Assembly (NCBI GenBank): GCA_038087875.1 | Contig: CM075991.1 | Span: forward strand, 4,774,001-4,838,000 | DNA from: Malacoraja senta | Taxonomy: Eukaryota | Direction: 5' to 3' | Length of the DNA stretch: 64,000 bases | In this document: one piece after another, positions 1-64,000 of the stretch | Layout of the letters: every line of letters begins with the position of its first letter | Position numbering within the stretch: the stretch's first letter is position 1 | The notes under the pieces: generated by a model | Told to the model about the DNA's origin: nothing | The model's database searches: none | What the model saw: only the letters and a program-made list of their open reading frames with translations | Made by a program: the position numbers and the translations under genes

Positions 1-179
1 CACCGATCTGTTCTCTTTTCATGATTGCTGCCTGATTGCCAGTATTTTCTCTTTCGATAGTTTATTTGTGAGTGTGGTTTGTTATTATTTGTTTCAACAA
101 AGATTATTATTTTTTCTAGATTTAAGCAATAGTTTATAATTCCATCGAAATTGCACATTCCAAACTATTGTTGAAAGTG

Positions 180-560
180 AAAACTAACCCTCCCCCTCTC
201 CTTTTTCCTGTGCCCCACTTGGACTTGCACCAATTTTTCCCCTCCTCCACCCCATCCACCTACGTTGCTTTCTGTAGCGTTATAACTCTTCAATCCGCAA
301 CTCTTCAATCCTTTTATCTCACACTTTCTGTCTTTTCATCTCTGGCCTTTGTCCAACCATCTCCCTATCAAATAACCCTCCTCATCTGTGTTGACCTATC
401 ACCTGCCATGCTTTGTCCTGCCCCTACTTCTACCTGTTTCTATCTTACCCCCACCACTACAATCAGTCTGAAAAAGGGTCCCAACCTGAAACGTCACCTA
501 TTCATGTTCTCTTGAGATGCTGCCTGACCCGCTGTGCCCCTCCACCAGCGTTTACCTTTT
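180..560 (+). mobile_element. Penelope-like element 3' fragment (pseudo-LTR) with degenerate hammerhead core
   Basis: A pyrimidine-rich tract is followed by cagtctgaaaaagggtcccaacctgaaacgtcacc...gagatgctgcctgacccgctg, the same terminal sequence that follows the GIY-YIG ORF at 48438-48535. Confidence 0.65.
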
Positions 561-834
561 TCTCGAGCTATCTTTGGTTTTCCAGCCTGGACTATCCTAT
601 TGTTGGTAATTTTATACTTAATTTTAAATAAAGTTTTATTTTGCTCTGTCAGTTCCATCTGGAGTTATCCTAGTCTGCTTTTATGACTTTGTAACTTCTC
701 TTCCCGAATTAACCTTGCAAATTGATCACGAGTCCCTTATTCAGTCTCTCAGCTGGTGTGGTTGTGGGTGCAAAATGGGCATTTTCAGGTTAACTAAAAG
801 TTGTTTCCTTACCTTAGAGTCATAGAGCAAAAAC

Positions 835-985
835 AACATTTTAAGTACATTTAGACAAGTACATGCATAGGAATGTTTAGAGGGATACCGTGCTGGCAAA
901 TGGAACTAGCTTAGATGGCATTTTGGGCAGCATAGATTAGTTGGGGCAAAGGTCCTGTTTCCATGCTGTATTACTCTGTTTCATG
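835..985 (+). mobile_element. CR1-type LINE 3' end fragment
   Basis: tttagacaagtacatg...agagggata...aaggtcctgtttccatgctgta matches the 3' ends of the RT-bearing CR1 copies in this window (e.g. 16250-16398). Confidence 0.7.
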
Positions 986-1476
986 CCATGCCGTCCTTTC
1001 TCTAATCAAAATCGTTAATATAAATTGTGAATAGTTGATAGTCAGGACTGTTCTGTCAGGAACCTCAAGTAGCAGTCTGGTAAGCTAAAGATTATCTGTT
1101 CATCCCTACTCCCTTTAATGTCTAATTTTCTTTTAATGCACCTATTTTCCTGTCAACATCAATCAGGAGCTATGGGCCTTCTGGGTCCAACTTTGGGCTG
1201 CATTTTCTCTGTATGATACGCAGCCATCTTGGATAGCTAAAATGTAGAAGCAATGGTAGAGTGGCAGGGTGGGGATTACAAATTCTGTTATCCTCAAACA
1301 GGACACCAGATCCATTCTCCACAAATACATTGGAGTCGCACGGTGGCGCAGCGGCACAGCAGTAGAGTTGCTGCCTTACAGCGAATGCAGCGCCGGAGAC
1401 CCGGGTTCGGTCCGAAGACGTACAGGTATGTAGGTTAATTGGCTTGGTAAAGTGTAAAAAATTGTCCCTAGTGGGT

Positions 1477-2168
1477 ATCCAACCTCCAGAGCACCAGATA
1501 ACATCAAAGGATGCAAGCATTCTGCAGCCTGCTCGGGATTGGAAAATGGAAGTGGACTTAGAAAAAAGGCTTGTGTTTCCTCCAGACATTGTGGCTACAA
1601 CACTCCGGCCAGACATGGTCCTGTGGTCCACAACAGCCAAGTTGGCATACGTTGTGGAATTGACAGTTCCTTGGGAAGATGGTGTTGAAGAAGCTTATGA
1701 GAGGAAAAAGACCAAGTACTCTGAACTGGCAACTGAAGCTTCCCAGAATGGCTGGAAGACCAAGGTTTTCCCTGTCGAAGTGGGATGCAGGGGATTTGTT
1801 GCTACATCTATGACCAGGCTGTTAAAGAAAATGGGGGGTGAGGGGTCGCTCCCTCCAACAAGCAATCGAATCATTCTCAAATTCTGCAGAAAAAAACAGC
1901 AATTGGATGTGGATCAAAAGGAGAGACAACATTTGGGCTGCAAGATGAAGTCAGGAGGGTATGGAATTGAGGGGGGTGTAACTGGGACGTTGAGCCCTCT
2001 GGAGATGTTGTGGGCTTATCAATGAAACGTCAAAGAAGGAGGGTGCCCACCTGATGACCCCGATGACGTACCTACCCGACCTTTCACCACTCCAATCCCA
2101 CTGCAAATAGAAAGAGTGCCGACTTATTACAGGAATTGAAACATTAAGTCCTATTAGCTCTACTCTAC
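1477..2168 (+). mobile_element. 5'-truncated HERO/NeSL-like non-LTR retrotransposon: restriction-like endonuclease domain plus 3' UTR
   Basis: Translation ...LRPDMVLWS...VELTVPWED...AYERKKTKY...PVEVGCRGF is the PD-(D/E)xK restriction-like endonuclease of R2/NeSL/HERO-type elements. A frameshift in the G-run at ~1833-1838 leads to VRGRSLQQAIE...WMWIKRRDNIWAAR* (TGA 1946-1948). Confidence 0.85.
2004..2066 (+). ncRNA. Candidate non-circularly permuted hammerhead ribozyme in the HERO-like 3' UTR
   Basis: GATGT-T (2004-2009) pairs with GAAACGTC (2024-2031). GTGGGC (2010-2015) pairs with GCCCAC (2045-2050), which sits immediately before CTGATGA (2051-2057). TTATC (2016-2020) can pair with GATGA (2062-2066). 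Confidence 0.5.
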
Positions 2169-2414
2169 GGATAGTGTTAATGTGTGCGGATCGCTGGTCG
2201 GCACGCACCCGGTGGGTGTGTCTCTAAACGAAACTAAACTTATCAATGGTTCTACCCGAGTCATCCCTGTAATGTTGGAGGACAGATTACTTGAGTTCTG
2301 TGACATTCTTCAACCCCTTTGAACAGTTATATCCTGAACCTGACTGTCAGACAAGAAGTGACTGTAGAATAGAAGCTGAGATATCAATTATTAGGTACTA
2401 TGATTATATCCTGC

Positions 2415-2780
2415 AGGAGTGGTGGCTCAGATGGACGAGCTCTTGCATCATGTTTCTAGTGACTTGGGTTCGATCCTACCCTCTGATGCTGTCTATGTGG
2501 AATATGCCCATTCTCCCTGTGACCCCACGGGTTTCCTCCGAATACCCTGCTTTTCTCCCGCATCCTGCAAACATATGGGATGATGGGTTAATTTGGCCTA
2601 TAATGTAGAGATGAGTTGTGGGATCGGGTTACAAAGTGCAGAATGGACGTGGTGGCGAGATCACGAGTGTGGGGTGAATAAAATGGGATTAGTAAAGGGT
2701 GTGCAAATGAGTGCTCAATGGTAGGTGTGGAATCAGTGTATCCATTGATTGAGTTGGGGCCTCTGTTAAGTCCTCCACCC
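2415..2780 (+). mobile_element. Degenerate tRNA-derived SINE (HE1-like)
   Basis: gtggtggctcag...gggttcgatcct...ttctccctgtgaccccacgggtttcctccg follows the head/body pattern of the other SINE copies. Confidence 0.6.
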
Positions 2781-2938
2781 ATGTGGAGGAAGAAGACCCA
2801 CCCCGATGAACATGAGTGAGACGACTCCTACACTGGTGCCCTCTTATCACTTACAGTCAAAACCTAAAATGGAGAAATGAATCATCAAGTCAAAGCAACT
2901 TTGGTATCAAAGATTTTTCAGCTTAATCATAGTGAGTA

Positions 2939-2965
2939 GGTGTATGTGTGTGTGTGTGTGTGTGT
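2939..2965. repeat. (TG)n microsatellite
   Basis: Direct reading. Confidence 0.9.
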
Positions 2966-3111
2966 ATGCAGAGGGTTGGTATTGTGGGTAGGAGGGTATT
3001 TGGGAATGTGTTATAAGTAATAGGAATTAAATGGTACAATTTTAAAGTGTTTGTGTAGAATCAAACATTTTTGAAAGTTGAAATACAAGTTAAGAAAACA
3101 TAACCAATCCT

Positions 3112-3250
3112 CCTTCTTCTGGCGTATGGCGTGCACAGCCTAAAGTTGTAGGACAACTTGTTCTATTTGATCTTATTTGATTGTGCATGCCGGGTTGATT
3201 GCATTCGTCGAAACAGGGCGGACCACGTGAAGGTTGCAATCTTCCACCCC
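3112..3250 (-). mobile_element. Short retroposon insertion, probably an RTE-family 3' end or RTE-mobilised SINE, with 9-bp TSD
   Basis: Flanked by accaatcct at 3103-3111 and 3251-3259. The + strand starts ccttcttct, i.e. a (GAA)n-type tail on the minus strand. Confidence 0.6.
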
Positions 3251-5693
3251 ACCAATCCTTAGTTGCACAAAACGGAAGGAAAATCTGCCAAATCTCTGCA
3301 ATTCAACAACTAGACTACAGCCAGATCAGTTCACTGTAACTGATCAATTAGGTTGTGAATTCTCATTTGTGCTTTCCCATGGCTTCTGCAGTTAAAGCAA
3401 AATAGCATATTCCCTTTAGACGTAAGAATGACATGCAAATGAATTTGCTGGTTTAAAATATTTCAATTTTCTAATTTATGCCATGTTCAGCATGTTTATT
3501 GTCCACTCTATGCAGTCATGATATTGAGGTCAGAACGGGATTTTGTATATGTACTTTACTGGTCCAAATGGGTCGGGGTTTGCACATTGTGACCGTTGTG
3601 CTCATTTTTCAGTGCCATTCAATATCTCCACATTTCTTGTGGTAAAGGGAATGCTATATTTAATTGATCCTTTACAACCTACATTGCAATCATTTAGATC
3701 TTTGGCTTGGGATCTACTATGTGCCATGACCACATGGGCTGTGCTATTCGATCTTGCTCAGAAAAATGGCAACAACATTGCCTGGACTCCATCCATAACA
3801 TTCTCAAAGATTTCCATTCTCCTATTGACTGAATGCTGCAGGCTGAAACAGTCGGGATGCAGAAATTGTTTTGGTTTAATTGAACACTTGCAAATGTGCC
3901 TGGTTAAAGCAACGCTTGCATACATGCATTGCTTCTCTATTTCTTATTCCTAACAGCCACATTTAGTTAACTGAAAAGATTTATCGTTTCTTTAAACGGA
4001 ATGTATTTTGTTAACAATTTATATATTTATACCTTCGGAATAACAGTGTGTTGAATTTAACACAATATCTGTTACATTCCAACACATTTTTGTTTATTCA
4101 GGGACCATAAAATGTGTTAAAAGTTTCACATTCAATATCTAGTTGAATTAACACACTTCCAAGTGTTGACACATGACTGAGCAAAATAGACAGGATTCTG
4201 GTGTGCTGAATTAGTTTTGAAGCCTTACTGACTGACCTGCAATTGAATAGCGATCTAATTAAACGTTACTTAAGGGTTAGCTAATTATTGTCAATATAAT
4301 TAGGGTTACAGAAAGCCAGAATGAGCAGGAAATAATTTTTTATACTCTACCACCATTTTCACTACTTATTCCAGTTTTGAATATTAAAAAAAAAACATAT
4401 GAGGCATAGCAATTTTGTCTTCAGTATGTTAGTTATATTTCACTCACTTTAAATTCTAATTTTCCATGTTCTTGGTGCTTTACAAGTCTGTTCTGAATAG
4501 TGACAAAAAACCTGGCTGTGATCCTGGCTAAATATCACCAAGACTTGAGCATGTTACTGGCTTGTGTTAACAAAGAACACACTGCAGTTTCCTGATCTTC
4601 TGTGATTTAAAAAAAAAATTATAATTAATTTCTATAAATGCACTGGATTGAAAATGGATAATTATCTGTAACGATGAATTAACATGATAAACCGGCACCA
4701 AATAGAAGTTGTTAGTTCTGTTGGGCTTCTATGCTCTTAACCCGAAAGCTCCAACTTACATATTGTTGCCCAGTTTCATAGCAACAGAGCTGGTTTGACA
4801 GTCTGTATGCAAAATATGCCAGATCAGACTATGATTATATGTTGGCAGGAACACATGTTTTCTGCGTGATTATGTCGCATTCCTTTGTAGTCTTGTTTTT
4901 CAATAATATTTTGGTGGTAGACTTTGATGGGGCCTAATTAATTTCTTGGTGACAAAGTGAGTTACTGGTAAAAGTCAATGTATCAATGTGATGATTGTGG
5001 ACATTTTTCAAACTTGTGGTCGAAGTATTGTGAGAAATGTTAATTAGAGCTCCCCCTACTGTTAGTGCAGTGGAACCAATTAATTCTAAATGAAAGCTGA
5101 AACCAAATTTTCCATTTTCTTGAATTGTCAGTTTTTTTATTACATTTCTTTTGTATTCTGTTAACATTAAACCAGGTAACTAACTGGGGAAATTCCAAGT
5201 ACTCCTTGAGATTTTCACAAACATGCCTCAATCATCATTCATATTATTATTGATATGATCTTCTGTATTTTTTTTACTGGTATATTCACTGGACATTGTG
5301 AATTCTTTTCTGCCATTGTGAATTTTAGGAATAACTTTGCACCCTATCTATATCAGCTAGATTAATAACGGGTGAATAGTCACTAATAATGAGCAGTGAT
5401 CAATAGATATGTCTCAGATGTACTTGGTAGTCATCATGTCATTGTGTGATGGGAGTGCTCAATGCAAAGAGATGCCACTTGTGGTGAGACAGTATTATCA
5501 CAGGAATGAAAGCTTCAGTGCTAATGTCAAAAAAGCTCCTTAGTACCAATTAGTGTCAACTAACTTACATCAGTGCAGCAAGATATCATTGTGTCATTAT
5601 TACAGAACATTTTTCTTCGTGCATCTCTACATATAGAGTCTAGTTTCAAGAGCTCTGATTTTGCAGTTCTCTTTGTTATGTTCTTTTCTGCAG

Positions 5694-5810
5694 AATAGGT
5701 TTCATGCTAAAACAGTATCCAGATCCTAATTTTTATCCACAGGACCACTCTAAACAATTCTCTACTGGTTTGTGTATTTTACCCAGGACTGCTTTCATAC
5801 AGTGCAGATG
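5694..5810 (+). CDS. Candidate internal coding exon of an unidentified host gene
   Basis: Polypyrimidine acceptor ttctctttgttatgttcttttctgcag and donor ATG|gtatgt. The 117 bp have one open frame: IGFMLKQYPDPNFYPQDHSKQFSTGLCILPRTAFIQCR(W). Alternative acceptors end at 5742 and 5786. Protein not recognised. Confidence 0.35.
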
Positions 5811-5824
5811 GTATGTGTTCCTTT

Positions 5825-5990
5825 TAGTTTGGTTTATTATTATCACCTGTACCGAGGTACAGTGAAAAACGTTTTGTTGCATGCTATCCAGTCAGCAAAA
5901 AGACTATACATGATTACAATCAAGCTGTCCACTGTGTACAAAAACAGGATAAACGGTATAATGTCTAGTGCAAGATTAAGTCCTATTACA
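5825..5990 (-). mobile_element. Rex1/Babar- or L2-type LINE 3' end
   Basis: Reverse complement of the stem-loop plus microsatellite tail (tttcactgtacctcggtacaggtgataataataaaccaaactaaa), also seen at ~36170 and ~60775. Confidence 0.6.
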
Positions 5991-6622
5991 CCTCATAATT
6001 GTTGTCAATGATATATATTGTCAGTGGCATATGGAAGTCTGAATTTGGATTTAGATGGTTGGATGTCTTCTCAGAGAGTAATACAAATGGTTGGGGATGC
6101 ATCACAATGTTGGTCAAGGAAGAGACTTCTAACTGTGTAGTTTACAACTCTTCAGCTGACTCTGTTGCATGAAAATAGTGTAGCATGGCACATCAATACT
6201 ACTTTCTAACATGACAGAATGGTTGTGATCTTCTCAGGCAACTTTTATAGCGAAGTGTTATTGGGTTTGACAGTCAAACATTGCAGTTTTCCTGGTTCAG
6301 CACACACATTGAATCATCTTTTGTTATGCAGCTGATATCTTTGTGTCCATTACCATAAAGGAACTGCATCACACAAGCTCCATTGCTGAGGCTTGCATAA
6401 AGGGATACTATGTGGTAAATATTTGAGAGAGAGAGAGAGGAGAGTGTGTTCATCCAGTTTCATCAACAAAACCAGGTATTCACAGGAGATCAGCGCTCCC
6501 TCGGAGCTGGGGCCACAGCAGTAGCCAGGGATTTTGTGGCAAGAATTTGTTAGGAGTGAAACTCCCAAGTCTACGTCATCCATGAATTACTATTTTGTAG
6601 GGAAGCTTGCAGTGCTCGCTAA

Positions 6623-6796
6623 TCAAGCATAGTCTGTCTCATGCTTAGATTTTCTCCCCTTGTATATAGAATTTGTTTCACTTGCACTTTATGTGCAATG
6701 TGACGAATAAAACCGTATTGTATTGTATTGTATTGTAATCCTCAAGCATAGTCTGTCTCATGCTTAGATTTTCTCCCCTTGTATATAGAATTTGTT
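6623..6796 (+). repeat. Perfect 55-bp direct repeat flanking a 64-bp LINE 3' tail
   Basis: 6623-6677 is identical to 6742-6796. Between them lie a stem-loop (tcacttgcac...gtgcaatgtga), AATAAA and a (GTATT)n tail. Confidence 0.85.
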
Positions 6797-7184
6797 ACCT
6801 CCATGTTGCAGCAGTGATTAACAAACTGTGATGTGGCATAAATTGGCTGCAAGGCCTGGAATGATCGTGAGGGAAAAACCTGAGGGTGTCCATGCATTGG
6901 ACTTCATCAGTGAGAGTAAACCTGTCTCAAGTGTGAAGCTTTCTCGAACAGGTTACTTGAATTTATAGACCTTAGTGTCTTGGTAAAGCCTCATCTGCAT
7001 AAAAATTGAGGCACAAGAGATTGCAAATGGTGGAAGCTGCAGCAAAAACAAGTTGCTGGAGGCATAAATTAGTAATAAAACCAATGAGCAACTCAGGAGA
7101 AATTAGTCAACTTCTTTAATGTGTATGTACCAAAAGTGTATACAGTATCCGTGTTAGGGCTTAATTAATGTTTCATAATGTTCT

Positions 7185-7359
7185 CTGGAAGCTTTCAAGA
7201 GAGAGCTAGATAGGGCTCTTAAAAATAGTGGAGTCAGGGGATATGGGGAGAAGGCAGGAACGGGGTACTGATTGGGGATGATCAGCCATGATCACATTGA
7301 ATGGCGGTGCTGGCTCGAAGGACCAAATGGCCTACTCCTGCACCTATTGTCTATTGTCT
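7185..7359 (+). mobile_element. Young CR1 LINE 3' end with 10-bp TSD
   Basis: Encodes ...FKRELDRALKNSGVRGYGEKAGTGY* and ends in a (ctattgt)n tail. TSD ataatgttct at 7175-7184 and 7360-7369. Confidence 0.85.
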
Positions 7360-7429
7360 ATAATGTTCTAGCTTGGATTTGCTTTTCTTACAATTATTGG
7401 CCGAAGCACAGAATACATGTATCTTGTAT

Positions 7430-8250
7430 GTCTTCTCAAACATCTTCACTTATGGTTCTGTTATCTTCAAGGATTTATAGACATTTCCAAGATCTCCATT
7501 TAGAATCCTTTCAGTTATTTTATATTATTTCCTTCTGAGGTAACTCTTCCCAAGTACATTACCTCACGATTCTGAAGATTTTATTTCATTTGCCCTTTTC
7601 GTCACCTAAACAGTCCATTCATATCTAACTGCAATTGAACTTTCTTCCTCATTACCGAACCCTTTTAATTGTGGCGACTACCTTTTAAGCCCAACTCATC
7701 CAAGCATAATACCAAAACAAGGGACGGCGACAGAACACTGCCTTGTCGTCCCATCACGAAAATGTCTGTTGCCTTTTTGATTTATGCCTCTGACCCACTT
7801 TTAATTTAATTTGCTAATTTCTCTTGGATCCCATTAGCTTTTATGTTCTTGACCAAAATGCTTGTGGGACTTGAAGAGGAATGCTTTGCTAAAATCCATA
7901 TATACTGAAATGCGTATAAAACTTTCATTGGCACTCCTCTTTAACTTAAAAAAACAATAATTCAATCAGATCCTTTAACAAACCCATGCTGACTGTCCAC
8001 AATTCACATGACTTTCCAACAGGTGAGTTGTGGTGTTCCTTAGACGTCTTTCCAATGTCGGGTTAATTGGCCTATTACTGCATGGTCTATTCCTTCCTTA
8101 CTTTTTAAACATGCTTTGCTTTCCAGACATCTGGCACCATATCTGCAATCGAGCACTGCTGATTGATAGCCATGTATCTCATTTTGGAATTCCCTCCTTG
8201 CATTGCTTTACCACCCTAGCCCTTTCCTTCTTTAAGATTCATTAACATGT
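7430..8250 (-). mobile_element. Highly degenerate CR1-type RT fragment
   Basis: Patchy similarity to the minus-strand CR1 copies (acctcac...atttgcc, aaacccatgctgactgtcc, ttaattggcctat). Boundaries approximate. Confidence 0.45.
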
Positions 8251-8745
8251 AACTCCTTGATCAAGCATTTAATTTTCTTTCCTCATGCAGAGCACTTTAA
8301 AAAAATGTTGTCAGCACCACAGTAAACTGTCCTGGCAAGCAATACGAACATGGTGCACAGTTGTGGCAATGTTGGCTGTAGGTTTTTGTTTTGGGTTGCT
8401 TGATAGTCCTCTGGACCCATTTAGGATAAATAGGACAACATGGACAAAGATTCAATTGCCTAAAAATTCATTTCACTCCATTTTTGGAATGCAAAGTCAT
8501 GGGCTGTGCTCTTGTTGGTTTGAGTCCCTCTAGAAAAAATTGTGTTGGTTGGTTTTCAACATCAATATTATTGCACAAATATGCATGACATTGAACATAT
8601 CCTTTTATGACCACCACCACAAGTCACAACAGATGCACTCTAAATTTCATTCTGCTATCAGCAGTTTGCTGTGCAGCAAGTACAACAGGGCTTCAGTCTT
8701 TAACATCATTGTCCCCATGGCAACCAGACATTAGCAACACACAAA

Positions 8746-10320
8746 ATGGCTGCTCTGAAGAACAGACAGAGTGCATGGGAAAGGGATGATTCTCCAGGAG
8801 GGATTTAAAGATTTTGATCAATGAGTTACAGTAAATGCTTACGGTAAATCTCTGCAAAAATGCTTAAGGGACCAACTAAAAGGAGCCATTTGATGAAGAA
8901 ATGGTTGACCACATCCTCCAGGAGTCTCACCAAGCTGATAAAGGAACAATATTGGAAGAACTATCATGATCTTACCAGATACATCGTTGAACACTGATCG
9001 TACAGTATACTGTGACACGAAATAAGAGCAGAAAGTGATAGAAATATTTAGTGAACTAGGCAAATTCTGTGAGGTATGCAACAGAGTTAAATTTTCAGAT
9101 TATTGAGTTTTCATCACTCGGAAAAGTCATCAACTGAAATGTTAAATGGAGTCTCGAGGAACTGCAGATGCTGGAATCTAGAGCAACAAACAATCCACTG
9201 TAGAAACTCATTCGGTCGATCAGCAACCTTGAGTGGAAAGGAATGATTGAAGTTTTGGATTGAAACTCTGCATCAGAACTGAGAGTGGAGAGGAGGGATA
9301 GCCAGTATAAAGAGGAGAGGGGGAATAATGAAACAGAAGCAAGAATGGTGGATGGACCAAGGAAGGTGGAAGAATGACTGACATAACCTGGCTGTCAACA
9401 TGGTTTCATAGATGATGCATGACCTGCTGATTATTTCCAATGCTGTGTGTTTTTATTTCTTATTTCAATCTAATTTTGGATGCTATTTCTCGATACTGAC
9501 TCAATATTTCACCTCATTCTAACCAAAGATTGCAAAGAGGCAATTGGAAGAAGACCCTCTCAAGCTCAATGCATCTCCAGGATGGAGGAGAGGATCCTTC
9601 TGAACCTGACAACTGAAGACCACGAAGTAAGACATCAAGAAATCATAATGTGTGCATGTGAACTTGTGTCCTCATCACAAACTCTTCTATTTTATATCGA
9701 TCAATTGAGAACACGTCAGCATGTTTGCTTCTCCATTCCTGCAATGGGGCCTGGTCGCTTGATATCTGTGTGTCTCTTGCTTGTTTTGTCTTTTCAAGGT
9801 GTAGGGAAAGGCCCACAATTTAGCAGGCTACTGCAGATGTTCATCAAGGTGGTTGGTAGATCTGAGGCCTGCCTGACTGAATGTAGCAGATGCTGAGGTA
9901 TTAGAGCAGTCCATTTTCCACCTCTCACAGGAAGTGCTTCACTTGCAACATGGAGATGAAACACACGTCTCTGCAAGGGTATGGTGACAGCCCTGTCACG
10001 CAGTGGCTCTGGGTTCAAATAGGAGTTGACATGGAGGAACTAGTGGAAGCCAACTGATGTCTTACTGTCTGTACAGTGTCATGAACACTGAAGAAGGAGT
10101 AGGTTGTTGGTCTTCTGGCTGGCAATTTTCCACTGCTCAGCAGCTTGCTGTCCTCGAGAAGCAGAGCGCTGCTGTGCATGAGACATTGTTACTCTCCATG
10201 GAAAGAGAGATCACTGCTCTCCAGGAGAGAGATGTTCCACGTGAGCAACTTGCCCTCATGCAAAAACAGAGAGATAACACCTCTGACCAGACTGCTTCCT
10301 ACTTGAACAAATGAATCCCG
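8746..10320 (+). pseudogene. Probable decayed PIF/Harbinger Myb/SANT-like accessory gene
   Basis: Remnant peptides FSRRDLKILINEL and EQYWKNYHDLTR (cf. trihelix QCRKKWNDL), then EAIGRRPSQAQCISRMEERILLNL (cf. TGGGP...EERxL) and a coiled-coil-like end LLSMEREITALQE. Broken by stops and by a Penelope-derived insert. Confidence 0.4.
9152..9452. mobile_element. Degenerate Penelope-derived short element (inverted arrangement)
   Basis: gaggaactgcagatgctggaatc...gcatcagaactgagagtggag on the left, gatgcatgacctgctgattatttccaatgc in the opposite orientation on the right. Confidence 0.55.
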
Positions 10321-10582
10321 TTTATGATCTCCTCTTTTCTCAAGAAGCTTAGAAACTTCCCAGATTAATTGAATTCTCTTTCTTTTAGTGAAGTGTTGAT
10401 CATATTCATCAGAGTGGAAATGTTTGTTAGGATCTGCCAGCATCATCTGTCTGGAGTTTAAAGTGATGGTAGTACGGTCTTATTTGCAGCAGAAAAGGGA
10501 ACCAATGACTAACGGTCCCCCATGAGATCGACTGGTGTAGAGGAATCAAACATCGCTATCCCGCCTCCGGATATTAATATTT

Positions 10583-10803
10583 CAATAGACAATAGACAAT
10601 AGGTGCAGGAGTAGGCCATTTGGCCCTTCGAGCCAGCACCGCCATTCAATGTGATCATGGCTGATCATCCCCAATCAGCACCCCGTTCCTGCCTTCTCCC
10701 CATAGCCCCTGACTCCGCTATTTTTAAGAGCCCTATCTAGCTCTCTCTTGAAAGCATCCAGAGAACCTGCCTCCTCCGCCCTCTGAGTCAGAGAATTCCA
10801 CAG
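10583..10803 (-). mobile_element. Young CR1 LINE 3' end
   Basis: caatagacaatagacaataggtgcaggagtaggcc..., nearly the reverse complement of 7185-7359. Confidence 0.85.
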
Positions 10804-11069
10804 ACCTCTCTCCAACCAACTTCTCGGACATATGTTCATGCCTGCTCTCCACCACTAGCAAGCACAGAGGGTGGTAGTATGAAGCTATCCCATCAGGAGT
10901 GAGAGCTTTTCAGGAAACTGCACATATCTGTGGAGACTCTCAGAAAAGCTTACCGGCAACCCGGCTTCAGGAGGACAATGGATTGTGCAAGGCCTTCAAA
11001 GCCTAGCTGTGAAAGGCTTTTAATAATTGCTAGCACTGCACATATTACATGCTTTGTACATTACTGGTG

Positions 11070-12690
11070 AGAATTCTGAGGGATAAGATAATCATACATT
11101 TGGATAGACAGAGATTGATCTTGGATAGTCAACATGGTATTGTACTTAGAGATGGTTTCTCACTTTTTTTGAATAAGTAATCAAGAAAGTAGAGAAAGGC
11201 AAGGCCACAGACATTGTCTATATAGACTTCAGCAAGGCCTTTAAGGTTCCATGTGGTCGGCTGCTCTGGAAGGTTAGCTTACATGGCAAACAGGGAAAGC
11301 TAGCTGCCTGGATACTGAATTAGCTCCTGACTGAGATTTTTAGTTTTTTGTTGGCCATGAGTGAAGTGTCAGATGACTGGAGGACAGAAAATATAGTACA
11401 ATTTTTCATGAAGGGCATTAGGGCTAACCCAGGTACTTACATGCCTGACAGTCAATGGTAGAGAAATAAACGAGTTCGGTATTCCGACTGCGCATGCCCA
11501 GGTCATAGGTCACTGAAGATAAACATTGGAGGGTGCGGATCGGCTATGTGTTTTCTTTGGTCATCAGACCTTTGTTTCCGTGAGTGCTTTCTGCTTCATG
11601 CTGCTCCGTGAGGTCGGGGTCCATGGTAAGGTTTGGGCGTGGGTGTCCGGCGCCACGGGCATCGCCGAGCCGCTGCTGGGCCGTCCCCCCCCCCCCCCGG
11701 CTGCGGGTGAGGCGCAGGTCTGTGCGCTCTCTCCCGTCTCCCACTGGTATCTGCCCCCTCTCTCTCGCTGTTACACCCGCTCTCCCACTACCTCGTACCC
11801 CGTTCCTCAGATTAAATATATCTTTGCACATAAATCATGAATAAAGATAATAATGTACATACAGTTTATGCAGCCAGTGCTTTGTTCGCTTTTTCTTTAT
11901 AGCCAGCGACCTTTGACAAATCCCATGATTCCCTGCATGTTTCGGAATACCGAACTCACTTATTGTTGGCAAAATTTTGAGAGACAATTATTCTGCACTT
12001 GGAAAAGCAGGGGTTAATCCGACATATCAAGGCATTAAGGAGAGATCCTGTCTGACAAATTCGATTGCATTCTTCAAATGGGTAACTCATTAATTGATGA
12101 GGGCAATGTAATTGATGTAGTTTGCATGCACTTCTCCAAGGCATGTGGCAAGTACGAGGAAGTCCATTTCAAATGATCCAGAGCAAGTTCAATCCAAAAT
12201 TGGCTTGGGAATAGGAGGTATCAAACAGCTGTTTTTCTGATTCCAGGGATCAATGCTGGGACTCTTGCTATTCGCCATGTATCTGCATGTGAATGTTGGA
12301 GATGTAATTAATAAGTTTGCATATATTTTGAAAATCAGTGGTGGGGTTGATATTGAGGAGGATAATAGGCTCGAGGATGGTGTAGATAAGTTGGTAAGAT
12401 GGGCACAGCAATTGGAAATACAATTTAATCTTAAAGCGTGAGGTGATGCATTTTGGAAGGACTACTGAGGGAGGGGCCATGCACAATGAAAAGGAGTATT
12501 GAGGTACACTGGAACCTTGCTGCACAGCTCCATGATCTCCTGTAGGTGGCAGCAGAGGTAGATAGGTGGTGAAGAATGCATATGGGATAGTTACCTCCTT
12601 CGCTGGGGAATAGAATATAAGGCCACAGCTGGATTACTGTGTTCAGTTCTGGTCATCACACTAAAAAGGAGATGTTTGCTATGGAGAAGG
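11070..12690 (+). mobile_element. Degenerate CR1 RT fragments, interrupted by a MITE
   Basis: Remnants of CR1 RT motifs (DIVYIDFSKAF at ~11210, NKFA at ~12310, gattactgtgttcagttctggtc at ~12632). More than one fragment is likely. Confidence 0.6.
11469..11960. mobile_element. Non-autonomous DNA transposon (MITE) with 16-bp perfect TIRs
   Basis: gagttcggtattccga (11472-11487) is the reverse complement of tcggaataccgaactc (11942-11957). TA flanks both sides (11467-68, 11961-62), the interior is GC/CpG-rich, and the flanks rejoin as CR1 sequence. Confidence 0.75.
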
Positions 12691-12744
12691 TGGATATGAT
12701 GTATGAGACAAACGCAGTGTGATCATGACCATTCATATTTCACA

Positions 12745-13045
12745 TTTTAGTTTAGTTTAGAGATACAGCGCGGAAACAGGCCCTTCGGCCCACTGAGTCC
12801 GCACCAACCAGTAATCCCCACACACTGACACTAGTCCTACACACACTGCGCACAATTTACATTCATACCAAGCCAATTAACATTGAAACCTGTACGTCTT
12901 TGGAGTGTGGGAGGAAACCGAAGAACTCGAAGAAAACCCACTCAGGTCACGGGGTAAATATACAGACAGCACTAAGTCGGAATCGTACCAAGGACCCGGG
13001 TCTCTGGCGCTGTAAGGCAGCAACTCTACCGCTATGCCACCTTGC
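12745..13045 (-). mobile_element. HE1-like tRNA-SINE, near full length
   Basis: (tttag)n tail, agagatacagcgcggaaacaggcccttcggccc 3' part shared with CR1 ends, and tRNA-like head ...gtaaggcagcaactctaccgctatgccacc. Confidence 0.85.
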
Positions 13046-13744
13046 CGCTCTTCCTTCATATGTTTTTTTTATAAAGTAAAGAATTGTATCACATTGCACC
13101 ACAGGTATAAATGGAATAAAAGGTTCCATTGTTTTGTTCCGTCTTCCATACTCCGTGTTTGGCTTTACCTACTACTTTGCCACTCAGTCTATTCCCTGCT
13201 CTCTGATTGTGTTTGCTAATACTAGCTGGTAGTTGGCCGTTCATCTTGCTTTCTTTGGACCCATCGGACAATTTTTCCTTCCCAACCCCATTATCCCTTC
13301 TCAACCGCATTCTCCTGCCTTCTTCCCATAACCTTTGACACTCGAGAACCTATTAATCACCACTTCCAAATGACCCTAAACCAGTTAGGAAATTGATCCT
13401 GGTAATTAAGTCTGTACTGATTGGGAATTAGCTGGTTTGTCAATCTTGAGACTGGACTGGACCATTGGTCATAAGACACACAAACAGCCATTTTGTCTCA
13501 TTTGAATCTTTCATCCAACTATTAGTTTTCATCTGCTTATCTATCTTCTCACACTCGTTGGTAAAATAGTTGCCTCTGAATTCCTTTTTTAATTCATTGG
13601 CGATCATCTTATAATGGTACCTTATTCACCTACTTGAAACTTCAAGAACCAGCACATGAGGATATTATTACGTGGATCTGTTTGGAGGAGCAATGCGAAG
13701 ACCAAGGATCCAAAAGGAGATAATGTGCTTCAAGAATATGACAG

Positions 13745-13920
13745 AGGCATTTAAGACACTTTTAGATAGGCACATGGATGTGAAGTGAATGGTGGGATAT
13801 GGGTCACGTTCAGGTGGAGAAGATTAGTTTAACTTCATTTTGCATCATTTTTTGGCATATATATAGTGGGAAGAAGGGTTTGTTCCTGAGTTCTAGTGTT
13901 CTATGTTTTATGCTCTATGA
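13745..13920 (+). mobile_element. CR1 LINE 3' end fragment
   Basis: gaggcatttaagacacttttagataggcacatggat...ttctatgttttatgctctatg tail. Confidence 0.7.
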
Positions 13921-15139
13921 AGAGAATAATTAAATGAACAGCATTTGCTCATAAAGCTGCTTTGGCTGAACCAAAGCAGGAAAATTCATAGAATTTGTAC
14001 CATGTTTACTGGAAAGGAATTGTGCCATATTGTAGGATGAACCCCAAACATGAAGTGTCAGAGGGTACGTGATAATTGTCTCTCTGTGACCATCAGGCAA
14101 GCTGCAGTAAGCATTCAGTTTAAGGCTTTCAGCCCAACGTACAGATGAATAATGCTGTGGGAGGTAACTAGGTTTATTTTAAGCATTTAGAACTTTCACA
14201 AACACAGTGTACTTGCTGCTTAGTCACAGTGTTCCCTTGTGTTAATTTTCGGATGATGATTTCACAGCCTTAAAGTAAGCCGTTCTTGGGAGTATGTCAG
14301 TACTCAGGGAAGCCCTTTATCTTGTTCCCAAGGTGATGGCTAGTTAATTTATGCTCAAATGATTTGTCACTGGGATGAGCCAGGAACTCCCTCCTCCACC
14401 CCACACAACTACTCCCACACAGACACATTGAAGCTGCATAACTAATTGGATTTCCTTCCACCTACAAGGTATAGCCTTCTCCTTCTGTTCACTGCCTGAC
14501 ACCTCCTTGGCATCACTGTTTTAGAAATGTCACCATCCTGGAATCGGCCAACTCTTATTTTCTAAAGTTAACAAATATATTCTTGCATTTACCCTTTGAG
14601 AACCAAAGTACTTTAAAAAAAAGTACTTAAAACTCTGGCAGTACAGTTTCAATATTTTAGATCATGAGACTAAAATACAGTGTTTGTGGGGGCGGTGTGA
14701 TCAGATGTAACTGGCATTTCACAAATTAATACTGTGTATAAGATGTAAATCATAGCATTGATCTAACACTGGGAATTACAGAGAATTACTTTTGGAAATA
14801 ACTCCTTTGAGAATTTCACATAATTTCAACATTTATGAAACATTTTGCAAATAGGGGATAAAACTGTTTGCTATCAACCAGTAGAGATGGAAAAATATAA
14901 TGCATTATTTTTCTACATTTTTGGGATGTGGGTGTTACAAGTAAAGCAAATATTTATTGCCCCATTCCTAGTTGCCCTTGAGAAGATGATGCCAAGCCAA
15001 CTTAGTTGTAGTCATACAGCACCGAAACATGGCCTTCAGCTCAACACGTCTATGTTCAAGATGTCAATCTACACTAGTCCCATTTGCCCCATATCCCTCG
15101 AAACATTTTATATCCACTTATCCATCCAAATGTATTTTA

Positions 15140-15350
15140 CAGTGCCCTCCATAATGTATGGGACAAAAACCCATCATTTATTTATTTGCCTTTGCACTCC
15201 ACAATTTGCGATTTGCAATAGAAAGAATCACATGTGGTTAAAGTGCACATTTTCAGATTTTATTAAAGGCCATTTTTATAAATTTTGGTTTCACCATATG
15301 GAAATTACAGCTGTACATAGCACCCCCCCCCCCCCCCCCCCCCCATTTTC
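15140..15350 (+). mobile_element. Tc1/mariner-type DNA transposon left-end fragment
   Basis: TA|CAGTGCCCTCCATAATG... is a Tc1-like terminus with a TA target. It adjoins a minus-strand CR1 end (15005-15137). No right TIR found. Confidence 0.55.
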
Positions 15351-15487
15351 GCAAATTGGAAATTTATCTGTCATGAGGGAATTCCCTCTTGATGTTCTCT
15401 TCCAAACAGCGGATCAATACTAGAGATCTTTGCTGCAATGGGTTTTTGTACAATTGTCTTGAGTTGCTTGAGATACAAAATTTAGTG

Positions 15488-16398
15488 GGATGATACAATA
15501 GTTAGTGGTTTTGCAGATAGTGAAGATGGTTGTGAAAGATTGCTGCAGGATCTGGATCGATTGGCCAGGTGGCCAGAGGAATGTTTGATGGAATTTAATA
15601 CAGAAAAGTGTGAGGGTGCATTTTGGGACGCTGAAAAAAGGGCAGGACCTACACAGTTATATGGTAGGCCTCTGGGTGGTGTTGTAGAGCAGAGGGATCT
15701 AGGAGTACATGTGCTTGGTTCCTTGAAGGTCGAGTCGCAGGTAGATAAGGTGGTCAAAAAAGCTTTTGGCACTTTGGCCTTCATCAGTCAGAGTATTGAG
15801 TATCGAAGTTGGGAGGTCATGTTGCAGTTGTATAAGACGTTGGTCAGACCGCATTTAGAATATTGTGTTCAGTTCTGGGTACTATATTATAGGAAAGATA
15901 TTGTCAAGCTTGAAAGGGTTCAGAAAAGATTTACAAGGATGTTGCCAGGACTAGACGGTGGGAGCTGTAGGGAGAGGTTGAGTCGGCTGGGTCATTCCAT
16001 GGAGTGAAGGAGGTTGAGGCGAGATCTTATAGATGCATACAAAATCATGAGAGGAATAGATCTGGTAGATGCACAGTCTTTCCCCTAGAGTAGGGGAATC
16101 GAGGACCAGAGGACATAGGTTCAAAGTGAAGGGGAAAAGATTTAATAGGAATCCGAGGGGGTAATATTTTCACACAAAAGGGTGGTGGGTGTATGGAACA
16201 AGCTGCCAGAGGAGGTAGTTGAAGCTGGGACTATCCCATCGTTTAAGAAACAGTTAGGCAGGTACATGGATAGGACAGGTTTGGAAGGATATAGACCAAG
16301 CGCAGGCAAGTGGGACTAGTGTAGCTGGGACATTGTTGGCCGTGAGTTAGGCCGAAGAGCCTGTTTCGACACTGTTTCACCCTATGATTCTATAACTA
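15488..16398 (+). mobile_element. CR1 LINE, 5'-truncated (RT C-terminus and 3' end)
   Basis: ORF 15540-16007: LQDLDRL...FNTEKC...RDLGV...LYKTLVRPHLEYCVQFW...LERVQKRFTRMLPGL, typical CR1 ORF2, followed by the 3' tail. Confidence 0.9.
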
Positions 16399-16727
16399 TA
16401 GACAATATGATGAAAAGGTAATTATCTTGTCACTTCATTTTATATTTAAAAAAAACATGTCCTTGTTATAAATCAGCCTATACTAATTCACTGGCAGAGG
16501 ACAGGGAATTATTTGCAAGCTCATTTGCATGATTGGCAGGAAAATAATCTTGGTTTTCTGTTCAAAGAGATGTTGCCATGGGTTCAGGATGCAGTTATTG
16601 GATGAACATAATGGGGACCACAAAGACAGATGGGAAACAAAATGGAAAGATAAAAAAGATGAAGAGATGCAGTCTGGGCTAGGTTTGACTCAGCAACTGA
16701 AGATGTCCACAAGCAGTTTGTATTTTC

Positions 16728-16995
16728 AGTTTTAGTTTAGCTTAGATATATTGCTCAGAAACTGGCCCTTTGGCCCCCTGAGTCCAGATCAACCGCGATC
16801 ACTTGTTCACACTAGTTCTATGTTATCCTACTTTCACATCCACTCCCTGCACACCAGGGGCAATTTACACAGACCAGTTAACTCATAAACCTGCATGTCT
16901 TTGGGATGTGAGAGGAAACCGGAGCTCCTGGACGAACCCCACGTGTTCACAGGGAAAACGTACAGACTACAAAGACCCACTGTGTACCCATTGTG
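16728..16995 (-). mobile_element. HE1-like SINE, degenerate
   Basis: agttttagtttagcttag tail and ...ctgcatgtctttgggatgtgagaggaaaccggagc body. Confidence 0.7.
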
Positions 16996-17049
16996 CCACT
17001 TAAATTTATTGGTGGGGTGTGAAAAAATGCATTTAAGGAGAAGGTTTGT

Positions 17050-18080
17050 ATTAGTTAGTTGGCATCCATCTGCGAGAGATGATGGTGCAGCTTTGATGTT
17101 CTCCTGTTTGGAGAGGGGAATGTTTCATCAATGGTTGCATTTCCTGTGGCTGACTAAGGCTATCCTTGACAGGCCGACCCTCCCACAGCTTTCGCAGGTG
17201 ACGTTGTCTCTGGACGTTGGATTGGCATTGATCATTTTGTGGCATTAGCGCCTGGCCTCCAGCTTCTTGAACCGTATGCTGATGTCATGCTTTGTACCTA
17301 CCTGGAGTTCCACCACCGCTCCTCAGTAGTTGCTTCCCAGCTGTCAGTGCCAGCATTAAAATTTGTCATATCTCTTTTAATCATATCTTTGCAGCAAAGT
17401 TTTGGTCTTTCTCTTGGCCTCTGCATTCGCGTCCTCCCCATTTAGCACATCTTTGGGGACGCGTCCATTTACCATCATATGTAAATGTCCAAGCCAGTGG
17501 GGACGCTTCTGCTTGAGGATCGCAGAGATGCTTGGCATGTTGGTCAGGGAGAGGACCAATTCATTGGTGAAACTGTCCTGCTATGAAATTCCTAGGATAT
17601 TCATGAAGACAGCGGAAATTAAAATCATCAGTTAGGTACATCGTCCAAGCTTCACTGCTGTACAGTTACCTGTTCAACACGCATGCTTTGTAAACAGTTG
17701 TCTTGACTGAGTTTTCTATTCTTCCATGACTACTTGGTTAGCCGCCCGAAGGTGGTCGCTGCCTTGCTTATACGGGTGTTGATTTCCTCATCCAGAGAGA
17801 GACTATCAGTCACCATAGATCGTAGGTAGGATGATTTCGGGAAGGGGGGGGGGGGGAATGGAGTGCCCTGACCCATGATAACAGTCTTAATGCTGCTTAT
17901 CAGTCGATTATCGTTGTAATCATGAGACCGTCTGTCCATCAACTTCTGAAGACCTTCCATTGGGGCAATGAGTGCAGCATCATCAGCACACAGGAGTTCC
18001 CTTCAAAGCACAATTCTCACCTTCATCTTGGCTTCCAACCTTGCTAGATTGATGAGCTTCCCATCGCTTCTGGAGTCAAA
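17050..18080 (-). mobile_element. RTE-clade LINE RT/C-terminal fragment, decayed
   Basis: Minus-strand peptides ELLCADDAAL, SLDEEINTRISKAATTFGRLTK and ILKQKRPHWLGHLHMM..RVPKDVLNGE are typical of RTE ORFs. Confidence 0.8.
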
Positions 18081-18208
18081 TGCATTTAAGTAGTTGGTTT
18101 GCATTAGAACAAACAAATTTGTGATTCTGATCCTGGAGTAATGGGTAGTTGTGGTGGAAGGGATTAACACCCAATAATGCATTCAGTGGATCACCACGTC
18201 ACACATCA

Positions 18209-18635
18209 TTAATGGTTACCTAACCTTTGCCAAACAAGTCTATGACCCTTGACTTTGGAAAAACAAAAGCAGAGATTATTCCATGGATAAAGATGAGATA
18301 TTAACATCTTTGATGTGGACCGGGAAAAATTCATGTTCACTGGTGATCAATGAAAAGCCAAGGCAAATAAGTTGTGTTTCCAAACAAGCATGCTCAACAA
18401 GCATGAAATGGCGTTGTCATTGGTGGTAGGAGGAGCACCTCCTTGGAGGTAACCACGTATAGGAGAGGCAGGAAGATTATACAGAAGGTAGTGAAAAGAG
18501 GAGAGTGAAAGCGAAGGGAGCTGAGAGTAAAATTTAAAATCAGTTAATGGTTACTTAACCTTTGCCAAACAAGTCTATGACCCTTGACTTTGGAAAAACA
18601 AAAGCAGAGATTATTCCATGGATAAAGATGAGATA
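18209..18635. repeat. 92-bp direct repeat (one mismatch) separated by 243 bp
   Basis: 18209-18300 and 18544-18635 differ only at ttacCtaacc versus ttacTtaacc. Confidence 0.9.
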
Positions 18636-19499
18636 AGTTGTTGCTTACAGCAGACAGTAATGTTAAATTAAATGGCATATTTAAAATAATGTGCTTATCA
18701 TTGGGACATTTTTGTTAGTTAAATTAGAAACACTGTTCCTTAAGTTAAAGCTCTGTATATTTCTGCACTCTGCTTTCAATGAGAAAGAAAGCAATGCTGT
18801 AGCTGCAGGTTATTTCACACAGGCAGCTCATGTCACTCAGTGGACTTTTCAAGCAGCAGTGCAGTATGCACCATATTCAAATACTGTATGTACTGTGCAA
18901 AATCTGTACATTCTCACCTGTCAAAACTGTTCAGCTGTGATTCTTTTTTTATTATTGTCATTAATGGCTATAGTTGGTTCTGAGTAAACAGCCTGAAGGT
19001 AAAAGCAAACTAAATTAGCAGCAATTTATTTGTGTGTTGGCAATGATGAAAATTAAAAAGATATTTATAAATTTGCTGCAGTGGGTTATTAAATTATAAT
19101 AATGGCCAATTTGTCATGAATCCAGTTACCAGAATATCAACTGGAGCTCCTATAAAAAAACATTTTAATTTAATTTGTATTCTATTTTTGATGTGTTTTC
19201 TTTAAAGAAGTCTATAGCTTGTTTAAAGTCTGGCACCTCTACTGATTGTTAAAGAGCTGGCATGAGAGCTGCCAAAGCTGGGATGCCACATTATTTCTCT
19301 GGGATGGCTCTAGGTATCCAAACGATAGTAACAAAAGTCTCTGGTTATTGTGTTCATTCAAATTTTCAAGAATGGATTCAATGGATTTTAATTAAATGCA
19401 TAGATCAAGGAATATGGAGCAAAAGTGGGTGAATGGAGTTGGGGTCCAGAGAGGAATTATTTATTTGAATGGGGAAATGCACTCATGGGGGCAAAATGA

Positions 19500-19625
19500 C
19501 CAGGGAGTGGATAAGAAAGTGGGATAACATAGAACTAGTGTGAACGGGTGATCAATGGTTGCCGTGGACTTGGTGGGTCGAAACAACCTGTTTCCATGCT
19601 GTATCTCTAAACTCTAAACTAAACC
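19500..19625 (+). mobile_element. HE1-like SINE 3' half
   Basis: gtgggataacatagaactagtgtgaacgggtgatc...ctgtatctctaaactctaaactaaa. Confidence 0.7.
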
Positions 19626-20049
19626 TACTCTTGTGATTATTTCATAAACCATATTACCACAAATTAGAAAGTCATAGCATTGCTATTGCTGGTCAAACTA
19701 AAAATGCCAACATCTCTTGTTCATCTGGCAATACCTGATTTTATCACTCACTGACCAAATTCTCCTTTGAAAATCTTGGCTGCTGATTTTGGGTTCTCCA
19801 CCCAAGCAAATGATTCATCTATATCATATTAAATCCCTTTTTATTTTTAATATTGAATTAACTTCTCAATGGTTTAAACTCAAAGCAATGAACACTTTGT
19901 TCTCATACTTTAATCCTTTGAGTCACAGTGAATTTGCATTGCAGCCCTCCAAGGTTAAGATTGCTTGTCGTTTGGTGCATTAGCTAGAATGCAAACACTT
20001 CGGATGGCCTCTTGTACATCAGAAACCCCGTTTCCTCCTTTTGATATTC

Positions 20050-20405
20050 CATGGAAATAGGCATTTCGGCCCAACTTGCACACACCGACAAACATGTCCC
20101 ACCTGCTTTCATTTGGCCCATATCCCGCTAAACCTATCCAATCCATGTACCTGCCTAAATGTTTCTTGAGGCAGATGGTACATGCCTCAACTACCTTCTC
20201 CGTCCACTCATTCCATACACCCACCACCCTTCATGTAAAAAAAGTTACCCCTCACATTCCTATTAAATCTTTTCCCTCTCACCTTAAACCTATGTCCTCT
20301 GGTTCTTGATTCGCCGACTTTGGGCAAGAGACTCTGCGTTCACCCAATCTTTTCCTCTTATGATGTTGTACACCTCTAAAATCGTCCTTCATCTTTTTGC
20401 ACTCT
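20050..20405 (-). mobile_element. CR1 LINE 3' fragment
   Basis: ORF 19955-20227(-) VGVWNEWTEKVVEA...KKHLGRYMD matches the CR1 ORF2 C-terminus. Confidence 0.8.
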
Positions 20406-20516
20406 AATTAGTTCTAACTAATTACATTAGTTTAATTATGGGTTGTGTTAGGGTGAATATTTGATCAAATTAAAAATTATAGGAAATGTATATAGAGCGA
20501 TTATGATATGGGTAGC

Positions 20517-20656
20517 TGTAATGTATTCATACATATTCATGTATATGTTAATGAGTTGGTGTTCAATATAAGCAGGGAATGTTGGGTAATAAATCTCTCG
20601 TGATCCAGGCAACCTGCGTGTAAGTTGTTATTCATTCTGCCGTCCGGAATATAACA
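20517..20656 (+). repeat. 5' LTR (140 bp)
   Basis: tgtaatgtattc...ggaatataaca, with TATAA and AATAAA. Matches 26438-26578 with 5 substitutions and 2 small indels by eye. Confidence 0.95.
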
Positions 20657-20660
20657 AAAT

Positions 20661-20678
20661 TGGCGACGTGGATGGGAT
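20661..20678 (+). promoter_or_regulatory. Primer-binding site, tRNA-Ser(GCU)-type
   Basis: TGGCGACGTGGATGGGAT, 4 nt after the LTR. It matches 17/18 of the complement of the vertebrate tRNA-Ser(GCU) 3' end as I recall it (TGGCGACGAGGATGGGAT). Confidence 0.75.
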
Positions 20679-21078
20679 AGAGTTTGTGAACTCATTCTTT
20701 AAATACAGTGCAGGACTGTTTTGCAACATGCAGTATTGTTTAACATTTTAAACAGTAAATACGGAGTTGTGTCGCAGTTGTTTGCAAGCTGGACACGAGA
20801 GGCCACAGATCCTTCTATGCAGGGGACTGTAGTTTAAAACAGTAGCTGAGCAAATTGTCGAGAGTTTGTCAGGCTATCTCTATGTTGTGCCTACGTGGCA
20901 AGATGCCGTCCTTGGGACTGTATAAGATCTTTTTTTTGTCGAGTTCCGCAAGCTGAATAGCCTTTGTTAATGAGTTGGTGAATAGCCGAATAGCCTTTGT
21001 ACAGCTAAGTTTTAGGTGAATTGTTACACCAGAACAGACAGGAAATCGGGGTTTTTGAACGGACTTAAAAAAAAAGAG

Positions 21079-23100
21079 ATGGCTGTGTCCACGGGCTACA
21101 TCGGAAACCTTGGCACTTTTGACAAGAGTAGAGAGCCGTTCAGCTCCTATATGGAGAGCGAACATGTTTTTTCACGGCAAACAACATAATGGAGATTAGT
21201 GGTGAAGGAGGGATAGTGACTGAAACAAATAAAGCCGTTTGCGAACGCTTGAAAGCGATTCTGCTCACGGAGATCAGTCCTGAAGTGTACGGGACACTCA
21301 TGAATCTCCTTGTGCCCATAAAGGCAAATGACGTGCCATTCAATTACATTATGAAGAGGTTGGAGGAGCATTTCAACCCAAAGCCTCTGGAAATTGCAGA
21401 AAGCTATAAATTTGGCACTAGAAACCAGAAGCACCATGTGCTCGTACGAAGTCGATAAAGGGAGACCAAATCAATAAAAATTGGTCTACTATACCTGCTA
21501 GGAGTCGCATTTCTTCAAGATATGCCGTTTCCGACATATTTGAAATCCACATTTTGAGCGTTGGTGTTGGCGCATTCTTCCAAAATTTAAGTATGAGTTT
21601 TTTTGCCGTTATTAAACTGTAATTAAGTAGAGATTTTTGAGACGTATTTAGCTTATTCCCATCTTCCATTGATCCAAAGATAATCCTTTCTGTATTAGGT
21701 TCAATTCTTCTATTAAATAGTTTTGAAAAAATTTCAAAAATTTCATTCCAGAATTTATGAAGTTTTATACAGGAGACAAAAGAGTGTGTTATAGTGGCAT
21801 TCTCAGATAAGCATTTATCACAGATGGGAGAGATATTTGGATAGAATTTGTTCAGTCTAGTTTTCGAGTAGTATAATCTATGTAAAATTTTAAATTGAAT
21901 TAAATTATATTTTGCATTAATCGAACATTTATGTATGTATATCAGGTATTTTTCCCATGTTTCTCTCAAAATTTTTATCTGTAATTCTCGTTCCCAATCT
22001 GCTCTGATTGCCTCTGTCGATGGTGATTCTATATTTAAAATGATATATAAGTATGATATTAAATTGCATGAGTCTGCCTTAATATTCATTGCTTCATCTA
22101 ATGAATCTCGAGTTAGAATTTGATATCGTTGTATGTGTTTTTTCAAATAATCTCTAATTTGAAGGTATTTAAAGTATTGGTTATCTATATCGACTTCTTA
22201 CAAGCATATGGTGCAACACAACCATAGAAATAAAATGGTTCCGAATCAGGTGACGGGAGGCCAGGAACATTAAATAGATATCGCTTTCAATCTCCTTTAT
22301 CCCTTTTTTTTCCTTCTTCTCTATTTCGTCTCTTTCTCTTTCTCTTTCTATTTCTTCTTCTCTCTTCTCTCGGGCTATCTTTCAATTTCACGCAACACTC
22401 TATATCAATCTCTTCTTTTCTCCCTTTCTCCCTTACTCTTGCTTTATTATTAAATTAAAAATAAGAAGTTGTATATGAAATGTACATGAAATGCATATGA
22501 AATGTAATATGTCAACAAGTATTAGGTACCACATTATTGTACTTCTAACAAAAATAAATTTAAAAAATATTTTTTTTAAAAAGAAACCAGAAGCAGAATG
22601 AGACAATCAATGAGCACATTGTTGCATTGAAAAACATAACTGTGCACTGTAACTTTGGAACCATTCTCGGACGCGCACTACGCGACAAATTTGTTTGTGG
22701 TCTAGTGGATGAACAAATTCAGTCCAAAATCATGAACACTTCAGATCTTACATTCGAGAAAGCATGCAAGATTGCGACCACAATGGAGATGGCATCAAAG
22801 AATGCTCGCGTGTTTCGTCCACCACGGCCTGCAGTAGCCATTTACAGTCACAAGGCAGAGGCACTAAACCAAAACCAAAGTATGGTGGGGAGCCGAGTTC
22901 AGCCAGTTGTTATCGTTGCAACGATAATCACTCATCCCAATTTTGGCAGTTCAAAATGGCCAAGTGCTATAACTGCCAGAAGAAAGGCCATATCGTCTCA
23001 GCATGTCGGGCCAAGCTTAAAACAGGAAACCAACAATCTGCGGGAATCAAGCGACAACACCAGAGAGGAGTTCCCAACTTGGAGATGAACCCAGATGGAA
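21079..23100 (+). pseudogene. gag: Gypsy gag, interrupted at 21434-22581 and frameshifted
   Basis: MAVSTGYIGNLGTFDKSREPFSSY..., ...LEEHFNPKPLEIAESYKFGTRNQK | QNETINEHIVALK...LRDKFVCGL..., and knuckles CYRCNDNH and CYNCQKKGHIVSAC. Confidence 0.85.
21434..22581. mobile_element. L1/Tx1-type LINE 3' end with inverted 5' segment and 14-bp TSD
   Basis: TSD agaaaccagaagca at 21420-21433 and 22582-22595. 21434-~22187 encodes the ORF2 C-terminus on the minus strand (IQFKILHRLY...CDKC...HSFVSC). 22188-22581 carries the last codons (IDFLQAYGATQP*), 3' UTR, AATAAA (22553) and A-rich tail on the plus strand. Confidence 0.9.
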
Positions 23101-23169
23101 ATGAACTTGGGTTGTACACCATTTATGCAACCAACATCGATAAGCCTACAACCAGCCAAGGCAAGGACT

Positions 23170-26100
23170 TTCAAACTAAATTATTGATTAATGTACAGTT
23201 AATCGATATGTATTGACATGGCAGCAGATTGTTCGGTCATGAGCAAAGACCTGTATGAAGTAAAGTTCCCACAGATACCACTGTTTGAGAGTAAGGTCAA
23301 GCTGAGAACCTACTTGTGCCAAATTTTGGAGGTGGACAAATGAACTGTAAAGTTGAGCATAATGGTCAGTCAGAAACACTGCCCATCATAGTGGCCAGCT
23401 ACAGAAATAAACCAACCATCCTTGGTAAGGATTGGCTGAGTAGAATAGAGTTAGACTGGAAGAACAGTTTCAGCATCGATTTGTCCAAATCACGTCTTGA
23501 AAGCATCATAAGCAAACATGCAAACATTTTTGCTGACAGTTACACGGGAATAACAGGGTACTCTGCACACATTCAACTTAAGCAAGATGTGAGACCTGTG
23601 TATTGTCGACCAAGACCTTTACCATATGCACTAAAGCAACAAGTGGAGGAAGAATGCAACAGGTTAGAGCGGAATGGAGTACTCGTGAAGACAGGCCAGA
23701 GTAACTGGGCAACGCCAATTGTGGCCTTATCCAAGGCCGACAAAACAGTTCGACTATGTGGTGACTACAAATTCACAATCAACCAAGCCGTTGATGACGA
23801 ACAATATCCGTTACCAACCTCGCAAGATCTGTACGCAGAACTTAGCGGAGCAAGAGTCTTCACTAAACTGGATTTGTCTCACGCTCACGCCCAACTCAAT
23901 GTCGACAAGGAAAGTCAGCAGTACTTGACTATCAACACACATAAGGGCTTGTATTCATATACAAAGCTGCCCTATGGTGTGAAATCCTCCCCGAAAATGT
24001 TCCAGTCTGTCATGGACAAAATGTTACAAGGCATTCCGCACTGTGTGTGCGCAACCAGGATGACCTACTGATATTCACAGAGGGCATGGTAGAACATCTG
24101 GAAATCCTTGAGTAAGTTCTCACACGACTGATCTGCCGCAATGTCACACTGCGACAAAGTAAATGTGCATTTGCGCAGTCAGAGGTGGTCTACCTTGGAC
24201 TCAAAGTAGACGCCAACAGACTTCGCCCTGTGAAGGCGAAAGTTGAAGCAATAGTGAATGCTCCAAAGCCCAACAATGTGTCGGAGCTACGATCATTCCT
24301 TGGGATGGTGCTGTTCTATGCACGATTCCTTCCAGATTTAGCAACTGTGCTAAAGCCACTACATCTGCTACAAAAATATATGAAATGAACATGGGGAAAG
24401 GAACAGCAATGTGCATATGACATCTGCAAGGAAAATTTGACAAGTGACAAACTTCTTTTTCACTACGATAAGACACGCGAGTAGAAACTTGCTTGTGATG
24501 CTTCAAGTTATGGTGTAGGTGCAGTGATCTCCCACGTAATGAATGACGGACAGGAAAAGCCTATTGCTTTTGCATCCCACATCCTATCACCGAGTGAACG
24601 CAATTATGCTCAGATAGAAAAGGAAGCATTCAGCATCGTGTTCGGAATCAAGAAATTCCATCAGTTTCTTCTCGGCAGACTGTTCAGCCTAGTGACTGAT
24701 CACAAGCCACTACTAGTGATACCTGGTCCCAAGTCAGCTATACCTTCCATGGCGCCATCAAGGATGCAGCGCTGGGCAATTTTGCTGTCCCAGTATGACC
24801 ACAAGGTGGAGTACAGAAGCTCCAAGTGCAACGCAGTTGCAGATGCGTTGTCCCGGTTGCCCCATGAGAACTCTGACGTGGGAAGTAAGAACTCAATCTA
24901 CACACGGCAAGTTGTAGATGAGGACTTTCCAGTGACTGCAACAGAAATTGCAGCAGAAACAGAGAAAGACACTGTGCTGAAGTGGGTCTATGAACAGACA
25001 TTGAACGGTTGGGCTGAAATCGATAGTGGATTGAACTCAGGTCTGAACTCAGAGCTGAAGCCTTTCCATAATCAACGCCATGAATTATCATGTGAGCAGG
25101 GATGCATTAAGTGGGGTTACAGAGTGGTTGTACCAGAGTCTTTGAGAAACAAAATTATGAATGAACTTCATGCCGAATATCCTGGCATAGTAAGCATGAA
25201 GTCAATTGCCAGAAGTTTTGTGTATTGGCCTGGTATTGACAGTGATATCGAGTCACTGGTGAGCAAATGTAGCGTCTGCCAAAATTGCCGGAGAAAACCA
25301 CCAAAAACACCAAAAACTGGCCAAGTAAACCTTTTCAGAGAGTTCATGTGGATTTTTGTGAAAAGGGTGATGATCACTTTCTGGTACTAGTAGATAGTCA
25401 TTCCAAATAGATTGGGGTCAAGCACTACTACTGAGCGTACCATAGATGAGTGGATCTGCATGCCATGGTTTACCAGAAGAACTTGTTTCTGATAACGGGC
25501 CTCAGTTTCGTTCAGAACGGTTCAAAGAATTCATGTAGCGGAATGGTGTAAAACACACACTTGTTCCCCCATACCATCCAGCCTCCAACGGGGCGGCGGA
25601 AAGGTCTGTTAGAATTGTCAAAGATGCTCTCAAGAAACAGGTTTTGCAGGGTAGTTCAAAGCTCAGCATGAAACATCGTTTGGCTAGTTTCTTGCTGAAG
25701 TACAGAACCACACAACACACAACAGGTTACTCACCTGCAGAACTGTTGATGAAGAGAAGGCTAAGAATACGCCTGTCTAGTTCAACCCAATTTGGCCTTG
25801 AGAGTTGAGCAAAAACAGTTAAGTCAAAAACGCCATTTTGACTCCCACAAAAAGGAGAGGTACTTCAAGCCAGATGAGTAGACTCGTGTTCTTAGTCCTC
25901 CCAACAAGTCCAGTCGAGACAAATGGGATGTTGGGAAAATAGTGGAAGCGTGTGGAACAAAAATATACTTAGTTGAAGTTGGAGATAAGATCAAAAGTGT
26001 TTTTGTTGATCAAATGATTCCAGCCAAAGATGAACCAAAAACTGACCATAAAGTCCAAATCCCTGAGTTTTTATCTGAAAGTGAGTTGGAAGAGACCACT

Positions 26101-26280
26101 GTGATTGAAACACAAAGTTCAGTCAGTACAGACAAAAAAACAGATTCCTTTGGTCAAAGTCAGGGTACTAAAACAGAGCCAAACAAGCCAACAGTTGAGT
26201 CAACACCTAAACCTGTTACACCTGTTACTGTTAGACGATCAGGCAGGATACGTAAACCAGCAGTCAGGTTAGGTTTGTAA
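23170..26280 (+). pseudogene. pol: Gypsy pol (protease, RT, RNase H, integrase), disrupted
   Basis: PR ID(M)AADCSV...ILGKDWL; RT WATPIV...RLCGDYK...KLDLSHA...LPYGVKSSP...NQDD; RH ACDASSYGVGAV...NYAQIEKEA...TDHKPL...ADALSR; IN H..YPG...CSVC, SDNGPQF, PYHPASNGAAER; C-terminal RRSGRIRKP. Confidence 0.92.
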
Positions 26281-26424
26281 GTTAAGTAACTCACTATAAG
26301 TAAAATGAAAATGTGTAAATATGTAAAATAGATATATTATGGTTATTATTTAAAATTTCATAAATACTGGTTTAAATCAAGTATCACAACAACAAAATTG
26401 TAACGGTACTTAGATTGAATACTT

Positions 26425-26437
26425 AAAAGGAGAACAG
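26425..26437 (+). promoter_or_regulatory. Polypurine tract
   Basis: aaaaggagaacag immediately 5' of the 3' LTR. Confidence 0.75.
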
Positions 26438-26578
26438 TGTAATGTATTCATACATGTTCATGCATATGTTAATGAGTGATGTTCAATATAAGCAGGGAAT
26501 GTTGGGTAATAAATCTCTCTCGTGATCCAGGCAACCTGCCTGTAAGTTGTTATTCATTCTGCCATCCGGAATATAACA
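26438..26578 (+). repeat. 3' LTR (141 bp)
   Basis: Direct repeat of 20517-20656 with TG...CA ends. Confidence 0.95.
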
Positions 26579-29169
26579 GCAATAGAAAATGGACATTTCT
26601 GACATAGAGAAATCAGCATACAGTCAGTTCTCAGGAATGGAACCTTCAAATAACAGAGGAACTGCCTGTATTCTGATTTGATCTTTATGCATACCTTGTG
26701 GCTGACTTCATACCTCCTCACCATCTGCTGTAGGTTTTCTCTCTTCAAATACCCCCAGTGATTTGACTTTCACAACCATCTGATGTACAGAACATCAGAG
26801 ATTCTCCACCCCTTGTCAATGCCTGATAATGTGTTGCTCTCGATAGCTCTTGCATCCCCAAGTTTAGTGTTATCCACACCTTGGAAAGAAGCGGTGAAAA
26901 GAAGAGGTTTGGAGGTAATTCCGGCACAATGGGTTGAAAGCATGGTTGCTGCTGATGGTCAGAGTTGTGTAAAGTTACTATGTGGAAAATGGGTTCAAGT
27001 GTGATGAGGGATGAATCGTTTTAGGATGGAACTGTGCATCATGCATCTATTTTATGGATGGCACGTGCTTCAGGCACAGCACACCAGTGGCAGTGGAAAC
27101 GCAGGTGGTTTACAGGTTACTAATCAAGATTATTGATTTGCCCTGAATATCATCGAGATTTGTGAGAATAGGTGAGGCTTAATGAATAATGTACCAAGTT
27201 CAAGTGAATGCCATCAGTGACTTTGAAATAAGAAATCTGTCTACTATAGTACTTTGCTTCAAATAATTAACCTGCATCTACCTTCAGTATCACCATTGTA
27301 TCTTTGTCCATTCATGTGTATTTGACTTCTTGCTTGTACAGGGTATCAGAATAAACACAAATATTGTAATATTGATTTTTGTTTGCTTTGGCACTTCTAA
27401 ATTCATGAAATAATCTTCTCACATGTTCATTCTTGCATATTTGTGGACATGTAAACCACTACAAAAATGATCTATTGTTTGCCTAATCTAGCTTTTTAGT
27501 GTTAAGTATAACTAAGTGTTGACTTTAGATTAAATCAACAAACCACTGATTCAAATTATGCATGGAGGCAACAAACTAGAAATACCAGAAATATATTAGA
27601 ATCATTCTTGAATGCGGCAATCTGTAAGACTGGATTGAAGATATGTTTCAGTATCTCATTCATGCTGGCTGACACCAGTATTAAAATGGTTAATTGAGTA
27701 TTTCATCAATTAGCAATCTAATTTGTTTGAAATGCTTAATTTGAAAAGCCTCATTGTTTCTCAATTTATCATTTCAATATTAATGCTAATTACAATTAGA
27801 AATAGTCAAAGCTCATTGAAACTGATTCCTGCAGAATGTTAACCCCGTTCTTTTAAATAACCTAAAAAAAAAAAAACCCTCTTATCTCTGGTTGCTGGAT
27901 AAATCTACATTATTTGTACCTTGTTAGCAATAATTATTTACTGCTGCATATATTCTAAATTGATTTGTGTCCACTGATTTCCATTTCTTTCATTTAGCTT
28001 TCGACATCTATTTCAAAGTAGCACATTGGGGTCACTTCTTCTGGACTATTTAATACCTATGCAATTAATTGCAGTTAACTTGCATGTTTCTACATTTTAA
28101 TGGCAATTTTTTTTCTTATTTCATAGTTTATGCTGTTCACAATTGCAATTTGCCCTTTCACTGAGGATTCCATTGACAAAATATTCTCAAGATATTGAAG
28201 ATGTTATGACAGTATTTTGAAAAACATGAGGCTTTCAGTACTCGCCTCTACAAAATGATAACGTTTATCTCGTGTCTGTATTTGTGCGGTGGTTGGTATC
28301 ATTGTGGTATCGTTGCATCACAAACTCAAAGAAGACAGAATGGCCCATAGTATCAATAAAACAACATATAAGCCTTGGAATTTAAAGAATTTATCCAAAT
28401 CCCTTTGTAAATTATTATTGTATGATTTCACTGTCCATTTTGCCAATGAATTTTCAATTATATCTTTCTGCATAAAAAGCTCAATTTCTTTGATTCTCTA
28501 ATTAATTATCTTAAAGGCACTTTAAATAACGGTCTGTTCAATAATATGATTGCATTCTATCAATCTAACTTTTCATCAACTGCTATTCAATACAGAATTT
28601 TCCAGTATTTATCCACCATTTCAATTATTTTGCCAGCTTGAATCAATCATTAAACAGGTATGCACAATTTGCTATTTTGGAAAATGGGCAGGTAGTTCTC
28701 GGATTGCTTATGCTATGCTTTGAGAAAATCCTGAAACCCTCAGCATGTCCAGAAGTAGCTGCTAAGGTACAAACAAATTCAAGTTCCAGATCGAAGATTA
28801 CTCTTATAAATAACACACTGGGGTTCTTTGGAAGGAAGGTTTTGAAACAATAGCTTAGCTGAAATCTCAACTTTCAGAAGTAAAAGTGATTTTTTTGTGC
28901 TTTGTGACCTAATTATGCAAATGTGGACTGATCGGAAATATACATTGGATGCAGGATGTCCTTTAATTAATTGTATTGTTGGTGAGTAGAAAGTACGAGA
29001 CCAAGTGGGACCCGTTGGGTCGCTGTCACATGGGAGGGTTTGTCCCCCGACGCAATATTCCACCACAGAGCCATAGCCCCCAACTGAGCATGATCAGCTG
29101 ACGGGCCCGCACAAATGGCAGAAGTTAAGTTAATAACTGCATTTAATATTTCCATTGCCTCGCCATCCA

Positions 29170-29490
29170 TCTTCCTACTCCTATCCTCCATTCCCCCTCA
29201 TCCCCCAGCACTCCCTCCCCCTCATCTTCAGCCTCCCTCTTCTTTCCCCTGTCCTTCTCCCCTCCCCCACTCCCTTCATCACCTCTCCCTTCCTCTCCTT
29301 TACCCTACGCCCAGTCACTCCCTCCCTCCGTAACTCCTCTCCCTTCCCTACCCCCCTCCTGTCCCTCTATCCCCTCCCCCTCCCCCACTCTCCCTCCTCA
29401 CCTCCCCCACTTGATCCTCCCTCTCCTCCCTCTCCTTCCCTACCCACTCCTCTCCCTCAATCCCCCAGTCTCCCTCCTCACCTCCCCACG
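29170..29490. repeat. Polypyrimidine (C/T-rich) low-complexity tract
   Basis: Direct reading. Confidence 0.9.
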
Positions 29491-29507
29491 ACGGCGATGA
29501 AGTTGTA

Positions 29508-29780
29508 CTTGAGGCGGGGGCTGTCGGGGGGGGGGGGGGGGCGCGAGCGTCCTGGAGCCGAGGGAGGGCTTGAGGCGGGGGGGTGCTGTCAGGGGTGGGG
29601 GATGGGGGCTGTCGGGGGGGGGAAGCGAGCGTCCTGGAGCCGGGGGGGGCTTGAGGCGGGGGCTGTCGGGGGGGAGGGGCGAGCATCCTGAAGCCGGGGG
29701 AGGGTTTGAGGCGGGGGCTGTTGGGGGTGGGGGGGGGGGGGTGCGAGCATCCTGGAGCCGGGGGAGGGCTTGAGGTGGGA
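29508..29780. repeat. G-rich minisatellite, 4 units plus a partial fifth (55-81 bp)
   Basis: Unit cttgaggcgggggctgtc(g)n-gcgagcrtcctggagccgggggaggg, starting at 29508, 29569, 29650, 29705 and 29769. Confidence 0.9.
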
Positions 29781-30764
29781 GAAATGGGTTAAATGATTTC
29801 AAACCAAATGCAGTACAAGTCAGACACAGTGAAGGGGAACAGCTGTGTTCTGGTGCATTTAACACATCATGGTAGATATTGGTGTATGTTATGCTTGTTT
29901 TGCAGGTGTAAAACAGGCACTAAGAATACCAATTTAGTAGTGGGTTGATGTGTGCAGGTGCTAGTCTCACTTTTAATTTGAGACCGCCAATTTTGTTTAA
30001 AAGGTGCATCCAAATGGGGTTTAAATTAATTCTGTCGTTAATGGAGAGTTTGTTTCCAAGTTGTGAGGCACGCATATCAAAAAAGTAACATATTGAGAAT
30101 AAGCAAGATGAGGTGAAATTTCTTCATGAAGATAGTGGTAAATGTTTGGAATTCTCAACCGCTAATGGCTCCAGAAGCTCAGTTATTGCGTTCACTTAAA
30201 GCAGAGATTGATAGATTTCGGAGCAACAAGAGATATGAGGTAAATGGCAGTGATAAAGAGGATCATGGCCTTGATGAAAGAGGTGGAACAGGTTCAAGGC
30301 CAAACAGGTTAGCCTTCACCTCCTATTTCGGATGTTCTTATGATCCATGCCAATTTACTGCACAGTAAATGATGGAGGCCACCACTTACCTCTAAGATTC
30401 TCTTTTCCCTTCAGCAGAGAATATCAAGGATCTGCAAAAATCGATGGAATCATTCCAAGTTGCATCCGGTGATTATATTGATCATCACTGGACCATTAGG
30501 AGGCCATTAAAGTGTGCCAATAGTATTAGTTTATAGCGAGACACACGTTTGAGAACAAAGTGATTTTTCTTGGCAGATACAGGGTCCGACACTTGCGCGC
30601 TGAGAGTGAGCACTAACGGAGTCCCTGCAGTTGAAGTTGGGCACACCCGTGACTCATGAGGTAAACTTCCCGCCAAATGTAGTCACGTGCCTGATCCAGT
30701 TCTACTAATGAGGGTTCGATCTATCACTGGCCTAAACACCTCATGGCGCCACAAGTTTAGGCGC

Positions 30765-30960
30765 CACAAGTTTAGAAATACAACATGGAGAAAGGCCCTT
30801 CAGCCCACGCCGACTATCTATCACGTGTTCACACTAGTTCTATGTCATTTCATGTTCTCATCAACTCCCAACCGACACGGGGCAATTTACAGATGCCAAT
30901 TAATCGACCAAACTATATGTCTTTGGGATGTGGGAGGAAATCACAGGAAACCCACTCGGA
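30765..30960 (-). mobile_element. HE1-like SINE 3' half
   Basis: agtttagaaatacaacatggagaaaggcccttcagccc...gtctttgggatgtgggaggaaa. Confidence 0.7.
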
Positions 30961-31024
30961 CAAGTTCCTGTTTATGAACCACTCTGGAATTTCCTGAGTG
31001 ATGTTCAGAGTAAGCTAGAATATT

Positions 31025-31128
31025 AGGTAGACACTACAATGATGGAGTAACTCAGTGGGACAGGTAGCATCTCTTGAGAGAAGTAATGGGTGATGTTTCG
31101 GGTCAAGACTCCTTCTTCAGACTGAATC
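31025..31128 (-). mobile_element. Penelope-derived short element with ~10-bp TSD
   Basis: ggagtaactcagtgggacaggtagcatctc...gtttcgggtcaagactccttcttcagactga, flanked by ctagaatatt on both sides. Confidence 0.75.
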
Positions 31129-32309
31129 TAGAATATTCTCTGCTATCTGCTGTGTGCTCCACCATCTTATCATAAAAATGCTTTCTTGGAAAAGGAAGTG
31201 GTGAACCAAAACAGGAAAAGTCTGTAAATAGCTACGAAGAATTATCACTTCTAAATGTGCAGCGGGAGCATGCATCAGAATTCATGTGTCTGTGAGCATG
31301 CTTGCTGGCAATTGTTGTAACACTGTATTTATATGTTGGAATTCAAAAAGTCAAAACACTTAACACACTAAACCTGACAATCAGTGAGGTTATGGAATAT
31401 TTGTTTTGGCATTGCTCTTGGGTCCTCGGTAACTCCCACTGGCACTCAGTACCCTCGCCATCTTCACCCAGTGCAGGCTGAAGATTGTGACAGTGCAGGT
31501 GTAGATGCAGCCGGTGCTCCCTTGGCACCCATTTGGATCCACCTCAGAAGCTCATGGGGAAAACTTCCACTAGTACTGCGATTTAGTGGGTAGGTCTCCT
31601 TTAAGAGATGGAGCTCTGATGCTAATTAGCACAAGGCAGGTGCATGGTATTGAATGATTAATAAGCACTTACTGCACAGTAACTAGACGAATAATAACAC
31701 TTTTACACTATAAAGCAGCATCCCAACAGCACCGCCGAGTAAAGCTGTGTGTAACCCACACAGAGCAGGTTTTGCAGACTTACTCAGAGGAATAGGAATA
31801 GGAATTTCTTGTCCATTGAATCTGCTCTGCTTGGGTTTTAGCAGCAGCTATCAGGCAATTACTGAAAGCAATTTTATATTCAGCTTTTTGAAAATCTCAT
31901 CCTTTAGTGGTGTTGGCAGGAGCAGAATTTACACAATAACCAAGATACAATAATAGGCAACACAGCACCTTGAGCATGTTCCGCCATTCAATAAAATTCA
32001 TAATTAACTCCCTTTTCCAGCATGTATCCAAACACCTGATTCCTTTGGTGCCATAAAATCTATCAATTAATCTCAATCTTGAATGCATCCCAAGAGTGAG
32101 CATCAACTAAACTATGGAGGACAGAACCCCAAAGATTTGCAGCCCACTTTATCTCTGTCTTAAATGCCTGATCATTATCCTGAGAGAATACCATCAATTG
32201 TGGAGTTTCTAGCCTCTGAACATCCACCAGTCAATCGCTGTTTCATGTGATTCAATTATATCCTCGCATTCTTCTAAACCTAACAATATCCTGCCATTCT
32301 TCAAAAACC

Positions 32310-33125
32310 TGTTAATATGGGCCAATTCAAATCCATTACTTCTCGGAAAATGTTCTATAGTAAGAGTTAATGAAGTCAAACTATATTCCTGATAATTGCT
32401 CGTTCTAATCTTTCCCCCGTCTAGTTTCAGAAAAAACACTGAATCAAGCACTTGAACAACTAATCTTTATTTTAACAAAGTGCAATTACAGTTCAACTAC
32501 TGTACCTATCCCACCGCGGGTTCGATCCCCGTATCTGCCTGATCAAGCCCTCTAGGCCTCGCTCAAACAGAGACCCGCCAGAAGGTCACGCAGTCCCAAG
32601 CACTCTCCCAGAAGATCGACGCTGGACCTCGTGGTACGGACGTTTATATGTCCCGGGACTTCGAGGGGCCGAACCACATGGGTGTGGTCTCTTAATAATC
32701 CAATTACAGATATCGATTAATCCCATACATAACAGACATTTCCCTAACCCAATAATACAGCAGCTCAATCCAATGTATTCAAACAGGAATTCTCAAGGAA
32801 GCCAACTTAGAAACATTTACCCTGATCTGCAAGAAACCCAGACAAGGCTCAATACCTCATCCAATCAACACTCGGCAAAGTTGAACTCTGCAACATTATT
32901 TACAATTATTTACAAGGTGTATGTCTGTTTTGCAGCCATCCAATCGCTGCTATGCATTTTGCACCTAATTGACAGGGTCTGCAGATGTTCTTATTCTTTT
33001 CTTATTCTCCACAGCTTGTCCGAGCTCTGCAGAGAGCAATTCCAAATTGACCAAATCTCCCAGCAGCCCTGAAGCTTTTACCCCATTTAAAAGTCCTGGC
33101 CTCTCCAATTTGGCCACAATTAACA
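32310..33125 (-). mobile_element. Probable solo LTR (~816 bp) inside a degenerate minus-strand CR1
   Basis: Ends tgttaatatgggccaa ... ttggccacaattaaca form an imperfect inverted repeat with TG..CA. On the minus strand TATAAA (32643-32648) lies upstream of AATAAA (32466-32471). No clean TSD. Confidence 0.6.
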
Positions 33126-33639
33126 TTCCACCATCCTAAGTATATACTTCTGAGTGAATGAAATTGTACAAACTAGTCTAGACAGGGTCTCATCAAAGTT
33201 CTGCATAAATTCCAGCAAAATTTCCTTAAATTTGCACTCAAGAAAAGTGAACACACCATTAGCCTTCTTAACTGCATACATGTTAACTCTAAGCTTGAGG
33301 ACAAAGAAGCTCAAAAATCCTCAGCAATCAGTCATCATGGTCTATTTTAGGAATAAACAGCATAAATTAACCTTTTCCAAGGATACTTTTTGTGAAGGCA
33401 CCACCAGCTTGCTTTTATGGATGATTTCCAGAAACCTGCTTGTCACATTTTGCGAGACCAGCTTCTATGTCAACTATTTAAATTCAAACCTAAATGGTAG
33501 CCACATGACAATAAAGATAAGCACTTGGATATAATCAATGCTGAAATATAGCATTAAGTGGGATAAAGTTGCTACGCGTCTTCAAAAGGTCATAAAAAGG
33601 CTGACAAAACAATCTAATCCCAGGAAATAGTGGTGAATC

Positions 33640-34640
33640 TCCTTTATTAACCTCCAATGTCACTACATCTGTTTTAAGTAATGGCACCAAAACTGTATGT
33701 AATATTTCAGGTCAGGTCTCACCAACACCCTGTCCAAATGTAACAAAACCTCCCTATCTTTAAACTCCAGCCCCTTTATACTGAAGGTCAAAATGTTAAA
33801 GCCATCCTAATGACTGCCCGCCAGCTTCTTGGGATTTATGCACAGGAATACCTAGATTCCTCTGTACTTCACTCACTTGTACCTCCTCTACATATAGATA
33901 ATAATCTGCCTTTTGAACTCTCTCAGCAACGTGCATTAACTCACTCATCCCCACGTTAAACTTGATTTGCCAGTGTTTTGCTCACTCACTCAACCTATCT
34001 GTATCTCATTGCAGAACCACAACATTCTTATCACGACAATCCCTGACAAGTAATTTCAGATCGCTGGCAAATTTGGAAATCTTACAGACCGTTCCTTCCG
34101 CCAAGATATTCATGTAAAGGGTAAACGATTATGGGTCAATATAGGATCCCTGTGGTAGTTCACTAGTTACCTCCTTCCAACCTGAAAAAGACACGGTAAT
34201 TACAATTGTTTTTTATGAGTCAGACAGTTTTCAATCCATTCGAACACATCCTCTGATACCATGGGGCTTTTAGCTGATGCACCAGCTTCCTATGAAGCAC
34301 CTTGTCAAATGCCTTTGGGAAAATCTAAACACAGGTTCTCCTCGAGCAACTTTTCCTATTCCATCCTCAAAGAATTGGAGTCAATTTGTTAAACATGATT
34401 TACTTTTCATGAAACCATGTTGACTAGATTTAATTACAATCAACTTATTTCCTCTTTGATCTTTGTCTGTAACATCTTGCCGATAACAGTTGTAAAACTG
34501 ACTGACCTGGCTTCCCCCTTTCATCTTTCACCAAGGGAGTCATATTGACTGTTCTCTAATCTTCTGGTAACCTCCCAGAGTTATTAAAAGTTTCAACCAA
34601 TGGTTCCACTATCTCTGTAGCCAGTTCCTTCAAAACCAGA
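33640..34640 (-). mobile_element. Degenerate CR1 RT fragment
   Basis: caccaaaactgta...tcaggtctcaccaa, tcgctggcaaattt and caccttgtcaaatgcctt are the reverse complements of CR1 RT motifs (LEYC, KFADD, KAFDKV). Confidence 0.7.
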
Positions 34641-35185
34641 CACATTTCAATGAACATATGCATAAAAGAGATAATAAGATAGAATGATGATTTGAGGGGA
34701 AAAAATGAAAAGACTGTAGTCAATGGTGGTAAAATTCATACTTAATCACAAAAATTGCACAATATAACAGTGGAAGTATATTGAATTATATTTCCAAACT
34801 TAGATTCCTTTGAAAATGTAACATTTCAGAGGTAGACGACTTTATTATGTCTTTAGAGCATGCGGCAAAGAATGAACTTCTTTTATTCATCTTCTGAATT
34901 GGATTTTATCTTCAATAAAGAAATCAAGTATACAGGATAATTATCAATCCTGTGGAATTGCATTATCTCACAGGTATATTTTGCTTCATTTTCTATTACA
35001 TTCATTCATCATCATTGAAAACATTAGCGACCCAGTGGTGCTGGTTTCCAACGGGAACGGTGACAGACGCACCACACATCTCTGTCCTCCAGTTCCTGCG
35101 GACTTCCGCCGCTGGAAGTATGGGATTTTGGTGTGTGTGCTTTATCATAGTTCCTTACAATGCTATATACGACAGTGATCGCAAC

Positions 35186-35296
35186 TTCTACTGAAGTGTG
35201 GATGGCCGTTGGCTCGCTAGAAGCTCAACCGCCCTTTGACAGGTCTTGTTTTTGGTCCTGCTGGGGGTCCACAGCCCCCTCCTCACCTGGCAAAAT
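35186..35296 (-). mobile_element. Short retroposon fragment, possibly RTE-related
   Basis: GC-richer segment beginning cttctactgaagtgtggatggccg, set in AT-rich DNA. Family call tentative. Confidence 0.3.
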
Positions 35297-35549
35297 TCTG
35301 CCATGCATGGATTGAATAAATAGAGGATGATGTATGATCCTCCTTTAATGATTATGATAATTTTACATTGAAAATCTATATTTGAAGACTTGCAAACATT
35401 ATAGTATCATTTATGGTATTGTAGCTCCCCTCTGGGATGGGCATGAGAATGGTAAGTGTGAGAAGCTTTGTTTAAAAGTGCTCTGATGCCCAATTTGATT
35501 TTCATCAGGATTACTATGCTCAGATATCACCACAGCCAATCAAGCCATT

Positions 35550-36130
35550 TCATGAGATAGAGTGAGGTTGGTGTTCTATGATATAAAGGCAGCATTTGAT
35601 CAAGAGTGACATCCAGATGCCATGGTAAAACTGAAACCAGTGGGCATCAGAGGGAAAATACTGGTTTGAGTCATACCTTGCAAAGTGGAAGATAGTTGTG
35701 ATTGTCATAGATCAATCATCCCGGTCCAAAGATAGACATAAAGTGCTGGAGTAACTCAGCTGGTCAGGCAGTATCTCTGGAGAGAAAGGTCACCCATCCT
35801 TTTTCTCCTGAAATGCTTCCTGACCCGCTGAGTTACTCCAGTACTTTGTGTCTATCTTCGGTATAAACCAACATATACAGCACCTTTTTACACATCCCTG
35901 TCCCAAGATGTCAATGGAAGAGCTAATTTCCTGACATACCAAGAACTTGGCACCATCTAAAAGGCACAAGTCAGGAGTATGATAAAATAGTCACAATTTG
36001 ATTGGATAAATGCAGCACCAATAGCTCTGAAGACACCTTAATTTCCTCCACTACTGGTGCACGATGGCTGCTTCGCATACCATTTACAAAATGCATTGCA
36101 CTTGATCAGACTACTTTAACAGTAGCTCCA
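35550..36130 (+). mobile_element. Old CR1/L2-group RT remnant with a nested inverted Penelope-derived pair (35730-35893)
   Basis: DIKAAFD-like motif (atataaaggcagcatttgatc); same family as 57760-58330. The nested inverted repeat is flanked by catcccggtccaaagat and catccctgtcccaagat. Confidence 0.6.
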
Positions 36131-37117
36131 AAAATTCACTGAGAATTAAGAGCATTCAAAACAGTAGCTTTCACTGTATCTTGGTACATGTGACAATAAT
36201 AATAACCCAATACCAATACTTTCTTAAGCAAACCAGCAGATAATAAATTTCAGAGCGGCCTGTTTTAATATCAAACTACCCAAGTGATTGGATGGGAAAT
36301 GACTGCACAAGCAATAAAAGGGCATTATGCATTTTCTTTGCTTCTATGTGTGTTCTTTGTGATTCCCAATTATTCTCACTCTACACTGCCTGGAATGTGC
36401 ATGATGAAGAATAGTATGAGTTGAGATAACCAAAGCAGGGTTCAGCAGTAACCTGAAAACAAACCTGATGAAGAATGAAGAATGGCCACCCACTGATGAG
36501 TACAATTTAGTTAAACCTTGACTATATAAAGTGACAGATGCAAGAATTTGCAAAAAAAATCTAAAATAATCGGTTCCACCATTACTTGTTTATATGTACA
36601 TTAATGTTACAGAATATTAATAGGTTTCTGCCAAGCTTTATGGTTTTAGACTGAGGAGGTGCGCACAAATTATTAACAGTTGTGCAAGCCAGCTATTCTG
36701 AAACTTTTTTTTTATTTCTAGCACATTAAATCATTATCAAGCTATAAAACATTCTGGTTGAATAAATTTTGAGTTTTGTACATTAACATCATGTTGTCAC
36801 ACTGAACAAAGCCCAGATTATGCAATTAATTTTCTTCAGACAAGTTGAAAATTAATTGTTTATTTAATTATAGCATATTAATATTGTAATGGAAAGGCAA
36901 CATTTGAAAGTATTCTAAGTATTCTGACAAATTCTAAATCTTGACCATGTTCTATTTAGGAATTGCAATCCCCATTGAAAATTTTCAGAACTCTGATTCT
37001 CCCCCCCCCCCCGCAGCTAATGATAGTGCAATGTTCATTGCATGATTTTGAAGAATGACCATAAAAATAAAACAATTTCTGAGATGTAAGCTTCCCCTTT
37101 CCCAATATTACTGTTAT

Positions 37118-37953
37118 AGCAAGAACAGATGATTATCTGGTGTCAGATTAGGAAAAGGGGAGGTGCAATGTAACCTGGGTGTGCTTGTACAGCAGTCACT
37201 GAAAGTAAGCATGCAGGCAGTGAAGAAAGCCAATGGCATGTTGGCCTTCATTGCGAGAGGATTTGAGTTTAGGAGCAAGGCGGTCCTACTGCAGCTGTAC
37301 AGGGCCCTAGTGAGACCGCACCTGGAGTATTGTGCGCAAATTTGGTCTCCTAATTTGAGGATGGACATTATTGCTATTGAGGGAGTGTAGCGTAGGTTCA
37401 CCAGGTTAATTCCCGGGATGGCGGTACTGACATATGATGAAAGAATGGGTCGACTGGACTTGTATTCACTGGAATTTAGAAGGATGAGAGGGGATCTTAT
37501 AGAAACGTATAAAATTCTTAAAGGATCAGCCATAATCACAGTGAATGGCGGTGCTGGCTCAAAGGGCTGAATGGACTACTCCTGCACCTATTGTCTATTG
37601 ATTGGACAGGCTAGATGCAGGAAAAATGTTCCCGATGTTGGGGGAGTCCAGAACCAGGGGTCACAGTTTAAGAATAAGGGGTAGGCCATTTAGGACTGAG
37701 ATGAGGAAAACTTCGTCACCCAGAGAGTTGTGAATCTGTGGAATTCTCTGCCACAGAAGGCAGTGGAGGCCCATTCACTGGATGTTTTCAAGAGAGAGTT
37801 AGATTCAGCTCTTAGGGCTAAAGGAATCGAGTGATATGGGGAAAAAGCAGAAACGGGGTACTGATTTTAGATGATCTGCCATGATCATATTGAATGGTGG
37901 TGCTGGATCGAAGGGCCGAATGGCCCTCCTGCACCTATTTTTCTATTTTTCTA
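37118..37953 (+). mobile_element. CR1 LINE 3' ~830 bp, with a second CR1 tail nested at ~37527-37580
   Basis: VKKANGMLAFIARG...LYRALVRPHLEYCAQIWSP, followed by the 3' UTR and tail. Confidence 0.9.
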
Positions 37954-40649
37954 ATATTGATTACTGTCAGATATATACCATGAACGATCAATGTGGAGGC
38001 TTGAGTTGAATGCCATTGTGATAAGGAGATTTTAAGATTTCAAGTAATTAAAAATAGCTCTGAAACAAAATGGTTGCATTAGTGATGAGCCTGAAACTCG
38101 CGGATTGTTATAAACATCCATCTAGTTCATTAACGGAAATCTGCCATTCTTCAATCGACTGGTTAAGGTGCAACTGCAATCCTCCAAAACGCATAGCAAA
38201 CCATTCAGTTCATCAGAGTAATTATGGATAAATAATAAATACTGGCCTTGCCAATAATACCAATATCCCATGATAAAAAAATAGAGGGAGTAATAGAGTA
38301 GCCTTCCATCAATGTCCCTCTGCACATTTATTACCAGAACTGCATTATAGAGCGGGAGGTGGCATTTTTGTCGTAGAAACCTGATGTTAAGACCCGAGTC
38401 CAAATGATGTAAAATTCAAAATGTCATCCTCTGGTTAAGTCATGGCAGGTTTCAGCAAATGTTTTTGTTGGTGTTCTGCCTACCCTTATTAATCCTCATG
38501 CTTCCATTACTGCTCTCTGTCCAGACTAAATGCCACTACCTGCATTATGCTAACTGTACTTTATCATTTACTTGGAGAGCTACAAGGAAGGAAAACAATG
38601 ATTCATGCTCAGTGACTCAGGTGAACATAAAGCCGAAACAAATTTTACTCTTGAGATGTTATTCCTACATGTTTGCTTTACATCCTGTACTTCCTGGTAA
38701 ATAAGAAGAATATTACATAGTGCTTCGCAGTCAAAGCAGTACTCTCTTGATTTGTTTCATTTTCGGGCCTTAAAATTACATTCACGACCTCGCGAAGGAA
38801 TAATGTGCTCCACATTTCTTTTCACTGATTAGAAATATTTAGCCAAAATTCTCACAACACCAAAATTCCTTAATTTTAAAAAAAATAAATAAGTTTGAAG
38901 AATTACATGGAGTTCTTTTTTTTAAAATAACATGCCTTCGGGATCTTCATTTAAAAGTAAATTTGCAAAAGGGGCGTAGTACATTTGTGGTCAACAAAAT
39001 AAATTCAGTTAGATGTGGCAAAATTCACAGTTAATGGTTTCATTTTTTCCTGCTTCTTTCCTTTAAACATAATTGATTGATCGGTTAAGGAGTAAACTAC
39101 CAAGTTTTATTTTCAATCATGAAATACTATCGCTTTGTAATTCGTTAAAATAGCCTGTGCTACGTTGCTCTTCCATTACTCGTTGTATTCTTTCAAATTG
39201 GATGAATGCTTCTGTGCTTGAGAGCAGTTTTTTGTCACCTTTCTTTGGCTGTAGATCAGTACAATTAATGAGGAGCGCCTTTACACTCATACACTGCATA
39301 ATAATAAAGGGAAAGAAAATCCATGCAAGTTTGGGAAATTAAGTGCTTGAACTTGGACCGTTCACACATTCAGTATAAACAGATTTCTAAAAAATAATTT
39401 TTAAATGTGGATATCTCCATTTGGATTTCGCTAAATTATTTAATTCAGTGTTCTGGTGAGGGAAATTGCAAATATGTTATTCAGTTTCATTTTTGCTTTA
39501 GGTGCCTTAGGTTTACAAAAATAATTCAATTCCCCATTGAGTCACATTTGAGCTTACTGTTGTTTACCTCCAAAAGCGTATTGAGAGAATAGTTCATGAG
39601 GAACATTTGTTGAAAAGTAATCTCTTCACAATATTATGTTGTCTTATTGCTGTCTGGCCAGGTTTATGCAATACAAGATTTATTTATTAAACTCGGGGAT
39701 AGCAATTGCAAATTAGGAACAGGGTCGGGAAATCCAGTTCCCTGTGGTTGTTGCATGTTCAATAAGATTATCACTAATTTGTACCTCATTTATTTACTTT
39801 TGATTTGGATCCCTGAATAAGAAAACATTATTTACCTCAGTCTTGAAAGGTTCACTTAGCTGTTCATATTTGTGCTGCCCTCAAAAGGATTGTCTGTAGA
39901 TATCATTCTGAATGATATCTTTCTAATTTTAAGACTCGCCACCCTAGTTCATTGTGCTCCCACAAGCAGTAAACATTTTCTTGAAGTTATTTTGTGAAAA
40001 ACATTTTATCATTTTAAACATTTACATTCAATCATTTATTGGATCTTCACTATTGAATACAAACCAAATGTATCAAACATCCTCATAATTTATGCCTTTA
40101 ATTCTGATACTTGGACAGATTCTCTGGTCTTCTCTGCTTCTACTTTCAATTTCTAAGATGTAGGCTGGCTGAATCCTTTAATAATTCCAAAATACTTCGA
40201 ACAAAGCAAACTTAAATATACTATTTACATTTTGCTTCCTTCATAATTTATGCTATTCTGCTTCTTCCAATCTATGAGAAAATATTAACCGCTCTCCAAT
40301 AGTTGAAGGAGTTATATTACTGTTACCATTACATTAGAAAAGCTCAGATACTTTGGATACTTTGCTCTTTAGACAGATGAAAACGGGAGCATAATCCCTG
40401 GAAGGCACATATTGGCAAGGTCCTCTTAGCTGAATAGTTCCTTGCTTTCTTTCCTTGACTTCTTTACCCTTGGGTCCTTCAGCTCCTTGAGCCCACTGCT
40501 AAAGCTCCCATGACAAGCGTCAAAAAAAGGCAAATTTGAGCTGAGGCAAAATGAGGTAATTCAATCCCTCTCAATAATGTCGGTTCAGAATATTCGGGTT
40601 GTCAAGCCAGAGCCCTAAATATTGAGCGTCAATTATTATTCAATTATTC

Positions 40650-41168
40650 AATTTTACAGCTGATCCCACTTTTTCCTGGACATTGTTGAATAGGAGCTCG
40701 AAACTCGCAGCACAACAGGCCGACGGCGGAGGCCTTCACGAGGTTCCGCAGCCGCCATGCCCGCCCCAGGAGACCTGAAGGCTTGGTGATCGGCGAGATC
40801 CTCCCGAAAGTTTGTTGGTCGGTGGGACCCACCCAAATTCCTGGCGGGCCGTGGAATGCTCCTGACCAGGAACACGCACGAAGGCTCGGCGCAAGGCGGG
40901 ACTGGGAGGGTGCTGGAGACGTCAGATGCAAGGAGGAAGGACCGGTAGGAGGGTAAACTGGGTTAATGCCTCCATGGACAGCTGCAGGAGGTGCCCCTGG
41001 GACACAGATGGCCGGATGAGGAGAGGGACATCGGTTTGCAGGAACTGCTCTAGTATATCCAGCGGGTGGGCCAAATGGACTTTGGAAATGGCGCCATGTT
41101 TTGGCATGTGTAAATATGCAAAAAGAATTTCACTCTGCAATTCCACAAGTAACAAATAAAGCACCATT
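40650..41168 (+). mobile_element. CpG-rich non-coding segment ending in a Rex1/L2-type 3' tail (probable non-autonomous retroposon)
   Basis: High GC/CpG compared with the flanks; ends aagaatttcactctgc...aacaaataaagcaccattg. Confidence 0.45.
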
Positions 41169-43159
41169 GCTCAAGGAAATGGGCGAGTCAGCCCAAATTT
41201 ACCAAGACGCCTATTCATACTAGTCCCATTTGTTCACGTTTGGCCCATGTCGATGGAAACAGCTCCTACCCATGTACCTGCCAAAATGTATTTTAAATAA
41301 CCCCAACTACTTCCTCTGGTTGCATATGTTTCATATCTATGTGTTAAATTGCAGAGAAGCTGCCATGTAAAGATGACATTGTGCACTATGATCAGCATTG
41401 ATTCTGAGATGAATGCTAAGATTGATAATACACACAAAATCAATCCTGTGGCACTTAAAATAAATATGACATGCAATTGAAATTCTCAAATCAACATTGG
41501 CATGCCAATGACAAGCAGGTGCTTGGGATAGGTATGCTATTTATACTTTACTGGATGAATGGATGCAGCTTGGCTGTCACCAAATTCACTTACCAAAACA
41601 CAGATATTTCCCTCATCAACATAGCTTCTCCCATTTCAAACACATGGTGGTGACTGTCATGGCAGTCGTCCAATTAAGTTTGTCATTATGATCTGTGCTG
41701 TCATGGAAACAAGACGTTGGGTGTGTATGTGTGAGCGCACATGCATGTGTGTGGATATGTGAGAGGGGGAGAGAGAGAAAGAGTTGACTGCTCAACCCTG
41801 AATTGATGCAAATCCCAAATAAAGGGAATGATGGATTTTCTTTTGTCAAGACTAATTTAAAAGCAATGAAAATTATTACTATTTGCTTTTACTTTGTAAA
41901 ATTGCTGTATTGTTGATAGGCCTAAATGAGGTGTTTCGACACGATGTTTATTCTGATAACATATAGCAGTCTGATGGAAGTAATTATGCTGACTTCATAA
42001 GTCATGTCCTATTAGATAAAAATATGAAGCAGAAGTGAACAACTTATCAGTTGTCTCCATGAAAAGCTGGTTATCTACTAATGATTCATTAATCTACATT
42101 ATTTTACATCAGGTCAGTTGTGTTCAATCTCTTAGAAATAGAAAATGTCAAATAGTTCCATTGTAAGTAAAAATTATCTGATTCTCATATATAATACCAG
42201 TAATTAACCAAAGGATGCGTATTTACCTAATTCCTCACACAATGTCGTTTATAGCCACATAGCTATATATAGCTTCTGCATTTCAGTGGAGGAGCACTGA
42301 GATCGCCAAAGGTTGTTGAACTCAATGGATTACAGAGCCATAGAAAAGAAGAAAATGATTGAAACATTAGAACTGGGCTGTTTTTTGATTACTAGAGCCA
42401 ATGCTGCTCTGCAAGGACAGGGGTGTTCACTGCAAAAGGGGATGGGCACTCAAAGAGTGACACAAGAGGCCAGCCAAAAGTGTCAGAATAACAGAATAGT
42501 CAAATCTAGAGGTAACAAAGCCATGAACTAACGTTTCAGTAGCTGATGAGCTGAGGCAGTTGTGAAGACGGGTGATGTGATGGAAATAGAAAAATGAAGC
42601 TTTATTGATGGTTTGGACACTTGTTCCTTAGATCATCTCGGGGTCAAGCAGGGTACCAAGCTTTCAAAAAGTTCAGCTTGTGTTCGCATTGATGCCAGGG
42701 AAAGAAATGGAATCATTGGTCAAGAAATCATTTATGCCGACAGCAACCTTCCCAATATTCAATTGAAGTAAAGATCTGACCGTTCAGTGCCATACGTCTA
42801 TCAGGCAGTTTGACAATTTAAAGTCAATGGAAAGGCAAAAGGAAAATGCAATGAAGAATAACTGAGTGTTCTCTGCGTTTGTGTGATACATTTTTCAGAT
42901 GTTACTGCTACTTGGCAAAAAAGAATGAGAAATAAAAGGTGAAAGTTAGATTGTTGGGTTATGACAAGAGGTAACAGTGAAGGTATGGGAGGGTTGCTGG
43001 TGATACTCTGTCCACAACTCATTTGGTAAGAATAACTTCGTTGTACAGTTACTCAGCACTGGAGAAACACTGGAGGACATTGGAATGGTCATATGATACA
43101 AAATGGGAACATGAAGGAGTCCTCATAATGTGTTGCCATTTAAGATGATCATAGAGCAG

Positions 43160-43375
43160 CTGTGGTGCAATTCGTGGAGTTCCTGCATCAGCTCTAGTTC
43201 AACGAACTTAGCAGTAACATCTGAAAATGGTGCCACATGATCGCTATTTTCAAATCCATTGACTTAGGTTCCTTCCTGTCTGTGTACAGTTCGCAGGTTG
43301 TCTCTGTGACCGGGTGGCTTTCTTCAGGGCTTGGGTTTCCTTATACATAACAAAGATGGGTGGATTGGATTGGAA
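43160..43375 (+). mobile_element. Degenerate tRNA-SINE fragment
   Basis: ctgtggtgcaattcgtggagttcctgc...ctgtctgtgtacagttcgcagg...ctctgtgaccgggtggctttc. Confidence 0.5.
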
Positions 43376-43944
43376 ACTACATATTATAAATGTTTCACAA
43401 ATCTCCGCTCCTATGAAGCTGAAAGCAGTACTATACGTTACATGTTATATCATATTTGCCTCAAACGCTTAATTGAAAAAGAGGGTCAATAGCTGTACTG
43501 CAAATAACTGAATATTTCCACATAGAGGGAAATTCCCTGGATTTTTACATAAATAGTTACACTGAGCATATTTAAACTTGAGGTATATTGCAGCAGCATA
43601 ATCCAATTTCTCACTTCCTACATTAGCAGTTTAATATCGTGTAAACATTTATTTAGTCTGAAGTTTTATTTTTGACTTGTGGCTGGCAAATTAATGTATT
43701 AGATAACTGTTAAAAGTTCACAGTGATGTATGAAAGTAGTTTCTTAACCACTGCGCAAAGGAATCACATCTTATTCTCCTCTTTACTCATATTTTCAGCT
43801 CTTGTCTTTTTGTGAAAGTATTCATATCTTGCAAGATATTTGTAAGTTCAAGGGTCTTTTATTTTAATGGGTGTGTACAAAGTTTGAATGGCATCTAGCC
43901 TTCTGGTTGTATGAGGTGTCACTTTTGTTTCCACCCAACCGAGG

Positions 43945-44064
43945 TTATTGGATCCTGATGTTTAAGAAGGAACTGCAGATGCTGGAAAATCGAAGGTAGA
44001 CAAAAATGCATATCCTTGGATTTGCAAATTATTGCAAATAATAATGCTAATTATTGGATCCTGA
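43945..44064 (-). mobile_element. Truncated Penelope-derived end plus filler DNA within a 14-bp TSD
   Basis: ttattggatcctga at 43945-43958 and 44051-44064; the insert starts tgtttaagaaggaactgcagatgctggaaaatcgaagg. Confidence 0.75.
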
Positions 44065-44614
44065 AGTGGGTTTATTGGAGTCAATTAACAGCATTACAAC
44101 TGGAGCTGTGGCTAAGATGCATCAACTCATCAAGAATTACTGTCATTTTTAGTCGTGTTGGCCGTGAAATTTGACCACCAATATGAGCAACAACAAATGC
44201 CAGCCAATTTTCTATTTTATACTTCCTATCCCCAAAGTTAATTTTCATCCCACACTACATCATTCATAAACCATATATTTCAACATGTACATATTCCACT
44301 AAATATGAATAAATTGTTGAAGAGGCCTGTGAATCATTTACAATTATTGCTGATAATGGAAGAGCTCTTGGACTACAAATCTGAGGCCAAAGCACAGTTT
44401 ATTTTCAATGCAGATGTACAAAGTTCAAGATTGTCATGAAAACTCAAGACAGTCTTCTTCAATTATGAACCATCAACTGTTTTGGCCTTGTGTTACTGTA
44501 AAATATCACAGTCTGTACACTCTATAAATACATCATTGTATGTATTTACCGAGTGGAAGTAACACTTTAAAATCAATTAGTTCCAGGGATCAGTATCAAG
44601 CGCTCCAATATCAA

Positions 44615-44903
44615 ACAGACCAATGGGCATATGTTTAAGGTGAGAGGGGCAAAGTTTGAAAGAGATGTGCGGGGCAAGTTTTTTTACAGAGGGTAATGAG
44701 TGCCTGCAATACACTGCTGGGGTTGGTGGTGGAGGCAGATACCATTGTGGCATTTAAGAGATCTTTGGATAGGCACTTGGGTATGCAGGGAATGGAGCAA
44801 CATGGATTATGTGCAGACAGATAAAAGCAGGTCTTAGCATAATATTCAGCACAGACATAGCGGGGCGAAGGACCTGTTCCTGTGCTGTACCACTCTATAT
44901 TCT
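44615..44903 (+). mobile_element. CR1 LINE 3' fragment
   Basis: gggcatatgtttaaggtgagaggggcaaag...gaaggacctgttcctgtgctgtac. Confidence 0.75.
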
Positions 44904-46182
44904 ACTGCTCTCTAATGATCGAAGTCCTAACATTCACAATCCTCCCACTATAATACTGGTCTGACCCTCTCTACCAGTTTATCCTGAGCCTCTCCCAATC
45001 ACAACCACGCCTACCATTGTTTCCAGTGATCTGCAACTTTCTAGATACGCTCGGCCAACTCTGCTGTTGTGGAGCTGCAAGAAAAATCGCTTAATTGCGA
45101 GTTTCCTGATGCAAGGTCTTTTGTGTGCATGAGCAAATATTACTGTGCATGTAGGCTGCACAAAATTGCTGCAGCAAACATAGCCTGATCTCAACTAAAT
45201 AAAGTGACAATTTAACAAGCCTTGTGAGAAGCTGAAGAATTTCTAGTCCCTGGTCTTTATAAAGTACACAACTCAATGCTAGAGTATTGCATTGCCTTGT
45301 AGAAGTATGGTAATAAATTGTTTTAATTCTGTTCTGACTGTTGTAAAACAGGAAGAAACTAAACTCAGTAATGCCTCATATTATGAAGCATTTCATAATG
45401 AAATACTATTGCAGTGAGGTTTGTCTTGGAGTCATCTTTCCTTTCACATTGTAAGTTGTTCAGTCGTACCTTATGAGTAAACATTGTATATCAATCTCTA
45501 GGCAGCGCTGCTTTTGGAGCATTGTGAGGGAAATTTAGACCACATTGTCACAGGAATGCCTTTTATAAGGCACTCACATGATAAATAGGTTTGCATTGCT
45601 GTACTCTGGCAACACACCAATGTGAATCCCATTATCTTCTTCACGCTCCCTCTCTCCATAGGAACAACCAGTTTTAAGATTTCAACAACCCCCATGATCT
45701 CGCATTGCACTTGAACTGAGTATGTTTCTTACAGAGGGTGCCTGGAATGTACTGCCGGGGATGGGGTGGAGGCTAATATGATCGTGCCATTTAAGGCGTA
45801 TGTATCACAGTAGATCTGGAATTGCATTAACGGCCAGAGCAAGCAGGCATATGTTGTTTCCTTTCCTAAAAAATATTTGTGAACACAGTGAATTATTATA
45901 GTTACCCTGCCTTTCCATCATCACCATTATTAATAACTAATATCATATTTGAAACGAATAAAAATAATTGAATTTTAATTCTTCATCTATGTTATGGGAT
46001 TTCACCTCATGTCATGTACAGTGACTAACTACAGTGCCACTGTACCCAGAATTTCAGTATCAAAGAGTGAATGTGAAAACCTTAACCAATACAAGATAGA
46101 TAATTTATAATATAATCAGGGCGAGCAATTGTTTAATTTGCAGCTTCCATGAAAACACATTTATCACCACAAATGATGATTG

Positions 46183-46680
46183 TGATTGATGCAGTGCAGC
46201 GTATGTTCACGAGATTGATCCCTGGGATGGCGGGACTGTCATATGAGGAAAGATTGAAAAGACTAGGCTTGTATTCACTGGAGTTTAGAAAGATGAGGGG
46301 GGATCTTATAGAAACATATAAAATTATAAAAGGACTGGGCAAGCTAGATGCAGGAAAAATGTTCCCAATGTGGGGCGAGACCAGAACCAGGGGCCACAGT
46401 CTTAGAATAAAGGGGAGGTCATTTAAGACTGAGGTGAGAAAAAACTTTTTCACCCAGAGAGTTGTGAATTTATGGAATTCCCTGCCACAGAGGGCAGTGG
46501 AGGCCAAGTCACTGGATGGATTTAAGAGAGAGTTAGATAGAGCTCTAGGCGCTAGTGGAATCAAGGGACATGGGGAGAAGGCAGACATGGGGACGATCAG
46601 CCATGATCACAATGAATGGCGGTGCTGGCTCAAAGGGCCGAATGGCCTTCCTGCTGCACCTATTTTCTATGTTTCTATGA
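46183..46680 (+). mobile_element. CR1 LINE 3' ~500 bp
   Basis: VQRMFTRLIPGMAGLSYEERLKRLGLYSLEFRKMRGDLIETYKI...RVVNLWNSLP, then a ttctatgtttctatg tail. Confidence 0.92.
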
Positions 46681-47546
46681 TATGAAGATTGTCAGTCTGT
46701 TGCTGAAAGAAGATGACTGTCGTACAATATTTTGTCAGATTATTACTGTAGTCTGTTGGCATTGGTGCCAACACGACAGGGATCACAACACCCTGAAAAA
46801 ATTTTTATTGGCATTTCCTTCAATGTGCAGTGGTTTTCTGGTGAGATGCCATCTTGATTTTTGTCTTGTCATTGGAGGTCTATTATCTTGGCAAATAGCA
46901 AAGGTTGTGTTGGGGAGGGTGGAAGGAAGAATATTGGGGATATATATGGAGGGTTGGCATCTAGATAGCCTGCTTAGTCACAAGCCCTCAAAAAAATATT
47001 ATAACCTTGTCCTGTTGGGAATGGTCCCTGCCATTTGGTACTGCCCTAAATGTCTAAGCAAACCCCATGTGGGGATTGTATGTTTGCCTCAATTCTGGAA
47101 GGCATCAAAAATGTAGGCTCAAAAAAATATTAGTTTGAATTTCCTGCTTCCTGGCTCTAATTATTGTTTATTGGAATATTTGTACTTTGTTAATTGGACA
47201 AACTGAAAGACCATGAATTTCACATAATAGCATAATTGCTGGAGAACTCCATTAATTGGGCATTGATTTATTTTAGCCCTTGACAAAATGAAACGTTTGG
47301 GAACTTGATCACTATATGAAATAACCTCTCAATTCTGATGGTTGGGAAAACGGACATCTAACCAAGGTAATAAAATGCACCTTTTCCTGTCAGGATGCCA
47401 TTCCTAACTATATATTTTGTGCTTATTAATGATGGGATCCTGTGGCAGGATATGAGCATAGACTTAGGAATTCTAACGTTCAGTGTACAAATCAACAACT
47501 GAGCGAAAAACCATAGATGTGGAGAAAGGCCAAAGCTCTTCTTTTA

Positions 47547-48535
47547 CGTCCTCGTTCTTTAGGAAACGGGAGTTCCCCTCTTCCATTATAGATGAGGATC
47601 TCACTAGGCTCCTCGATATCCCGCAGCTCCGCTCTTGCTACCCCTCCCCCTATTCGTAACAAGGACCAAATCCCCCTTGTCCTCACCTTCCACCCCATCA
47701 GCTGTCACATACAGCCTATAATCCTCCAACATTTTCGCCACCTCCAACGGGACCCCACTACTGGCCACATCTTCCCACCTCCACCCCTTTCTGCTTTCTG
47801 CAGAGACCATTCCCTCCGCAACTCCCTGGTCAACTCGTCCCTTCCCACCCAAACCACCCCTTCCCCAGGTACTTTCCCCAGCAATCGCAGGAGCTGCAGC
47901 ACATGTCCCTTTACCTCCCCTCTCGACTCCATCTAAGGGCCCCAACAGTCTTTCCAGGTGAGGCAGAGGTTCACTTGCACCCCCTCCAACCTCATCTACT
48001 GTATCCGCTGTTCTTGGTGTCAACTCCTGTACATTGGCGAGACCAAGCGTAGGCTCGCCGATCGTTTCGCTCAACGCCTCTGCTCAGTCCACCTGAACCT
48101 ATCTGATCCCCCGATTGCCCAGCACTTTAACTCCCCCTGCCATTCCCAATCAAAGGACAAAGGACATTTATTGTCACTTACACCAATTGGTGCAGTGAAA
48201 TTTGAGTTGCCATTTGAGTTTTTAATCTGACCTTTCTGTCTTGGTCCTCCTCCATTCTCAGAGTGAGGCCCAGCGCAAATTGGAGGAACAGCACCTCATA
48301 TTTCGCTTGGGTAGCTTACATCTCAGCGGTATGAACATTGCTTTCCCTCTCTCTGTCCTTTCCCCTTCCAAGTTCTCCCACCAGTCTTACTGTCTCTGAC
48401 TACATTCTATCTCTGTCCTGCCCACTCCCCTGACTTCAGTCTGAAGAAGGGTCTCGACCCGAAATGTCACCCATTCCATCCCTCCAGAGATGCTGCCTGT
48501 CCCGCTGAGTTATTCCAGCATTTTGTGTCCACCTC
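47547..48535 (+). mobile_element. Penelope-like element 3' part: GIY-YIG endonuclease pseudogene plus pseudo-LTR
   Basis: IPLVLTFHP...AFCRDHSLRNSLV...CSTCPF; FTCTPSNLIYCIRCSWCQLLYIGETKRRLADRF...HFN; RKLEEQHLIFRLG...GMN. A small LINE-tail insert lies at ~48152-48228. Confidence 0.9.
48441..48468 (+). ncRNA. Minimal type I hammerhead ribozyme-like core (Penelope pseudo-LTR)
   Basis: CTGAAGA-a-GGGTC tc GACCC-GAAA-tGTC; the stem III palindrome ACGT is mutated to ATGT in this copy. Confidence 0.6.
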
Positions 48536-49939
48536 TGAAATAATGACTGGGTGAGCAAAATATCAAGAAACTCGGCATTCACATTGACATCTGGGAGAAC
48601 CCAGCCCACAACCATTTAGTCTGGAGAAGCCAGGTCAAGGTTTGGTGCAGTTATCGTGAAGAGCCATCAGAAACACTAAGTGAAGAATCAGTGGTGAACC
48701 AGGAAGCAGAGTCTGCTGCCGCATCCGCTTGCGCAGTGTGGATGTAGCTACCATGAGAAGGTATGATGCTCATACCTTCTCCCAAGGCAAGCAACATTGA
48801 CTAACAGATAGACTCATGCCACTTCATTGATAGAATTAATATGCAGTGATTTAAAGTGACAGTAGTGGCATTGATACTAAATGTTGGCTCAGGGACAAAA
48901 AGCAGTGGTGATGGTGAATAGAGGGAATTATGCGATGGTTTTCCTAGGGGGTTTGAAACCACAACCTTACATTTCAATTGTGACTGCTATCATTGTGCCT
49001 TGGCTTACAAGGTTGGGCGATGTTACCCTGTCATGTATGTGAAGGGAATTTTGGAAAAAAGAGGAAGAGCAGTTGAACTAAAGGAAAATACTAACTGCAA
49101 TATGCACACTCTGTCAGAGGCTTCACTTCACAAACTTTAGCCTTGATTATTGACCAGTTCCAGGCTGAAACTGTACTGCGCATTAGCTGGGTATCTATAG
49201 GATGGTTGGAATGATAAATAACACTGGTAAAATCTGCTTGGTTGATGCAGCACTTTATATATTTGCTGAGGGAAAATCAAATGGATATGATTAAAGCTAT
49301 TCATCTTGACATTCTCTGGCTTTTAACTGTGCACTTTTATCCCTGTAAGCTTTTAAAGTACTGAGGTGCACTGTTAGAAGAAAGATTGGATGACTTGGGG
49401 AAAAAAAAATTCTGGGTGAAGCATACTCCATTTTACTGTGAGAGGTTTCATGGTACTTAAATTTTTCCATTATCTCAGTTGAACTTGAACTCCGATGGAA
49501 AAATTAACAAGAGATATTTTTCAAAAGTAACATGCTTTTTTAATGTAGTTTGGTTTTACCCATGAATCCTGATGAGACCAGTAAAAGAATAAATCTGCAA
49601 CTAAAAATCTCTCATCTGGTTGCAAAGTATCATTGAAGATGCTGCCAATTTACTGTAAACCACATTTAATACGTTTGCTGGTATGATGGTGAATTTGGCA
49701 GGAAGCAGATTCACTGCTATTGCTACTTGATGCTTGTCCTTGCATTCATGCATGTATTGACGAGAATAACTACATACCTCGAAACATCTGTCTACATGCA
49801 AGGAAAGTAGAGGAAATCTGAAGCAGGCCTAAAGAATATAAAGCCCTTGCATGGTCTCTGACAATTCTCTTTTGGTCACCTTGGATATTTTGCAGCTCAA
49901 GAAGTCGGGAATCTTGAGTTTAGCAATGATTCTACTTTA

Positions 49940-50165
49940 ATTTTGTTTAGAGATACAGTGCAGAAACAGACACTTCGGCCCATTGAGTTCGCGCCGACCG
50001 GCGATCCCCGTCCACTAACGCTATCCTACAATTTTACCAAGCCAATTAACCTACAAACCTGTATATCTTTGTAGTGTGGAAGGAAACCGGAGCTCCTGAA
50101 GAATGTACAAACTCCATACAGACAGCACCCATAATCAGGATCGAACCTGGGTCTCTAGCGCTCAC
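49940..50165 (-). mobile_element. HE1-like SINE with internal deletions
   Basis: gtttagagatacagtgcagaaacag...aaactccatacagacagcaccc...gatcgaacctgggtctct. Confidence 0.8.
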
Positions 50166-50831
50166 CACCTTCATATCTTCATTTTTTTTGTATATTTTGC
50201 TGTTTCTGGAATATAATATCTTCCACCAGGAGCCAATATCGGCAAAGTAAACTCTTAAAATGACTACATTTTAATGGATATATATGAGAAAATTATATTT
50301 ATTTATTTGAACCTTTTTTTGATAATCATTGATGCCTTTGTTTTGTTGGAGTGAAATTGCCATCCTTAAGGCAAAGAAATGTGGCATCACGGGAAGACTT
50401 GCCATGAAAAATATGTACTAGTGCTCCACGACACATTAGTCATCTTCAGAATATTTCTGCAACCATATTAAACTGACACGAAACATCAAATTGACAGATG
50501 TTTTTGATGTTCTCAGTGATATAATGACTTGGGAAAAGACTTTTCTTGGTTAAATATACTCCACTTTATTGTGAGGTGTTACTCGATTTATCTATTACCC
50601 AGTAAATATTTCCTGAGCTGTTTCTTTTCAACAGTAAAATACAATGCTAATTTATACAGGTTTGGCAAAAAATTAATTTTACATCTGTAGATGATTAATT
50701 GTATGGGCAGTAGCTCTCAATGAAATGTTTTCCTGCCTTGGTCTTCTGTGTTGAACACTGAGAAAGAGAAAAGGGATTTTAATTATTGTTTTCAACAAAG
50801 ACTTGCATGGTAAAATGATTTATCAGTGAAA

Positions 50832-52835
50832 CAAAGAAACATACGAAAAAGGTGCAGGAGTAGGCCATTCGGCCCTTTGAGCCAGTGCTGCCATTCAATC
50901 AGTACCCCGCTCCTGCCTTCTCCCCATATCCCTTGATTCCGCTAGCTCTGAGAGCTCTATCTAACTCTCTTTTGAATGCATCCAGTGAATCGGCCTCCAC
51001 TGCCTTCTGATGCAGAGAATTCCACAAATTCACAACTCTCTGGGTGAAAAAGTTTTTCCTCATCTCAGTTCTAAATGCCCTTATTCTTAAACTGTGGCCC
51101 CTGGTTCTTGACTCCCCCAACATCGGGAACATGTTGCCTGCATCTAGCTTGTCCAATCCCTTAATAATTTTATATGTTTCTATAAGATACCCTCTCATCC
51201 TTCTAAAATTCCAGTGAATACAAGCCCATTCGTTCGATTCCTTCATCATATGACAGTCCTGCCATCCCGGGAATTAACCTCGTGAACCTATGCTGCACTC
51301 CCTCAATAGCAAGAATGTCCTTCATCAAATTAGGAGACCAAAACTGCACGCAATACTCCAGGTGTGGTCTCAACTGGGCCCTGTACGACTGCAGAAGGAC
51401 CTTTTTGTTCCTATACTCAAGTCCTCTCGTTATGAAGGCCAACATGCCATTAGCTTTCTTCACTGCCTGCTGTACCTGCATGCTTACTTTTAGTGACTGA
51501 TGTACAAGGACACTCAGGTCTCATTGCACTTACCCTTTTCCTAATCTGACACCATTCAGATAATAATCTGCCTTCTTGTTCTTGCCACCAAACTGGATAA
51601 CCTCACATTTATCCGCATTATACTGCATCTGCCATGCATCTGCCCACTCACCCAACCTATCCAAGTCACCCTGCATCCTCGTACCATCCTCTTCATAGTT
51701 CACACTGCCACCCAGCTTTGTGTCATCTGCAAATTCACTAATGTTACTTTTATGATAATGTTCCTTCATCTAAATTATTAATATATATTGTAAATAGCTG
51801 CGGTCCCAACACCGAGCCTTGTGGAACCCAGCAGTCACTGCCTGCTATTCTGAAAGGGACCAGTTAATTCCTACTCTTTGTTTCCTGTCTGCCAACCAAT
51901 TTTCTATCCATATCAATACCCTACCCCCAATACCATGTGCTCTAATTTTGCCCACTAATCTCCTGTGTGGGACCTTATCAAAGGTTTTCTGAAAGTCCCT
52001 GTTTTCCCTCTCCCTCCTTTCTTAAAATGTGGGATAACATCAGCTCTCCTCCCATCCACAGGAACGGATCCAGAATCTGTGGAACATTGGAAAATGATCA
52101 CCAATGCGTCCACGATTTCTAGAGCCACCTCCTTGAGTACGCTGGTATGCAGACCAACAGGCCCTGGGGATTTATCAGCCTTCAGTCCAATCAGTCCACC
52201 CAACACCATTTCCTGACTAATGTGAATTTCCTTCAGTTCCTCCATCATCCTAGATCCTCTGTCCCCTAGTACTTCTGGGAGATTGTTGGTGTCTTCCTTA
52301 GTGAAGACAGAACCAAAGTACCTGTTCAAATCGTCTGCCATTTCCTTGTTCCCCATAATAAATTCACCTATTTCTGTCTTAACTAATCTTTTCATCTTCA
52401 CATACCTAAAGAAGCTTTTACTATCCTCCTTTATATTCTTGGCTAGCTTACCTTAGTACACCATCTTTTCTCCCCATATTGCCTTTTCAGTTACCTTCTG
52501 TTGTTCTTTAAGAGTGTCCCAATCCTCTGGCTTCCCGCTCATCTTTGCTACGTTATACGTCTTCTCTTTTAGTTTTATACTGTCCTTGACTTCCCTTGCC
52601 AGCCACGGTCGCCTCTTACTCCCCTTAGAATCTATCCACCTCTTTGGAATGGAATGATCCTGCATCTTCTGGATTATTACCAGAAATTCCTGCCATTGCT
52701 GTTCCACCGTCATCCCTGCTAGGGTCCCTTTCCAGTCAACTTTGGCCAGCTCCTCCCTCATGCCTCCATAGTCCCCTTTGTTCAGCTGCAATACTGACAC
52801 TTCTGATTTTACCTTCTCCCTCTCAAAACTGCGAA
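50832..52835 (-). mobile_element. CR1 LINE, ~2 kb ORF2 fragment with internal deletions
   Basis: Minus-strand ORFs KGDYGGMREELAKVDW..., LNRYFGSVFTKED...KSPGP, ISEFADDTKLGG...MQGDLDRL and RPHLEYCVQFWSP. Confidence 0.93.
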
Positions 52836-52939
52836 TGAACCTACCTATATCTCCCATTATAAGAGTATTCTGCTTTTGCAAAGACCCCACATGGGCGACA
52901 GTAGCCAGGGCACTTACTATCCACTCAATTGGAAGAGGC

Positions 52940-53200
52940 ATGTTAAAGAAGGAACTGCAGATGCTGGAAAATCGAAGGTACACAAAAATGCTGGAGAAAC
53001 TCAGCGGGTGCAGCAGCATCTATGGAGCGAAGGAAATAGGCAACGTTTCGGGCCGAAACCCTTCTTCAGACTGATAGGGGGTGGGGAGAAGAAAGGAAAA
53101 AAGGGAAAAAGGCGGAGGAGGAGCCCGAGGGCTAGGGGATGGGAGGAGACAACCAGAGGGCTGATGACGGGGAGGGGACAGCAAGGGCTAGCAGGGGCTG
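52940..53200 (-). mobile_element. Penelope-derived short element with an intact hammerhead-like core (53042-53069)
   Basis: The minus strand reads CTGAAGA-a-GGGTT tc GGCCC-GAAACGTT. Confidence 0.8.
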
Positions 53201-53259
53201 GAAGAGGCTGTTAGCAGCCAAAAGAATGTCTGGCTAATGGAATCTTTTCAAATTGAAAT

Positions 53260-53600
53260 AGAAAGACTTCAGGGTCAAAATGTTCCTGTTAGAGTGACGG
53301 AAGATGCTAGCAGGATTAGGGAACCCTGGACAACAAGGGATATTGAGCTCTGGCCAGGAAAAAAGAAGAGGCAGATGTCGGGTATAGGCAGCTATAATCA
53401 AGTGAATCTTTGAGGAACATAAAGCATTTTAAATTCCCCTTGTAAAGAAATTGGGAGAGCAAAACATGGACGTGAGATATCTTTGGCAGATAAAGGTGAA
53501 CTTCAAGAGATTCTTTAACTATATTAAGAGAAAACGTGTAACTAGGGATAGTTACACTATGTGTGGAGCTATGGGAGATGGCTGAGGTCTTAACTGAATC
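53260..53600 (+). mobile_element. Degenerate CR1 ORF2 linker fragment
   Basis: gttcctgttagagtg...agggaaccctgg...tatattaagagaaaacgtgtaactaggga. Confidence 0.55.
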
Positions 53601-54199
53601 CTTAACTGCAAGAATGTCATAGGATATAATTGGTCGAGCTCCAGGGGGTGTATGCCTTTGTGCACCTCAAGACTGCCGATACTTCTCATAAAGGCATACA
53701 GCACAGAAACAGACCCTTCAGCCCAACTTGCCCACACTGACCAAGATGCCCCATCATTGCTAGCTCAATGTTGGGGATGCCCAGTGCTACTATCTTCAGT
53801 CTGTGCACCATTGTAATGCCCTCCTCTGGTAGATGCGCTGAAAGTGGTACAAGGTGTATCCAGGGATGGAGCAATAGGCACACATTCTGTAAATATGCTT
53901 TCCATAAGATGATTATTGCTTTATTAGTAATCTATGTTCGATTTAGGCTCATTGTTGAGCCAGAGAAATGTGAGTTTTCTTCCATTATTGTTCTCTATAT
54001 CAAGAATGGTTAATGCTCTCAAAGGATAACAAATGAAGCCTTTACTCCAGAAGGCTGATACATTTTGAATGAATGCAATGCTAAATTCTGGGGAAAGTCC
54101 AAATTCATATAGGATATGTAATATTAGAAGCTGTATTCTTAATATGAAGTTCTAACATTTTTTTTGTTATCACTGTTCCTCCTTATTTCACCCTGACAG

Positions 54200-54245
54200 G
54201 GTAGAGAACTCCAGCTTGGAGACGTTCGAGGCACAGTTCTCACAG
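54200..54245 (+). CDS. Candidate 46-bp coding exon of an unidentified host gene
   Basis: Acceptor ttcctccttatttcaccctgacag and strong donor CAG|gtaagc. Open as (x)VENSSLETFEAQFSQ or GRELQLGDVRGTVLT; GC-richer than the flanks. Confidence 0.45.
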
Positions 54246-54932
54246 GTAAGCAATGTTTGATCACCATCCCCTTAATGTGCCACCTACATCACAGACAATA
54301 ACTCCCCCCACAACCACCTATAGCTAAGAAATACTGGGCTGGCACAATACTCCTCCACTCCTGTGACACAAGGATTGCTCAGTGATTTAGCCAGAAGAGG
54401 AGGTGTGCTTATTAATTCTCACAGAATAAGGAAAATAACTAAAGCTGTTTATGGTAATCTTAAAGGTATATTCTCCCACTGCAAATGTTGTTAGCTCTAC
54501 CTCCCTCACCAGTTTCTAAGTACCACCCTGAACAGATGAATAAAGTAAAACACAACAACTTCAGTGACTCATGCAGTGAGTGTAACTGGAAAGGTGAAAT
54601 TAAGGACATTGACATACCTTTTTCCAATGCAACAAAAATCCCACAGCACTCTGCTTATTTGTGTTCGGGAACCAGCAATTTGAAGGTAACAAAGCATCCC
54701 AAGCCACTGGACAGAAACATTAACAGCCAAACTTTCTCTCCAGCCCACAAATAGAGAGTGTGTTGGTCAAGAGCAAAAACAAAGTGCTGGAGGAACCGAG
54801 TGGGTCAGACAACATTTGTCTGCGGAATGGGCAGATGATGTTTCAGGTTGGGAACCAACTGGTCAAAAATTAGATTTTAATAAGGAGAAAACTGAGGTAA
54901 ATGGCAGGGAGATTTGGGAACATAATTGCTTG

Positions 54933-56385
54933 GAGTCATAGAGTCATACAGTGTGGAAACAGGCCCTTCGGCTCAACTTGCCCATGCCGACCGATATGCC
55001 CCATCTACACTAGTCCCACCTGCCTGTGCTTGGCTCAAATCCCTTTAAACCTATCCTGTCAATAGACAATAAACAATAGACAATAGGTGCAGGAGTAGGC
55101 CATTCGGCCCTTCGAGCCAGCACCACCATTCAGCGTGATCATGGCTGATCATCCCCAATCAGTACCCCGTTCCTGCCTTCTCCCCATATCCCCTGACTCC
55201 GCTATCTTTAAGAGCCCTATCTAGCTCTCTCTTGAAAGTATCCAGAGAACCTGCCTCCACCACCCTCTGAGGCAGAGTCACCACTCTCTGTGAGAAAAAT
55301 TGTTTCCTCGTCTCCGTTCTAAATGGCTTACCCCTTATTCTTAAACTGTGGCCCCTGGTTCTGGACTCCCCCAACATCGGGAACATGTTTCCTGCCTCTA
55401 GCGTGTCCAAACCCTTAACAATCTTATATGTTTCAATGAGATGCCTTCTCATCCTTCTAAACTCCAGAGTGTACAAGCCCAGCCGCTCCATTCTCTCAGC
55501 ACATGACAGTCCCGCCATCCCGGGAATTAACCTTGTAAACCTACGCTGCACTCCCTCAATAGCAAGAATGTCCTTCCTCAAATTAGGGGACCAAAACTGC
55601 ACACAATACTACAGGTGTGGTCTCACTAGGGCTCTGTACAACTGCAGAAGGACCTCTTTGCTCCTATACTCAACTCCTCTTGTTATAAAGGCCAACATGC
55701 CATTCGCTTTCTTCAATGCCTGCTGTACCTGCATGCTTACTTTCATAGACTGATGAACAAGGACCCCCAGATCTCATGGTACTTCCCCTTTTCCCAACAT
55801 GACGCCATTTAGATAGTAATCTGCCTTCCTGTTTTTGCTACCAAAGTGGATAACCTCACATTTATCCACATTAAACTTCATCTGCCATGCATCTGCCCAC
55901 TTCCCCAAACTGTCCAAGTCACCCTGCATTCTCATAGCATTCTCCTTACAGTTCACACTGCCACCCAGCTTTGTGTCATCTGCAAATTTGCTAATGTTAC
56001 TTTGAATCCCTTCATTCAAATCATTGATGTATATTGTAAATAGCTGCGGTCCCAGCACCGTCTTGCGGTACCCCAGAAGTCACTGCCTGCCATTCTGAAA
56101 GGGACCCGTTAATCCCTACTCTTTGTTTCCTGTCTGCCAACCAATTTTCTATCCATGTCAGAACTCTACCCCCAATACCATGTGCCCTAATTTTGCCCAC
56201 TAATCTCCTATGTGGGACCTTATCAAATGCCATGTACCTGTCCAAATGTCTCAACTACCTGCCTCAACTACCTCCTTTCCGGCAGCTCATTCCATATACC
56301 CACCACCCTTTGTATTAAAAAAAAGTTACCCCTCAGGTTCCTATTGAATCATGATGGCCCCTCACCTCAAACATACGTCCTCCAG
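54933..56385 (-). mobile_element. Young CR1 (55060-56230) nested in an older CR1 3' end (54933-55059 and 56231-56385)
   Basis: Inner copy: AFDKVPHRRL...LGPQLFTIYINDL...KFADDTKLGG...QFWSPNLRKDILAIEGVQRRFTRLIPG with a (caataga)n tail. The outer halves rejoin as aaacctatcctgt|ccatgtacctgtcc, as at 60019-60045. Confidence 0.92.
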
Positions 56386-56749
56386 TTAGGAGGGCCGATT
56401 AAAATTAGGGATCAAGATTTTTTTCGGGGTGGAGGAAGAATATGGAAACAAGGAAGGACAGACTTGTGGACAATTTAGAAATAGGGGTAAGCATTCAAAA
56501 ATTGACGAGTGTGAACAAGAATAAGTGCAATTTACTGTACATTTTGTAGAATTTTAAATGATAGAGCTAAGGGAGTTCACAACTCACTGATCTGATCAAA
56601 ACTCTGCAGAGTTGCTCACACTTGAAGTTATAAATGTTGGCGAGCAATTAAATAGCTAGAGTCACCGAGTCATACAACACTGAATCAGACTCTTTGGACA
56701 AATTCATCCATGCCAACCAAGATGCATCCATGAGCTAATGGGAGTCTGT

Positions 56750-57262
56750 CAGTTACTGATCTCGCCACCATCGAAGGGGTCTGCAGGAAGCGCTGCCTCA
56801 AAAATGCAGCAGCATCATCAGGGACCCACACCGCCCTTGCCACACTCTCATTTCACTCCTGCCAGCGGGAAGAAAGTATAGGAGCTCGTAAACTGTAACA
56901 TCAAGATTCAGGAGCAGCTTCTTCCCAACAACCATCAGGAGAATAAACACGGCGAACTCCAAATAAATTCCAAACTGCAAACTGCCTTGATTGTACCAGG
57001 GACTTGTTTTTGTCCTTGCATTATTATGTGTTTCTGTTTATATATTGAACTTTATTTTGTGGTTACTAATGGTGTCTACTGAGTACTGTGTGCTGCTGCA
57101 CCCGCTGAGTTTCTCCAGCACTTTTGCCTACCTTCGATTTTCCAGCATCTGCAGTTCCTTCTTGAACATGTTTACATATCTGCTGGGCTACTGCAAATAA
57201 GAATTTCATCGTCTGTTTTTGGACATATGACAATAAAACACTCTTGACAGCATGACTCTTGA
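56750..57262 (+). mobile_element. Rex1/Babar-type LINE 3' end, with a Penelope-derived insert at ~57088-57168
   Basis: IIRDPHRPCHTLISLLPAGRKYRS...SRFRSSFFPTTIR resembles the Rex1/Babar C-terminus; tail gacaataaaacactcttgac...actcttga. Confidence 0.75.
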
Positions 57263-57435
57263 GGAGTAGGTGCCAAGTATATTCCATCCTGAATGGTGGC
57301 AGTGCCCAGCACATTGAGGAGTAGGTGCCTTGAGGAGTAGGTGCCTTGAGGAGTAGGTGCCTTGAGGAGTAGGTGCCTTGAGGAGTAGGTGCCAAGTATA
57401 TTCCATCCTGAATGGTGGCAGTGCCCAGCACATTG
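57259..57435. repeat. Compound tandem repeat: 55-bp unit x2 with four extra 16-bp units
   Basis: ttgaggagtaggtgcc at 57259, 57314, 57330, 57346, 57362 and 57378, plus an identical 39-bp segment at 57275-57313 and 57394-57432. Confidence 0.95.
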
Positions 57436-57495
57436 CGAATGTCCAGCTGAAGCAGCGTCACTGTATTTGTTCAGAAATGCTGAAAAGATGATTGA

Positions 57496-57655
57496 TGTGC
57501 AAGAAGGAACTGCAGATGCTGGTTTAAACCGAAGATAGACACAAAATGCTGGAGTAACTCAGCGGGACAGGCAGCATCTCTGGAGAGAAGGAATGGGTGA
57601 CGTTTCGGATCGAGACCCTTCTTCAGACTGAGAGTCGGGGGGGGGGGGGAGAGAG
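57496..57655 (-). mobile_element. Penelope-derived short element with an intact hammerhead-like core (57599-57626)
   Basis: The minus strand reads CTGAAGA-a-GGGTC tc GATCC-GAAACGTC. Confidence 0.8.
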
Positions 57656-57759
57656 ATGATTCAACGACTTCTTCCTGAGAGTCTTCCAAACATGTAAACC
57701 AGTCTTCAGCCAATCCCAAGTGATAGCAAAAAAATGTGTGGCAGCACTCAATATGGCAA

Positions 57760-58330
57760 AGGCTATGGGACTAAATAGTATCCCAGCCCAGTAATGAATA
57801 TGTGAGCTCCAGTATTGGCCATGCCTCTTCACAGCCTGGATCCACATACGGATGATAGAACTAAATTGCAGTCAGGATGTGAGGCTGGCTGCCCTCGACC
57901 TCAAAAGCAGCTTTTGATTGAGTGTGGCATTGGACAACACCCATAAAACTAAAGTCAGTGGGCATCAAGGGGAAAGCACTTCAGTGGTTGGAGTCACGCC
58001 TCGCATAAGAAGGAAGTTTGTACCCGTTGGAGGTCAATCATCCCTGGCCCAAGACTTTAGTGTGAGTTCCTCAGGACACTGATCTTGACACATCCATCTT
58101 CAGCTGCTTCATGAACGATTTCATAAAGGGTGCGAATGTTCGCTGATGATTGAACACTGCTCAATGTCATTCGTCCTTCCTCCGTAACTAAAGCAACTAT
58201 ATTCCGCAAGACCTATACAGAGCAGATATGTGGAAACTAACATTTGCGGCACAAATATGTCTGGCAATGAGCAAGGCAGAGCCTGATAAATTCAATGCCG
58301 TTAATTGCTGGACCCCCCACCATAAGCATC
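57760..58330 (+). mobile_element. Old CR1/L2-group RT remnant
   Basis: Remnants of ALD-KAAFD-VWH, GIKGKALQWLESRL, VPQ..LxxxIFSCFMND and MFADD. Confidence 0.65.
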
Positions 58331-58774
58331 TTAATATGTAACAGGATAATATTAATCAAAGGCCAGTGTCACCTGATTTACACAAAGATCTTGTTTTGAA
58401 CACTCTGTGTTGTCTGAAGTGCATTCACAAATGACAAGACAGATTTGAGTGTAACTCGGTATTATTCATGCAATGTAATGGAGTAATCATCACTGCAATG
58501 TGACTATCTATTCCCTCCCATTGGAAATGGGTACGAAATCACCACAAGATACCACAGGGTGTGTTTGGCGAATTATTATGACCTGATTTAATTGAAACAT
58601 AAATATATATTTTAATTGCTGCTAACATCTTGCAATTACATCAAACCTGCACAAATCTTTTGTGTACCAGTCCCCTTAATGGCCATAGGCAAGTGTTGTA
58701 ATGATCATATTTACAGTTATCACACTTCTGACAACAAGCTTTGTATAAAGACAAATACTAATTATGTTAAAGTA

Positions 58775-58940
58775 GGAGCAATAAGCAATCCGCAGGAGGA
58801 ACTTAGCAAGTTGAGCCGCATCTGCGGGCCCACAACGTCGACCAACCCTTTCCCTCCACAGATGCTGCTCAACCTGCTGAGTTTCTCCAGCAGATGGTTT
58901 GTTGCTCCCGATTCCAGCATCTGCAGTCTCTTGTGTCTCC
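58775..58940. mobile_element. Penelope-derived inverted pair, degenerate
   Basis: gcaggaggaacttagcaagttgagccgcatctgcgg faces cacagatgctgctcaacctgctgagtttctccagc...ccagcatctgcagtctcttgtgtctc. Confidence 0.65.
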
Positions 58941-59902
58941 GTGTTAAAATAGCCACATTTGATTTTAGCAAAACATGGACGAAGAATGGAGAAGAAATCA
59001 TATTATAAACTGTTGGAATTAATTTGTATAAAATTCTTTCGATTGCAATTTTTGAAAATAATTAACCCACTTATTGCAACAAAAATATAAGAATTTAAAC
59101 ATCTGTACCAACATATTCATAAGTTGAATACAATCTCAGGCAAAATGTAAGTATAATGCACTTCTAGCTATTAGTTCTCTTCCAAAGCTCCTCCCTATCT
59201 TCAACTCATCCCCTTATGATCTACTTGTACTGACTGTGCTTCCTTGGCATCTTCAAGTTTCATTCTAGCTGCCACAAGAAGCTAAAGAGAAATTCATTCC
59301 CTCAACCCAACCTCTCCACGACTTCATCTCACCCCAACATCAAGTCAGTTGCAAACCAGTTTCCTATCACTTCCAATAGAAAAGTGGCTTCAAAAGCAAA
59401 ACACCTTGCAAAATACTGCAGTTCTGTATCTGACTGTATCTTATTAAAACACAAATCTCTGTGTATTTTTCTGTTCATCCATATCAACTTCCATTATCAC
59501 ATGTACCATGTTTTACCTGCTCTAAATTTCTCTATTTACATTTATAATGAGATTGCATTGTGCTCACTTGCCTCAACACCAGAAATTAACTAATGTAATG
59601 TATTTTATCATGCACAACACAGCCTATCTTGTCTTGTAGTCTATGGCAACTTGAATTGTGCTATTCACAATGTAACTCCAGCAGCGAGCTGTTACTGGTA
59701 ACATTTCCAAATAGTAAGACTGACACAGATTGTAACCCACTTAAACATATGGAGCGATGTTTATTTTTCAGAGTGGTATTCACAAAAGTAGATTTCATTT
59801 TAAAACCATTATGAGAGATTTCCATTCTTATAGAGAGAACATGTCTGTGATGAGGCTAACAGTGTTTGGGGGGAAGCTAGTTTGGATTTGTTTCACAAGT
59901 GT

Positions 59903-60180
59903 AGAGTCATAGAGTCATACAGTGTGGAAACAGTCCCTTCAGCCCAACTTGCTCACACAGAGCAACCTGTCCTATCTATACTAGTGCCAATTGCCTGCAT
60001 TTGACACATACCCCTCTAAACCTGCCCTGTCCATGTACCTGTCTAATTCTTTCTTAAACGTTGTGATAGTCCCTGCCTCAACTACCTCCTCCAGCAGGTC
60101 GTTCCATACACCCACCACCCTTTGTGTGACAAAGTTACCCCTCAGATTCCTATAAAATCTTTCCACCATCGCCTTAAGCA
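59903..60180 (-). mobile_element. CR1 LINE 3' fragment
   Basis: NLRGNFVTQRVVGVWNDLLEEVVEAGTITTFKKELDRYMD, with a (agagtcat)n tail. Confidence 0.85.
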
Positions 60181-60699
60181 TCTCTGATGAGCTAACAGCA
60201 CAATGCATATTCTGAATCTGGGACCCCTCTACTTGTCTCACTACCACATTGCTCAAAGGCAGTTAGAAATAGCTAATAAATAATGGCCTGGTCAGTGAGG
60301 CCCACATACCATAAATGAATGGTAAAATAATGCATGTAATGCAGCTGCTCACTGCAATATTAGGAGGGCAAGATATTCCTTTTAATATTTGCTGAGGGAT
60401 ATAATAAATAACATTGTGTTTATTTAGGAAGGGTTAAACATTGATCAGTAGAATTTTGGTTCCTTGTATTACTTTTTGCCAGGAAAGATATTTTCCTTTT
60501 TGACCCTTCCAGTGTGTACCAATGTAATTGTAATCTGCCTCCTCAATTCACCCAACAAATAGGAATAAACAATAAATGGTAGCATTACCAGTGATTGTCA
60601 CATCCTGTGAATGACAAAAAAATTATATAACAAAATATTGATTGGACTTTCATTGTGGACACAGAACTATATTCTTCACACTGTAGCTCCCTTCACTGC

Positions 60700-60820
60700 C
60701 TATTTACGTTTGGCTTGATTATATTTATCTATAGTAATATCTGATTTGATTAGATAGCATGCAAAGCAAAGCTTTTCACTGTACCTCGGCACACGTGACA
60801 ATAATAAACCTAAACCTATT
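60700..60820 (+). mobile_element. Rex1/L2-type LINE 3' tail
   Basis: aaagcttttcactgtacctcggcacacgtgacaataataaacctaaacct. Confidence 0.65.
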
Positions 60821-61049
60821 TGATAGGATAATGTAGCAACCTTCTACAAATATTAATAGTATGGTTAGATTGAGTTATATGACATTTTACCTCTCTTAAA
60901 CATTGAAGAAATTGATAATTATACCAATTGCAGCAGGGGGAAAAATTGAGGTAAATTTTACGAAATGCAACCGTATTCTTGAATTTTATTTTAATAGTTT
61001 ACTGTAAGAGTAAGCCCAATGCATCCATCTGATTTCCAAGCTCTTTTCT

Positions 61050-61430
61050 TATATATATATATACTTTAAATGTCCTCTCATACATTTAAATATGAAATGT
61101 TATACTCTGAAATGTACGAATATATCTCAAACAAAGTTTTTTATCTTAATAAATTTTTCCATTCTTCTTTAACTATCTTTTTCTTTTCTGTTTTCTTTTT
61201 TTTCTTTTTTTTTTTCTTTCTCTCTCTTTTCTTCTCTCTCTTTTCTTTCTTTACTTCATCTATCTTTTTAGTTCTATCTAGTTTAAAAAAAACAAAAAAA
61301 GGCAAAAGGTATTGGAGACAATGTAATAATAATTGACAATATTATCAATTTAAAAATACAAGACTGGTAATGATGTTAATATGTTATGTACTTATCTCCA
61401 ATAAAAAATATTTTCCAAAAAAAAAAAAGA
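61050..61430 (+). mobile_element. Probable L1/Tx1-type 3' UTR fragment with poly(A)
   Basis: Long T/C tract, then tgtacttatctccAATAAA and an A13 tail; same layout as 22290-22581. Confidence 0.55.
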
Positions 61431-61716
61431 TACTTTCTTATTTTAAGTGTATTCTGTTTCAGTTTCAACTGGCTCTATGAATGGCCACTTGGGTGCTATT
61501 TCTAAGAAAGCTTGCATGAAGAAAAATCCAGCTTTGCTTTTCATGTTTCTCATCTTAATTCCAATTTATGCCTCAATTGTACTGAACTTTTACAACCTCA
61601 TGCACTGTTACCCACAATGTAACATATCAACTAAATATTGCATTTATAAATGCTCCTTTAACTTGGCAAGATTCCTGCTCATCTATCATTCCATAACATA
61701 TCCTCTACTTTCATTG

Positions 61717-61900
61717 TGTAGGAAAGAACTGCAGATGCTGGATTTTAGACACAAAATGCTGGAGTAACTCAGAGAGTTAGGCAGCATCTCTGGAGAGAAG
61801 GAATGGGTGACGTTTCGGGTCAAGACCCTTCAGTCTGAAGAAGGGTCTCGACCCGAAATGTCACCCATTCTTTCTCACTAGAGATGCTGCCTGACTCGCT
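61717..61900. mobile_element. Inverted pair of Penelope-derived ends inside a 14-bp TSD
   Basis: ctctactttcattg at 61703-61716 and 61901-61914. The arms meet at ...gacccttcag|tctgaagaagggtctcgacccgaaatgtc. Confidence 0.85.
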
Positions 61901-63367
61901 CTCTACTTTCATTGCATTGATTTCAAAATCCTTGTCTTTGTTTTCCAATGTCGCAACAGCCTTCCTTTCTTTTCAGATCCCTACACTGATTGAGCACAGG
62001 CATTTGCACTGACAATTGTGATGCTTTATTATTCACAAAATCTGAACACAATTCATACTCGATTTTATTTCAAGATGAGCTATTGCAAAATTAGGCCACT
62101 GTGAAATAAGTTGCAGTTTTGTCACTGATTGTTTTGATGTTATGAAGTGGCTGATTATGTATCCATTTTCAAAGGAGCTGCTGATGTTTGCTTCTGCACC
62201 ATGTCAGTAAAGAACAAAAGCAAAAGCATGTGTACGCATGAATTCTGGATGTAAAAGTCTTATAGTATCAGACACAATCTGACAACAAGTGTCAGCTGTG
62301 AGCAGGGAACTGCAGGAAAGAATTGAGAATGTGGAAAGTAAGTCAGTGAACTAGCATTTGATGGATTATCGAAAATACAAAATGCGTATATTGATATGTT
62401 GGAGAGTTTATTAACCTCATTATTTTAGATTATTTTCAAGACAATTTGCACAAAAATCTATTTCAACAGTCTCATGTTCCCAGAACCAGCAGGTTGCATT
62501 GTGTGCATCTGTAGATAAAAAACCTCTGATCATTACTTTGGTCATAGCTCTTGCAGTGTAATAGAAGAAACAAAAGCAGACTGTTGGACAATGAATAAAT
62601 ATTAAAAAATACCGACCCTGAAATGCTGTATTTTACACAACAGTCCATGATACTATTTACAATCCACCTATCTCCGTCGATCCATTTTCGTTGAGCCTCA
62701 ACAGAAGCTTCTCGTACACTACTTACTAATTTTTTATTGTTTCAGCTCAAATGGATTCTATTTGAATGAATTTTAAAGGCATTTTTTAAGATGATGGCAG
62801 CTAGAGATAAACAAAGATGTCAACAGGCTTACAGACTGTGGAAGGATATAGTGTTACCGCTAAGATCCAGAGCAGTTCCTGGTATTTCACAAGCACCACT
62901 AAATTTCTTTGCTCCATTCAGCAGCGCTCAGACCACAAGATACCCCAGCACAAAACGACATCATAACGAGACTTGCTAACGAGGCTCCGTCATTGCCAAG
63001 AAGCTTGCATTTCACTCTTTAGGAATTAAGGGGAGAAATCAGCAGATCATCATTTGCCTGTAAATGAGTTAACTGAGCAGAAAACTGCCATGGTTTTGTT
63101 GATGTTATTAGCCTCTCTAAACTATTGGCTGGGAACAAATTCTCATTTAATGAGATGAGAAATGGTTTAATCATGACAGCAGTATTGCACATCTACCTGG
63201 CCCAGTAAGGAAGAAACAAACCAGCGGCAAGATTAAAAATGGGTAATGAGGGAAAGCTGAAGAGAAAAAGAGATTTCAAAAATATGGAGAGAAAGCTGTT
63301 TACTCACCAAACATGTATAAATCTTCAGATAATACAAAAAAAAATCTGTCCTGCAGAAATGTTTTAA

Positions 63368-63505
63368 ATGTGTAGAAAGGAACTCCAGATGCTAGTATAC
63401 CGAAGATAGACACAAAGTGCTGGAGTAACATGATGGGTCAGGCAGCATCTCTGGAGAAAATGGATGGGTGATGTTTCCAGTTGAGATCCTTCTTCACACT
63501 GGTTA
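63368..63505 (-). mobile_element. Penelope-derived short element, degenerate core
   Basis: tgtgtagaaaggaactccagatgct...gcagcatctctggagaaaatggatgggtgatgtttcc. Confidence 0.7.
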
Positions 63506-63844
63506 TAGAAAAGGTCTAAAGAGGGTAGATAGAAGGCCATCCGGGGGAGTTCAAGAGCAGGAAGACCATTGGAGATGGGAGAAAGGGTTATCACAGGGTG
63601 GTGAGGACTCCTCATAGAAAAGGCATGGAGATGAATTTTTATGTTTCAAATGTTGGCTTGAAAATGAATTTACATTGAAATGTGCACAAAACCAATAATG
63701 CACATTCAACTCTTGCCATTTCACACTGATATCATTTTCTATTCAATCTGCACATATTTTGAGTGCACAACACCTAGTTTCATAGTTTAATCACCATTCA
63801 TGAACTGGACACCTGCCTACACATTCAGATGCTAAATGAACAGC

Positions 63845-64000
63845 TGTACACTAATTCTATCTTACACGGTAGGGACAGTTTATAGAAACCAATTAACCTA
63901 CAAACCTGCACGTCCCTGAAATGTGGACGGAAACTGGAGCACCTGGAGAAAACCACATGGTCACAGGGAGAACGTACAAACTCCGTACAGACAGCACCCC
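63845..64000 (-). mobile_element. HE1-like SINE, cut by the window edge
   Basis: ccaattaacctacaaacctgcacgtc...aaactccgtacagacagcacccc. Confidence 0.8.

Follow-up and report, generated by a model that had tools for sequence, protein, structure and literature searches.

The stretch of DNA analysed here (the window) comprises 64,000 nucleotides of Malacoraja senta, taken from the forward strand of contig CM075991.1 (assembly GCA_038087875.1, positions 4,774,001 to 4,838,000). It carries a truncated copy of a LINE, which splits a SINE-like repeat into halves at 1321-1478 and 2165-2240; a further tRNA-like SINE head was seen at about 2410-2600. BLAST aligned window positions 1479-2164 with positions 1041-1738 of a longer family copy at 94.4% identity. 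The features were located as follows.

1479-2164, plus strand: LINE copy, 5'-truncated (end of the ORF and 3' UTR), within the SINE-like repeat
1946-1948, plus strand: TGA stop codon of the LINE ORF, in the frame common to 41 of 51 aligned rows (counted by eye)
1973-1976, plus strand: X, the 5' strand of helix IIa (GGGG; partner 2058-2061), placed in the window by homology
1977-1988, plus strand: remnant of hairpin H, with 13 nt (GCCAGGTATCACC in most copies) gone between 1987 and 1988, from an alignment of 30 copies
1989-1993, plus strand: Y, the 5' strand of helix IIb (GUUGA; partner 2019-2023), its first G replacing G10.1
1995-2000, plus strand: 5' strand of helix P (CCCUCU; partner 2038-2043), from covariation
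2004-2009, plus strand: 5' strand of stem III (GAUG), then U16.1 and H17 (U), with the predicted cut after 2009
2010-2015, plus strand: 5' strand of stem I (GUGGGC), from covariation
2019-2023, plus strand: 3' strand of helix IIb (UCAAU), with U at position 11.1, where 49 of 56 relatives have C
2024-2031, plus strand: G12, A13, A14 and A15.1, then the 3' strand of stem III (CGUC), from core letters and covariation
2038-2043, plus strand: 3' strand of helix P (GGAGGG), from covariation
2045-2057, plus strand: 3' strand of stem I (GCCCAC), then C3 to A9 (CUGAUGA), from core letters and covariation
2058-2061, plus strand: 3' strand of helix IIa (CCCC), from homology and covariation
2062-2164, plus strand: remaining tail; family copies terminate in ...GCUCUAC(U), about 155 nt beyond the predicted cut

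The 1.94-Gb assembly gave 547 first-look candidates for the LINE family and 121 exact matches to its 3'-terminal 30-mer. Longer or upstream-extending copies encode a reverse transcriptase (RVT_1, E = 4.4e-8), after which a C...H...C zinc knuckle and the letters RPD...E...K were recognized by eye; Pfam returned no significant match for the endonuclease part of the ORF. Similarity of the protein to R2 proteins was weak (E = 0.003). The family has the HERO-type architecture, in which the reverse transcriptase is followed by a C-terminal restriction-like endonuclease. At one truncated copy (L131, 962-1624) an ORF upstream of the LINE matched Pfam ALKBH8_N (E = 8.8e-13) and is probably part of another repeat.

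The window copy is part of a dead, truncated insertion. Being 5'-truncated and short of 13 nt of hairpin H, it is likely to be inactive. A second copy on the same contig (L003, G000:C15:4183242-4186461) has the same 13-nt deletion, and its 5' truncation and flanks differ from those of the window copy; this loss may be the signature of a minor sub-lineage that was still able to transpose.

The initial annotation had described three hammerhead strands downstream of the stop codon, and direct reading of the window placed every motif letter where it had put them. The site block GATG-T-T/GTGGGC (the slash marks the predicted cut) occupies 2004-2015, the GAAA block TTATC-aat-GAAA-CGTC occupies 2016-2031, and the CTGATGA block GCCCAC-CTGATGA-cccc-GATGA occupies 2045-2066.

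The frequency of such matches was estimated in 220 Mb of simulated sequence with a descriptor tuned to the candidate and with any block order allowed. There were 37 core matches, equivalent to about 327 per 1.94 Gb or 0.011 per 64-kb window, and 3 of the 37 also matched with a relaxed stem II. A single copy of the motif is indistinguishable from chance; it is the recurrence in relatives that makes the motif more than chance.

Several further results agree with a chance resemblance within a repeat family, as does the expectation of about 327 core look-alikes per genome. Rfam gave no gathering-score match in the window, no ribozyme match in 1900-2200 at E <= 10 and no match at E <= 0.1 in two long family copies; the crossing order of the stems may account for this. 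The stability of the nested fold was no better than that of shuffled sequences (z = -0.66 and +0.22), and nested folding preferred competing hairpins (-20.9 kcal/mol, as against about -11 kcal/mol for the three core stems summed). Nested folding is uninformative here, because the proposed fold is a triple pseudoknot. Within the genome the motif has decayed as fast as its flanks (5.65% versus 5.31%), as expected because the copies are dead. The family copies within the genome have diverged too little for covariation, and the counts of CG, TG, TA and CA at one stem III pair fit independent CpG decay. Set against all of this, the motif recurs in distant relatives (54 of 79 loci) and all six of its helices covary (below), which refutes chance; the probability of a chance resemblance is negligible.

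Distant relatives were collected with the 472-aa C-terminal ORF of one family copy as query. This ORF has 441 relatives, found in teleosts, a sturgeon, lancelets, a sea urchin and bivalves. Sixteen of them were aligned, and with this alignment 79 metagenome loci at 33-77% protein identity were retrieved. In the DNA past the ORF of the metagenome loci that were printed, the same succession was seen in locus after locus: a site, C-GAAA-C, about 20 nt, and CUGAnGA. A simple motif parser found a fit in 44 of 61 loci.

A covariance model, R1, was built from 33 seed sequences picked with a parser for which stems I and III and a non-G H17 were obligatory. Only helices IIa, H, P and III went into the model, which at no point included IIb or I; H and P had played no part in the selection of sequences. 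Searching 355 kb on both strands gave 62 matches at E <= 0.01, every one of them (62/62) on the ORF strand. The matches fell in 54 of the 79 metagenome loci, in the window and in 3 own-genome loci, which represent 2 different family copies (L052 and L132 overlap). They lay either 3' of the ORF or one unit upstream. By their coordinates, about 14 of the 25 metagenome loci without a match end at or near the ORF stop. The window copy itself was matched at 1979-2065 (37.8 bits, E = 1.6e-7), and intact family copies scored above it with the same model (40-43 bits).

Pairing was then counted over the six helices. In the R1 alignment of 57 distinct rows, which is fitted to the model and leans towards it, 86.7% of 1963 cells were paired, compared with 55.1% in shuffles (0 of 500 reached 86.7%) and 39-44% with slid partners; changes on both sides were present in 37 of 38 pairs. 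A plain MAFFT alignment of 33 sequences gave 81.3% paired cells as against 56.0% when shuffled (0 of 500) and 38-47% when slid, with both-side changes in 36 of 38 pairs. Double changes were seen in 8/8 pairs of helix IIa, which reaches 12 bp and has quite different letters between loci, in 6/6 pairs of helix P, which recurs with other letters in the relatives, and in 6/6 pairs of stem I. Hairpin H covaried in 8/8 pairs and stem III in 5/5. The two helices outside the model, IIb and I, were paired in 88.6% and 88.1% of cells, respectively, in the 57-row R1 alignment.

Covariation across homologous UTRs had been named in the initial annotation as one way to examine its candidate, and stems I and III and the CCCUCU/GGAGGG helix do covary. 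Stems I and III stand as proposed and adjoin the core as in any hammerhead; the extra helix, likewise proposed from the window, is the covarying helix P. The block order site-GAAA-CUGAnGA cannot be reached from types I-III by circular permutation; it recurs in the 54 of 79 loci. The assignment to a LINE 3' UTR, in an element whose restriction-like endonuclease is C-terminal, also held, the motif recurring after the ORF in distant relatives. The predicted cut after 2009 is consistent with the covarying helices.

The letters of the hammerhead core were tallied in the same rows. U4, G5, A6, G8 and A9 were present in 57/57 distinct rows and C3 in 55/57, with any letter at N7. A13, A14 and A15.1 were found in 56/56 sequences, U16.1 in 56/56, and G12 was G in 53 and A in 3. 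H17 was C in 22, U in 17, A in 17 and G in 0; a non-G letter had been required by the parser in the 33 seeds, and the remaining rows were free of that requirement. The change of G12 to A was found in L210, L217 and L218, and the dominant contigs of related organisms carry either this change or A13-to-G together with C15.2-to-G. G12-to-A falls within the C11.1-G12 CpG and fits decay. Depth along the tail was uneven in contigs of related organisms: L052 1388-1443 and 1486-1527 (window 2021-2076 and 2119-2160) were several-fold deeper (summed) than the stretch between them; the difference may stem from other repeats sharing those parts or from divergence of the middle.

Structures in the 3' UTR are the usual recognition elements of sequence-specific LINEs, as established for R2. 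This speaks for a reading in which the fold is a conserved protein-binding element recognized by the reverse transcriptase, hammerhead-like but without cleavage. A binding element would not, however, fix exactly the catalytic letters while leaving N7 free and H17 never G (56 sequences). On this and on the evidence of copy ends given below, we consider protein binding without cleavage quite unlikely.

Stem II departs from what had been proposed. A weak pairing of UUAUC with GAUGA had been suggested, whereas the conserved pairings are UCAAU/GUUGA and CCCC/GGGG. The stem II junction had also been called non-canonical in this copy; its supposed spacers, aau and cccc, are in fact paired, and the junction is therefore regular for the LINE family. 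In the fold that the alignments show, a junction formed by helices IIa, H and IIb takes the place of stem II. The strand before GAAA pairs with Y, upstream, and C11.1 with the first G of Y; the strand after A9 has X, further upstream, as its partner. Hairpin H joins X and Y, and the sixth helix, CCCUCU/GGAGGG, bridges two linkers. C11.1 (49/56) has as its partner the G at Y1 (53/56) on the upstream strand and not after A9, where the letters were U in 26, C in 20, A in 6 and G in 4. Because this partner lies upstream of the site block, the CUGAnGA block is split. In the LINE family of the window, position 11.1 is U, which gives a G.U pair, and helix IIa has only 4 pairs.

A more conventional arrangement was considered, in which a canonical type III hammerhead would use a distal GAAACAU(C) at 2138-2145, a CCC/GGG stem II and the AUU bulge as a kink-turn. 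The letters fit in the window, and by eye L156 likewise has a distal GAAA, after which comes a sequence complementary to the L156 stem III strand. The distal block was, however, not seen in most of the other loci printed, and it is the proximal GAAA that is invariant in the model alignment, with a flanking strand that covaries with Y. The type III arrangement was dropped and is very improbable. The distal GAAA is followed by CAUU in the window and by CAUC in most family copies; in L156 it stands about 65 nt after CUGAUGA and is followed by GAAACACC, the stem III strand there being GGUG. It could be an alternative partner or a coincidence.

Taken with the covariation and the core letters, window 1973-2061 is probably a damaged copy of a conserved, multiply knotted fold of the LINE 3' UTR, with a complete hammerhead core and a predicted cut after U2009.

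R2 and other non-LTR retrotransposons carry HDV-like ribozymes at the 5' end of the element, which process the transcript. The LINE motif resembles these in being a (predicted) self-cleaving ribozyme within an R2-superfamily LINE. It differs in ribozyme class and in position, its place being the 3' UTR, some 155 nt short of the 3' end, and not the 5' end.

The closest likeness is to the type-SGC hammerheads (HRIMA-1 and variants) of Eckert et al. 2023, which are described as coming from metatranscriptomes, as cleaving in vitro and as thought to be part of circular RNA agents (PMC10085705). The block order (site, GAAA, CUGAnGA) and the core letters are the same as in the LINE motif, and both have crossing stems I and III and one more helix that connects distant portions of the RNA. 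In the authors' RNAMotif pattern stem II forms directly between the letters following CUGAUGA(N)G and those preceding CGAAA. In the LINE motif each of these strands instead has its partner in an upstream segment, a hairpin connecting the two segments, and the C block is interrupted after A9, the G opposite C11.1 being separated from it. Type-SGC RNAs are metatranscriptome RNAs, and the LINE motif lies in a chromosomal LINE of animals. Compared with the pattern, which allows linkers of 0-8 nt and 0-15 nt, the window agrees in order and in linkers (0-8 nt and 13 nt), has UGAAA in place of CGAAA, and lacks the direct stem II pairing after CUGAUGA(U)G, its strand pairing with X. The pattern would thus not have found the LINE motif. 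The published rule is that the three hammerhead blocks are uninterrupted, and the stem II junction of the LINE motif breaks it.

Hammerheads are also carried by Penelope-like elements (PLEs) and retrozymes, where they are of ordinary type I or minimal form (PMC4209133, PMC7229834). Retrozymes are non-autonomous elements whose cut unit-length RNA is circularised, and the PLE reverse transcriptase is telomerase-like with a GIY-YIG nuclease. The LINE shares with both a retroelement-borne hammerhead and head-to-tail or partial tandem copies. It differs in being autonomous, with a reverse transcriptase and a restriction-like endonuclease, and in its knotted strand order.

Head-to-tail copies were sought at the element head. 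Among 22 copies in the own genome that reach the head, 20 have the element's own tail directly upstream. The tail-to-head joint is identical (...GCTCTAC-T-GACCTTCTGG...) and, by eye, contains no visible extra letters in the 20 tail-preceded copies. The other two are one copy with 8-10 tail letters only and one that is truncated; a start at the first base of the head without any tail letters was found in 0/22. The upstream partial copies start at varied places, and one locus holds nearly two units. In a relative of 33% identity, 784 nt are repeated at 100% with a period of 4365, and the motif is in both copies. The joint before the copies is precise, and from the head-to-tail copies the template seems to carry tail-to-head continuity.

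The head has letters of its own that recall a hammerhead: within its first 60 nt (for instance in L025, after ...GCTCTACT) stands CUGA(U/C)GA, followed by CAAGG-GAAA-GACC. No hammerhead could be fitted to them, there being no UH site with matching stems.

Traces of cutting were looked for at the predicted site. The pattern ...GGAGATGTT had 122 matches in the own genome when followed by a non-G letter and 112 when followed by G. In 27 of 30 fetched non-G loci the LINE ends exactly after the predicted H17, and LINE homology, by BLAST, stops at the predicted cut in 7/7 loci tested. Past this end the LINE is joined to (AGAAACAT)n and a repeat, Z. Independent copies of Z with unrelated flanks start in the same (AGAAACAT)n repeat, and thus the joint lies between the predicted cut end and Z's natural 5' end, the arrangement that a switch of template onto cleaved RNA would produce. 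Copies of this cut-ended class lie in arrays and are 98-100% alike, and in the 3 arrays examined they share a single LINE 5' boundary; the shared boundary and the likeness make one founding event likely. They are supportive of cutting and, probably representing one founding event, not decisive.

The tandem arrays (L262, which is C2590:3001-12900, L263, L264 and L243-L245; G000) alternate a 2.25-kb cut-ended LINE piece with about 1.6 kb of Z, at a period of 3856 nt in some and of 4.6-7.9 kb in others. Small contigs and the end regions of large ones hold many of them (C5, 82.18 of 82.86 Mb; C4, 87.45 of 87.53 Mb; C9, 0.07-0.16 Mb). Repeat Z, with at least 3011 first-look candidates in the genome, begins with a short 8-mer tandem, (CATAGAAA)n, followed by AATAGGTGCAGGAGTAGGCCATTCGGCCC, and occurs in the window at 7234-7361, 10585-10712, 37524-37953, 46193-46679, 50828-50877 and 55071-55745. 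A match of window 55076-55148 to the LINE reference was rejected as Z against Z.

Ordinary insertions were all continuous through the predicted cut. From 100 copies chosen by their 3' end, 62 had their 5' end in the last 900 nt, and 0/62 of these truncated copies started at the first base of the predicted 3' product. Two near-matches to such a start were set aside, L031 being an assembly gap and L060 an internal deletion. It follows from the continuity and the 0/62 that a cut linear RNA is not the usual template. The same two observations are what a protein-binding element would give; that one class of copies stops exactly at the predicted cut is not.

For a fold that does cleave, the following course is proposed. 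The ribozyme would cut the LINE RNA after U2009. Transcripts that run through head-to-tail copies would be cut at two ribozymes, yielding unit-length RNA of about 3.86 kb, which would likely be circularised or used as a multimer. The reverse transcriptase would then copy the circle or multimer for more than one round, and such copying would account for insertions that range from under one unit to about two. In this way an autonomous animal LINE lineage might replicate like a retrozyme, with a knotted hammerhead, a unit-length cut, a circle and multi-round copying by its own reverse transcriptase. We put this full scheme forward as a tentative possibility.

Template jumping between linear RNAs is the main rival to the circle step. 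R2-type reverse transcriptases are known to jump end to end between templates, and the Z chimera at the cut site looks like such a jump. The ribozyme might accordingly cut with no circle being formed, head-to-tail copies arising when the enzyme, on reaching the 5' end of a linear RNA, continues at the 3' end of a second one; the ribozyme would then have some other role, for example trimming read-through transcripts or separating the mRNA from the template. Jumping fits less well with the single joint shared by the 20 tail-preceded copies, where no extra letters are visible, and with the 0/22 copies that start at the bare head, as if the joint were already in the template; jumps could still occur. 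Cleavage without a circle is likewise a possibility to be held only tentatively.

A literature search, with subscription journals outside its scope, found no description of a hammerhead in a LINE with a reverse transcriptase and a restriction-like endonuclease. The initial annotation had mentioned reports of non-circularly permuted hammerheads from animal genomes; in print they have come so far only from environmental RNA, as metatranscriptomes (PMC10085705). The present motif would put such a hammerhead in chromosomal retrotransposons of fishes and invertebrates, at hundreds of copies per genome. Its wiring would be new, with stem II opened into a junction against the published assumption of uninterrupted blocks. 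The opened stem II explains why published patterns miss the motif, the reason in the case of Rfam perhaps being the crossing order. The fold offers a testable handle on how template RNA and head-to-tail copies are made in a LINE lineage and, if the scheme is true, elements of a class thought to rely on linear mRNA would pass through a circular RNA stage that depends on a ribozyme.
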